Assembly: GCA_000388065.2 (NCBI GenBank)
Contig: KB932206.1
DNA from: Fonticula alba ATCC 38817
Lineage: Eukaryota; Protista; Nucleariida
Direction: 5' to 3' (one strand)
Length of the DNA stretch: 54,802 nt
In this document: positions 1-54,802 of the stretch, piece after piece
Layout of the letters: the number at the start of each line of letters is the position of its first letter
How positions within the stretch are numbered: position 1 is the stretch's first letter
The notes under the pieces: model-generated
Database searches by the model: none
Told to the model about the DNA's origin: nothing
The model's input: only the letters and a program-made list of their open reading frames with translations
Translations under genes and position numbers: made by a program

Positions 1-695
1 GTCGTGTGCGGGTGTGTGCGCGGGGGCGGCCAGGGGGGGGGGGGGGGGGGGGGGGGCCACGCTGGCCCTCTTGCAAGTGATGCCCCCCCCCCCTGCCGGA
101 GCCCTCCTGCGGAGGCATACATACGTGCGCCGGCGCGTTCTGGGCCCGGGAGAGATCGTCGCCACTCCCCCCCGGTCTGCCACTGGCTGGCTTGGGGCCC
201 GGTCCTCCCATCCCCCCATCTCTCCCTGCAACGGCTCGCAAAGATGCCAGAAGCAAGGGCAAGCGGGTGCGCAGGCGCGCTCTACCCCTCTCTGCATGGC
301 AACCCCAGGTACCCCCCCCCCCCCCCCGATGCACAGACGGACGCGTGCGCCCATGATGCGTACATTGTTTTCGCGGCCCCCCCGCCCCCTCCTCGCCCCC
401 GGGGGTGTGCGCCAGGGTGTCGGTTGTTGTTATCGCCGCCGCGAGGGCCTTTTTTCTTTTGACACACCTCACAGCCACCTCCGACCCCACCTGGACTCTC
501 TCTCTTCCCCCCTCCCCTCTCCGGCACTGCTCACCTTCCGCGAAAAGTGCACCCACATAAACACGACACGCACTGACGCCGTGTCGTAAGTGGGTTATTT
601 TCCTTTCCCCTCCCCTCCTTCTTTTTTGGTAGGTCTCGCCTCCTCGGCCGCTCGCGGTCCCGACACACCCCCCTCCCCCGCCTCCGCACTCTCCG

Positions 696-3600
696 ATGGT
701 ATGATTTCCCCTGTCCCCCCCCCCCCCCCCTGCTCGCGGCCCGGTGCCAGCGCTTGCCGGGGACTGGCAACCGCGCCGGCGAATGGGGCCCACGTTCTGG
801 GCTGTTGCGCGGCGGCAACTTGGGGGCAAGGCGGCCGGTTTCCCATGCCCGGGGCTTGTGGCTGCCGGCCCGGGGCGCGCCGTCCGCTTGTGACAGGCAC
901 GGGTCCGCCGGCGCCCCTCGCGCCCCCCCCCCCCCCCCCCCGGCTCGCGCCTTCCTTTTTCCCCCTCATTTCACTTTCATCGGCCACTGTCCCCCTCTCG
1001 CCGGCTCTCGCCGCCATCTGACGTGCATTTCTCCCTCTCCCTCTCCTTGCCGCGGCACTGTCCCGTACCACACAGACCCCGAGCTCTCCCCAGGGCCCGG
1101 GCGGCTCCGACCAGGGCACACCCGCCGCCGGTGCGGCCCCCCCGCCAGCCTCCGTCACTCCCTTCCATCTTGACGATCAGGATGACGACCCCCTTGAGGA
1201 CTTCACCAGCCATCCGCAGGACGAGGCCATCCGGACTTCCTTCGAGTATGAGCCCGGGTCGGGCTTCCCTTCGGCCTCGGGTGGTGTGCACCTCGGCCAG
1301 CACCCCCACATGGGCTACATGGACGAGCACTCGGTGGGCTTCGAGTTCTCCCAGGCCACTGCCAGCGGCAATGTCACCGGGTCCCGTACTCCCGGCTATG
1401 ATGCGTCTGCCGATCGCCACATGCTCGACCCTGAGGTATCCCTCCTCCCTCCCTCTCTCCCGCCATCTCTCCCGCCATCTCTCCCGCCATCTCTCTCTCT
1501 CTCTCCCTCTCTCTCTTCCCCTCCCTCTGACACATGTCGCCATAGACACGAGGCCGGTCGTCTGGCTCTTTCCGGTCTGTCCGCCGAAGTGGCCGGACCT
1601 CCGACTACTCGGCCGACGGCCGCATTGAGGTTGACCACTATGACCCGCCTGCCACCGGGGCCACTGGCCTTTCGGATGGCGAGGACGACTTCACCAGCGA
1701 GGGGGAGATCAACCCCTTTGGCACCCGTGCCTTTGCCATCTCGGCTCCTCGGCCGCGAAAGTCCTACCTCCATTCGCTGAACACCGGCGGCCGCCGGCCC
1801 TATGGCGATGCCGGCGACATGGAGAGTCAATTCCTCGAGGCGCCCTTCTACCAGGCCACCGACCATGATCTGGATCTCCCCCCGAACCAGCACCTCGGCC
1901 CGGATGGCGGATTCTACTTCCAGGAGGACACCCACGACCAGCCGCCCGGTGCCCCGGTGCCCGGCCGGCGGACCCCCACCACGCGGCATCTCATCGGCAA
2001 CTTCATCTGGCTGCTGCTCTTTGGCTGGTGGCTGGCCCTGCTGCTGGTTGTCGCTGGTCTGCTCATGTGTCTGACCATCATCGGCAGCCACTACCTCCCG
2101 GTGGCCATGTCCCTGGCCGAGTATGTGGCTTGGCCCTTCAACAAGCGCTGCGTGGTCGCCCTGCCGGAGGCCGGGCGCTTCCCTCCCTCCGCCTCGGAGC
2201 ATGGTCCCGGCTTCAGCCTTCTGGTGGACGAGTGCCCGATCGGGGATGGATCTTCCCAGCCGGCCAATGGCGCCGGCGCCGGCACCGCCACCGGCGCCCC
2301 CGATAACGGCCAGTTCGGCCCCGACATCTATCCCCCCCCGCCGGCCTTCTCCCTGCCAGCCACCTCCAACGACCGGCTGATCCGCTTTGTCTGGATGTTC
2401 CTGGTGACTGTGCTCCTGGCCGGGCCGACCCTCCTGGTGGCCGGGCTTTGCTGGATGTCGGTCGGGCTGATCCCCATGGCCCGGGCCCAGTGGGCCCTGC
2501 TGCGGGCTCTGTATCGCGCGCCGCTGGTGCTCCGGTCGGCGGATTCCACCAGCGCCCCCGCCGGCGCGGTCCTCGTGGTGCCGACTCACACTTCGGCCTT
2601 CACGGCTCGGCACTTCGGTGACACGGTCGACGGGGCCAACATCGTCTTTGTCAACCTCCTGCCATTGGTCCTGCTGACCCTCTTCATCGGTTACATGCTG
2701 CCGCTCTTCGGGGCCGGCAATGCCGATCCCATGTTCCTCTTCATGCTGTCCCTCTTTTCGGTCATCCCTCTGGTGTACTTCGTCGGCATGGGCGTTGCCT
2801 CGGTGTCGGCCCAGTCTAATGCCGCCATCGCGGCCGTCGTCAATGCCTCCTTCGGCTCGATCGTCGAAATCCTGCTCTACATCATTGCCCTCATGAATGA
2901 GAAGGGCTACCTGGTGCTCGGGTCCATGGTCGGCTCGCTGGTCGGCACAAACCTCTTTGTCCCCGGCATTGCCATGATTGCCGGCGGGTGGAAGCGCAAG
3001 GAGCAACGCTTCAATGTCAAGTCCTTCGGCGTGACGTCCATGCTCCTGTTGGTGTCCATTGCCTTGTGCTTCCTGCCGACGGTGTTCTACAAGATGACTG
3101 GCCCCCATGCGCTGGTGTGCTCCGGCTGCCCGCTCCGGCCCCCGGGCGGCGAACTGCCGGACATCAGTGCCAGCACCAGCACCACCCCCTCCCTCAGTGC
3201 CTCCTCCTCGCTGCCGGATCCCGATGATCTCTTCATGTGCGAGAGTTGCACCCTGGCCAACCCGCCCTTCGGCGAAGATCCCTACTTCCTGAAGGTCGTT
3301 CGTCCGATGATCCTGGTCATCACGGCCATCCTGCCCGCCACCTACATCATCGGCCTTTACTACTTCCTGCGCACGCACGCCAACCGGATTTACGCCGAGC
3401 CTGGCAGCAAGAAGTCCTCCGGCCGCCGGCGCCGGTCCTCCATCGATGCCACATCCATCGGCGCCCATACCCATCGGAAGTCCTTCGACGAGCTGTCCCT
3501 CTCGGATTCCGGATCCATCCTGTCGTTGCTCCCGCACACCGAGCCGAACGCCTCTTCCCTGGGCGCCGTTGGTGCTCCGGACGACCTGCCCGTCTCCTCG

Positions 3601-3705
3601 CCGTCATCCCTCACGCCATACACCCACTCCACTCAGGGCGCCTTCCCCCCGGCATCTGTGGCGGCACATTCGCCGCATCTTTCGGTCGCCGGGGCCCAGG
3701 CTCAG

Positions 3706-3746
<41 letters not shown>

Positions 3747-4713
3747 GCAGCAGCATGGCAGCCGCTACCACGGGACGGGTGACTTCGCCGAGGGTGCCAT
3801 GCCGGCTGGTGGCAATGCCTCCGCCAGCCACCTGTCCATCAACACGGGAGGCGGGGACATGCTCCGCCAGCGGGCACACACCACCGTCGCCGCCTACGGC
3901 AGTGGCAGCATCGAGAATGTGGCTGGCCGGACTTCGATCTCCGGCGGGTCGGCCATCATCTCCCCGAGCACACATGATATCCACCTTGCGCGCATTCGCT
4001 CGCAGTCTCTCCACCGGGCGGATGCCGCTGGCATGATTCCGCCGCCGCGGCTGTCCATGACCGGTCGGACCCCGTCGATTGCCGCCCTGTCGGTGGCTGG
4101 CCGATCAACCGGCGCCGGTGCGGCGGCCGCTCAACATTCCGGCCCGGGTTGGTCGCGGCCCAAGGCTCTGGCCATCCTGCTGGTGGCCACGGTGTGCTTT
4201 GCCCTGCTGGCCGAGCTGCTGGTCGGTTCGGTGGACGCCGTGATCGCTGGTTCCGGCATCCCGGAGAAGTTCATCGGCTTCACCCTCTTCGCCATGGTCC
4301 CCTCGGCCACGGAGTATGTGAATGCCATGCTCTTTGCCTACCACGACAACATTGCCCTGGCGCTGGAGATCGCCAACCAGTATATCATCCAGGTGACTTT
4401 CCTTCAGATCCCGGCCCTGGTGATCTTCTCCTTTGTCAGCTCGGCCTTCTGGCTGACCGAGCCCATGAGCTTCGTCAACACCTTCCCTCTGATTTTCCCC
4501 TCGTGGGATGTCCTGAGTGTCCTGATCTCGCTGTTCATTCTGCTGTACGTGATCAGCGAAGGCAAGACCGACTACTTCAAGGGGTCCCTCCTGTCGATCG
4601 TCTTCATTACCCTGGTTATCTTCTACTATTTCGCCCCTTCCGAGGATGCTGTCGCCCCGATGGTCGTCGGTAGCTTCGTTTCTCGCGCACTGGTCCCCGG
4701 TGGACGTGGCTAG
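696..4713 (+). CDS. VNX1: Type II CAX / VNX1-like Ca2+(Na+)/H+ exchanger with N-terminal YccF-like domain. Proposed exons 696-698 (ATG only), 1076-1435, 1546-4713
   Basis: The 964-aa ORF 1819-4713 stays open upstream to an acceptor at 1545, and phase-0 intron 1436-1545 (GTATC..TAG) joins exon 1076-1435. Motifs: YccF-like IGNFIWLLLFGWWLALLL, alpha-1 repeat NASFGSIVEILLY, alpha-2 repeat FTLFAMVPSATEYVNAM, C-terminal EGKTDYFKGSLL, many TM segments. The 5' exon is less certain. Confidence 0.9.
3703..3753 (+). repeat. (CAG/CAA)17 polyglutamine tract in the central loop of the exchanger
   Basis: Read directly from the sequence, in frame with the CAX ORF. Confidence 0.95.
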
Positions 4714-5266
4714 TCATGTCCTCCCCCTCTGCCTCCCCTCCCCCCCTCTTCGGGGGGGGGGGAGCGCCCAGTCACCATGGCCGCCGGAACTCTCCCGAAT
4801 GCTGCTCGCCCTTGGCCTGATCTCATTTAGCACCCTTACCTTTGGGTGCCTGCTCCCCTCCACCGGTCCCCCTTCCTGGCCGCACGCGCATGCGCATGTA
4901 TGTACATGAATGTGTGCGCGCACGCGTGCCTGAGATCGAGAGGCCGGGACAGAAAGTGAGAGGACCCATCCATTTGTAAAAACATAAATCCAACGTCCGT
5001 GTGTTCGGGGGCCTGGGGCCTTCCACCAAGCGGTTGCATGTGCGGGGGAGGAGGAGGAGGAGAAAGAAAAAAGGAAGTCCAGAGGACATCGGCGCGCGGG
5101 TCTCGGCTGTATGAGATGGGCCGCACTTGTGCGCATGCTTTCCCCATCGCGCGCGCGCGGCGATGACTGCATCGCACACGCAACTTCAGAGGCCGTGCTT
5201 GCACAGATGCACCCAAGCAGATGCATGTCGGCCGGCAGGGGATACACCATGCAGGCGCGGTGTGCC

Positions 5267-6414
5267 TCAGGAGTCGGCGCCCAGCTGATCGACCGCCGTC
5301 GCATCCGGGAAGGAAAGCATCGCGCCATGGCGAGTGCACGCGAGGGTGGACGCCCGGGCTGCACGACTCAACGCCGCCGTCCAGGCCTTGGCGTGGAAAT
5401 CCCGCGGCCCCGAGGCAGCAGCCCCAGCAAGGGGAGCCCATGCAGTGGTATCCAGCATGTCGGCTGGAGATGGCGACCCTGCTGCCGACGTCTTGGTGTT
5501 GTCCCCCAGCAGGCCGAAGGTTGCCAATCCGTGGACCAGAAAACCGGCGAAGCAATCCCCAGCGCCGGTGGTATCGACAATTGTGGCTCCCTCGGGCACG
5601 GGAGCAGCCGGGATGGCCACCCGGCCCCGTGCCGAGCCCGCCGGGAATGAGGCCACAGCTCCGGCCGAGCCGAGGGTCAGGACAAGGGAGATGCCAGGAA
5701 GAGCAATCTGCGGCTCAAGCTGGTCCAACAGGGCGTTGGCACGGGCAAAGGCGCCCGTCGGATCGGCATTGCCGGGGGCACAATGGGGGGCCAGGGCCAG
5801 GGCGGTGCTACTCTGGGGCTGAGCGGCGGTCCGCATGGCGCTCAGACACTGCCCTGCCTCGATCTCATTCAGCAAGAGAACCGCTCCTGGCCGAAGGCAC
5901 CCCATGACCGCCAGGAAGTCCGCCTGCTGGAAGGGGCTCGGGTTGTAGACCACCGCGATGCCTGGGCAGGGGGAGTGTATGTGCATGTGTGTGTATGTGT
6001 GTGTGTGTGGGGGGGGGGGGAGGAGGGTTAGTCTTCCCTCCTGCCAGTGTGTGTTGCTGTGCCGGGGCACATCTTCAGGGAGGTCGTACCTCGGTCGCCG
6101 GCGGCAGTGACGACCTCCTCATTGCAGGAGGTCTCATTCTGGAGCATCACGGCACTCGGCAGTGAGGGCAGCTTCGGAGCGGGGCACGGGTGTGGGGTTA
6201 ATTCCTGCAAAGGGGGACAAGGAAAATGCAGGGGCCCACCGGAACTTACCTGCTGGAATAGCCGCGCAATGTCACAGGGCGTGATGGCTCGATTGGCCCC
6301 GGGGAAGAGGACAATCGCATTTTCCGCGGTTTCCTGGGCGATCTGGATGAAAGCTCGGCCGGTCGGCTGTCACAAGCACAGCCCGCCCATGCCCGGGAGG
6401 CGGGTTGATTTGGG

Positions 6415-6477
<63 letters not shown>

Positions 6478-6822
6478 ATGGGTGCGCAGGGATTGTCACA
6501 GGTCAGGATGGTGGTGGGCCATGAGTGCGTCAGGGTGGCAAAGAGGGGGGAGGGGGGGGGGGGGAATTTCGTGGCATCGAGCACGGACCACGGTCTGGGA
6601 TGAGAGGACACTTGACACGTCCACGCCCAAAGAGCTTAGCGTGTTCCGCAAAAAGGAGCCCTCCGCGTCGGCGCCCGTCTGGCCCCAGAGTTGGGTCACC
6701 GAGCCGGCCTTCCGGGGAGCAGGGGAAGATGTCAGCAAGAGTGGAGGGGAAAAAGAAGGAAAAGAAGAAAAGTCGCTGACTTAGAGGGAGTACCCTCGCG
6801 GCGGCAGCCGCCTGATTGGCTC
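5267..6822 (-). CDS. RBKS: Ribokinase (PfkB family), multi-exon; 5' exon(s) probably in or beyond the N gap at 6867-6947
   Basis: Micro-exon 6794-6822 gives (G)ANQAAAAAR (PfkB signature 1). Following exons give AGSVTQLWGQTGADAEG, PTGRAFIQI..ENAIVLFPGAN, VMLQNE, VVYNPSP, LNEIEA, LVLTLGSAGA and VDTTGAGDCF (signature 2 with catalytic Asp). GT-AG junctions keep the frame. Confidence 0.88.
6414..6477. repeat. (GTGC)n tetranucleotide microsatellite in a ribokinase intron
   Basis: About 16 perfect units visible. Confidence 0.95.
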
Positions 6823-7300
6823 CTAGATCCAGTGGCGAGTTGGCAAGTCAGGGAAAGCGTGAGCGANNNNNNNNNNNNNNNNNNNNNNNNNNNNNNNNNN
6901 NNNNNNNNNNNNNNNNNNNNNNNNNNNNNNNNNNNNNNNNNNNNNNNGGAGCGAAAGGGGCACGTGTGGGTGTGGGCGCTGTGCTAGCAGGGGCGGGGGA
7001 GTCCGACGGCCGGGGCTGGATGACCGGGTGAAGGAAAAGCAAGCCCCGATGCCGCTTTTGAAATTTAGTCGACATGATCGCGCCCCAGGCCAACTTCCAA
7101 TGCTTGGTCGGGGGAGCGTTGCGATCGGCCGAGATGGTGGTCGGTCGTCGGGGCCTTCGGGCGCCACAGTGGCCCACGGCTAAGGTCTTCCTCCCAGCCG
7201 GACAGCCATCCTCCTCCATTTCATTTTTTCTCCCTCCCTCTCTCTCTCTCTCTCTGTCCCCCCTCTTCCCCTCTTAAGGGCCTCTCTCTCCCTTTGCGCG

Positions 7301-7738
7301 ATGCTGTCCCGGGCGCGCCCCCTTCGTGGGTTGCCGTCTCCGGTGATGCCGGCGCCAGTGGCTTCCTCAGCCGCCGGCCGGGGTCTCCGTGCACTGGCGG
7401 TTGGACGCTTCTCCTCGGGCTCCGGCCCTGGTCGGCCAGCGGCCCCTCCACCACAGCCGTCCTCCTCGACGTCATCCTCACCACCTCATCCGACATCAGC
7501 TGGGCCGCCTCCTCCGGGACCTCCCCCTCCGGGACCACCCCCTCCGGGACCACCCCCTCCAGGACCGCCCCCTCCAGGGCATCCGTACTGGTTCCAATTT
7601 GCGATGCCGCCCGGGGGCCCGCCGCCCCCCCCACCCCCTGGTGCTGGCCCCTACTTCCCGCGGCCTGTGGGATTCCTTTCCCCGGAGGGGTTTGCTCAAT
7701 TGCCGGGGTCGCCGCCGGGCCGGCTTCCGCTATCGCCT

Positions 7739-7770
<32 letters not shown>

Positions 7771-9469
7771 CCCAGGCTACTATGCTTATGCGTACCCCCC
7801 GCCAGGATCGATCCCGGGGCCGCTGCCGGGACCACCACATCAACGCCCACTCCCCCCAGGCTCCTTCCCCCCGGGGTTCCATTTTGGCGAGTGCGTATTC
7901 CACCTTTGCACCCTTTCCTGCTCCTCGTCTTTCTTACCTCCCTCACTTTCCGTCTCAGTCCCATGGCCGCCGGCCCACATGGCGGTTCTGCCGCAGGCGC
8001 TCTCCACTCTATCCACCCGGCGGCAATGGCAGCCGCCCGGCCGGTGACCCCTCCCCCATCCCCGCCCTCGGCGCCACCGGCACCCTCACAGCCGGCACCA
8101 CCATCGTCCGGGCCTGCCAAGCAGGCTGCTTCTCGACCGGCAGCCGGCACAGTCACGGACTCCGGCATTTCCGCCGGGCCGCGACGCCCGACATCCTCCA
8201 CGCCTGCCGCGCCTGCCAAGACTGCATCCCCCACATTGGCCAGTCGCTTCGGGCATTACATCGACACTTTCAAGGCTGTGCAGCAGCTCCGCGCACAGGG
8301 GGCCTTCCCCGGGCAGACCTCAAAAGCCCAGCCAGCCCCGTTGGCTCGGCCGGCTGGCGGCCGTGACACGGAGGCCCCGCCATCGGCGGTTGCCCCGGTA
8401 GATCCAGCAGTTGCCGAGCCTGGTCCCGGGGATGCCCCAAGTTCCGTGCCTTCGGCCGGCCCGGCGGCCACCCCGGTGAGCTCGGCCGCGCCCCCGCTTG
8501 CGGCGGCACCCACGTCGGTGGGCTCCATGGCACCTCCGACGGCCGCCCCGCTCCCCCCGCGCAGCGATGTCCAAAGTGCCGCTCTGGCCGAGGCGCTGGC
8601 CCGCGCAGTCGAAAGTTCTGTCCGCTCGCATTATGAGCACTGCATGCGCACCTTCCTTCCAACGTCGGAATACGAGCTGGTGCGTCGGGCCATTCTGGCT
8701 GGCCTTTCTCTTTGCCTGTGCTCTCGGGTTTTTTTTTTCCCCCTTGTCATCTGCCCAACGGCTAACCGTCCTCCGGGGACAGTGGCGCACCGAGACGATG
8801 GCCGCCTCGAGGCGGACCCTGCGCAACCCGGCAACGCATCCGCAGCCGGCCACCCGGCTGGCGGCGCTGAAGTTGGCTCTCGGCCGGCGAATTGTCGACG
8901 CCACCGCTCTGCCGGCCATCACGCGCGAGAGCCTTGCTCGCGTTCGATCCCGGCATGATTTCGCCATCATCCGGCAGCGTCTCTTTATCAACGGCCTTGT
9001 GCGAAACATCGTCCTTGACATCCGTGAAACGCAGCAAAAGTTAGAGATCAACATTGCCGAGAACCAGACTCGCCTTGAGCAAAACAAGACGGCCATCCTC
9101 TTCATCATCTACAGTACGTCCACCGGCCTGCCCCCCCCCCCCCCCCACCACAACAGCGCGCCTGTTGATGCCTCCCTCTTTCGACACCCTCTTCGGCCGT
9201 CCCATCTTTTATCATTGACACCCCTGGCGTGATGGGCCCCAGCCTTCGGCCTGACTCTTGTCGGCCTTGCCATCTTGACCCATGTGCTTGGGCTCTGGGG
9301 CGGCGAGGAGGAGCCCGACAAGGATGCTGCCAAGCGCAGCAAGGCCGACGAAGTCGAGGGGTACTGGCAAATCTACAAGGAAATCCAGCTCCGGCAGCAT
9401 CAGCTCTCCCAGCAGCTTGCACATCAGGATGAGGCGGATCCTGGCCTCAATGAGATCCCCCTTCGGTGA
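7301..9469 (+). CDS. MCUR1/CCDC90/Fmp32 (DUF1640)-like mitochondrial coiled-coil membrane protein with long Pro-rich N-terminus; 4 exons (introns ~7891-7958, ~8681-8782, ~9114-9243)
   Basis: The N-terminus MLSRARPLRGL..RGLRALAVGRFSS looks like a mitochondrial presequence. HYIDTFKAVQQLRAQG resembles the family head motif (FDT..V..L...GF). IRETQQKLEINIAENQTRLEQNK followed by TM segment TAILFIIYTFGLTLVGLAIL matches the CCDC90 stalk/anchor pattern. Confidence 0.68.
7502..7576 (+). repeat. 15-nt coding repeat x5 encoding GPPPP
   Basis: gg(a/g)cc(n)cc(y)cctcc(r) units read directly. Confidence 0.9.
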
Positions 9470-9716
9470 GGATAGATCCACCAACTAGACAATGCGCCTC
9501 GCTCCCGCTCTCAGGTTTGACACAGGCAGCTCAGTTGCCCCGTGGGCGGTGGAGAAGGTACAGTGTGTATTGGGCAGTGGGGCGTGGAAATTCGAGTGGG
9601 ATGCTGTTCCCTGGAAAGGCAGGAGGAAATAGGGGGGGGAGGGGGGGAGGGGGAGAGTGGGGGCAGCTAGCCGGCCGCTCGGAGGGGTACCAGTCGCCGT
9701 GCACGCACGCACATAC

Positions 9717-10061
9717 TCAGAAGTCCTCCCAGCTGCTTTCTACCGTGGCACGGACCCGCTGGTTATAGGAGCGGATGTCTTCCCGATAGAGAGTGGCTGC
9801 CTGGGGGTTGGCCGGACTGTTGGGGTTTGGATCGTGGAGCAAGGACTGGGCCATTCGGAGGAGGGACATGGGCACCGGCCGTCCGGGGGATGTTAGAAGG
9901 GGAAGGAATGGGCGAGGAGAAGCCCGCAGAGTCTTCTGGCTGGAGGGCGGCGCGAGGAGGGCATACCTGAATACTGGTGAGGATGGCAGATACATCGTAT
10001 GTCGGACTCCAGCGATTTTGTAGGATATCCAGGCACAGGTGGCCATCAGCGTATACTGCAT

Positions 10062-10100
<39 letters not shown>

Positions 10101-10896
10101 CATGGGGAGGAAGAGGTTAGCAGGTGGTTGGGAGGGGAGGGGAAGGGGCGATGCAAAAGCAGCCACCAGGGGGGCCCAAAGGATGTAAGCACCATTTGGA
10201 TGGAACATTTGTGAAACAAACTTCACCACAGGCGGCTTGTTCGGATAATCTTCGCTGAACTGCATGGACAATTTGAAGGTGCCTGACGAACGAAAGACGG
10301 CGGTGGGGGCGTGGAGTGTGAGGGACGCGAATGGGCCAAGTAAAGGTGGGGGAGCGGAGGCGAAGAGGGGAGCAGTGTAAAAAGGATGGGGAGACCGGCG
10401 AAAGAGCCATCGGCCGGCTTTTGTGCGCGTGTACCATCCTCAAAGGGAGTGCTCTCCGGACTGGACAATCGAGAGGGAGGGAAGGAAAAGGCGCGGCGAG
10501 GGGGGGGGGGGGGGGGGGCAGGACAGGTCAGCAAAGGGAAGAAGCATGGACGGGTGTGTTCCCACGCGTCCAGAGGTGTGCAGCGGGGACGAAGAGCGCA
10601 TACCCGAGGATGACAGCATTCCAAAGCATGATATTCTCCTCGCCCGGGGCACCGCTGATGCCCAAAGGTGGGTCGTCCTGGAGACTGGATGGGGCGGTTG
10701 TGTTGCGTGTGAGAATCGGAAAGGCACCAGCAGAAGGCGGCGAACACAGGAGGTCAAGCCAAGAGGAGCCTCAGTCCGCGGGCAGGCGCCCGCCCTTTTG
10801 GCCTCCGAGGCCTGGAGAGGGAGAGGGTGAGGATGGGCGGCAATCGGCGCACCGTTTGAAATCACGAATCAGACGCCTGCGCGCAGGGGTAGACAT
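9717..10896 (-). CDS. RAD6: Ubiquitin-conjugating enzyme E2 RAD6/UBC2 (UBE2A/B), 6 exons
   Basis: Spliced protein: [135 protein letters not shown]. Near-identical to the RAD6 consensus, active-site Cys present. Confidence 0.97.
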
Positions 10897-11831
10897 TCTG
10901 AAGGCAAAGCGACGGCGAAATCGACCAGATAGATCAGAGAAAGGGACCGAGCGAGATGGCAGGAGGGAGACGTGGAGGAAAGGGAGAGATCTGCCCCGCT
11001 CCTCACGGAGCTCCGGTCTCCCCTTGTCGGTTCCTTTTTAGCCCCCCCCCCCCCCCCCCGTCTTTCGAACGGAAAAGACCAGCCAACCCGGGGATCTTGC
11101 GCACCCTGGAACTTGCTCGCTGGGTTCTCCAGACCGGCACTTTGGGTGCGGCTGTCCCAGATCTGCTGACCGCTCTCTGGAGATCACGCGCGCAGCTGAC
11201 CACCTAGAGAACACCTAGCCCACAGTAGTGGTCGTCCCGCCGCCTGTGTCGCCGTTCCCTGGACCCCTGCTCCCCGCCCGCCCGCCCGCCCGCCCCCCCC
11301 CCGGGCGCGTCACCATGTCGCAGCCATGGGGCCGGGGTCCCCCCTGCCTACATGGCGACACAAAGGGCCGCGCGCGGCCACACACACTCTCGGGACTATT
11401 GCCAGCGCGGTCGGGCTTGTTTTAATGTTTTTTTTTCTCATCCTTTCTGTGGAACACCGACCCCCTGCGCCAGCCTGTGCCTCCCCCCCCCCCCCCCCCA
11501 GGTGAAGCCTGGCCATCGGCGCCGAATACCGTGGATGCTGCCCGAAGGCAGGCGGTAATGCGAGTGAGCCGGGGCAGTGACCGGCTGAGAGGCCCCTGGC
11601 ACATCAAGCGGCGTGCTCTCCGGCTCCCCCGGCAGCCGGGCTGTCAGCCGCACTCCCTCTTGGGCGCGCTTTCTCTTCGTGCGGCCCGCCTTGCCCCCCC
11701 CCCGCCGCCGGTGCAAAGAGAGGCATTGATGAGCTTTTGTGTATTTCATGGTCCCCGAGCAGGCGTGAATTGCCGGGTGTATTTTTCTCTTGCCCATACT
11801 GCATGGGCCTCAGAGCTGAGGACGCCCCCGA

Positions 11832-13972
11832 TCAGCAGCGCCGGCCGTTGGCTCTCCCCAGGGTGCCATGGCGCGACCCGCCGCCGATGCCGCCGCCGGT
11901 GCTGGTAATGGGCGTGGTCACCGGCGTGGTGGCCGTATGCGAGGCAAAGAAGAGCATGCGCTCACGGAAGCTGAGCTGGTCAGGGTCCACCTTCTGGCGA
12001 TCCAGCACCGAGGTGAGGTCCTCGTCGGCGGCGCTGCCGCACCCCTGCCCGGACCCGAGGGGGGGCGAGGACTCCTGGGCGCGAAGCGGCGAGGTCCGAA
12101 TCGAGAGGCGCGGCACATCCGGGTTCGCGCCCCCGGCAAGGGACTTCGGCCGAGCCGACACAGCCGGCGAGGCTTCCTCCATCGCGCCGGCCCCTTCGGG
12201 TCCGCCATCTGCCGTGGTGGGCGCGGCGAGGAAGGCCGCCTCGATCCGGTCGGCTTCGGCAAGGAGCTCGGCCGTGGCCGGGTCCGGCTGGCCAAACGGC
12301 TCGCCACCACCATCCCCCAACTGTGGCTGGGCTCGGTCCGAAGGTAGGTCCGCTCCCGAGGCCGTCAGGGCCCGGTCGTGGACCTCCAATGGGGAGTCCG
12401 CCCGATCGATGGAAGCCGGTGAGGCCAAGATGCCGACACCACTCGAATCCACAGTCACAGCGCATGGGTCTGCGCCGTGGCTCGCGGGGCTGGCCGGCTG
12501 CTCGGCAATCGACAGCGGCTGCTCGGCAATCAACAGCGGCTCCGCGGCAATCGACAGCGGCTCCGCGGCAATCGACAGCGGCTCCGCGGCAATCAACAGA
12601 AGCTCCTCGGCCTGGGGAGTGGGCTTCTCACCGGCGTCCACCTGCCGGTGATCCTCGGTATTGGAGCCGTCAAGGTCGGCCCCCCCGGGCACCGCACTCG
12701 GGGCCGGCACGCGGTCAGTCGGAGACACGTGCTCCACGTCCGCGACATTCGGAGAGTCCACCGGAAGCTCGACCGTCAGCTCGGCCGAGTCGGCCTCATC
12801 CACAAGATCGTCCGCCAGCGTGGCCGAGTTAGCCGGGGTTCCGGCATTGGGCGTCCCCTCGATGGCCGGTGCCGCCACATTGGAGGAAAGCGTCTCGGTG
12901 GGCGTCTCGAGGAAGCTCGGGTCGTAGGTGTCCTCGGGGGGGACGGTCTGCAGGAAATCCGCCCCGTCGGCCGGGCTGTCGAGGGACGACCGGAAGTCCA
13001 CCGAGCGGCTCATGCGCGTGTAGCTGGTGTTGACGAGGAAGCCGCTGGCCTCGGCCACGGTGGCGGGGGCTCCTGGCAGGCGGAAGTGCCCGGCCGGGGC
13101 CTGGTCCCCAGGGGTCGACCCGAGGGCCGGCGACTGTCCGGGCGTCAGGGTCCCGGTGAATGCCTGCATCTCGCCCGGCGGGGCGTATGGCAGGGAGGTG
13201 GCACTGCCAGCCCCGCACATGGCCGGGCTAGAGCAGGTCGAGTCGGGCACACGCGAGTGGGTCGTCTGGTTCAGGTGGCTGCCGAGCGGGCGGTTAGTAC
13301 CGGGACGTCATGGCTGGCACCTGGGGCCAGGGGTGGGCGGCACAATGGCCGTGCCAGCCCAGTTGTCGACACAGGCGGGCGTGTGCACACCCAGATGGGG
13401 GGGGGAGTCTGGAAAAGGGGGCAACGCACTTGATGAAATACTGGCGTCCGGTTTGGGCATCGACCAGGCGCTCCCAGCCAAGGGGCAGGCCATCCGGGCC
13501 TGCATCGACGGGCAGGGGGGCAGAAGGGCCACCGGGATGGTCAGTGCACAATAGGCCCCGGCGGGAGCGGCTCCCGGGCCGGCCGCACAAACTCCCCAAG
13601 CGTGGCTGCATGGCGGCGTACCTCGGTAAGTTTCCGGGTCGACAAGCCCCTTGCTGATGGCAATCGGAATGCGAGGATCCAGCCAGGAAGTTCGCTTGCG
13701 CTTGTGACTTTGGGGGGCCGTTCGTGGGAGGAGCGTTAGACATGACTGGCCCGGCTCCGAGGGGGGTTCCACTCCGGCGAGCCGATGCCCGAGTCCGGGG
13801 ATGTAGCGCACTCTAGGAAAACCACACGGGTTAGGACCCCCTCGCGCACGGTGCGCGCAGTCCAGCCAGATGGCAGAGGCCCCAGGATGTCGGATTTCGG
13901 CGAAGGGGGCGGAAGCCGCTCCACGGCGGCCGAAGCCAAGATCCGATCAATCGAGGACGCCGAGCGGGGCAT
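11832..13972 (-). CDS. Tandem WW-domain protein with long acidic disordered C-terminus; 4 exons
   Basis: Splicing reconstructs WW1 GPLPSGWTARTVREGVLTRVVFLDHKRKRTSWLDPR and WW2 GLPLGWERLVDAQTGRQYFINHLNQTTHSRVP. The last exon is within the 472-aa ORF 11832-13250. Confidence 0.8.
12501..12600 (-). repeat. 21-nt coding tandem repeat (~4.7 copies) encoding (A/E)(A/E/Q)PL(S/L)IA heptads
   Basis: gcaatc(g/a)acagcggct(c/g)c(g/t)cg units on the plus strand; protein AAEPLSIAAEPLSIAAEPLLIAEQPLSIAEQP. Confidence 0.9.
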
Positions 13973-14357
13973 TCTCTCCGGCGCGAGCGCAAAAGGCAGG
14001 TGGAGGGGGAAGGGGCCAAGGTAAATGGAGAAGAAGGGGGGGCGGGCGTGGAAATCGGTGTTGGGGCGCGAGAAGGATCTCCTCTCGACTTGGCTGCCTT
14101 ATATTGCGCGCCTTTGCCGGTCGCGCCCTCCCTCCCCCCGCCCCCCCCTCCCACACCCGCAGGTGTCTCAGAGGGCCATCCGTGTTGTTGGGCGGCCCGC
14201 TAACGAGACACACTGAGCCAAGACCCGGACTCGGTCGCCGGCATCCAACCGCGTCCCAGTATGCCGTGCGTGTCAATTAATCGCCCGGTCACATCTTGAG
14301 CCCTACCCTTGGGTGACCCGTGGTCCAGCGTGTCCAGTGGTTACTGGCCAAAATATC

Positions 14358-14358
<1 letters not shown>

Positions 14359-14400
<42 letters not shown>
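14359..14400. repeat. (GT)n microsatellite, intergenic
   Basis: About 21 units visible. Confidence 0.95.
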
Positions 14401-14406
<6 letters not shown>

Positions 14407-15950
14407 GTCTGCATCAGAGTGCGTGTTGCTTTCGTGCATGTATCTAAGAGCATGTATACGTGTGTGTGTGTGTGTGTGTATACGCGCGTGACTGAAGGCC
14501 GGGGAGCATGGGAGCAGAGGCAGCTGCATGGACGCGAGCCCCCACATGTGGCCCCTGGCATGGGCCGAGTGATAAAACGCCCACCGCAGGTGCCGCAAAC
14601 CGGTTGAGAGGCCTCCGCGCGAAAGTGCACGAAGCCGACTGGTGCCCCGTCTTGCCCCTGCGCGGCGGGCCGAAGGCGCGCCCCGCGAGACGAAGCGCGT
14701 GCCCGGAAACGCCAAGCCCCCGCCCGCCCGGCCTGTGTGCATGTGTGTCTGTGTGTGTGCGCACATACCCGGGGATGGTGAGGACAGTCTTCCCAGGCCG
14801 GCTGCGGCAACGGGTTCCACCTGGGGAGGGACCCCGCCCCGACAACCCTCTCACTTGTGGAATGTGATATCCCTCTAACATGCACCCGTCAAGCTCCGCT
14901 TCGGAGAATGGCAGCCACTCAAGGCTGGAAAGGGACGCCCGTCTCGCCGCGGGCCGAAAAAAAAAGGGGGCCGATGAGCCCAGCACTCATCAGGAACCCC
15001 CCACAGCCAGACTTGACACCCGGCCTGGCTGGGGCCAAGCACACGAGGGGTGCCAGTTCTCACAGACCAATGGCCGCACCTGCCTGCCGAGGTCCGGGGC
15101 CACGGGCGGGGCCGGCAGAGGACGGCGCAAATAGAGACGAAGTTGCTCTCGGGGGCGGCCCTTGGCTGGCGGCCGCATTGGCTCAGGCCCTTTCCTTCCC
15201 GCCCCCCCCTCCGCCCCCTCCCCCCACACTCCTCCCATATGCTCCGCCGGGCCACCGCAAGGGGAAATTGCTCGCGGCCCCGGTTGCCGAAACTGACGAA
15301 TCGGGCCTCTCTGCCCGGATGTCCTCGGGTGTCTCAGTCGCATGGGTCCCCTCGGCTTGGTTTGAAGGTCCTCTGGCACCCCCCCCCCCCGTCCCCGCCG
15401 CCGGGTCCCCTCCTTTACCTCCGATCGTGTCCCGGCCTCGCCGCGTCCCCGGCGTTTCTCTTCGCCTTCGCCCCCCTCCACGGGGCGTCGCCATCTGACA
15501 GGGCATATGATTGTGGGACCGAGAGGAAAACAGGGCATGTGCCACTTCCATCCGAGAGGTCTCAAACATATCGGCCCCCACGCCGCCCCCTCCCGGAAGT
15601 CGGGCCCGCGCGAGCAGGGGTGCCGGGCCGGGGGTGGCACACCGGGGCCGCGGACGGGCACCGAAAACGCCCGGGGCCTAGCCCACGGGGCGGGGCCTCG
15701 CCCTCAATCGCGGCGGCGACCGGGCGTGATACCCGCCGGGCGTGATGCGGCATGATCGCACAGCCCCACAGTTGGCACTCCGGCCCCTTCACTTGATCGG
15801 CTCATCGGTGTCCATCCTCCCCGGGGCGCAGGGCCGCGCACCGTGGCCTTAGACATCCCTCTTCCCCCCTCCCGGCCGCCTTTCCTTCTTCGCCTTCCTC
15901 CTTCTCTCCCTCTGTCTCCTTCTCCCGCTGTCCCTGTTTTTACCTCCGCC

Positions 15951-18211
15951 ATGTGGAAGCCCGGTTCCCTGGCCCCAGACGCCCCGGAGCCCGGCAACCC
16001 CCCTCCTGCCAGTCGAGTCCCGACCACGGCCCCGCCTGTCTCGCCGGAGGTCGTCTCCCCGGACCACTCCTATGTGGTGTCGCGTTACAGTGCGTCTCTC
16101 ACGGTGGCCTGCCGTCTGCATTTCGCTGGGCACCCTGCCGCCCTCACTTCCCGCCATGCTGACATATCCCAATCGCTCCCTCGCCCAGAGACACAGCTCT
16201 TGGCTCGACTTGCCGGCCACCGAGTTGTGGCCCTCTTTGCATCCGGCCTTGAGCCGCCGCCTTGCGCGGTCGTCCGGCCGGCCGCCGGGATTCAGCGGCC
16301 AGCCCAGGCATTCGGCGGCGAGCCTGCCCCCGTCGGGCTCGGTAGCTCCGTCGGCTCGCCGCAGCTCCTATGGGCCGATGGCTTCGGCCTGGACTCTCGT
16401 GCGCCCCCTCGGCCGTCTCCGGCACTTGGCCGGTCAAACATCCCCCCGCCCCCCTCCCCCCCGTCCCTGCTCTCCACTCTCACTGACGACATCTCCTTCG
16501 CCCCCCCCCCCCCCCCCCCTCGACGTAGAGATCCCCCAGATCCTGGATGACAGCGGTTGGACCGCAAATGGGAAGGCCATTGGATATGTCGTGGTGCGTG
16601 TTTGTCTGGCCATTCCTTTGGCCTTTCCGGCCCCCGGGCTCATGCCCCTTTTGCGCATTCCAGCTGACAGCAGTGATCCACCCAGTCGACGAGTGTCGAC
16701 GCGCAGCACCTTGCCCACCGCGCGGCCATCGAGCGGGGCCGCGAACGGCCGGATTATGCCTGGGTGCGTGCTTGTGACCGGCCCCCTCCCCGGCTCCTCC
16801 CTGCTCGAGTTGCGCCTCCTGCGTCTCTGCCCACCTGGGCCCATGGCCACTGATATGCTTCACCCCTCCCCTCTTCTTGTGCATCTGCCTCTCTTCGTCA
16901 GGTTGGCTCGCTTCCCTCCAAGGATCTGCTCTTCCAGGATACGCCAGCGCGCGTAGTTTACCTCAGCGCATCGGCCATGGTGGCTGAGCTGCTGCGAGTG
17001 CGTGCTGCTATTGCTGTTGCGGTGACGATCTTCGGCATTTGATCGTCAAAAGTCCTGCCTCCTGCTTGTGCTTTACTTATGCCTGCACCCTCCCCCCCCC
17101 CCCCCCCCGCCCACACCCCGCCCTGCAGGACCCTCTGGCTTCGCGTTTCTCGGTCATCCTGGTGGATTTCGGCCACTCGCTCAGCAATGCACCCCTGGGC
17201 ATGGGGGACACAAGTCCCTTCCCCTCGACGGCCCCCCTGTCGATGGGTCTCGTGGCATCACTGCTCCGGAAGTGCGTCTCCTCCTCCATGCTTCCTTCCT
17301 GCTGACATCCGGCCCTAATCCACGATCCGTGCTTGGTTGCTTGGGGCGCCAGACTATCCAAGTCCCCGATGCGCGACGACCTTCGTCTCGTGCCAATTTT
17401 CCGCCTCGGCCAAGAGACCCTCTGCCAAGGGGCAAATCCCACGCGTCGGGAATGGACCGCTGATCAGGCCCGCCTTGACGCCGGCCTCCGTCGCCTGTCG
17501 ATCGCCATCGAGCGGTACTTCGCCCCGGCCGCCCCTTCCACTGAGGGTCCGGAGCCTGCCGCATATGCCGAGCTCCTGCTGGACAGTGGCCTCTCCTCGG
17601 GTCCAGGTACTTATGGATCTGTCCTCCTGCCGGGCCTGCCAGCACGCATATCCCTGCTCGCCAGTTGGCCTGACCCCCCCCCCCCCACCCTCCCCTCCCT
17701 CGTGACCCCAAGCCCCCCTTGTGACCGTGTCCCCGCCGGACAATGTCCTCCGGTCGGTGTGCTCGCTGAGTCCCGAGCAAGGTGCGCCAGCTGTGCTGGG
17801 CGCCTTGCGTGCTGCCGCTTCAGCGGCCCTCCTTCTATCCGAGAGCACATCGCTGCTGGAGACAGCGCTGGCTGGGGCACATCCACAAGTGTTGGCTGGT
17901 CGCCGGCGCTTCAATGTGGCCCTGGTCCAGTGTCCCTGCTCTTCGGCCATGAACACGGCAGCCGAGCGCCTTGGGCGGTTCTTTTCCTCGTACGCGCTTC
18001 CCCCGCCCTTCTCCTCCTCCTCGGCCAGCGTGGGCCCCCAAGGCCATGCTTGTCCCCCCCCACCCCCCTGACTTAATGTTCCACAGATCCACAGGCTTCG
18101 CCGATTTCAGTGTTGTGTCCACACTTGACACGGACCGGGTACGCTCCCCAGCTTGCCCTCCACCTCGCTCTCGCTCTCGCTCTCTCGCTCTCTCGCTCTC
18201 TCGCTCTCTCG

Positions 18212-18242
<31 letters not shown>

Positions 18243-20927
18243 CCCCCTCCTTCCCCACCTTTCGACCCTGACCTCTTGCTGTTCCCCTCCTGCCTACACA
18301 CACACACACACACGACTCCCACCCCAAGCGTCTGCCACGCTTTCGTAGCGGCCGGAAGCTGATCATCCTCGCGGCCGAGCCAGCCCTGGCCACCAACCCG
18401 GCCGACCCGATCCCCGTGCACCCGTCCTTCCGCCATGCTGTCATCCGGACATTGGAGGGGCTTGTTACGGCCGGCTGGCCGGCGGCCGGGCACTACCGAC
18501 GCATGGGTGCCGGGCAGCGAGCCCTGGCCCGTGTGGACCTCCTGGTGGACAGCTGTGTCTTCAGTGCGACGCTCTTTTCCCCGGGGCTCGGGCGCGATGT
18601 CACTGTCCCGTCAGTGGTATCCGGCCCCGTGGCCGGTGCCCCGACTACCACGCCAGAATGCCCCCTCCCGACGGCACACTTCCTGGCCCTGCTGCCGCTT
18701 CTCCTGTCCTTGGACTTGCGCTTGGCGGTGCTGTGTCCGCCGCTGACCCTGGACGGACTCACTCTGGTCGGCCATCCCCCGGGCACCAGTGCCGCGCTGA
18801 CCAATGCTGCTACCACACTCATCGCCATTGGTGCGCGCGACCTCGGCCGATATGCCGCGCCCCCGGTCGGTATCCACACGACCACCAGTCGCCCACTGTT
18901 GAGCGGCTGGGAGGCGGTTCGCGCGATCGAGGTACTCCCCCTCCCCCTGCCTTGACCTTCCTCCAACCGCCCGCTGACGCGTCGGCGCCTCTCTCTCTCT
19001 CTCTCTCTCCCCCCCCCCCCTTCCTTCCGGAAGAATGTGGCGGCTCTTGGCCTGGTGGACCCTCAAACGGGCCGGCCCCTGGCCACCCTCGGCGCGTCGA
19101 CTCTTCCTTCTTCCGTGGTTCGGCTTTGCACCTGGCTCTGCTGGTCACTGGGCCTGCGCGATGGTGTGGCCGATGCCGTATCGGTATGTTGCCTTCGTTT
19201 TCCGGCCTCGCCACCCTCCCGGCTGTGCAGCCGGCATGCTTCATGCCTTTCGATCGTGCATTACGTTTTCCCTGACCGACTCCCCTGCAGCTCCTGCATG
19301 CCCAGTCGACCGACGTCCTGGAGGGTGCTGCCGCCACCCTGGCCGTGCTTCGACAGGGCGGCCTTGCTGTACGTGCCCTGCTCGCTGTCCCGCTGCCTGA
19401 CATCGCCACGGGCACTTGCTAATCCCACCACCCCTGGATGCGTCCTTCGGCTCTCTAGAATTTGCTCCAGCCCGCCAGCCCCAAGGCGCAGGAGGAGCTC
19501 CTGACCGATCACGGCTGGGCCAGCGCCGAGGGCGATGCCGTCACCGCTTGGAATGGTACACTTTCGCCGCCCGGCCACTTGCCGGCTCTCCCCCATGGCG
19601 CGAAAAGGCCCTCGCCACCATGTCTAACCCCCCTTACTCCGCGCGTTCTGCGACCAGTCATCCGTGCATTCGACTTTGCCATGACCTTCCGCAATCCGGC
19701 CCTCTCCGAGTATGAGTATGCCCGATCCTGGGCCCATGACCACCGGCTGAAGCTCCCGCCCCTGCTTCAGGCATACAAGTACACCCGAGCCTTGATCACC
19801 AGCGTCCGAGCATGGTACACCCCTCTCCCCCCCCCCCCCCTCGGCCCCTTTTCTGTGTCCCCTTTCCTGACCCAAGCTGTCAGTCTGCCCGGATCGGCGG
19901 CCGATTCCCCTCTCTTCGCCGACAGCCATGCCCTCCCGGCTGACGGCCCCTCACGACTGATCCGGGCTCTGCTGGCCGGCCGGCCGCGCGCCGTCTGTGC
20001 CCTGGCTCCGGTGCCCAGCGGGCTCTATTCCCTGTCCAGTGGGGCCGCTCTGAGGCCGCATTACGGGCACTACGCCCGGGCGGCCGGGTTCGCCGGGCCC
20101 GGCGACGCGATCAGCGCCCTTTGTGCTCCTGCCTTCTCGGCGGCCGATACCCTCCGGCCGAATGAGCTCTTCACAATCCACACATCCAGTGTCCTGCACC
20201 GCTACGCCCCGAATGTTGTTCTCTACATGGATGGTGCGCCCCACGCCATGGCCCTGCATCTACCAGCTCCCGCCAGATCCCTTCCTTTACGTCGCTGCAG
20301 ACGCTGCTGCCCTGCTGCTGCCCTGCTGTTGCTCTGCTGTTGCTCTGCCCTAACCCCCTCGACTCTACTCCCAGTCGATAACTCCACACTTCCGGAAGCT
20401 CCAGCCGGCCTGCGCTTTGTCTCGGTCATCAGCCCCAAGTGGCTCCCTTCGACTGCGTACGCCCCGATGCTCTGCCTCAGGTTGCTGATTCCATGTGCCC
20501 CCCCCCCCCCCCCCCTCCCCGCCCTGCGCTCCGTCCACACTCACCATGCTCACCCACAATCCCAGCCGGACGGTTTACTCCTCTTAATTGGGCCGCACCA
20601 GGCTCACGTGTACACCAGAACCCGGTTCTACACCCGAACACATGCCAACCGCCACAGCTACCAACGCATGTACCGCATGCGCCACAAGGCCCTGGGCTGG
20701 GCGGCCGGGGCGTGCGTGCGCATGCCCCTTCCCTTCCGCTTGCCCCGCCGCCGAGGGGGGGGGGGCGGGGGCGGCCCCCCTGCGGGGCCCGTGCGGGCCC
20801 AATTCCTCGTGTCCCCTCGCTGGCCCGCTCGTCTCTTCCCCGCTTTCTCTCGCAAGTGCCCGGGGGAAGAGCCCCCGAAGGCGGCCCGGGTCGCAGATCG
20901 CCCCTTTTTCGCCAGCCCCTGCAATAG
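15951..20927 (+). CDS. DEAH/RHA helicase-like protein (DHX35-like) with degenerate ATPase motifs; probable pseudohelicase; ~15 exons
   Basis: Spliced segments are collinear with the DEAH architecture: SQIPQILDDSGWTANGKAIG, AQHLAHRAAIERG, ARVVYLSASAMVAELLR-DPLASRFSVILVDFGH, RDDLRLV, GRRRFNV, GRKLIIL, WH-like PP..ALTNAATTLIAIGARD, HA2 SAEGDAVTAWNVIRAF, WAHDHRL, IRALLAG, OB-fold TIHTSSVLH.APNVVLY and LRFVSVISPKWLPSTATRFY. Exact exon boundaries and the 3' end are less certain. Confidence 0.8.
18165..18240. repeat. (CTCTCG)n/(CT)n compound microsatellite in an intron
   Basis: Read directly. Confidence 0.9.
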
Positions 20928-21023
20928 ACTTCCCGCTTGTTCGCCACCCGTGCTCCCTCCTCCCCCTCCCCCCCCCCCCTCCTCCTTCTGCCCGTCTCCT
21001 CCCCTTTCGCACGTGCCCCCGCC

Positions 21024-22216
21024 ATGTTCTCCTTGAAATCCACCGCACCGTATGTCCTGATCTCCTCCTCCCACTTCGCCCTCTGCTCTCTCTTTTTCTC
21101 TCTCTTTCTCTCGCCTCCCTCTGTATATATCGCTTTGCTTCGTGCTTTCTCTCTCTGTCCCCCCCCCCCCCCCCTCGCCCACACACTGTCGCTCACGCGT
21201 GCACACCTTGCCCCGGCCCGCCTCCCAGCGACCCGACGAAGCTGCCGGCTGGGTTTTCTCCCACCCCTGCGTCCTGCTTGTCGGCCGCCACCGATGACCA
21301 GAAGTGGCTGCTGTCGAATGTCCTCCCGCGGGTTAACAACGGCGAGGCGGAGGTCTGGCTGATGCGTCTCCCCCGGGAGCTGGATGTCCAGCACCTGGAG
21401 GGGATCAAGCTGCGTATCGATGATGCGCCGGACGCGCCGTCCGGCCCGGCGGCCCCCCTTGGCTCGATCCAGGCCCTCCACGACGAAGAGGAGACCACGG
21501 AGGGCGACACCGCGTCGGCCGGCACCCTTGTGGATTACACCGTCACCCAGACCTCGGCTGCGGATGGCTGGGAAATTGACTCCCTGGACTTGCTTCTGCC
21601 GAAGCTGGTGGATTCGCCGTCCGGCGCGGCGGCCGACTCGTCGCTCATGTTTGTCAAGGGGATCAAGCCGACCCGGCACATTGTCATCGCTCGCCGTCCC
21701 GGGGACCAATCCAAGACTCGCGCCGATGCCGAAGGCCTCCGCCGGGACTTCCCCCACGAGGCCACCAACGCGCCGTACCTGCAGCTGGCCGATATGCACG
21801 GCAAGTTCCTGCCTGCCGGGGCCATCATCACCGAGGAGGCCATCCAGCAGCTGGCCGATGCCAAGAAGCGCCAGGCCGAGAGCAGCGCCCCTGCCACCTC
21901 CGACTGTACGTCAGTCCTCGCTCACATGGACCCGTTTGCCCGGGCCTNNNNNNNNNNNNNNNNNNNNNNNNNNNNNNNNNNNNNNNNNNNNNNNNNNNNN
22001 NNNNNNNNNNNNNNNNNNNNNNNNNNNNNNNNNNNNNNNNNNNNCCCCCCCCTGCCCCCTCTCCCAATCCTGCCTGCGCACACCCTAGCCACCGACCGCT
22101 CGGAGAAGAAGAAGCGCAAGACCGAGGACAAGTCCGAGAGCAAGAAGGACAAGTCCGAGGACAAGAAGTCCGCCAAGGCTGCCAAGAAGGCTGCCAAGGC
22201 CTCCAAGAGCAAGTAA
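21024..22216 (+). CDS. RPA34: RNA polymerase I subunit RPA34/PAF49 (A34.5)-like; exons 21024-21049, 21229-~21906, ~22089-22216
   Basis: KLPAGF...EAEVWLMRLPRELDVQHLEGIKL matches the A34.5 domain pattern (P.GF ... lWLi.aP). Lys-rich C-terminal tail EKKKRKTEDKSESKKDKSEDKKSAKAAKK. An N gap lies inside intron 2. Confidence 0.72.
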
Positions 22217-22675
22217 CCGGCCTGCACTCCCTCCTTGCCCTGCTTCCTGGCTCTCGGTCCATCGAAAAGCCGCTTCCCTTTCCTGCTGCCTCAGCGTGGG
22301 GCTCTCCTTTTTATACCCCATCTTCCCGATGGTCCTCACACAAACCCGCAAGTGCCGGTGCTCGATCTGCCTCCTGTCTCCGCCACTGCACCCGGTACAT
22401 GCTCCCCTGTCCCTGTCCGCCGCCCTGGAGGGCGTAAAAATAGAAACAAAAATCCCACGGCCTATCGTGGTAAATTCCCTCTCGGGGGGAGGGGGGGGGG
22501 GGGGGAAAACCCAAGTGCAAAGGCAAGACGAGGGGGGGTTTTCCCCACAACCCAGAGGGGGGGGGGGGGAGCAGGGCAAGGGAGGAAGGAGNNNNNNNNN
22601 NGGGGGGGGGGGGGAGCAGGGCAAGGGAGGAAGGAGAGGGGGCCGGTGCGGAAGACCCATGCGACCAGCGACAAC

Positions 22676-25589
22676 TCAGACAATGACAGAATCCGAGCCA
22701 CGATGGCCGGCAGGGCCAGGGATTTGGCCACCGGGTCCGGGAAGAGTCACTCGGACGAAGGGGGCCAGTGCCTCGGCACCCAGTGCGTCGACCAGTTCGC
22801 CGGCCAGTTGCGAATCCCCAATCAAGTGCGCCTGCAAGGGGGGAGGAGGGTCAGAGTTGGACACAGGAGGGAAGAAGTGACGGGGTGAACGTACCGTCCG
22901 GGACTTGACCGAGCTCACATCATTGGGGCCGGTGCCGCCCTCTCCAGCCAGCATGGCGCGCAACTCCAGAGCCGACAGCTGCTGGAGATCCCGCCGGAGG
23001 AGGCGCCCAACCGTGTCCACCAGTGCACCGAGGCACCGGCGGGCATCAGCATCCCGGCGCCGAGCACGGACTCGCTCTCGGTCTCCGGCATCAGCTGGCA
23101 GCCGGTCAGCCAGCTGCGCCTGGAAGGACTCGGCCAGGGCCGCGGCGAAAGGGAGGATGTGCAGGCGCACGGACTCCGGCCCAAGGGCCTCCAAGCCGCG
23201 AAGGGCACCAAAGCGCGTGGTCAATGGCCGAGCCGACGCCGCAGCGGGAGCCGCAGCCGGGGCGGGGGTGGTGGCGGGGGTGGTGGTGGTGGCGGTGGCG
23301 GTGGCGGCGGCAGTGGTCCCGGCACCGGTGGCATCGGTCCCAGGAGCCGCATTGGGTTCGGCCGGGGCGGGGGCATCGGCCATCGGCGTGTCGATCGGTA
23401 GCTCGGCCCCGGGAGCCGTCAGCCCGGCAAACAGGGCCGTTCGCAGGGTGCGCGATATCCGCGGCTGAAGGGTATGGTATGCCCGACCGTATTTCCTGAA
23501 AGAAGGGCAGAACAAGCAGGAGAGGGAGAGGGGGGGGGGGTGAGCGATGGCTGCGACAGTATTGCGACAGGTGGGTCGGAAAGGGGGAGGGGGGAGGGGG
23601 CCGCCAAGCACGCACACGATGATGGTCTTTACCACATCAGCTGCCGCCTCGCGCAGGCTCCAGTGATCGTCCTTCGCCGGGTCGGCACACAGGGTCTTGC
23701 CCACGAGGCAAGTGAGGATGGCTGGCATCAGCTGGTGCAGCTGCAGCGACATGGGCCCAAGACGAAGGTGGAAGGCAAGGGGTCAGCGAAGGCGTCGAGG
23801 TGGAGTTTGGCCAGGGGCCATGTCTGCTGGGTGCCGGCCCTTCTTCTTTGTTCCCTCCTTCCCCCCCTTCGGGCGGGGAAAAAAACCCCTGAGCCAAGGC
23901 ACGCACATAAGGCTCAATGAAGATCCCCGGGTTGGAGAGGATGGCGGCCACCATCTGGATCATGGACCGGAGGACTGGCAGGTGCCGGACATTGGAAGAC
24001 ACAGTGCCGGTGATGAACTGCGACAGGTAGGGAATCAGCGGGTGGATGCCAGAGTCCGATGCCAGGCACTGAAGGGCCGACTAGGATGGACATGCCCAGG
24101 GAGAAAGGGGGAGGGGAGCAGGCGAGGGTGAGCTGGCGTGAAAGGAAGCACCCGGGGAGAAGGCAGCGAGGAGTGCAGAGAGCAGGTAGGGACAAAGAGC
24201 GACACGCAGTTGAGCGCACATCCCGGATGGCCTCGTCCGGCTGAAGGATGCAGCTGATCATCCGGTCATAGTAGGCCCGAAGCTCCGGCGAAAGAACATG
24301 CTTCACGAGAGGCTTTGAAGGTCGGATGAAAGGGGAGAGCAAGGGGGAGGAGGGGTGAGAACCGAGCCCGGGGAACATGTACACAGTGAGAGGAGGGAGG
24401 GGCGATCAAAAGACAGAGAGGCGCACCTTGACCTCAACGCGTTCGTCCGTGGACAGGGCCTCGGCGTTCAGGGGCTTTGATGAGTCCACATCTACGGGGA
24501 GACAAAGGACAGGGGGGAGGGGGGAGGGAAGGTCGAGCAGATCCGAGAGGAGGAGTGAGTTGCCTGTGGAGGGGCAAAGGGGGAAAAGGCAGCGACTGGG
24601 GGCGGCTCGTGCGTACGGATGGGGGTAGGGTTCTGGGGGATGGCCGGCTGAACACCCTCAACCGCGAGCCAATGCGCTGCGTAAATGGACGAAAGGTCAG
24701 GGATATTGCCCGCGAGCGGCAGGAGAAGGGGGCGACAAAAGGGACAGGCAGCAGCAGCAGCAGCAGCAGCAAAGGACATGTGCGCGCACCGGTATAGCTG
24801 ATCTCAATCGGCAGCGGCGGCAGGGGGATCGACAGCAGCTCCGACAGGTTCACTTCATCATCCTCGACCGAGTACACCTCATAGGTGCCGGGCGGCGCGG
24901 CGCTCGCACCGCCGGTGCTCGAAGTCCCCGGAGCCGTCGACCCGCCGGCCTCCAGCGTGACAATCGACGACGAGGCAATGGTCTCCTTCTTGAAGCGAAC
25001 CGGCTCGCGTCCGGAGAACCCGAGGACAGGCTGAATCGCCAAGAGGCGCGAGAGAGAGGTCAGAGCACAGGGGGCGGCCGGGAGAAGTCTGGAAAGCAAC
25101 GGGAAGAAGAGGGAGAGAGAGAGGCAGCATGCCGGGCGCACTTCGATGTTCAACACACGCAAAGACTTAGACACGTCGTCGACGGTCAGCCGAGACCGGT
25201 TGCTGTGGTTCATAAATTGCAGGCTCTCCTGCAAAGGGGACGGGATGGGAGGGAGCAGCGGAGGGGGGAGAGAGCGGGAAGGGGCCGGTTAGCCTCCGAG
25301 CAGGGCGCATGGCTGGGGGGGGGGGGGAGGGGGGATCTAATTCTTCGGTTCGTGCCTGGATTACCAAGCGCAGGTGGGTCTCCAGATCCAGCGCAAGGGC
25401 AGCGGCCGAATCGTCATCCGCCAGGGCCACATCATTTTGATCGGCAATAAGCTGGCCGACATCGGCGGCGGGGGGGGGGGGGAGGAGGAACCGAGGGTCA
25501 GCAACCGATGTCGCCAGCGGCGAGATGGGCATCACAGGAAGTGGCGGACGATGGCGCACCCGGACACAGTCAGGGGATATGATGCTCAT
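22676..25589 (-). CDS. TAF6: TFIID subunit TAF6, multi-exon
   Basis: Histone fold MSIISPDCVR-LIADQ..ALALDLETHLRLVIQ-ESLQFMNHSNRSRLTVDDVSKSLRVLNIE-PVLGF. HWLAVEGVQPAIPQNP, KHVLSPELRAYYDR, SNPGIFIEPY, LHQLMPAILTCLVGK, DHWSLREAAA, YHTLQPRISRTL, TRFGALRGLEALGPESVR. Confidence 0.95.
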
Positions 25590-25981
25590 CGCGGGGAAAT
25601 GCAAAGAGGAAAAAGGGGGGCAAGCAGGGAGGCAGCAGTGCCGGGGGCTGCCAGACACCAACCCACCGATCGGGGGCGCTTTGGGTAGGTGCCTCCCCCG
25701 GCCGCGCCCCCCCCCCCCCCCCCCCCCCNNNNNNNNNNNNNNNNNNNNNNNNNNNNNNNNNNNNNNNNNNNNNNNNNNNNNNNNNNNNNNNNNNNNNNNN
25801 NNNNNNNNNNNNNNNNNNNNNNNNNNNNNNNNNNNNNNNNNNNNNNNNNNNNNNNNNNNNNNNNNNNNNNNNNNNNNNNNNNNNNNNNNNNNNNNNNNNN
25901 NNNNNNNNNNNNNNNNNNNNNNNNNNCGCCCCGCCCCGCCCCGCCCCGCCGCCCCGCGCCTCGCATTAATCCCCCTCCGCG

Positions 25982-28900
25982 ATGAACAATTTGGAGGGCC
26001 TCCGCCGCGCTCTGGCCCAGGCCCAGTCTCAGGCGTCCGGCCTGGCGCCCGGTGCCCGAGCCCCCGGAGCCGCCCTCCTCCCGGAACACCTCATCCACGA
26101 CATTATCGCTTTGGCCCTGGCCGGGGTCGGGCCCGGCAGCGACTCGTGTTACCTTTCGGCCGATGAGAAAGTGCGCTGCCCGTGCTCTGTCTGTCCCTTC
26201 CTCCTCTGGACCTTGCCAAGCTGCATACTGAGCTCTGCTTCGCCATGCCCCCCGTCGATAGGAGTATCTCAGCCTGGGGTACCTGCTTCGGCGGCTGGGC
26301 GACTATGTGACGGCTGTCGGCGGCCGATGCCCGGTGGATGCTCACCTGGCCGGGCATTTGAATGTCGGCCCGGAGCTCACCAGCGACCTGGCCACGCACC
26401 TGGTCCAACGCACCGGTGGAGAGTTCCAGATCGTCGGCGGCTGCCTCACTTCAAGGTACGCCCGGGCTGGGGCCTCTCCCTTTGGCGTCCGAGGGATGGC
26501 CTGGCCCGACCGCCGCGCCCGCCCGGACGGGGCGCCAGCCACTCACCTGCCTCTTTGTCTGCCCGCCTGTCGCCGTTGGTGTGTCTGCACGCGCGCACGC
26601 ACGCTCCATGGGCCGGGCCAGCCATTATGTCGAGAGAGCGGCCGAACTCGGGGCCGAGGCCCTGCGCCAGGCTGGCGGGTTCCTCGGCGCGGCGGACTTG
26701 GCCACGCTCGTGGATCTGCCCGGGCCCTTCATTCGCAGTCATGTTGTCCCGGGTATCCGGCGGCTTTTGGCGCTGGAGTCGCCCGACGGCCGGCCCAACA
26801 CGGTGACCCTCTGTCCGCTGAGCGGGGCCCTCTTCACCGGGCACTACTTGGCCCAAGTTGCGGACCAAGTGTGCGCGGCCTTCGAGTCCTCGGTCAGGTG
26901 CGATCCTCCCTGCCCCGGGGTCCATGCCTCGCTCGGCCTCTAACATGCTCATCGCGCTGCCCCCCCCCCCCCCTCAGACCGGTGCTCCTGGCCAAGGTCC
27001 TCACCCAGCTGGGCATCCCGCCGCCATTGTGGGAAAGTGCGCTGCCTTTCTTGCCACGGAACACATGCCGGCCGCCCATGTGCGCCCATCTAACCCGCCT
27101 TCCTCCGCAGACGTGACCACCGCCCTGCGCTCGCGGCTCGCGGCCAGCCCCCTGCGCGGCCGGCTTGTGGCCGGGGCTCCGGAGCCTGCCGGAGCAGCAC
27201 GCCTGACCCCGGACCAGGCAGAGGCATACATTGCCTTCCCGCATCCGATCCCTGTCACGGGCGCCCCGGCAGCCAGCATGGTCTTCGTGTCGGAGGACTA
27301 TCATCAAGCCCTGCGCACCCTGCTCCAGGACCAGCTGGACAAGGCGGGCTTCTTGTGTATGTGCCTCGCCCTCTTTCCGTCGCTCTCCCCTTCGCCCTGG
27401 CTCTCGAGCCGGGCCCCTCGATGTGGCCTCCCCCCCCCCCCCCCCTGACAGCTGCTCCCCTCGGCCACTTGCCAGCCTTTTCATGGCTCCGATCGATTGG
27501 TGCCCAGCATCCCCAGGCCTCGGCCAAACTGTGCGTCCTCTTTGCAGCCTCCCCGAGCGGTGCCATGGCATGCTCTGCACTCGCGCCGCCTCTGACCCTG
27601 TACCCCCGGCCTGCTAGCTACCTCGGGGATGTGCCTCTGCGCGAGACGGCGTCCATGCTCCTGGAGCCGGAGCGCTACATCTCCCGCTGCGGCCTGGCAG
27701 CCGCCACGGCGCAACTCCTCCTCGACCCGGTCTTCAGCCAAGAGGAGTCCCTTGGCTTCATGGTGTCGGTACGTCTGGGCTCTTCGGCCTGCGCGAGGAG
27801 GGCCAAGCAAAGGGGCGAAAGCCCCCTCCCTCCCCATGTCCTCTCCGCCCCCTGGGCTCGGATTCTTACCTGCATCGGTGGCGATTCCAAAAAAAAAAAA
27901 AAAAAAAAAAACCAGGAGCTCCTGGATGAGGATATCTCCGAGAATCTGGCCCTGGACCTGATCCGCGCGGCCCTGTTCGAGGCGCTTCCTGCGGCCGGCG
28001 CCCCGGCGCGCCTGCTGCTGCTCCCGGCGTCCGGTCTACCTGCCGAGCATCCGTCCGCCCCGGCATTGGTCGATCTCCTGCTCGCGGACCCGGCGGGCGA
28101 ACCCGGTGAGGTGGCTGCTTCGGGCCCGAAAAGTGTGGAGGTGGTGGACCTTCGTCCTTCGGACGCCGTGCTGCCGCCCCCGGCGCCTGGCGGTGCCACC
28201 TTCCTCCTCCTTTCGTCGGGCCGTCCTCCGGCCGAGGCCCCGTCAGCTGGCCATGGATGGGGCTTCCTGCTGGCCGGTGCCGGGGTGTCGGGGCTCCTTC
28301 GCGCCGCGATGGCGGCCTTCCTGCCGGGAATCCCGGCCGATGGCAGGGCCCCGGCCCCGGCCACCGGCACTTGGGGCCCACGGCGCCGGCGCCAGGGCAC
28401 CGGCCCAGCGCGCTGGCAGCGCCAGGCCGACGCCACTCTTCGGGGTCTGGTCCGGCATACGGTCGCACACTTGGCCCGGTTGCCGCGGGTCCTGGCGCCG
28501 ACCGGCCTCCTGGCTCTCGGCCAAGCCCAGGCCATTTGCCAAGCGCCAGCCCTGCTCGAGCACCTGGGCGGCTTGCTTCGCGAGCACTTCGACCTAACGC
28601 CCGCCCTGGTGGCGGGCCTTTTGCCGCTGCTCGCCGGTCCGACGCTCGCGGACTTGTCCCGGCGCCTGACGCACCTGGTCAATGACCGGCTCCTGGCCGG
28701 GCTACGGGATGTCCAATGTCCGCAGCCGGCATGGCCATGGCCGGCTGGTCGGCCGGCTGGCAGCGGCCAGTCGCCATCTCACCCGGGGGGCTCCGCCCTG
28801 GCCGGTGCCGCGGCATCGGGCCTCGCCCTGGCGGCCAGCGTCCTGCGTGCGGGCCACGTGCTTTCCGGGGCCGGGGTCCGTGGCAGCGCCGATGCCAGCC

Positions 28901-30282
28901 TGGCCTCAATCAAGCATGCCTCCATGTTCCTTACTCGGGACTTGCTGGCCGGGCTGCTGTCTCAGGCCGGGGGCGCTGGGCCGGGAGTGCTTGACGAGGC
29001 GCTCTGGCCGGCGGGGCCCCCCTCGCGAGCTGGCCGGTCGTCCGCCACCTCGGTGGAAGCCCTGCTCGGGCAGTTGACCCATTGCCAGCCAGCTGCCGGG
29101 GATTTGGCCCCGCTTTTCGAGCTCCTGCGGCGCTGCCCGGGGGAGGACCTCTTCCCCGGGCTGTGGGCCACCTTGACCGCGCTGACTCGCTTGGGCATGG
29201 CATGCGCGCGGCCTGAGGCCCTGGACAGCCCGGGCCAAGGCCAACCCCATGGGTCGGATTCGTGCGACGCCGCTGCCCTGTGCTGGACCCTGGCCGAGGG
29301 CGCTGCCCCCAGTCGACAGGGTCTCGAGCCATTGCTCCGGCCGCCGGCCGGATCGGCGGACTCCTCGGACCCGCTCCTTGGCCACTTGGCCAGCCTGCTG
29401 GCGGATCTCATGTTCGAGGCGCTGACGCTCTTGCGTGCAGCCACGCCGGCCGCGGTTGGCCCATTGGATTTCCCGTGCGCCTGCGCCTTCGAAATGCCAC
29501 CTCGCGGGCAGCCCGCCCCTCTTTTTCTCCCCTCACCTCCCCTTGGCCTTTTCTCTCTCTCTTTGTCTCGCTTCCCCCCTCTCACCCCGCCTGTTCATCC
29601 CCTGACCCGGCTCCCCACTGTGGCCCTGGCCGTAGCAAACTCGCGGACAGCCGCCGCGAGGGCCACCAAGCCAAGTTGGCCGGGATGCTGGATCAGCTTC
29701 GACGGGAAGCTGCCCGCGCGGCCCTGGCCGAGCCTGACGATGGGCCCCGGCCGATGACCCTGCCCAAGCGCCTGGTAGATGCCACTGTCCAGGCGGCCAG
29801 TTTGATTGTCTGCCTGGCGGTGGAAGCCGGCCTGTCGCCCAACGGCGTCCTGCCGGCTTGCCTGCTGCTCCCGGGTGGCGCTCTGATTGAGCATCGCGGC
29901 GCCCTCTTGGACCTCGCCGGCCACCCGGACCCAGGCCTGCTGCCGCACATCGACCAGTTGCTGGGGTCGGTCCTTCGGGCGCCGCACCGCCCGGTCGGCG
30001 AGGTGGTTGTACGTGCCCTGCCGGAATCGCGCTCCCATGCCCACTGTCTCGTCCCCGGCGCCCCGCATTTGTCAGGCGGCTAGCCCCATTCCTCGCAGTG
30101 CTGTAACTAACTCCTCACGCCCCCTCCCCCACCCACCCCTGGTGTGTGCGCCATATGTGCGACCGTGCCTGACCGGGGGGGTGCGCACATTTCGGCCGGC
30201 GCCCGCGCGATCGATGCAGGCTCTGCTCGAGGGACTCGTCCGCCGGATTGCCCCAACTGCCAATGCATTGCCGGACCAGTGA
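25982..30282 (+). CDS. UFL1: E3 UFM1-protein ligase 1 (UFL1), divergent C-terminal half, multi-exon
   Basis: LRRALAQAQ..LLPEHLIHDII..SADEK-EYLSLGYLLRRLGDYVTAVGGR..HLNV..FQIVGGCLTS-SHYVERAAELGAEALRQAGG..ADLATLVDLPGPFI..GALFTGHYLAQ follows the UFL1 N-terminal winged-helix region (TLDGKEYIT..GGRV..QLVLGQLI..YLD..YDLP..IFTEAFV). The 3' exons are less certain. Confidence 0.75.
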
Positions 30283-30775
30283 ATGGACTCTAATCTTTCG
30301 CGGCATTTTTTCCCCCCCCGCCCAACCGCTGTTGTGTCTTCTTGAGGCAGGCCGAGATGGGCGTCGGACAAGGGCGCGGCGGGCAGGGGGGCGGGCAGCG
30401 CACAAAAAGCCCGAAGGTGGCTGGCCGTGTGGCAGGGGGGGAAGGACATCCTCGCAGCCGTTTCGGTGTCAATCCGCCCCCACACCTCCCCCCCCCGAGG
30501 CCGATCATTTTTTTCCTTGGGCCCCCCGCTGGAACGCCTCGGACGCCAAGAGGCACTGAGGTTGGGAGGACCTCGGGGGAACGCCTGGATAAAATTGCCC
30601 CGCCATCCGTTTTTCCTCGCCTGTTTTACCCCCTCCCTCCTCGGCCCTTGCCCTCTTTCTCTCTCTCCCTCTCTCTCCCTCTCTCTCCCTCTCTCTCTCT
30701 CTCTCTCCCTCCCTCCCTCTCTCTCTCTCTCGCCCCTTCCCCTCTCGTGACCCCCCCTCGCGGTATCTTGCGCAA

Positions 30776-33297
30776 ATGCCCCCTCGGCATGCCCCGCCGG
30801 AGGTCCTCTCCCCGAGGATCGCTCCCGAGCCGGAGAGTGAGATCTCCTCCGGAGATGACTCTTCCGAATTTGATGACGCCAACAGCGAGCCGCTCGCCCT
30901 GGCACCCGAGCTACCGACGCTCACCCTCACTCAGATCACCCTTCCCCCGGGAGAGGCGAAACCGACTCCGCCGAAGCGCCCCCGCGTGGGCGATGGCGGC
31001 ATTACCCTCCCCTCACGCATGTCCCAGCTCCACCGGCTGATGACCAGCGCCGCCGAGCTGGACAGCGCCGGGGCTGCTGCGACTGCGGCCGCCGCGGCCG
31101 CCATCGCCGTCGACGCCCCGGCCGAGGACCGTGTGGCCCTCATCGCCGACCTGGCCAAGCGTCAGGAGCCACGTCGCGGCCGGCCTGGCCTCGGCCTCCC
31201 GGGTACCGGGTCGCTGGGGCCCCCAGGACGAGTCCCCACACCTGGGCGCAGCTCCGGGCGCCGCCGCAAGGAGCGTAGTGGTGTGCGTTACAACATTCCT
31301 CCCCCCCTCCCCCGCGCACGCGCACCCCGCATGTCCCCGCCCCACTGCTCGCCCGTGTGTGTGTGTGTGTGTGTGTACCCGGTGTTCCTCTCCCTCTCTC
31401 TCTCCCTTCCCTCCGCCCCGGTCTAAGAGCTGACCCCCCCCCCCCCCCTCGCGCCTTCGGCCCTCATGCCAGCGCCGGCGCATTGGCGAGATCCCAGCAC
31501 ACATGACCGACATCATGGGGCAGGCCAACCTGGCATACATCAACAATGACTTCCAAAAGGCGACGCTGCTCCTGTGGCAGGTCATCCGCGAGGCGCCCCA
31601 GGCCCTGTCGCCGTACCAGACCCTGGGGTCCATCTCGGACGCCCAAAACGACCCGGCCCGAGCGCTGCAGTTCTACCTCATCGCGGCCCATCTGTCCCGC
31701 CGGGATCCCGACATGTGGCGCCGGGTGGGCATCATGAGCTATGAACAGGGCCAGGCCGACCAGGCGCTGTATTGCTTCTCGCGAACCCTCGGCCTCCGGC
31801 CCAAGGACCCGGATGCCCTGTGGTATCGGGCCCAGTTGCAGGCCGAGCGCGGCGACCCCCGCCGCGCCATCGAGTCCTACCGGCAGCTGATTGACTCGCT
31901 GGAGGAGCACCGCCGCGCGTTGGAAGCCCTCCCCTCGATCGAGGCCCTCAGCCAACTGGGCGGCGCCCGACGCAGCAAGATCGCCGGAGATGGGCGCCTC
32001 GCCGGGGGCCCGGGCGGCCGCGCGTCCGGCTACGGCCCCTACCATGGCAGCGATGATGAGGAGGACCAGGATGAGAAGGAGGTGACGGCGGCGGCCGCGG
32101 CGGCCGCGGCCGCGGCCGTGTCCATCCCCGCCGGCTCCGAGCTCCTGGTGGCCCGGGAGCTGGTGCGCCTGTACACCAAGACCAATCAGCTGCCCGCGGC
32201 GGTCCGCCAGTATGAGGCGGCCTTTGTGACGCAGCGCCAGCGCGCCGCCACTCGGTACACTCTGGAGGACCACCAGCAGCGCATGGTCCTGCTGACCCAG
32301 CTGGGCCTCGGGGACTTTGAGTCCGAACCGATGCCGGCCCCGGTGGAGCTCAACCTGTCGGATGCCAACATGCTGTGCGAGCTATACATCATGCTGCGGC
32401 GCTTTTCGCGGGTGGTGCGCATCATCGAGATGTTCGCCCTCCCCTATGCCCAGGCGGAGATCCGGGCCGAGCGGTCTCTCGCCGGTGACACGAGCCCCGG
32501 CCCGGATCCGGGCGATCTGTCGGTCCTCCCCCTGGAGCTGCTGGTGAAGCTGGCCCAGGCCAAGATCAAGCTCCATAAGCCGCAAGAGGCCACGGTGCGC
32601 ATTCCCCGGTGTTGGGACCGGGCGAGGGCCTTTGCCCGGCAGTCACATCACGCCATCCATCATGGCCGAGGGGCCCTCATCACCACTGACCACACATGTG
32701 CCGACGCCTTTGCGCTGGCTTCCTCCTGCTCTGCCTCCTTCCAGGCCATCTTGGACATGGTGAAGTTGGACAACTTCAGCACCTACAGCGACATCTACCT
32801 GGAAATTGCGGACGCCTATTTCGATCTGTCCCTCTGGTCCAAGGCCGAGGCCATCTATGAGCAGATCTTGGAAATTGATCAGGTCCATCACCGCCCCCCA
32901 CCCCCCCCCCCCCCCCCCCCCCCCCCCGCCCCCGCCCTCTCTCCTTTTGGCGGCATGGCGGCCTGGGACCTTCGTGCGCTCGCCGGGAGCCGGATGCCGG
33001 GTGGGACACCGTCGAGCGAAAACGGCCGCCGCCCCCCGCCTCGGGCTGGGCCCAGTGCCCGGACTTCCTGAACACATCTGGTCCGGCCGAGGGGTCCCCA
33101 GATGAACCCTCTGCTGGCTGCCGACGAGCTTGCTCCCTCTTCCCGCCCTTGCATTTGTCCTGTGCTCCGTTTGCCATCCGTCCCTTCCGGCCCCTCATCC
33201 TTCAGTGGGGGAGACTGCGCACACTCACACACCGCCACACGCCCCAACGTGGGTGCACACACACATACGCCCCCCTGTGCACGCCCTCCTCTCGCCC

Positions 33298-33340
<43 letters not shown>

Positions 33341-35500
33341 CCCGTCCCCCCGCCGGTGCCCATCGCCTCCATGTGCACATGCACACCGGCCATGCCCATC
33401 ATTGACACCTCGCCCCTGCAGTATGACTCGGTTCCGGTGTGGCTTCGGCTGGCATATTGCCACTTGAATGCCAACAACGCACCACGCGCCATCGAGCTCT
33501 ATGAGGATGCGCTGCGCGTGGAGCCCATGCGCATGCAGCTGCACTTGATCTTGGCCCGGCTGAAAGACTCGGTCGCCTCCGGGGCCGGGATTCCCGACGG
33601 CCGGCCCCTTCGACAGGATATCATCGACGCGGCGGCCATGAACTGGCGCAGCACCGGCAGCCAACTGGCCAGCGAGGGGGATTCCTCGACCGGTGGCCCG
33701 GGCTCCGGGGCCGGTGGCGACCATGGGCCCGGGGGCGCGGCTTCGTCGCACGCCGGGCCTCGCGCTCGTCGGGCGGCCCTGCTGAATTGCTACTCGACGC
33801 CCATCAGCCCGGCGCAGCAGCGCAGCGTGGCCGCGGCATCGGCCCTGCTTGGGGAGTGCTATCGTCGGGTGCTGCGAGCCCATGGGACCCTGGAGTCCGG
33901 GTCGGTGGCCGGGTCGCGTGTCGGCGCAGACATCGGCGATCCGACCGGCGCCGGGCAGTGGACCAATGCGCCGCGCGATCCCGCGGCCTTTTTGGCCGCG
34001 TGTGACCGGCTGTTTGACCGCCTGCGCGAGGCGGCCCTCGAATTTGATCCCCATGCCCCGGAGGACTCGCGTGCCGGGCTGTCTCACCAGCTTTCCGCCG
34101 GGTCCGGCACGGGCCCCGGGGAGGCCCTCAGCCAGCGTCACCTGTCACGCCTGGCCGATGGCGGCATTCCCGGGGAAATGTGGCTTCGCTTGACCGCCCA
34201 GTACATGGACTGCCAGCTGCGGGCCGGCCGGCCGGACCGAGCTCTGCACGCGGTCCAACTCCTGGAAGCCAGTAATGTGCTGGGCCGGACGCCGGGCCGC
34301 CAGCAGCGCCTGCGCCTGTTGCAGTTGGCCGCCGGCGTGTGGGCCGGGGACTTGCGCTTTGCGCTGGACAGCACCCGGTGGTTCTTCTCCGGCAAGGAGG
34401 CCGAACGCCCGCGCGTGGAGGCCGCCGTCAACCTGTGGCACGTGGCATGCGCCGCTGGGCCGACCGCCGCGCGTACACTCAGCGACACGGTGGTCTTCCG
34501 GTTTGTGCAGCGCCTCCTGCAGTCGGAGCTCAGTCGCGACCGGACCCCGGCCCTGCACCTGATGGCCGGGCACCAGATGCTGGCGAAGCGCTCCCTCGGC
34601 CTGGCCCTCATGTACTACACCCAGGCCTTGACCATTCGTCCGCATCTGCCCCTGACGAATCTCTGCCTGGCTGTGGTCCTGCTCGAGCGGTCCATGCAGC
34701 GCATCGCCACCAATCGCCACATGCTCCTCCTTCAGGCATTCACCTTCTTCTATCGGTATGCGGAGCTCCGGACCCGGTCCGGCACCCTGGGTCCCCCGGG
34801 CGATGGGCTTCCCACCCCGGGGCAAGAGGCGCAGCCCGAGCATGCGCCAGCCCCCCAGTCCCCGCAGGACCCGGGGCCCATGGCCACCTTGGCGGCCCCC
34901 GGGCTCGGGGGAACACCCCCGATGGCCGGCGCTCCGCCGGCCATGCCCGACATGCCGGCCATCCTGGCCCGGTCCTTCGATCGGCAATTGGACATGCTGC
35001 TGCCGGATGACTCGGCTGGGCTTGGGAGTTCGGCGGTCGTCCGATCGCAGGAGGCTTTCTACAATCTCGGCCGCGCGTATCAGCATGTTGGCCTCAACTA
35101 TTTGGCCATTCCGTGCTACCTGCGTGCGCTGGGTCTCTCTTCGGAGTATGAGGTGCGTGAGCGATGGGGGACGGGGGGAGAGAAGGCCCCGACGCCGACG
35201 AGCCCCACACCTGCACCCTTGTGCATTTGGCCCTTCTTTTTTTCTTTCTTTCTTTTCCCTAACCCGACCGACTCTCCTCGCGTCCTGCGACTTTCCTTCG
35301 GCGTGCTGTCGGGGGAGGGGGGGAAAAAAAAACCCGGCATCCGACCGGCATGCGCGCGCACCGACGTGGCCAAACCATAGCGCGTGCAGTACGACTCGGA
35401 TCTGCGCTACGAGGCGGCCTACAATCTGCACTTGATCTACGTGCACCAAGGGAACTGGGCCCAGGCCGCCACCATCATGGACCAATATTTGGTCATCTAG
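30776..35500 (+). CDS. GTF3C3: TFIIIC subunit TFC4/GTF3C3 (tau131, TPR protein), multi-exon
   Basis: Acidic N-terminus. IMGQANLAYINND, PYQTLGSI, ALQFYLIAAHL, DMWRR, QALYCFSR, LPLELLVKLA..KL, DIYLEIADAY, VWLRLAYCH, GHQMLA..ALMYYTQA..P.LPLTNLCLAV..RSMQR..NRHMLLLQAFTFFYRY, QEAFYNLGRAYQHVGL.YLAIPCY, LRYEAAYNLHLIY...YLVI* (stop 35498-35500). Confidence 0.93.
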
Positions 35501-36515
35501 GCGGCCCCGGCGGGGGTGATCTCGGCGACGTCGCCGGAGCCTCGGTCCCCCTGGTGTGTCGGCGGATGATCATCGCCGCCCGCCACGGCAACGGGCGTGT
35601 CTCCACGCCCGGCAGGAATAAATGGGAAACCGGCATGCGCGACCGCCGCCCGTTCGCATTTTGGGCAAACAAAAGACTGACCGGGATCTTGCGTTGGGGG
35701 GAGGGGAGGGGGGGGGGGGAAACGGGGCCCGGCGGAGGGCCGACGGGCTCCGGCGTTGGGCCGGCCGGCGGGTGTTGACAAGAGTTCGACGAGGACGCTG
35801 CCCCGGCAGGAAGTGCCACCGCTCGGCCCCGGATGTCTCGCGGCGGTTCTCACCCCCCCCTCGCCCCACGCTCCCCTCGTGTGCAAGCGTGGTGGTCCCC
35901 CCCCCCCCCCCCCCCCCCCCCCGCGTTCGCCGGGGGCCTGGGTGGTGAGTCTCTGGCGGGTGGGGCGAAATTGGGGGGAGGGGGGCCCCGGGACCCGGCG
36001 GAGCTGACGAGGGGGCGGGGGGGCATGCCTTCTCCCCATGCGGCCGCGGGGGCAGGTGTCGCCGATCGCGCCATTTTTTTCACCCCGGCCGAGGAGCCAG
36101 CACCTGGCAGGGGTCACGCCGAACCCTGCAGAAGTTCCACCCGCCGAGCAACATGTGCCCTTGTCTCCCCCCGCCCGCCCGCCCCCACCCCGGCGATCGA
36201 ACAACCCAGGTCAACAGGAACAACCCCCAGGCCTGTTACTGGGGACGCGGGGACGGGAAGGACCGGCGGAAGGAGATCCCCAGCCGATTTAGGAGCCACA
36301 GCCAGGCCCCAGTTGTGGGATCACCCTCTTCACCATGCATGACCAGTGCCTACGCAGCCCCTTGTCGTCCCTCCTTCCCTTCCCCCCCCCCCTCCGCACA
36401 TCTCGCCTGTGCCACTGCCCCTCCCGTCCTCCCCCCGCCCCCTTTCCCACCTCCGCCCCTTTCCCACCCCCGCCCCGGCCTCCCTGTCCTCCCTCCTGTG
36501 TGGCGACTGTAGGCC

Positions 36516-37793
36516 ATGATCTCCGACCCCTCTCGGCGAAAGTGGCTGGCCGAGCTGTCTACTGAGGGCCTGGTGGCCCCGGACTTGCCTGATGCCCGGC
36601 TGCATTTGCCCCAGTTGACCATTGACCCCAACACCGGCCAGCCCTACTATGCCATCCAATATTGCGAGGAAAATATCTACCGCCTGGCAAGGCAGATTGT
36701 GAAGCAACTTCAAGATGCCGGCCGGCCAGACCTGGCGGCCCAGTGCTCGGTGGTCTTCATGACCGGCTCCTCGGGCTATGTGCACCTGAGCTGGAGCACC
36801 TTCTCCGATGAGTATCTCCCCCGGTGGCCGATGGACCCGAGCTCGGCCGGCTGCCTGTGGAGTCTCATCGACTATCATGTCATCCTGGTGACCCCGGCAG
36901 CGGTCCTGCCCCTGCTGGCGGGGGTGGGCGCCGGGGTATCGGCACCTCGGGCTCCAGGGCCGCCCCCCGGGCCGGAGGTGGTCGCCCTGGCGACCGTTGT
37001 CCCCTCGGCCCGGCTGCCACGCATGCGTCCGGCCACATTGGTTGATGATCCCTCCGGTGTGCTGGTTTGGGATTTCGATTTTGTGGCCGACTTCTTTCCC
37101 TGCACGGCGGCCTCCTTCGCCAGCCAGTCCCTCGAGGAGGCCACCTTTTCCATTCGTCTCAAGAACCAACGGTATGTTTCCCCTCTGGGGCCGGGCTAGC
37201 CGCTGCCCTTCGGCCTTCCTGTTGTCTGTTCGCTGCGGCCCCCCTCGAGAAGGGGCCACCTGCGGAATGGCCACTAATACGGTCGCCCCATGTGATCCAG
37301 GCAATTCCGCGTCCTTCCGGCTGAAGACTACTTGGCCTACTTCGCCTCGGACCGGTCGCACATGGTGCGTAATGCGTGCGCGCCGTGCATGCCGCCAGGG
37401 CCTGCTCTGCTTTCGCCGGTTGGGAGAGAATGCCCCGGCTCTTGAGGGGACCTTCCCTCGCCACCTCTCTAACCCCCCTCCTCCCTGTCCCGACCCCGGA
37501 CTTCACGACAATGCAGCTCAATGAGGATAGCGAACATGAGTATGTGGCCCCTCCGCCACCGGCGCCGGCTATCCGTGGCGAGAAGGCCATCAGTGGTACG
37601 GCCCTTTCCCCGGTCCGCCGGCACACGCACGCGCCTTCCTCCGCCTCCCCTCCATCCCCTGACCAGCTGTCTAGACATGACTCTCGATGCCTTTCGCTGT
37701 GGCGAGGAAACCCCCCCGGGCGATCTACCCACATATGGGACTCTCATGGACGAGGCCACCTTCCGGGCGGAGATTCTCAAGCTCTCAAACTAA
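36516..37793 (+). CDS. NTAQ1: Protein N-terminal glutamine amidohydrolase (NTAQ1/WDYHV1), 4 coding exons
   Basis: YCEENIYRL (catalytic Cys), SVVFMT, IDYHVILV (His), LVWDFD (Asp), RQFRVLPAEDYLAYFASDRSHM, YVAPPPPAPAI, YGTLMD. An acceptor at ~36512 just before the ATG suggests an upstream exon. Confidence 0.9.
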
Positions 37794-38190
37794 GGGACAT
37801 GCTCTGGCCATGATGAAACATCCGTCCAGCTCGCCGAAAGCAGGCCAAATACAAAGACATGAACATACATGCATGCATGCATTCAGAAAGGGCATGTGTG
37901 TCGCTGAGCCCTTGACACCGGAAATGTGTTCCGCACATCCGTGAACCCGTTGCTTGCGGGCGTGCGGGTGTGCGCGCGTGCCTCGGGCGCCAGGGATCAG
38001 GACAAGTGCGGTGTCTATAAGTGTGTATTATTATCATCATTTGCTGGGAGGGGCTCTCGTGAACGCGCGCGCGCAAGCAAGCAAGCAAGAGTACCCATCA
38101 ATTGTTCGCAAACAAAAGGTGTAAGGGGAAGGAAAAAGGGCGAAGAAGGAAGAGGGGGATAATGAATGGGGAAGGAAGCATGCCAAGAGG

Positions 38191-39609
38191 CTACTCAGCC
38201 ACAGTCTCGATGCCGGTCTCGACCACCGTCTTGGACAGCGTGGCACCAACACTGGCTTCGGCCTCGGCCATGGCAGACTCCGGCTCAGCCTCGGCCGAGG
38301 CGGGCTCCGACTCGGCCTCGACCAGGGCGGGCTCCGGCTCGACCTCTTCAAGGACCTTGGACACGGCCTCCGTGACAAGGGCCTGCCTCCAGGCACCGAA
38401 GACCTCCAGATCAACCAGATGCATCGGGAGATCGCCGGTTTCGGCCGGAGTGCCAACCGCCGCATGGTACGGCGGCAGCGGCACGCCAGCGCAACGCTCA
38501 ATTTGCGCCGTCACAGCTTCGATATCCCCATCCGGAGCGTTCTCATACTGGAGGGGGGGGGGGGATGGTTCATGTGGGTTTCCATGGGCAGGGGGCCAGC
38601 GACAAGTGGGGGGAACAGAAGTCAGTGGACCGAGTGAATGATACAAAGGAGGACTCCAGCGGAATTCGAGGGGGAGGGGGGGGGGGAGAAGGGAAAAGAG
38701 GGCAGGGGGAGGGAATCCAGAAGGGCGCACCAGCTCCAAAATGAAGGCCATCCAATCGCGCACGAGCTCTCGCACGCGAGGGATGTCCTCCTCGGACTCG
38801 ACGCGCAGCGGCTGGCCCGTGATGATGAGCATCTCCGCGTAGCCGGCACGCATGCCATGCGGCATGGCCCGGTAGGTGTTGACCAACACACACGGGAGCA
38901 CCGGCGAGCCACTGGACAAGGCCAGGCGGAAGGCCCCGTCGCGGAAAGGCCGCAGGGCCGGGGCATCCGGCGAGCGGGTCCCCTCCGGATAGATGACCAC
39001 CGAGGAGGGAGCACTGGAGGACTTGAGCATCGCATCGCAAGCCTGCAGCGACAGGGCACGCGACTCGCGCGACGCCACATCAACACCGATGTCCCCGACA
39101 ATCCACTGCGACCAGCCGAACACGGGCAGCGAGAAGTACGACTGCTTGGTCAGGTACTTCTTCGGGATCGGCAGGTACGACACCAGGCAGTGATCGATGA
39201 AGCCTGGCAAGGAGAGAAGGGGGAGGAAAGGATGTCAGTGGCATGGAGCACCGGGAGGGGGGCGGGGGGCAGGGGGGAAGGAGGGCAGGAGGGTAGTGGG
39301 ATGGGGGGTGCTCGTACTGGCATGGTTCGGGGCAACGACAAAGCTCCTGCGCCAGCCCTCCTGCCGAAGGAGCTCCACGGCCGGGGTCTCAACCAGGCGC
39401 CCGCTCCAGAGGCCGATGGAGCCCATCCACATGAGTGACCCATAGCCGAGAATGATCTCATGTAGGCGCTTGGCCCACCGGTGACCGAAGAGCAAGCGTG
39501 TCCCAGTGCACAGGGGGAAGGCTACCAGCGAGAGGGAGCCGATGCCGACATAGAAGAAGCACGTTCGCACAACGCCCAGCGTTCGCGAGAGCCAGGAGCG
39601 CTGAGCCAT
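38191..39609 (-). CDS. 1-acyl-sn-glycerol-3-phosphate acyltransferase (PlsC/LPAAT family), 3 exons
   Basis: N-terminal TM segments. Spliced motif I NHAS|FID (HX4D), KQSYFSLPVFGW, motif III IYPEGTRS, PFRDGAFRLA..PVLP, acidic C-terminal extension. Confidence 0.9.
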
Positions 39610-40578
39610 GGCTCAAGGAGGGAAGGTGGGTGGGGGGAAGGGGGGGAGGTGTTCTTTCTCTCTGCGGCCGGCTGATAGGGCGCAGAGCAGTGCAGACGGG
39701 CCAGCAAAAAGGGGGGGGGAGGGCGCGGGAAGAGGAGGCAGGCAGGGGAGGGAGGAAGATATTCGAGTGGGGATGGTGTGAAGGGCTGGGCCCGAATCAG
39801 CCGGGTCACCGGTCGCACTTCACACCGCCCATGACTGAATGCCAGCAGGAGGCCAGTATCCGTCGGTAATTATCCCCACGAGAGTGACCCGACTTGGCGC
39901 CGTGTGTTGGGGCGGCCCCAGCCCGGGAGGGCGCTTTCACGGCCTGTCCCCGGCCAGGGTGCGTCTGGTCCATGGGAACCTGGCACTGATGCCTGCGTCA
40001 GCCCCCTTCCCCTGGCCGCTGGCTTGTGCGAAGGGGATGCCGAGGCTCGATCTTCATTATTATTATCTAGGAAAAAAAAAAAACACCCCGACGCAACATA
40101 TGCGCAGGCGCCGAGGAACTTCGATGAGATTTGGTATTATTTTTTCTGGGCATAATCCCTCCTTCATCCTCTTCCTCTCATCTCCAGGTCCAATGTGCCG
40201 GAGTCAACCCAACTCTCTGTGCATCGGCGTGCTGTGCCCTGTTCTCCGGTCGCCACGGGAAGGTGTTTCAACGCTCTCGGGGGTCTGTGCGTGTGCCGAC
40301 TGGCGGGAGGTCGTGGGGGGGAGGGGAGGGGGGGTATATCCGAAGAAAAGCCCAAAGGCCAACGGTGATGGAGGATGCCCGCGGCAGGGACGCATGCGCG
40401 GGAGGGTGGGTTCACAACCCTCGGGAGCGCGGCCCTCACGTGATCCGTATGATCGAGGGGAAACATCCGCTCTCCCGTCCCCCCCCTCCCTCCCTCGAGA
40501 GGAACGGCCAGTCGGGTCTGGGCGAGAGGGTGGGAGAGGACTTCATTGCTGCCGGTAGTGTTGCCGCGAGCCATATGC

Positions 40579-40808
40579 TCACCGGTCGATCGCATTTCCT
40601 TGGTACTCCTTGGTGCCGAGCTTGACTGGGTGATCGGCTGGGTTGGCGGCGGCTTCGTACATGGTGATGATCGTCCGGCGATTGAGCTTATTTTCCATTC
40701 AGGTGTTGGTTAATAAGGGCGGGGGTCTGCGGGCCCGGTACGAGGAGGAAGCAAGACATGCATTGATGTGTCCAAGCCCACAAAGACATGTTTGTGGCTA
40801 TATATCTA

Positions 40809-40846
<38 letters not shown>

Positions 40847-41889
40847 GTTGGGGGGAGATGGGCGGGTGGACACTCGTGTCCGAATACGCACCGGACGGAA
40901 GTCCCCTTTGAGGCCGATGTAGGAGAGGGAAGTCTCCGGCGCGCCGTGGCTCGCGGCGAAGAACATCGTGAGGCTCTCCACATTCTGGAACTTGGAAATC
41001 CTGCAAATGGGCCGCATGGCCACGCAGGCGAGGATGGGTCCAGGACAGGGGTCAGTGCCAGCACCGACGGGAAGTTGCAAAGGGCCGGCCCAACAAGTGA
41101 CACATGGTGGCGCACCGCGTTTGGTACTCAATGACCTGGCCAGGCTTGTTGAGAATGTGGAACTCCTGTGCCGGGGGGAGCTCCTCGGCCATTTGGAAAT
41201 CAATGTCAGAGCGGTTGATGAACCTGCCAGTGGGCCGGGGGATGGTTAGCGGCGTCAAACAGACAACCCCCCCCCCCCAAAAAAAAACCCAGCCAACCAA
41301 GGAGAGACATACAGCTTGACCTTGCTCGGGCATTGGCCATCATCCCCTCCGACCAGGGAGAACCCCTTCAGGGTGACACCGCCCAGGAAGCTTTTCAAGC
41401 CAGCCCGAGCCAAGGGCGAGGCGCACGGGATGCAGGCAGATGGGCATTTGGGTCAGAGAAAAAGGCACGCCAGGGGCATGTGTGGGCGTCGGCGAGGAAG
41501 GGGCGGCTGCATTTGCACGGCTGCCGTGGCGCACGGAATGTAAACGAGCATCTGGTCATCGGCATCGCTGATGATGAACTGGGGTCCAGGGCGTTAGCGC
41601 GGGGCGGGAAGGGAGGGAATTCCGGCGGGGATGGACCACCAATGCCGCGTACCGGGTCCTCGGTCAGGCGGTCCTCCCAGGGCTTGAAGATGGGCAGGTC
41701 CTTCTCGAAATTCCGGCAATTGTAGGCATGCGTGCGTGGCTGATCGATGTGCCGGAAGAGCGAATACTCGGCCCCGCGCTCCCAGGTATCGTCGTGGTCG
41801 TGGCCGTCGCCGCATCCTCCGGCACCATGGCCGTGCGAGTGGCCATGGCCGCCGGAGCCAGACCCGAGGGATTCGCGACACGCAGACAT
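40579..41889 (-). CDS. PITHD1: PITH domain-containing protein 1, 6 exons
   Basis: His-rich N-terminus GHGHSHGHG. YSLFRHID..IFKPWEDR, SDADDQMLVYIP-FLGGVTLKG..PSKVKL-FINR.DIDF, EYQTR-ISKFQNVESLTMFF..YIGLKGDF, IITMYEAAANPADH. Confidence 0.93.
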
Positions 41890-44171
41890 GTTCTCTCCGG
41901 GCAAATACACACCTGTGTAGGAATAGGCTTCACGAGGGGATGTTGGGGGTGAATATATGTGGATGTGTGACTGAGCGCGAGTGCGGTTAGGGAGGTGCAC
42001 GCTGCGCCAAAGAAGAGAGTGGGAGGGGAAGGTGACCGTGGATGGTGCACGGCCGTCCTGGCGTCTTTTCGGCTCTGCCCGGTGGCGCGGCCGCGCCGTT
42101 CCGGGGGACCCCAGGGCCTGGGGCAGGCATGATCGAGCGGGCGCGGCCGTGCCCGGCCGATCGCGCCAATCAGTGACGGAGTTCCACCGGACTGTTCGTG
42201 ACTCGACGCCCAGGGCGTGACTACGCACATGCCACGAGACCAGCCCGGGGTGCGGGGCTGCCCAGCCTAGGCCGGGCCTCAGGCACTCGCCCCCGGGGCC
42301 GGTGGCCGTCTCACGTCCCCCCTGTGCAGGTGCCCCAAGATCGGCGTGTGACCCTCGCCGGCCTTGCNNNNNNNNNNNNNNNNNNNNNNNNNNNNNNNNN
42401 NNNNNNNNNNNNNNNNNNNNNNNNNNNNNNNNNNNNNNNNNNNNNNNNNNNNNNNNNNNNNNNNNNNNNNNNNNNNNNNNNNNNNNNNNNNNNNNNNNNN
42501 NNNNNNNNNNNNNNNNNNNNNNNNNNNNNNNNNNNNNNNNNNNNNNNNNNNNNNNNNNNNNNNNNNNNNNNNNNNNNNNNNNNNNNNNNNNNNNNNNNNN
42601 NNNNNNNNNNNNNNNNNNNNNNNNNNNNNNNNNNNNNNNNNNNNNNNNNNNNNNNNNNNNNNNNNNNNNNNNNNNNNNNNNNNNNNNNNNNNNNNNNNNN
42701 NNNNNNNNNNNNNNNNNNNNNNNNNNNNNNNNNNNNNNNNNNNNNNNNNNNNNNNNNNNNNNGGGGGCCGGCGGCACTTGTGCTGGTTCAATGAGCCAGT
42801 GTGTCGGGCTGTGCCTGAACGCCGGTGGTGCCGTGCGAGGCCCGAGGCTCGCACAGGGGTGGGGGCACTCCGCTCCGTGGAGGAAGAATGCCCCTCGTCC
42901 CGCGGTCGGTCGCCCCTGCCCGGGGGCATTCGCCCTACGCCATTCGTGGCCTAACCGTCCCTGTTCCGGCCCCCCCCCGGGGGGGGGGGGGGGCGAGGCA
43001 GAGCGCAGCAGGCGCCGGAGTAACCGGCGGCTGGGGACTTGAGCAGCAGCTGCCTGCTCCAACATTCTCCCGCCAGAGACTGGCCGTGTGCAACCGGGTC
43101 GCATGCAAGCATGGACACACCCGGGCGCCCGGGGGGTGTCCGGGCGAGAGGTCGGGAACAGCCGATCGTGCATGGGATTCCGGCGAGACGATCGGCAGCT
43201 TCAGCACGACCAGCGTGGCATCGCGCGCGCTCTGTCGACCGGCGAGACGCGGGGGCGCATGCGGGTGTCCCCGCCCTCGCCGGCCCTTGCGTGCGACCAT
43301 GGGGCCGATTGGCGCTGGGTGCTGTGCAATTTGCCGAGGGCATGGGGAATTCGCATTCCGCCCGGGGCGCGGGCCTTCCAGCGCGAGGGGCGCGCGCGCG
43401 CGCGCGCGCGCACACACACATGCACTCCACGCTCGTGCGCACGAGCGGACTCGGCGGGCATCGCGACTCTCAAATACTCGGGGCGAGGGGGGGGGAGACG
43501 CCTACCGTGGTATGGGTCCCGACATTGCCGCGGAAGGGGGCCGGGCAGGCCCCCAGCTTTTGTTTGTTGTGTGTTCCCCCGTGCCGTGCCCCCCCCCCCC
43601 CGAGCCCCGAACGGGGCTTCCATGGAGGGGGTCACTGGTCCCAGGCGAGACCCGTTTCCCGGCCCCTCCCGCTCTGCCCTGCCTGCGTGTCGATGCTCGG
43701 CCGCAGGCTGGTATCTTCTCCGGCCGAGCGATCGACATTCCCCAGCCCATCTCTCCCGCCGAACCCGCTCTCGGACGATCTTCTCTCGTCACAGATGACC
43801 CGCACCCAACATTGCAGGCCTCCTTTCCTCCCGGGTCCCGCCCGCCCCCCTCCCTCCTGACCCCCGCGGCCGACCTCTCGCTCGGCCTTTCGCCTGCGCC
43901 TTTTCACGACCGCCGCACAAGTCATCCCGCCAACCGTCGGAAGGCCGAACTTCGCGCCTCATTTCGGCCCCCGCACTGTGGTCGCTGCAAGTGCCTGCAC
44001 CATTCGATTCCCCTTCCCTCCTCCCATTTCCTGTTTTTCCCCCCCCCCCCCCCCCCGCCTTCCCGTTTGCCTGCTCCCTTCCCGTTTCGTTCCCCTTCCT
44101 CGGCTTCCTCCTCCTCCTCCTCCTCCTCCCTTCCGCGCATCTTCCCTCTTTCCCCGCCTGTCGCCGTCGCC

Positions 44172-47100
44172 ATGGCCGGGCCGATCCGCTCCACCGGTTT
44201 CGTCCTGCCCGGCGATGGAACCCCCTCGCCTGGATTGGGCCGGCACTCTCCTGGCACCGACCCGGCCCCCGGCGGCCGGTCCCTCCTGTCCGACCGCCTG
44301 CGCAGCAGCGATAGCCATGTGGACGTGACGCAGCAGCGCCAGCCGGACGCGGCGGTCGCGGCGGTCGGCCTGCCAGGCCCCTCCGCCCGGCCCTGGACGC
44401 CGACCGCCGGATCGGCCTTCGCTCGGCTCTCTCAGTCCCTGCCGAATGCCGGGGCGCATCCATGGGCCTCCGGTCCTGGCGAGGTGTCCTCCTCCATCGT
44501 GACCCCCTCGGTCCCGGTGGCCGGGCCCGGCACCTCCCACGGGCTCTCCTCCCTGGGTGGCAGCCAGGCTAGCATGGGGTCCTCCTTTGGAAGCGTCCTC
44601 TCCGACGCGCCCATCCACCTGAGTGCCGCGCAGCGGCAAACTTGCGACCGAATGACCACCCTCGTGTGGAATTGCCTGCAGCTCATCACCCCGGACATCT
44701 TGCAAAATGCCCTCTACCAGGTGCGCCGCCACCTGCCTCCGAGCCGCTCGGCGGTGCTCCCTCGCCCTGCCACCATTCCCCCCCCCCCCCCCCCCCCATG
44801 AAGCTCACCCACTTCCACCCTTCCCTCGACCCCTCTCCGGGCCGCCCTGCCAGAGCGAAGGCCGACCCCTGCGGGCGCTGGCCATGCTGCTGACATTTTC
44901 GGATTCGCTGGCCGCCGCCGCGGCTGAGGAGGGCGTCTCCGCGGCCACCCTGCGCCAGGAGCTGGCGGACCTGGACGCCGAGCAGGCCGACGAGCTGCTG
45001 ATGATGTCGGATTCGGATGAGGCTCTCGGTGAGCTGCTTGGCGTGGCCTCCGCCCCGCCCGGGCTCCGTCGGACCTCGTCGCACCTGCTGTCCGGCGAGG
45101 AGGCCGGCCGTCGGTCGCCAATCGCCTCGACCGCGATGTCGCGGTCCTCCTCCTCCGGCGGGTCAGCCTCACTCGGGGGCAGTGGCCGATACAAGCACCC
45201 TCGTGGCAGCCGGTCCAGCCGCTCGCGTCGGCATTCCCCCACCCCGATCGATGCGGCCATGGGCCTGGAGTTTGACTCGTTCGGAACCGACACCGAGCTG
45301 CGCGAGCTCCTCACCGACACCGACGACACGGACCTTTCGGTGGCCCTCTACCTGGACTCGGACTTTGATTCGGACGATGACGACGACTACTCGCCGGACT
45401 TCAGCCATGGGAGTCTCAGCGACGAGCAGCTGAGCCTCGGTCGGCGGTCTCCGCCGGCCCTCCGCGACGGGGCCCCCATCCAGCGGAGTTCCCTGTCAGC
45501 CTCCTCGACCGAGGGCGGCGGCTTGATCGTCATGACCACCAACACTGGTGGCAGCCCGACGGCCAAGCCGGCCGGCCCCCTGCCGGGAGCCTGTATGCTG
45601 GCTCACGCGGCGGCCCACGCTCACCCGCATGCGCTCAATTGCCCGCACATCCGCCCTCCCGGGTCTGGCTGGCGTTCGCGCTCCAAATGTCGCATGGTCT
45701 GCTGCTGCCAGGTGGAAGCCCTCCTCCATCAAGCGGCCGCCGCGGTCCCCGACCCGGGTGGCATGATGCAGGTGGCCACCCCTCCGCAGCCCCCGAGCGC
45801 GGCCAGTGCCACCGGCAGCCTCTTTGCTCGGCCCTTTGCTCGGTACCGTGCTGGCAGCCGCAGCCGCAGCCGCAGCCGGAGCCGCAGCAGCAGCGCCACC
45901 AGCACCGGCAGCACCGGGCCCATGGGCGGGCCCCTCAGCACCACCGGCAGTACCAGCAGCTCCGGCAGTCTGCCCCCACGGCGGCGGTCTTCCTCCTTCT
46001 CCTTGAGCTCCTTCCTGTCGGGGTCCAGCGCGGCCGGCACCCCGAGCAGCACCTATGAGCATGCCTCCCCGGCCACGGACCTGACCGTGGGCCTGGATGC
46101 CTATGCGTCCGGGTCTCGTGCCTCGCCGGCTCCCCCTTCCGGCAGTCCCGCGGCCTTGCGCATGTCCAAGTGGACGCTGCGCCGCGGGGTGTCATCCACC
46201 AGCACGTCGAAGCCCCCCCCCTCGGCCGGGGTCCCGGTGGCCGGTAACCCATCGGCCTCCGGCGCCACTGCCCAGCCACCGGCCACCCCGCCGGAGGACC
46301 TACTCCGCGTGGCCCCCGAGGCTTCGCCCTCCAGCACCCTGTCCCCTGGGGCCGGCACTCTGGCGGCCGAGGCGTCGCCTGGTGTTTCCTCGCGGCCGGG
46401 TGCCGGCCATTCGCGCGAGTCGGGCTTTATGCGCACTCTGCGCAATGCCTCGCGCTCTTTCGAGATCCTCTTCCTCGGCGGGGCCGACGCCCCTCCCGGG
46501 GGCGATGCCCCGGCCGGCGAGGCGGCCCCCCCGGGACAGCTGCCAGTTGGCGTGCTGGATGCCGGGCTGCTGCCCAAATCGACGGCCGTGCTGAGCAACA
46601 GCTTCGAGGCCGACATTCACACTTTGTCGGCCGATGCCCTGCTCCCCGGGGCCGAGCCCCCATCGTCGCACTTGTCCTCGCCCTCCTCCTCCGGGCAGAC
46701 GTCGGTGGATTTGGACTTCCAACGGGCAGCCCAGGTGGGGGTCTTTGCCCCGGGTCAGGGCGGGCTCCGGCACCCCGCCGGGGGGGACCTCCATCCCACC
46801 GAGGAGGACTTCCTGGATGATGGGGACCGGCATTCCGGGGGCGTCTTCAGTCGGTTGATTGGCACCCGTCCAGCGGCCTTCTTCCGGCGCCGAAGCAGCA
46901 GCCAATTGGCCTTGAGCACGTCGCCCTCGACCGCGGAGGAGTCTCCCGGCTCTTTGGGCGCGGTGCCGCGCGCGACCCCCTCGACGGCCGATAGGCCGGC
47001 ATCGGCGCATCTGCTGAGTGCCGGGGGCTTTGCCTCGCCGGCCGAGGCGGACTCGGCTGCGGCGTCGTCCGGTGCTTTGGCCGCCGGCCGCCGGCGCCAT

Positions 47101-50100
47101 CGCATTTCCCTGTCGGTGTCCTCGCACGAGCTGGGCTCGCTGACGGGGACATCGCCCCCGACCAGTCGGCCCCCCGGGCTGCCTGTCACCCCGAGCATGC
47201 CGATTGCCGGCTCGAGCGGCTCGCCGGGCGCCGCGGTGCCGATCACGAAGTCCGCGTCGCCCGGGTCGCGCGTGCGTGTGCCCCCGGCCGGTGCCGGCCT
47301 CGGTGCCGCGAGCCCCTCGGCCGGGCCCGGCCTCCGGCCCCTCTCAGCCACCGCCACTTCGGCCACCCTCGGCCTGAGTGCGATCAGCTTGAGCTTCGCC
47401 GCGCAAAGTAGCCGCTCGCAAGCCATCCATGACCTCTTCCTGCTGGAGTTGGAGTATGCTCGCCTGGCTGAGCAGGTGCCGCGCCAGCTTCTCCGGCCGC
47501 TTTTCGCCCTGCTCGGGATGGTTGGGGCCGAGTATTCGACGGCGGCCATGGCGGCGGCCAGCGCGGCCGGGCCGCCACGATGCCTGCTTTGCCGGCTGGC
47601 TGCCGCCTTCGAGGCTGGCGGTCCGGCGGCTCGGGATCCCGGCTGCCCGATCTCCAGCCTTGGCCATTCGCCGGCCCTCCCGCCGACCGGGCTCCAGGCT
47701 TTCCTGGCCATGGTCGATGCTCGGTCCGATGAGCCGTCTCCCTTCCATCACCCTCCGCAGGGGCTGCTGTCGACCACCGACTCGGACATGAGCGTGGCCT
47801 CCGTGCATTCGAATTCCTCCTCCTCCTCCTCCTCCTCCTCCTCGGCTGTGGGCGATGCTGCTGGCCCATCGCGCCCCGGGGCCCATGATTGCCCCTGTGG
47901 CCGGGGCTTGACGCTGGCCGGGTCGGCCGATCTGGTGGATGGCTTGCGCGACATCTTCGATCGGGCAGGCTTCCTGGACCGGACCCTGGCCTTGCGGCAT
48001 GCGGCCCTGCTCCGCCTGCTCGGGGACCACTTGGTCGTGTGCTGCGCGGTGACCGGGCGTCGGTTGGATTCGGCCTCGGCCATTGCGGCCGTCACGGCGG
48101 CCTCCGCCGCTGGGCTCCCGCCGCCGGCGCACATTACCACCATCGATCCGACCGTTCTCGTGGGCGCGGCGCTCGTGGACCATGTACGCACATCCGCCAG
48201 CTTGGCATCGGGCGAGGGCCAGGGGGCGGGACCCTTTCCCAAGACATTGGCTTTCCCCTGCTCAAAGGCTCCCTTCATCGGTCGCCCGGTTTCTGATGCT
48301 CCTCCTCCCGTCGACGTGTCCAGCTCCGGTCGATTCATCAAACCTATGCCACGCACATCAAGCTCATGGGTGAGCGCTTGCTGAAGCTCCAGGCCCTCCT
48401 GCGGCGGTATCGCGCGCTCGGAGCCTTTGTCGCTCCTCTGGAGAGCGGCCTGGAGGAATGCCACCGGGCGCTCGCCAACTTGACACGGTACCTGTGTCCG
48501 ACGGAGGCCGGGACCTCGGCCCGGGCGCCTGGGGACTTCCAGCCGCCCGGATCTCCGATCGTGGCCCCGGCAGGCGTGACCGCGCATCCGAGCCCCGTGG
48601 CAGACACCCTGCCCTTCCTGTGCCAGACCCTGGACCAGGTGCTGATGCTGCCACTGCAGTATCTCTCGCGCCTGGTGGTCCTGGTGGGCGGTACGTCCAC
48701 TCCGGATCCCTTTCCTCCGTTCTTTTTGCCCCTTCCCTTGCGCGGTGTTGGCTCCATCTTCTTTGCTGCCTAACACCGCCACCGCCACTGCCACCGCCAC
48801 TGCCATCGCCGCTCCTCCTTTCCTGACATGTCGTCACCCCGCCTCCAGAAATCGCCCACCATACGCCGAAGGCTCACGCGGACCACTCGCCCCTGCGCAG
48901 TGTCTTGTCGAAGCTCGAGCTGTTGACCGCCTCGATGCAATCCATCCGGCCGGCCGCCCTGCAGGTGTATACCCCGGAGTTGGCCTTCGATCCGCTGCTC
49001 ATCCGGCACCTGTGTAACCCGCCGGCCCCGACAGGCAGGTCGCCCAGCCCAACTGCCGGAGCCGGGCCCTCCGGCCGCCCGGCACCCCCGCGTGCCTCCC
49101 TACGCGTGGTGGCCGATGGCTCGGACGCCGGGCGTATTGTCTTGGCGAGCCTGCTGGTGGAGGACATCACCCCGCGCCCGGTGCACACCCCAGGCACCAT
49201 GGCGGCGCGCCCCGTGGCGGTCAGCCCGGCGGCTGGCTCATTGTCGCCCTTCGTTCGGCGCATGTCCCTCGTCGAGTCGCCGACCGGCTTCGGCCTGAGT
49301 GCCTCGCCTGGCGCCTCGCCGGTCGGCACGCCGCCCTCCTTTGGTGGCTCACTGTCGGCCTCGTTGACCAGCCTCCCGGTGGCCGGGCATCTCGGGGTCG
49401 CAAGCCCGCTTGCCTCGGGACCGGGCAGCGCGTCGCAGTCTCTCTCCGCCTTCCCGGCCGCCTCGAATGGGTCGCTCGACTCCAGCCACAGCGGCAGCGC
49501 CAGCGGCCTGTCGCCGCCGCTTCTCGCCGTGGGATCCGGCGACCTGGCCAGCAGCCGCGCGCGGCCCGTTCGACTGACCCTCTACAATGACGGCTTGCTC
49601 TTGAGTAGCCCGGTGTCCGGTGCCGGTGGCGGCCTCGCTGCCGGGGGGTCGGCCACTGACATTCAACGCCCGGCCGGTGCCCTGTCCGGGCCCGGGGCCC
49701 TGCATCAAATGGAGGCCTTCATCCCCTTGCGGCACCTGTCGGTAATGCTGAATCCCGCCGAGGGCGAGGACGCCCTGGCCCTGGTGGCTCCCGGCTGCTT
49801 CCTGACCGGGCAGCCCCTTTCCCCGCCTCTGATCGCCATGCTGGCGGATATGCTTGGCCAGGCGGGCGGCTCCTCGACGGGCGGCCAATTGCAGGGATAC
49901 TCGCGACGGGTGTTCCGCGCGCTGACTGGCCCGACGGCCGGCAGCTCCCTGGCTGCCAGCCTGACCGAGCTGCTCGGTGCACAGCGCCCGGATGCGGATG
50001 GCGGCCTGGCCCTGCCTTCGGCCCTGCCTTCGGCCCTGCCGATGTCCGGCCCGGTGAAGGGCATCTCGCGCGTCACCTCCGAGGCCAGTCTCTCCTCCCT

Positions 50101-52957
50101 GTCGGAGGCGAGTCAGAATGCCCCGGCCTCGGATGCTGCCCCGATGCCGGCCGCCCGGCCGGCTCCCCTGATGATCGGCTCCATGTCGGCCTCCAGCCTG
50201 TCCTGCCTGCAGCGCATTCAGCGCGGCGATGAGCTGGCCGCGGCGGTCGATGCCGAGGTTGTCCGATCCGCGGTCACCGGCACCGGGCCGAGTGCCCCCG
50301 AGCGCGGGCTCTTCCGGCTGTTTGCCATTTTCCTCACACAGTGCCAGCGACATGTGGACCGCGGTACGTGCCTTGCCTGGTGGCCGCCGATGCGGGCCCT
50401 TGGTCGTGCGATGGTCCGAGCCTCATCATTGTGTCCCCTACTGACCCTCTCTCTCCCTTGCCGGGTCCCGGCCCTTGCCCCTCCCCCTGTGGTCCGTGCC
50501 GCCAGCTGCCCCGGCCTTTCAAATTCGCCGGTCGAGCGGCCTCTCCACGCGCCTGGCCTCCCTTGGTGGACGGACNNNNNNNNNNNNNNNNNNNNNNNNN
50601 NNNNNNNNNNNNNNNNNNNNNNNNNNNNNNNNNNNNNNNNNNNNNNNNNNNNNNNNNNNNNNNNNNNNNNNNNNNNNNNNNNNNNNNNNNNNNNNNNNNN
50701 NNNNNNNNNNNNNNNNNNNNNNNNNNNNNNNNNNNNNNNNNNNNNNNNNNNNNNNNNNNNNNNNNNNNNNNNNNNNNNNNNNNNNNNNNNNNNNNNNNNN
50801 NNNNNNNNNNNNNNNNNNNNNNNNNNNNNNNNNNNNNNNNNNNNNNNNNNNNNNNNNNNNNNNNNNNNNNNNNNNNNNNNNNNNNNNNNNNNNNNNNNNN
50901 NNNNNNNNNNNNNNNNNNNNNNNNNNNNNNNNNNNNNNNNNNNNNNNNNNNNNNNNNNNNNNNNNNNNNNNNNNNNNNNNNNNNNNNNNNNNNNNNNNNN
51001 NNNNNNNNNNNNNNNNNNNNNNNNNNNNNNNNNNNNNNNNNNNNNNNNNNNNNNNNNNNNNNNNNNNNNNNNNNNNNNNNNNNNNNNNNNNNNNNNNNNN
51101 NNNNNNNNNNNNNNNNNNNNNNNNNNNNNNNNNNNNNNNNNNNNNNNNNNCCTTTGCGAAGAGACTCATCCAATCTTTGTCTTCCCCCCCCCCCCCCCGG
51201 CGGGGCAGGCATGGCCCCCGGGTCGCTTCGGGCTCCGGGAGTCCTTCTCCCAACCGGACCTTCAGGATGCCGGGGCGCCGGACACCTTGAGCTCTGGCTC
51301 GGCCATCCGGCCGCCGACCCTGGCCCATGCTCGTGCTGACCAGCCCGACTGCTTGGCGGCCTTCCTGACGCTACTGGCTCCGGAGGGCGATCATTCGAAC
51401 CGGGCCCGGCCGATTGTGGCCCAATTGCCGAAAACCCGGTCCGGGATGCCCCGGCGTGCGCCCTCCTCCGGGAGTCTGGCCGGGCCGGTGGATTTGGCCC
51501 CCGGCTCGCCGGGCGAGGCCCTCACTGCGTCCATGTTGTCCACCTCGCCGGCGGGCGGTGGCAGCTCCACCGGGCCGGCGCCCATGTCGCCCGGCGGCAT
51601 CATTGCCGATGGTCCCGGCGGAGGCGTCGAGCCCTCCTCCGGGTCCAGCGCTCCGGTGCAACAGCTGAACGCCCTGCCGCCGCTGCCCCTGGGGCTGGTG
51701 CGCCATGTGCTGGATTCGGCCCTGTCCATTGATGAGCGCCTGATTGGCCTGCTGCTGTCCCCGCACTCGGCTCGCCTGCTGGAGGGCGAGCGCTTGGCCC
51801 GCCTGCTGGATGTCGGCGGCCCGCTGGCCGGCCAGCCCCCGGGACCGGCCCCCACCCGGCCTCTGTCCATCCTGCTCTTTGAGGATCTCCTCGCGAGCCA
51901 GCTTTCCTCCAGTGGCTCCGGCCGATCGGCCTCCAGCGTGTCGCTCACCGCCACGATGGGCCTCTCCTCGCCGGCCCCGCGCCTGGGTTCCGGGGGGGGA
52001 TCCGGCTCGACGGGCTCGCTCAAGCAATTGCCCGCCCTGAGCAGCTCCAGCAGCAGTGGGTTCCTGGTGAACTCCAGCAGTGGGACCCTGCGCCGACAGG
52101 CCGGCGGTGCCCCGACCTCCGGCCTGACCCTCTATGCGCTGGCGGTGGACATGCTGGCCGCCGGGCCGGGCAGCATGGCCGGCGCGACACCGGGCGGGCC
52201 TGACCCGGCGGCAAGCCCCGTGCTTGAGGCCTATCGCGGGCTGCTGCTGGGCGAGCACTCCAGCGAGAATGTGGACTTCTGGCTGGCGGTCATTGCCTTC
52301 GACCTGGACCCCACCCTGGAGAAGATGAGTCGGATCTGCTCGCACTTCATCCTGCCGGCCGCCAGCCAGGAGGTCAACCTGTCGCTGCCCTGCCGCCGGG
52401 CCACCCTGGACATGTGCCTGCTGGCGACGGACATCGCCCGGTCGGAGTACTATTTCCGCCTGGTTGGCGGGGCCAATGGCGGGTCGCAGGACTGGGGCAT
52501 CACCTCGCGCGAGGATGCTGCTCACTATTCCCAGGCTCTGGCCCGCATGGTGGCCGAGGCGGAATCCGCCTCCAGTCGCGAGGTGTCGCCCCACTTGCCG
52601 GCTGTGGGTGAGGCCGCCGGACCGCTGGCAGCCCCGGCCACCGAGTCCGGGGGCTTCATGCGTGTTCGCTCGCGCAGCCGCAGTGCCAGCAGCTCCTCGG
52701 CCGATGGGGCCCCCGGCGCCGCGGCATTGGCCGAAGCGGCGGCCTCCCGGCGGACCTTCGCCTGGCGCCCCGAGGGCATGACCGACCAGTCTCCCTATTG
52801 GCGCTTGGTTTTGAGCGATGTCCCTGCCTCCATGCCCATGCCGCGTGGGCTCTTCTCCGATGCCCAGTCGGAAACCCTGCGACTGATGGTTGGCGACAGC
52901 TTCCCCCGGTTCCTGAATGCACTGGCCGGATCGCGGCACAATCGCCGCTCGGGCTAG
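44172..52957 (+). CDS. Large Ser/Pro/Gly-rich protein with DH (RhoGEF) and split PH domains and a C-terminal RGS domain; internal gap 50576-51150
   Basis: DH: RSQAIHDLFLLELEYARL; VGAALVDH|LRSIHQTYATHI..GAFVAPLE; LDQVLMLPLQYLSRLVVLVG|EIAHHTPKAHADHSPLRSVLSKLELLTASMQ. PH-like strands: RPVRLTLYNDGLLL, MEAFIPLRHLSV. RGS: YRGLLLGEHSSENVDFWLAV..ICSHFILPAASQEVNL...LFSDAQSETLRLMVGDSFPRFL. Confidence 0.85.
50576..51150. other. Assembly gap (575 N) inside the RhoGEF-RGS gene. Other gaps: 6867-6947, 21948-22043, 22592-22601, 25729-25926, 42368-42761, 53957-54219
   Basis: Runs of n. Several abut poly-C/G or simple repeats. Confidence 0.99.
51151..51185 (+). repeat. 35-nt exact duplicate of 54768-54802 (cctttgcgaagagactcatccaatctttgtcttcc)
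   Basis: Direct comparison. One copy starts exactly at a gap edge and the other ends the window. Confidence 0.95.
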
Positions 52958-53490
52958 TGCCGGAGAGGCCATCGCGGGAGTGTTTGCCCTCCCGGCTCCC
53001 CCTGCTCTCAGACGTGTGTGTGTGTGTGTGTGTGTTGACACGTGCTTGGCCATCTGCTCCTGCCCTGTCTGGTGATCCGGGCCGGCCGGCTCTTGTCTCT
53101 GCTCTCCCTCTTGCCTTTCGCCTGTCTTCGTGCCCCTCCCTCGCCCCCGCCTCCTCCCCCCGGCCTGTGTGGCGGCCAGAGTCCGCCCGGAAAAGGGTGA
53201 CCGGCGGGGCGGACCCATTGGGCGTGCCGTGTGGGCACACGGACAACTGCACTTGTGTCCTTCTGTCTTTTCTTCTTCCTCTTTTCATCCTGGACTCCCG
53301 GTTTCCCCGTTGTTTCCCTTCTCGCCGCCCCTCCTGGTGTCACGCCGGTGTGCAGGAGAGGCGTGTGGCACCCCCGGCCACCGACGGGGGGGGGCAGCAG
53401 TTCCCCCCTCCCCCCGCGCGGTGGGCTGTGTCCACTCGAAGGTGACACACATGTCCATGCCTTGTGTTCTCCCTCTCCCTCCCTCTCTCG

Positions 53491-53525
<35 letters not shown>

Positions 53526-53806
53526 TCGTTGTGTCTCTTTCCTCCTCGCAAGTCCTGATCGGACCAATGCACACATACTTGCCTTTGATGCCAGTTCCTT
53601 CCTCGGTCACTGCGTGTGGGTGTGTGACCGAGAGAGAGAGATCGACCGAAGGCAGGATCGAGGATGAGCGGCGGCGGTCCGCCTGGGTGCGGAGCCCACG
53701 CCCGATGGGCGGCGAGGACCCATCGCCCGCACCACAGTAAGGGGTCGAGCGGGGCCCTGACCGCGAACTCGCAAATGCCAGTCAGATTCCGGTCCCCATT
53801 CGGGGG

Positions 53807-53843
<37 letters not shown>

Positions 53844-54219
53844 CGGGCGGGCCACGCTTGGCGGGGGCCCGGACCCGGGCCCGGGAGAGCGGGACGGGCG
53901 GGGTGGGGGGGGAAGGGGGCGCCGGCCCGCGGTCCAGGACGCGCCGTCAGCAACGGNNNNNNNNNNNNNNNNNNNNNNNNNNNNNNNNNNNNNNNNNNNN
54001 NNNNNNNNNNNNNNNNNNNNNNNNNNNNNNNNNNNNNNNNNNNNNNNNNNNNNNNNNNNNNNNNNNNNNNNNNNNNNNNNNNNNNNNNNNNNNNNNNNNN
54101 NNNNNNNNNNNNNNNNNNNNNNNNNNNNNNNNNNNNNNNNNNNNNNNNNNNNNNNNNNNNNNNNNNNNNNNNNNNNNNNNNNNNNNNNNNNNNNNNNNNN
54201 NNNNNNNNNNNNNNNNNNN

Positions 54220-54660
54220 TCCTCCTCCTCCTCCTCCTCCTCCTCCTCGGGTCCGCTGGCTGTCCCGGCAGGCCACGGGTCCTCGGCATCATTGTCCTTG
54301 TCGCCAAATGTCTCGCCCTTCTCCTCGAGCAGTAGCATCCCCATGGCAGCAGCTGTGAGCGGTGAGGAGAAAATGGCCACCTCGCCGGGGGCGTCGCGCC
54401 TGCTGGGCGAGCCGTCCGAAGTGCGTCTGCTCTTCTTCCATGCGGCCCAATTGGGGTCTCAGCGAACCACGGTGGCCATGCCGATTGCCCCGCCGCCCGG
54501 CCTGTGGGATGCGCAAACCCCATCCTCCCCGGCGCCGGGGCACTTCCCCCGGGCCGACAGTGGCATGCTGGCCTCGCCCCTGTCCGAGCATGGTGCCGCC
54601 TTCTCGGTCGATGGGACTCCCGATACTGCTCCCCTGTCGCCCTTCTCGTTTGCCCCCCCA
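54220..54660 (+). CDS. Orphan coding exon fragment (147 codons), probably the missing exon of the RhoGEF-RGS gene placed out of order by the assembly
   Basis: Stop-free Ser/Pro-rich frame ending at a phase-0 GTGCGT donor (54661). The downstream intron ends in 35 nt (54768-54802) identical to 51151-51185. Confidence 0.75.
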
Positions 54661-54802
54661 GTGCGTTGCATGTGTCCCGCCGCCGGCAGGCCCCTCGGCC
54701 TGCCTGCTTTTTCGCGCACCCCGCCCCCGCCGCCCGGCTTCCCGGGTTTGCTCCTCCCTACCTGCCTCCTTTGCGAAGAGACTCATCCAATCTTTGTCTT
54801 CC

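What the first reader, a model, noticed from the sequence alone, without database searches (positions are those of the whole stretch)
15951..20927. Full-length but catalytically dead DEAH-box helicase (DHX35-like pseudohelicase)
Seen in sequence: about 15 exons splice with normal GT-AG sites into a protein with the whole RecA1-RecA2-WH-HA2-OB layout, yet every ATPase motif is destroyed. Walker A GxGK(S/T) reads GFGLDS (16380-16398, joined over intron 16399-16528 to QIPQILDDSGWTANGKAIG). Motif Ia QPRRVAA is unrecognisable, motif II DEAH reads DFGH (17165-17176), motif III SAT is absent after RDDLRLV, and motif VI QRAGRAGR reads RRMGAGQR (~18497-18520). Established knowledge: these residues are needed for ATP binding, hydrolysis and coupling. 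From memory, QIPQxLxxxGWTAxG, RxDLRL, GDxxTxxNV and WL...A..FY are closest to DHX35, a spliceosome-associated helicase partnered by GPATCH1 and absent from S. cerevisiae. Inference: an open frame with no stop across ~5 kb argues for a selected pseudoenzyme (G-patch sink, RNA clamp or spliceosome scaffold) rather than a pseudogene, and probably arose independently of vertebrate DHX32/DQX1. No single ORF in the track reveals it.
Basis: partly seen in the sequence, partly recalled or inferred. Interest (0 to 1): 0.85.

Follow-up and report, generated by a model that had tools for sequence, protein, structure and literature searches.

The report
Dead DHX35 helicase gene in Fonticula
The amoeba Fonticula alba carries an intact, transcribed and correctly spliced descendant of the spliceosome proofreading helicase DHX35 that keeps the helicase fold but has lost the residues needed to bind and burn ATP, so if it still works, it works without its motor.

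Summary
Window 15951-20587 (+) is a 17-exon, 950-aa gene, identical to Fonticula alba H696_03715, which NCBI annotates as a hypothetical protein.

- **Expression:** RNA contigs confirm 10 of its 16 GT-AG introns by joints or bridging contigs, plus an eleventh on an 8-letter overhang. They include the junction that creates GFGLDS|QIPQ.
- **Descent from DHX35:** PDB sequence hits and Foldseek both rank DHX35 chains first. A profile of metagenomic DHX35 orthologues scores 71.7 bits, against 3.4 for the best of 3000 shuffles. A small tree places the protein on the DHX35 side (95/94). It also keeps the DHX35 N-terminal (F)WKPG start.
- **Fold:** two models align over about 550-650 residues with DEAH/RHA helicases.
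- **Lost motifs:** motif I reads GFGLDS, Ia VVSTSVDA, Ib SASAMVAE and II DFGHSL. SAT is absent and no QRxGRxGR exists.

The frame has no internal stop where 12-18 are expected, despite a branch about 12 times the family median. This argues for retention as a folded, non-catalytic protein. No sister sequence exists to measure selection. Whether an intact DHX35 or GPATCH1 exists in this genome could not be tested.

The parts
15951..20587 (+). Whole coding region of Fonticula alba H696_03715 (17 exons, 950 aa, TAA at 20585-20587)
   Evidence: Hand model equals P0001; called gene range in KB932206.1
15951..16089 (+). Exon 1. Starts MWKPG (15951-15965), matching the (F)W[KR]PG start of DHX35 orthologues
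   Evidence: intron 1 (16090-16188) not covered by RNA
16189..16398 (+). Exon 2. Pre-motif-I helix/strand (SYVVSRYKTQLLARLAGHRVVALF), a 44-aa insertion (16239-16370) and the degenerate Walker A WADGFGLDS (16371-16397)
   Evidence: joint 16398>16529 in RNA contig X2
16529..16593 (+). Exon 3. (Q)IPQILDDSGWTANGKAIGYVV, the best conserved DHX35-like stretch
   Evidence: RNA joints on both sides
16686..16763 (+). Exon 4. STSVDAQHLAHRAAIERG...; motif Ia TQPRRVAA is replaced by VVSTSVDA (spans 16588-16703)
16902..16997 (+). Exon 5. Motif Ib position LSASAMVAE (16962-16988) in place of LTDGxLLRE
   Evidence: X1 contig bridges 16997>17129
17129..17271 (+). Exon 6. DPLASRFSVILVDFGHSL; motif II DEAHER reads DFGHSL (17165-17182), followed by a 17-aa insertion
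   Evidence: RNA contig with 0 differences
17353..17606 (+). Exon 7. RDDLRLV strand, then no SAT (motif III position about 17462-17476, DQARL)
   Evidence: joint 17271>17353 in X1
17713..17989 (+). Exon 8. Start of RecA2 and motif IV region, not recognisable by sequence
   Evidence: no RNA coverage
18087..18138 (+). Exon 9 (17 aa)
   Evidence: no RNA coverage; intron 9 (18139-18328) holds CT/CA microsatellites
18329..18931 (+). Exon 10 (201 aa): rest of RecA2 and the WH domain.
   Evidence: no relative in 1.84 billion proteins apart from itself; RNA contigs with 0 differences
19034..19183 (+). Exon 11. WH/HA2 boundary (NVAALGLVDP aligns to LYALGALDD)
   Evidence: X2 contig bridges introns 10, 11 and 12
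19291..19368 (+). Exon 12 (HA2)
19459..19555 (+). Exon 13. HA2 motif EGDAVTAWN (19528-19554), aligning to EGDHLTLLN
19658..19814 (+). Exon 14 (HA2; AF2 pLDDT 86-95)
   Evidence: joint 19814>19884 in X1 and X2
19884..20233 (+). Exon 15. OB fold with a roughly 40-aa insertion; HTSS (20179-20190) aligns to HPSS
   Evidence: joint 20233>20375 in X1 and X2
20375..20456 (+). Exon 16. End of OB; KWLPSTA aligns to WLxExAP
   Evidence: joint 20456>20566
20566..20587 (+). Exon 17 and stop codon (RTVYSS*)

Best explanation
The locus is Fonticula alba H696_03715, a 17-exon gene descended from the spliceosomal DEAH-box helicase DHX35.

Shown: the mRNA is made and spliced as modelled. The protein keeps the RecA1-RecA2-WH-HA2-OB layout, the DHX35 N-terminal WKPG start, and about half of the positions that are nearly invariant in DHX35. 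The P-loop Lys/Thr, the Glu of DEAH, motif III, motif VI and the RNA-contacting motifs Ia and Ib are all replaced.

From established knowledge: such a protein cannot bind or hydrolyse ATP and cannot translocate on RNA.

Inferred: its sequence has diverged almost to saturation, yet the frame and all splice sites are intact, so it is kept by selection as a folded, non-catalytic protein. The most likely role is a protein-binding adaptor or scaffold that uses the surviving RecA1 core, the HA2/OB domains and the N-terminal motif. It may still pair with a G-patch partner on spliceosomes, behaving like a permanent DHX35 K83A that binds but does not remodel. ATP-driven disassembly would then fall to another helicase such as DHX15/Prp43.
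For: Gene and transcript:
- The model equals the public protein.
- 10 of 16 introns are confirmed by RNA joints or bridging contigs, an eleventh (intron 13) only by an 8-letter overhang, and the motif regions show no differences.

DHX35 descent:
- phmmer against PDB ranks C. thermophilum, human and S. pombe DHX35 first (40.8, 38.6 and 21.7 bits). DHX16, Prp22 and Prp2 score 17.9 bits or less.
- A DHX35 profile scores 71.7 bits in two colinear domains: RecA1 aa 111-213 and HA2/OB aa 690-948. The best of 3000 shuffles scores 3.4.
- The tree puts it on the DHX35 side of the split from DHX16-like sequences, with support 95/94.
- Foldseek's top two hits are DHX35 chains.
- MWKPG aligns with the FW[KR]PG start of the orthologues.

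Fold:
- The ESM Atlas model of this exact sequence (pTM 0.66) has only DEAH/RHA neighbours, with 613-648 residues aligned over aa 20-950.
- The AF2+MSA model gives VIA Z 21-25 over 540-590 residues.

Dead motifs. K83A literature: PMC13736545.

Selection on frame and fold:
- 0 internal stops against 14 and 15 in the other frames, and a minimum of 4 in 2000 shuffles.
- 71 of 154 columns that are at least 90% conserved in DHX35 are kept, but by my own count from the lists only about 11 of 39 in the catalytic and RNA motifs.
- The terminal branch is 9.5 substitutions per site, against a median of 0.77.
Against: - No orthologue from a sister species exists, so dN/dS was not measured and selection is inferred from frame integrity alone.
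- GC3 is 0.74, against 0.84-0.85 in two neighbouring genes. Lysine is only 1.2%. The protein carries about 250 residues of Ala/Pro/Gly/Ser-rich insertions. All of these also fit relaxed constraint.
- RecA2 and WH have no significant sequence signal and low AF2 confidence.
- The AF2 model was built on a DHX35 alignment, so its DHX35 ranking is not independent.
- RNA depth is low (3-5) and five introns have no coverage.
- No protein-level evidence exists, and the partner (GPATCH1) was not looked for.
- The tree lacks Prp43, Prp22 and Prp16 representatives.
Confidence: 0.6

Rival explanations
1. Transcribed relic. The gene lost its function when DHX35 activity became dispensable in this lineage. 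It is drifting under weak or no constraint, and the open frame survives only because the sequence is GC-rich and the loss is not old enough.
For: - Extreme branch length.
- Loss of RNA-binding as well as ATPase motifs.
- Weaker codon bias than neighbouring genes, lysine depletion and low-complexity insertions.
- Low RNA depth.
Against: - At this divergence a neutral sequence of this composition should carry 12-18 in-frame stops. It has none, and the other frames carry 14 and 15.
- All 16 introns keep GT-AG, branch points and phase, and those covered by RNA are removed.
- Conserved non-catalytic positions are kept about twice as often as catalytic ones, by my count from the lists. Uniform decay does not predict this.
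- The terminal WKPG motif is kept.
Confidence: 0.25
2. Dead paralogue. Fonticula also has a normal DHX35 elsewhere in its genome. H696_03715 is a duplicate freed from catalysis, as DHX32 and DQX1 are among vertebrate DEAH proteins (from memory).
For: Nothing direct. The placement inside the DHX35 group is unresolved (open fork), so orthologue and paralogue cannot be told apart. Pseudoenzymes commonly arise by duplication (general knowledge).
Against: No second DEAH-like gene lies in the 54.8-kb window. The whole genome could not be searched with the tools left, so this is untested rather than contradicted. It is compatible with the main reading, changing only 'sole copy' to 'extra copy'.
Confidence: 0.3
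3. Still an enzyme. The protein binds a nucleotide or moves on RNA using unconventional residues.
For: D209 and H212 of motif II, G111 and G113 of the P-loop, and T460/N461 of motif V survive.
Against: - The P-loop Lys is Leu, the following Thr/Ser is Asp, and the Glu of DEAH is Phe.
- No arginine-finger motif is present in either register.
- The single K83A change is reported to abolish ATP binding and helicase activity in human DHX35 (PMC13736545).
Confidence: 0.03

Closest known systems
DHX35 (human DHX35, C. thermophilum and S. pombe orthologues; partner GPATCH1)
   Same: - Best sequence and Foldseek matches.
- Same domain order.
- N-terminal (F)W[KR]PG start.
- QIPQxLxxxGWTAxG helix, DPLxSxxSVIxxD strand and RxDLRL strand.
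- EGDxxTxxN in HA2, and HxSS and WL...A in the OB/C-terminus.
   Different: - All ATPase motifs and the RNA motifs Ia and Ib are replaced.
- About 250 extra residues in insertions.
- Scores 40 bits to solved DHX35, where a normal orthologue scores 700-754.
- Terminal branch about 12 times the family median.
- Among 83 metagenomic DHX35-type genes, 80 read DEAHER.
Human DHX35 K83A (engineered P-loop mutant)
   Same: It lacks the P-loop lysine. The mutant still forms a complex with GPATCH1 and joins the debranched-intron spliceosome, but cannot release it (PMC13736545). This is the behaviour I propose as a model for the natural protein.
   Different: The mutant carries one substitution in an otherwise intact helicase. 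The Fonticula protein has lost every motor motif and much of the RNA channel, and its binding to GPATCH1 or to spliceosomes is untested.
Vertebrate DHX32 and DQX1 (DEAH-family members with degenerate motifs; from memory)
   Same: DEAH/RHA-fold proteins with non-canonical catalytic motifs. A DHX32 cluster is among the language-model neighbours (rank 10).
   Different: They are vertebrate paralogues that coexist with an intact DHX35. The Fonticula protein carries DHX35-specific marks and sits in Holomycota. Their relationship was not tested here.
Other pseudohelicases: Utp25 (PMC9539457) and the C-terminal cassette of Brr2 (from memory)
   Same: A helicase fold kept for a structural or regulatory role without ATPase activity.
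   Different: They belong to different superfamily-2 families (DEAD-box, Ski2-like) and have documented functions. Here the function is inferred only.
S. cerevisiae Dhr2
   Same: A DHX35-family member that left the spliceosomal proofreading role in one lineage (10.1101/2021.03.19.436190).
   Different: Dhr2 is described there as acting in nucleolar rRNA processing. The paper does not suggest it lost its motifs, and I did not examine its sequence.

Membership tests
DEAH/RHA helicase superfamily (fold) | RecA1-RecA2-WH-HA2(ratchet)-OB architecture | tested here: met
   - The ESM Atlas model has only DEAH/RHA neighbours, with 613-648 residues aligned.
- Foldseek E down to 1e-21 and probability 1.00 with more than 270 DEAH/RHA chains.
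- VIA Z 21-25 over 540-590 residues.
- Caveats: RecA2 and WH are low-confidence in AF2, and Pfam domain models do not reach threshold.
DEAH/RHA helicase superfamily (enzyme) | Motifs I (GxGKT/S), II (DEAH), III (SAT) and VI (QRxGRxGR) for ATP binding and hydrolysis | tested here: not met
   The motifs read GFGLDS and DFGH, with no SAT and no QRxGRxGR in either possible register. It is therefore not a member as an enzyme.
DEAH/RHA helicase superfamily (enzyme) | RNA-channel motifs Ia (TQPRRVAA), Ib (TDGxLLRE) and V (TNIAETS) | tested here: not met
   Ia reads VVSTSVDA and Ib reads SASAMVAE. Motif V is partly kept as ATNPAD.
DHX35 orthogroup | Closest sequence relatives are DHX35 rather than other DEAH paralogues | tested here: met
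   - PDB phmmer ranks the three DHX35 sequences first, about 20 bits ahead of the rest for two of them.
- The tree groups it with 10 DHX35 sequences against DHX16-like and one other DEAH sequence, support 95/94.
- Limits: Prp43, Prp22 and Prp16 were not in the tree, and the branch is very long.
DHX35 orthogroup | N-terminal FW[KR]PG motif at the very start of the protein | tested here: met
   MWKPG aligns with SGFWRPG, AFWKPG and SAFWKPG of the metagenomic DHX35 orthologues. L087 was verified as DHX35 by 754 bits to human DHX35. The role of the motif is unknown to me.
DHX35 orthogroup | Sole DHX35-type gene of its genome (orthologue rather than extra paralogue) | not testable with these tools
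Only the 54.8-kb window was scanned, with a negative result.
DHX35-GPATCH1 module | Binds the G-patch of GPATCH1 and docks on spliceosomes | not tested
   Presence of GPATCH1 and WDR83 in Fonticula was not examined. It needs a genome search and pull-downs.
Pseudoenzyme (selected, non-catalytic homologue) | Catalytic residues lost while the gene stays expressed and under purifying selection | tested here: inconclusive
   Loss of residues and expression are shown. Selection is supported only indirectly, by frame and splice-site integrity and by uneven retention of conserved positions. No dN/dS is possible.

The most novel reading that the evidence does not exclude
Fonticula alba has no active DHX35 at all. 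Its only DHX35 gene encodes a motor-less protein that still sits with GPATCH1 on stalled or finished spliceosomes as a passive mark or scaffold. ATP-driven discard and intron release are done by DHX15/Prp43 alone. Together with the dead RECQL4 noted earlier in this genome, this would point to repeated conversion of helicase motors into adaptors in this lineage.
Probability: 0.2. Interest if true: 0.7.

Novelty: new variant of a known kind. Interest (0 to 1): 0.45.

Why it matters
DHX35-GPATCH1 was recently shown to reject spliceosomes on faulty 5' splice sites and to eject the debranched intron at the end of splicing. Both steps depend on its ATPase (PMC11958768, PMC13736545).

A lineage that keeps the protein but not the motor is a natural separation-of-function allele. 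It asks which DHX35 roles are structural, such as recruitment, occupancy of the U2/branch-site position or partner binding, and which need translocation. It also asks how an intron-rich organism with loose 5' splice sites manages without that motor.

The value is limited. The organism has no genetic tools that I know of, the protein is unstudied, and the existence of a second, intact copy is not excluded.

Tried and rejected
- **Pfam on ten single exons:** nothing. On the whole protein only OB_NTP_bind appears, at E = 0.27.
- **phmmer of parts against PDB:** exon 10 alone and aa 684-950 alone gave nothing.
- **The search for related loci in genome contigs:** this collection is prokaryote-only, so the scan was wasted. 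In metagenome contigs, no relative was found.
- **Three homologous-protein searches** (whole protein, region 100-260, region 106-218 at E up to 10): each returned only the protein itself. No DHX35 ids were obtained that way, and no search was left for a Fonticula paralogue or for GPATCH1.
- **Exhaustive HMMER with exon 10:** only itself among 1.84 billion proteins.
- **AF2 without an alignment:** pLDDT 36, unusable.
- **hmmalign and hhalign for RecA2/WH:** no significant alignment (E = 0.15). The motif IV-VI register therefore rests on agreement between methods, not on significance.
- **Runs X10 and X11 (another organism):** they matched only the poly-C tracts and say nothing.
- **Rejected reading of an alternative terminal exon ending at 20927:** the RNA joint 20456>20566 and the public model end the protein at 20587.
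- **Rejected RRMGAGQR as the positional motif VI:** see the observation check.

Full report
**The gene**

Reading the three forward frames of 15900-21000 and joining them at GT-AG sites gives 17 exons and 2853 coding bases. The product is a 950-aa protein that starts at ATG 15951 and ends at TAA 20585-20587. Donors are GTGCGT, GTACGC or GTATGT types. Most introns carry CTGAC or CTAAC branch points and C-rich tracts.

An exhaustive HMMER search with the largest exon (aa 439-639) found exactly one protein among 1.84 billion. It is 950 aa long and identical to my model. It is Fonticula alba H696_03715 (XP_009495845.1), annotated 'hypothetical protein'. The called gene on KB932206.1 has the same limits. 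Its neighbours are unrelated: a UQ_con E2, a WW protein, TAF6 and a UFM1 ligase. No paper in the library mentions the accession.

**Transcription and splicing**

Two small 2012 runs of the same organism hold spliced contigs.
- Joints or bridging contigs confirm introns 2, 3, 5, 6, 10, 11, 12, 14, 15 and 16.
- An 8-letter overhang fits intron 13.
- Introns 1, 4, 7, 8 and 9 have no coverage.
- The contigs cover GFGLDS|QIPQ, DFGH and RRMGAGQR with zero differences.

No alternative junction or editing therefore restores the motifs. Depth is low (3-5).

**More than chance**

The genome is 65-70% GC, so long open frames are common. One example is a 524-codon open stretch in another frame at 19462-21036.

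Even so, the spliced frame has no internal stop. The two other frames have 14 and 15, and 2000 shuffles never gave fewer than 4, with means of 12-18. Codon periodicity is present (GC1/2/3 = 0.70/0.56/0.74). GC3 is lower than in two neighbouring genes (0.84-0.85), and lysine is only 1.2%.

**Family**

The whole protein hits PDB only through aa 109-215. The top three hits are DHX35 proteins: C. thermophilum 9l5s_z (6e-10), human 9s2f_35 (3e-9) and S. pombe C20H4.09 (4e-4). DHX16, Prp22 and Prp2 come well behind.

To obtain real DHX35 sequences I scanned metagenome contigs for the peptide QIPQ[YF]LxxAGW. I extracted uninterrupted ORFs and exon pieces from the matches. One of them, L087, scores 754 bits to human DHX35.
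- A profile of nine such proteins scores 71.7 bits on P0001, against 3.4 for the best of 3000 shuffles. It matches in two colinear domains: RecA1 (aa 111-213, 50.9 bits) and HA2/OB (aa 690-948, 17.1 bits).
- The orthologues begin with FW[KR]PG, and the Fonticula protein begins with MWKPG.
- A maximum-likelihood tree puts it on the DHX35 side of the split from DHX16-like sequences (95/94). Its terminal branch is 9.5 substitutions per site, against a median of 0.77. The tree lacks Prp43, Prp22 and Prp16, so this is supportive rather than final.

**Fold**

- The ESM Atlas holds a model of this exact sequence (pTM 0.66). Its structural neighbours are all DEAH/RHA helicases, with 613-648 residues aligned across aa 20-950.
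- AF2 without an alignment failed.
- With 54 DHX35 rows it gave pLDDT 63.6. Confidence is high in the RecA1 core, HA2 and OB, and low in RecA2 and WH.
- Foldseek ranks two DHX35 chains first (E = 1e-21).
- VIA-align gives Z 21-25 with every DEAH/RHA helicase over 540-590 residues.
- The AF2 ranking leans on its DHX35 alignment. The Atlas result does not.

**Motifs**

| Motif | DHX35 consensus | Fonticula |
|---|---|---|
| I | GETGxGK(S/T)T | ADGFGLDS (K114L) |
| Ia | TQPRRVAA | VVSTSVDA |
| Ib | LTDGxLLRE | LSASAMVAE |
| II | DEAHER | DFGHSL |
| III | SAT | absent |
| V | TNIAE | TNPAD |
| VI | QRAGRAGR | no equivalent |

MAFFT, hhalign and the AF2 hairpin agree that LLVDSC (aa 509-514) is the YVIDxGF strand, which places motif VI at aa 536-550. 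RRMGAGQR (aa 495-502) is then in an insertion. The RecA2 alignment is not significant on its own, so I rate this as probable.

Among 83 metagenomic DHX35-type genes, 80 read DEAHER and all read GxGK(S/T)T. The Fonticula state is therefore an outlier. Overall 71 of 154 columns that are at least 90% conserved are retained. By my own count from those lists, only about 11 of 39 in the motor and RNA motifs are.

**Meaning**

Human DHX35 K83A is reported to lose ATP binding and helicase activity. It still binds GPATCH1 and still joins the debranched-intron spliceosome, which it can no longer release (PMC13736545). In C. thermophilum, DHX35 holds the U2 branch-site strand in its RecA channel (PMC11958768).

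The Fonticula protein lacks both the motor and much of that channel. It cannot be a helicase and is a poor candidate for an RNA clamp. An intact frame across saturating divergence argues that a folded protein is still required. I therefore favour a protein-binding adaptor role (0.6) over a drifting relic (0.25).

Whether a second, intact DHX35 or a GPATCH1 exists in this genome could not be tested.

I did not check it. If it holds, it suggests a lineage-wide tendency.

Noticed in passing
L075:3771-6686 (-), metagenome contig JACKZZ010007693.1: An AT-rich (35% GC), Asn/Ser-rich DHX35-type ORF of 972 aa. It starts MSAFWKPG and keeps GCGKST and QRADRAGR. Motif II reads DQVDER (E to Q, H to D), Ia reads QPTRISA, Ib reads TYE and III reads GTT. 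It may be a second, partial and independent loss of DHX35 catalytic residues, in a different organism. Its branch is also long (2.2).
   Followed up: partly
L041 and L112 (metagenome loci): Two DHX35-type fragments read DEVHVR at motif II. This resembles the S. pombe orthologue, whose aligned motif reads DEVHE.
   Followed up: no
window 16501-16519, 17092-17108, 17674-17686, 19009-19020, 19827-19840, 20498-20515: Poly-C tracts of 12-19 bases lie inside six introns of this gene. They attract reads from unrelated RNA runs (X10, X11) and create false long-range 'joints' between 16520, 19820 and 20497. The two T>C differences, at 19824 and 20516, lie at the edges of such tracts.
   Followed up: yes
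window 18152-18322 (intron 9): The longest intron (190 nt) is filled with CTCTCGCT, CT and CA microsatellites. It has no RNA coverage, so its borders rest on the gene model only.
   Followed up: no
window 19462-21036 (+) and 20439-20927 (+): Long stop-free stretches occur in non-coding frames and beyond the true stop. They are a by-product of the GC-rich, A-poor composition. Open frames alone are weak evidence in this genome.
   Followed up: yes
window 6867-6947, 21948-22044, 22592-22601, 25729-25926, 42368-42762, 50576-51150, 53957-54219: Runs of N (assembly gaps or masked stretches) are present. None touches the gene studied. The one at 21948-22044 lies between it and TAF6.
   Followed up: no
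window 15951-20587, intron donors: 5' splice sites vary at positions +4 to +6: GTGCGT, GTGCGC, GTACGC, GTACGT, GTACAC, GTACTT, GTACTC and GTATGT. In Cryptococcus and mouse, DHX35-GPATCH1 is reported to police weak positions 4-6 (PMC11958768). Whether loose 5' splice sites and a dead DHX35 are linked in Fonticula is open.
   Followed up: no
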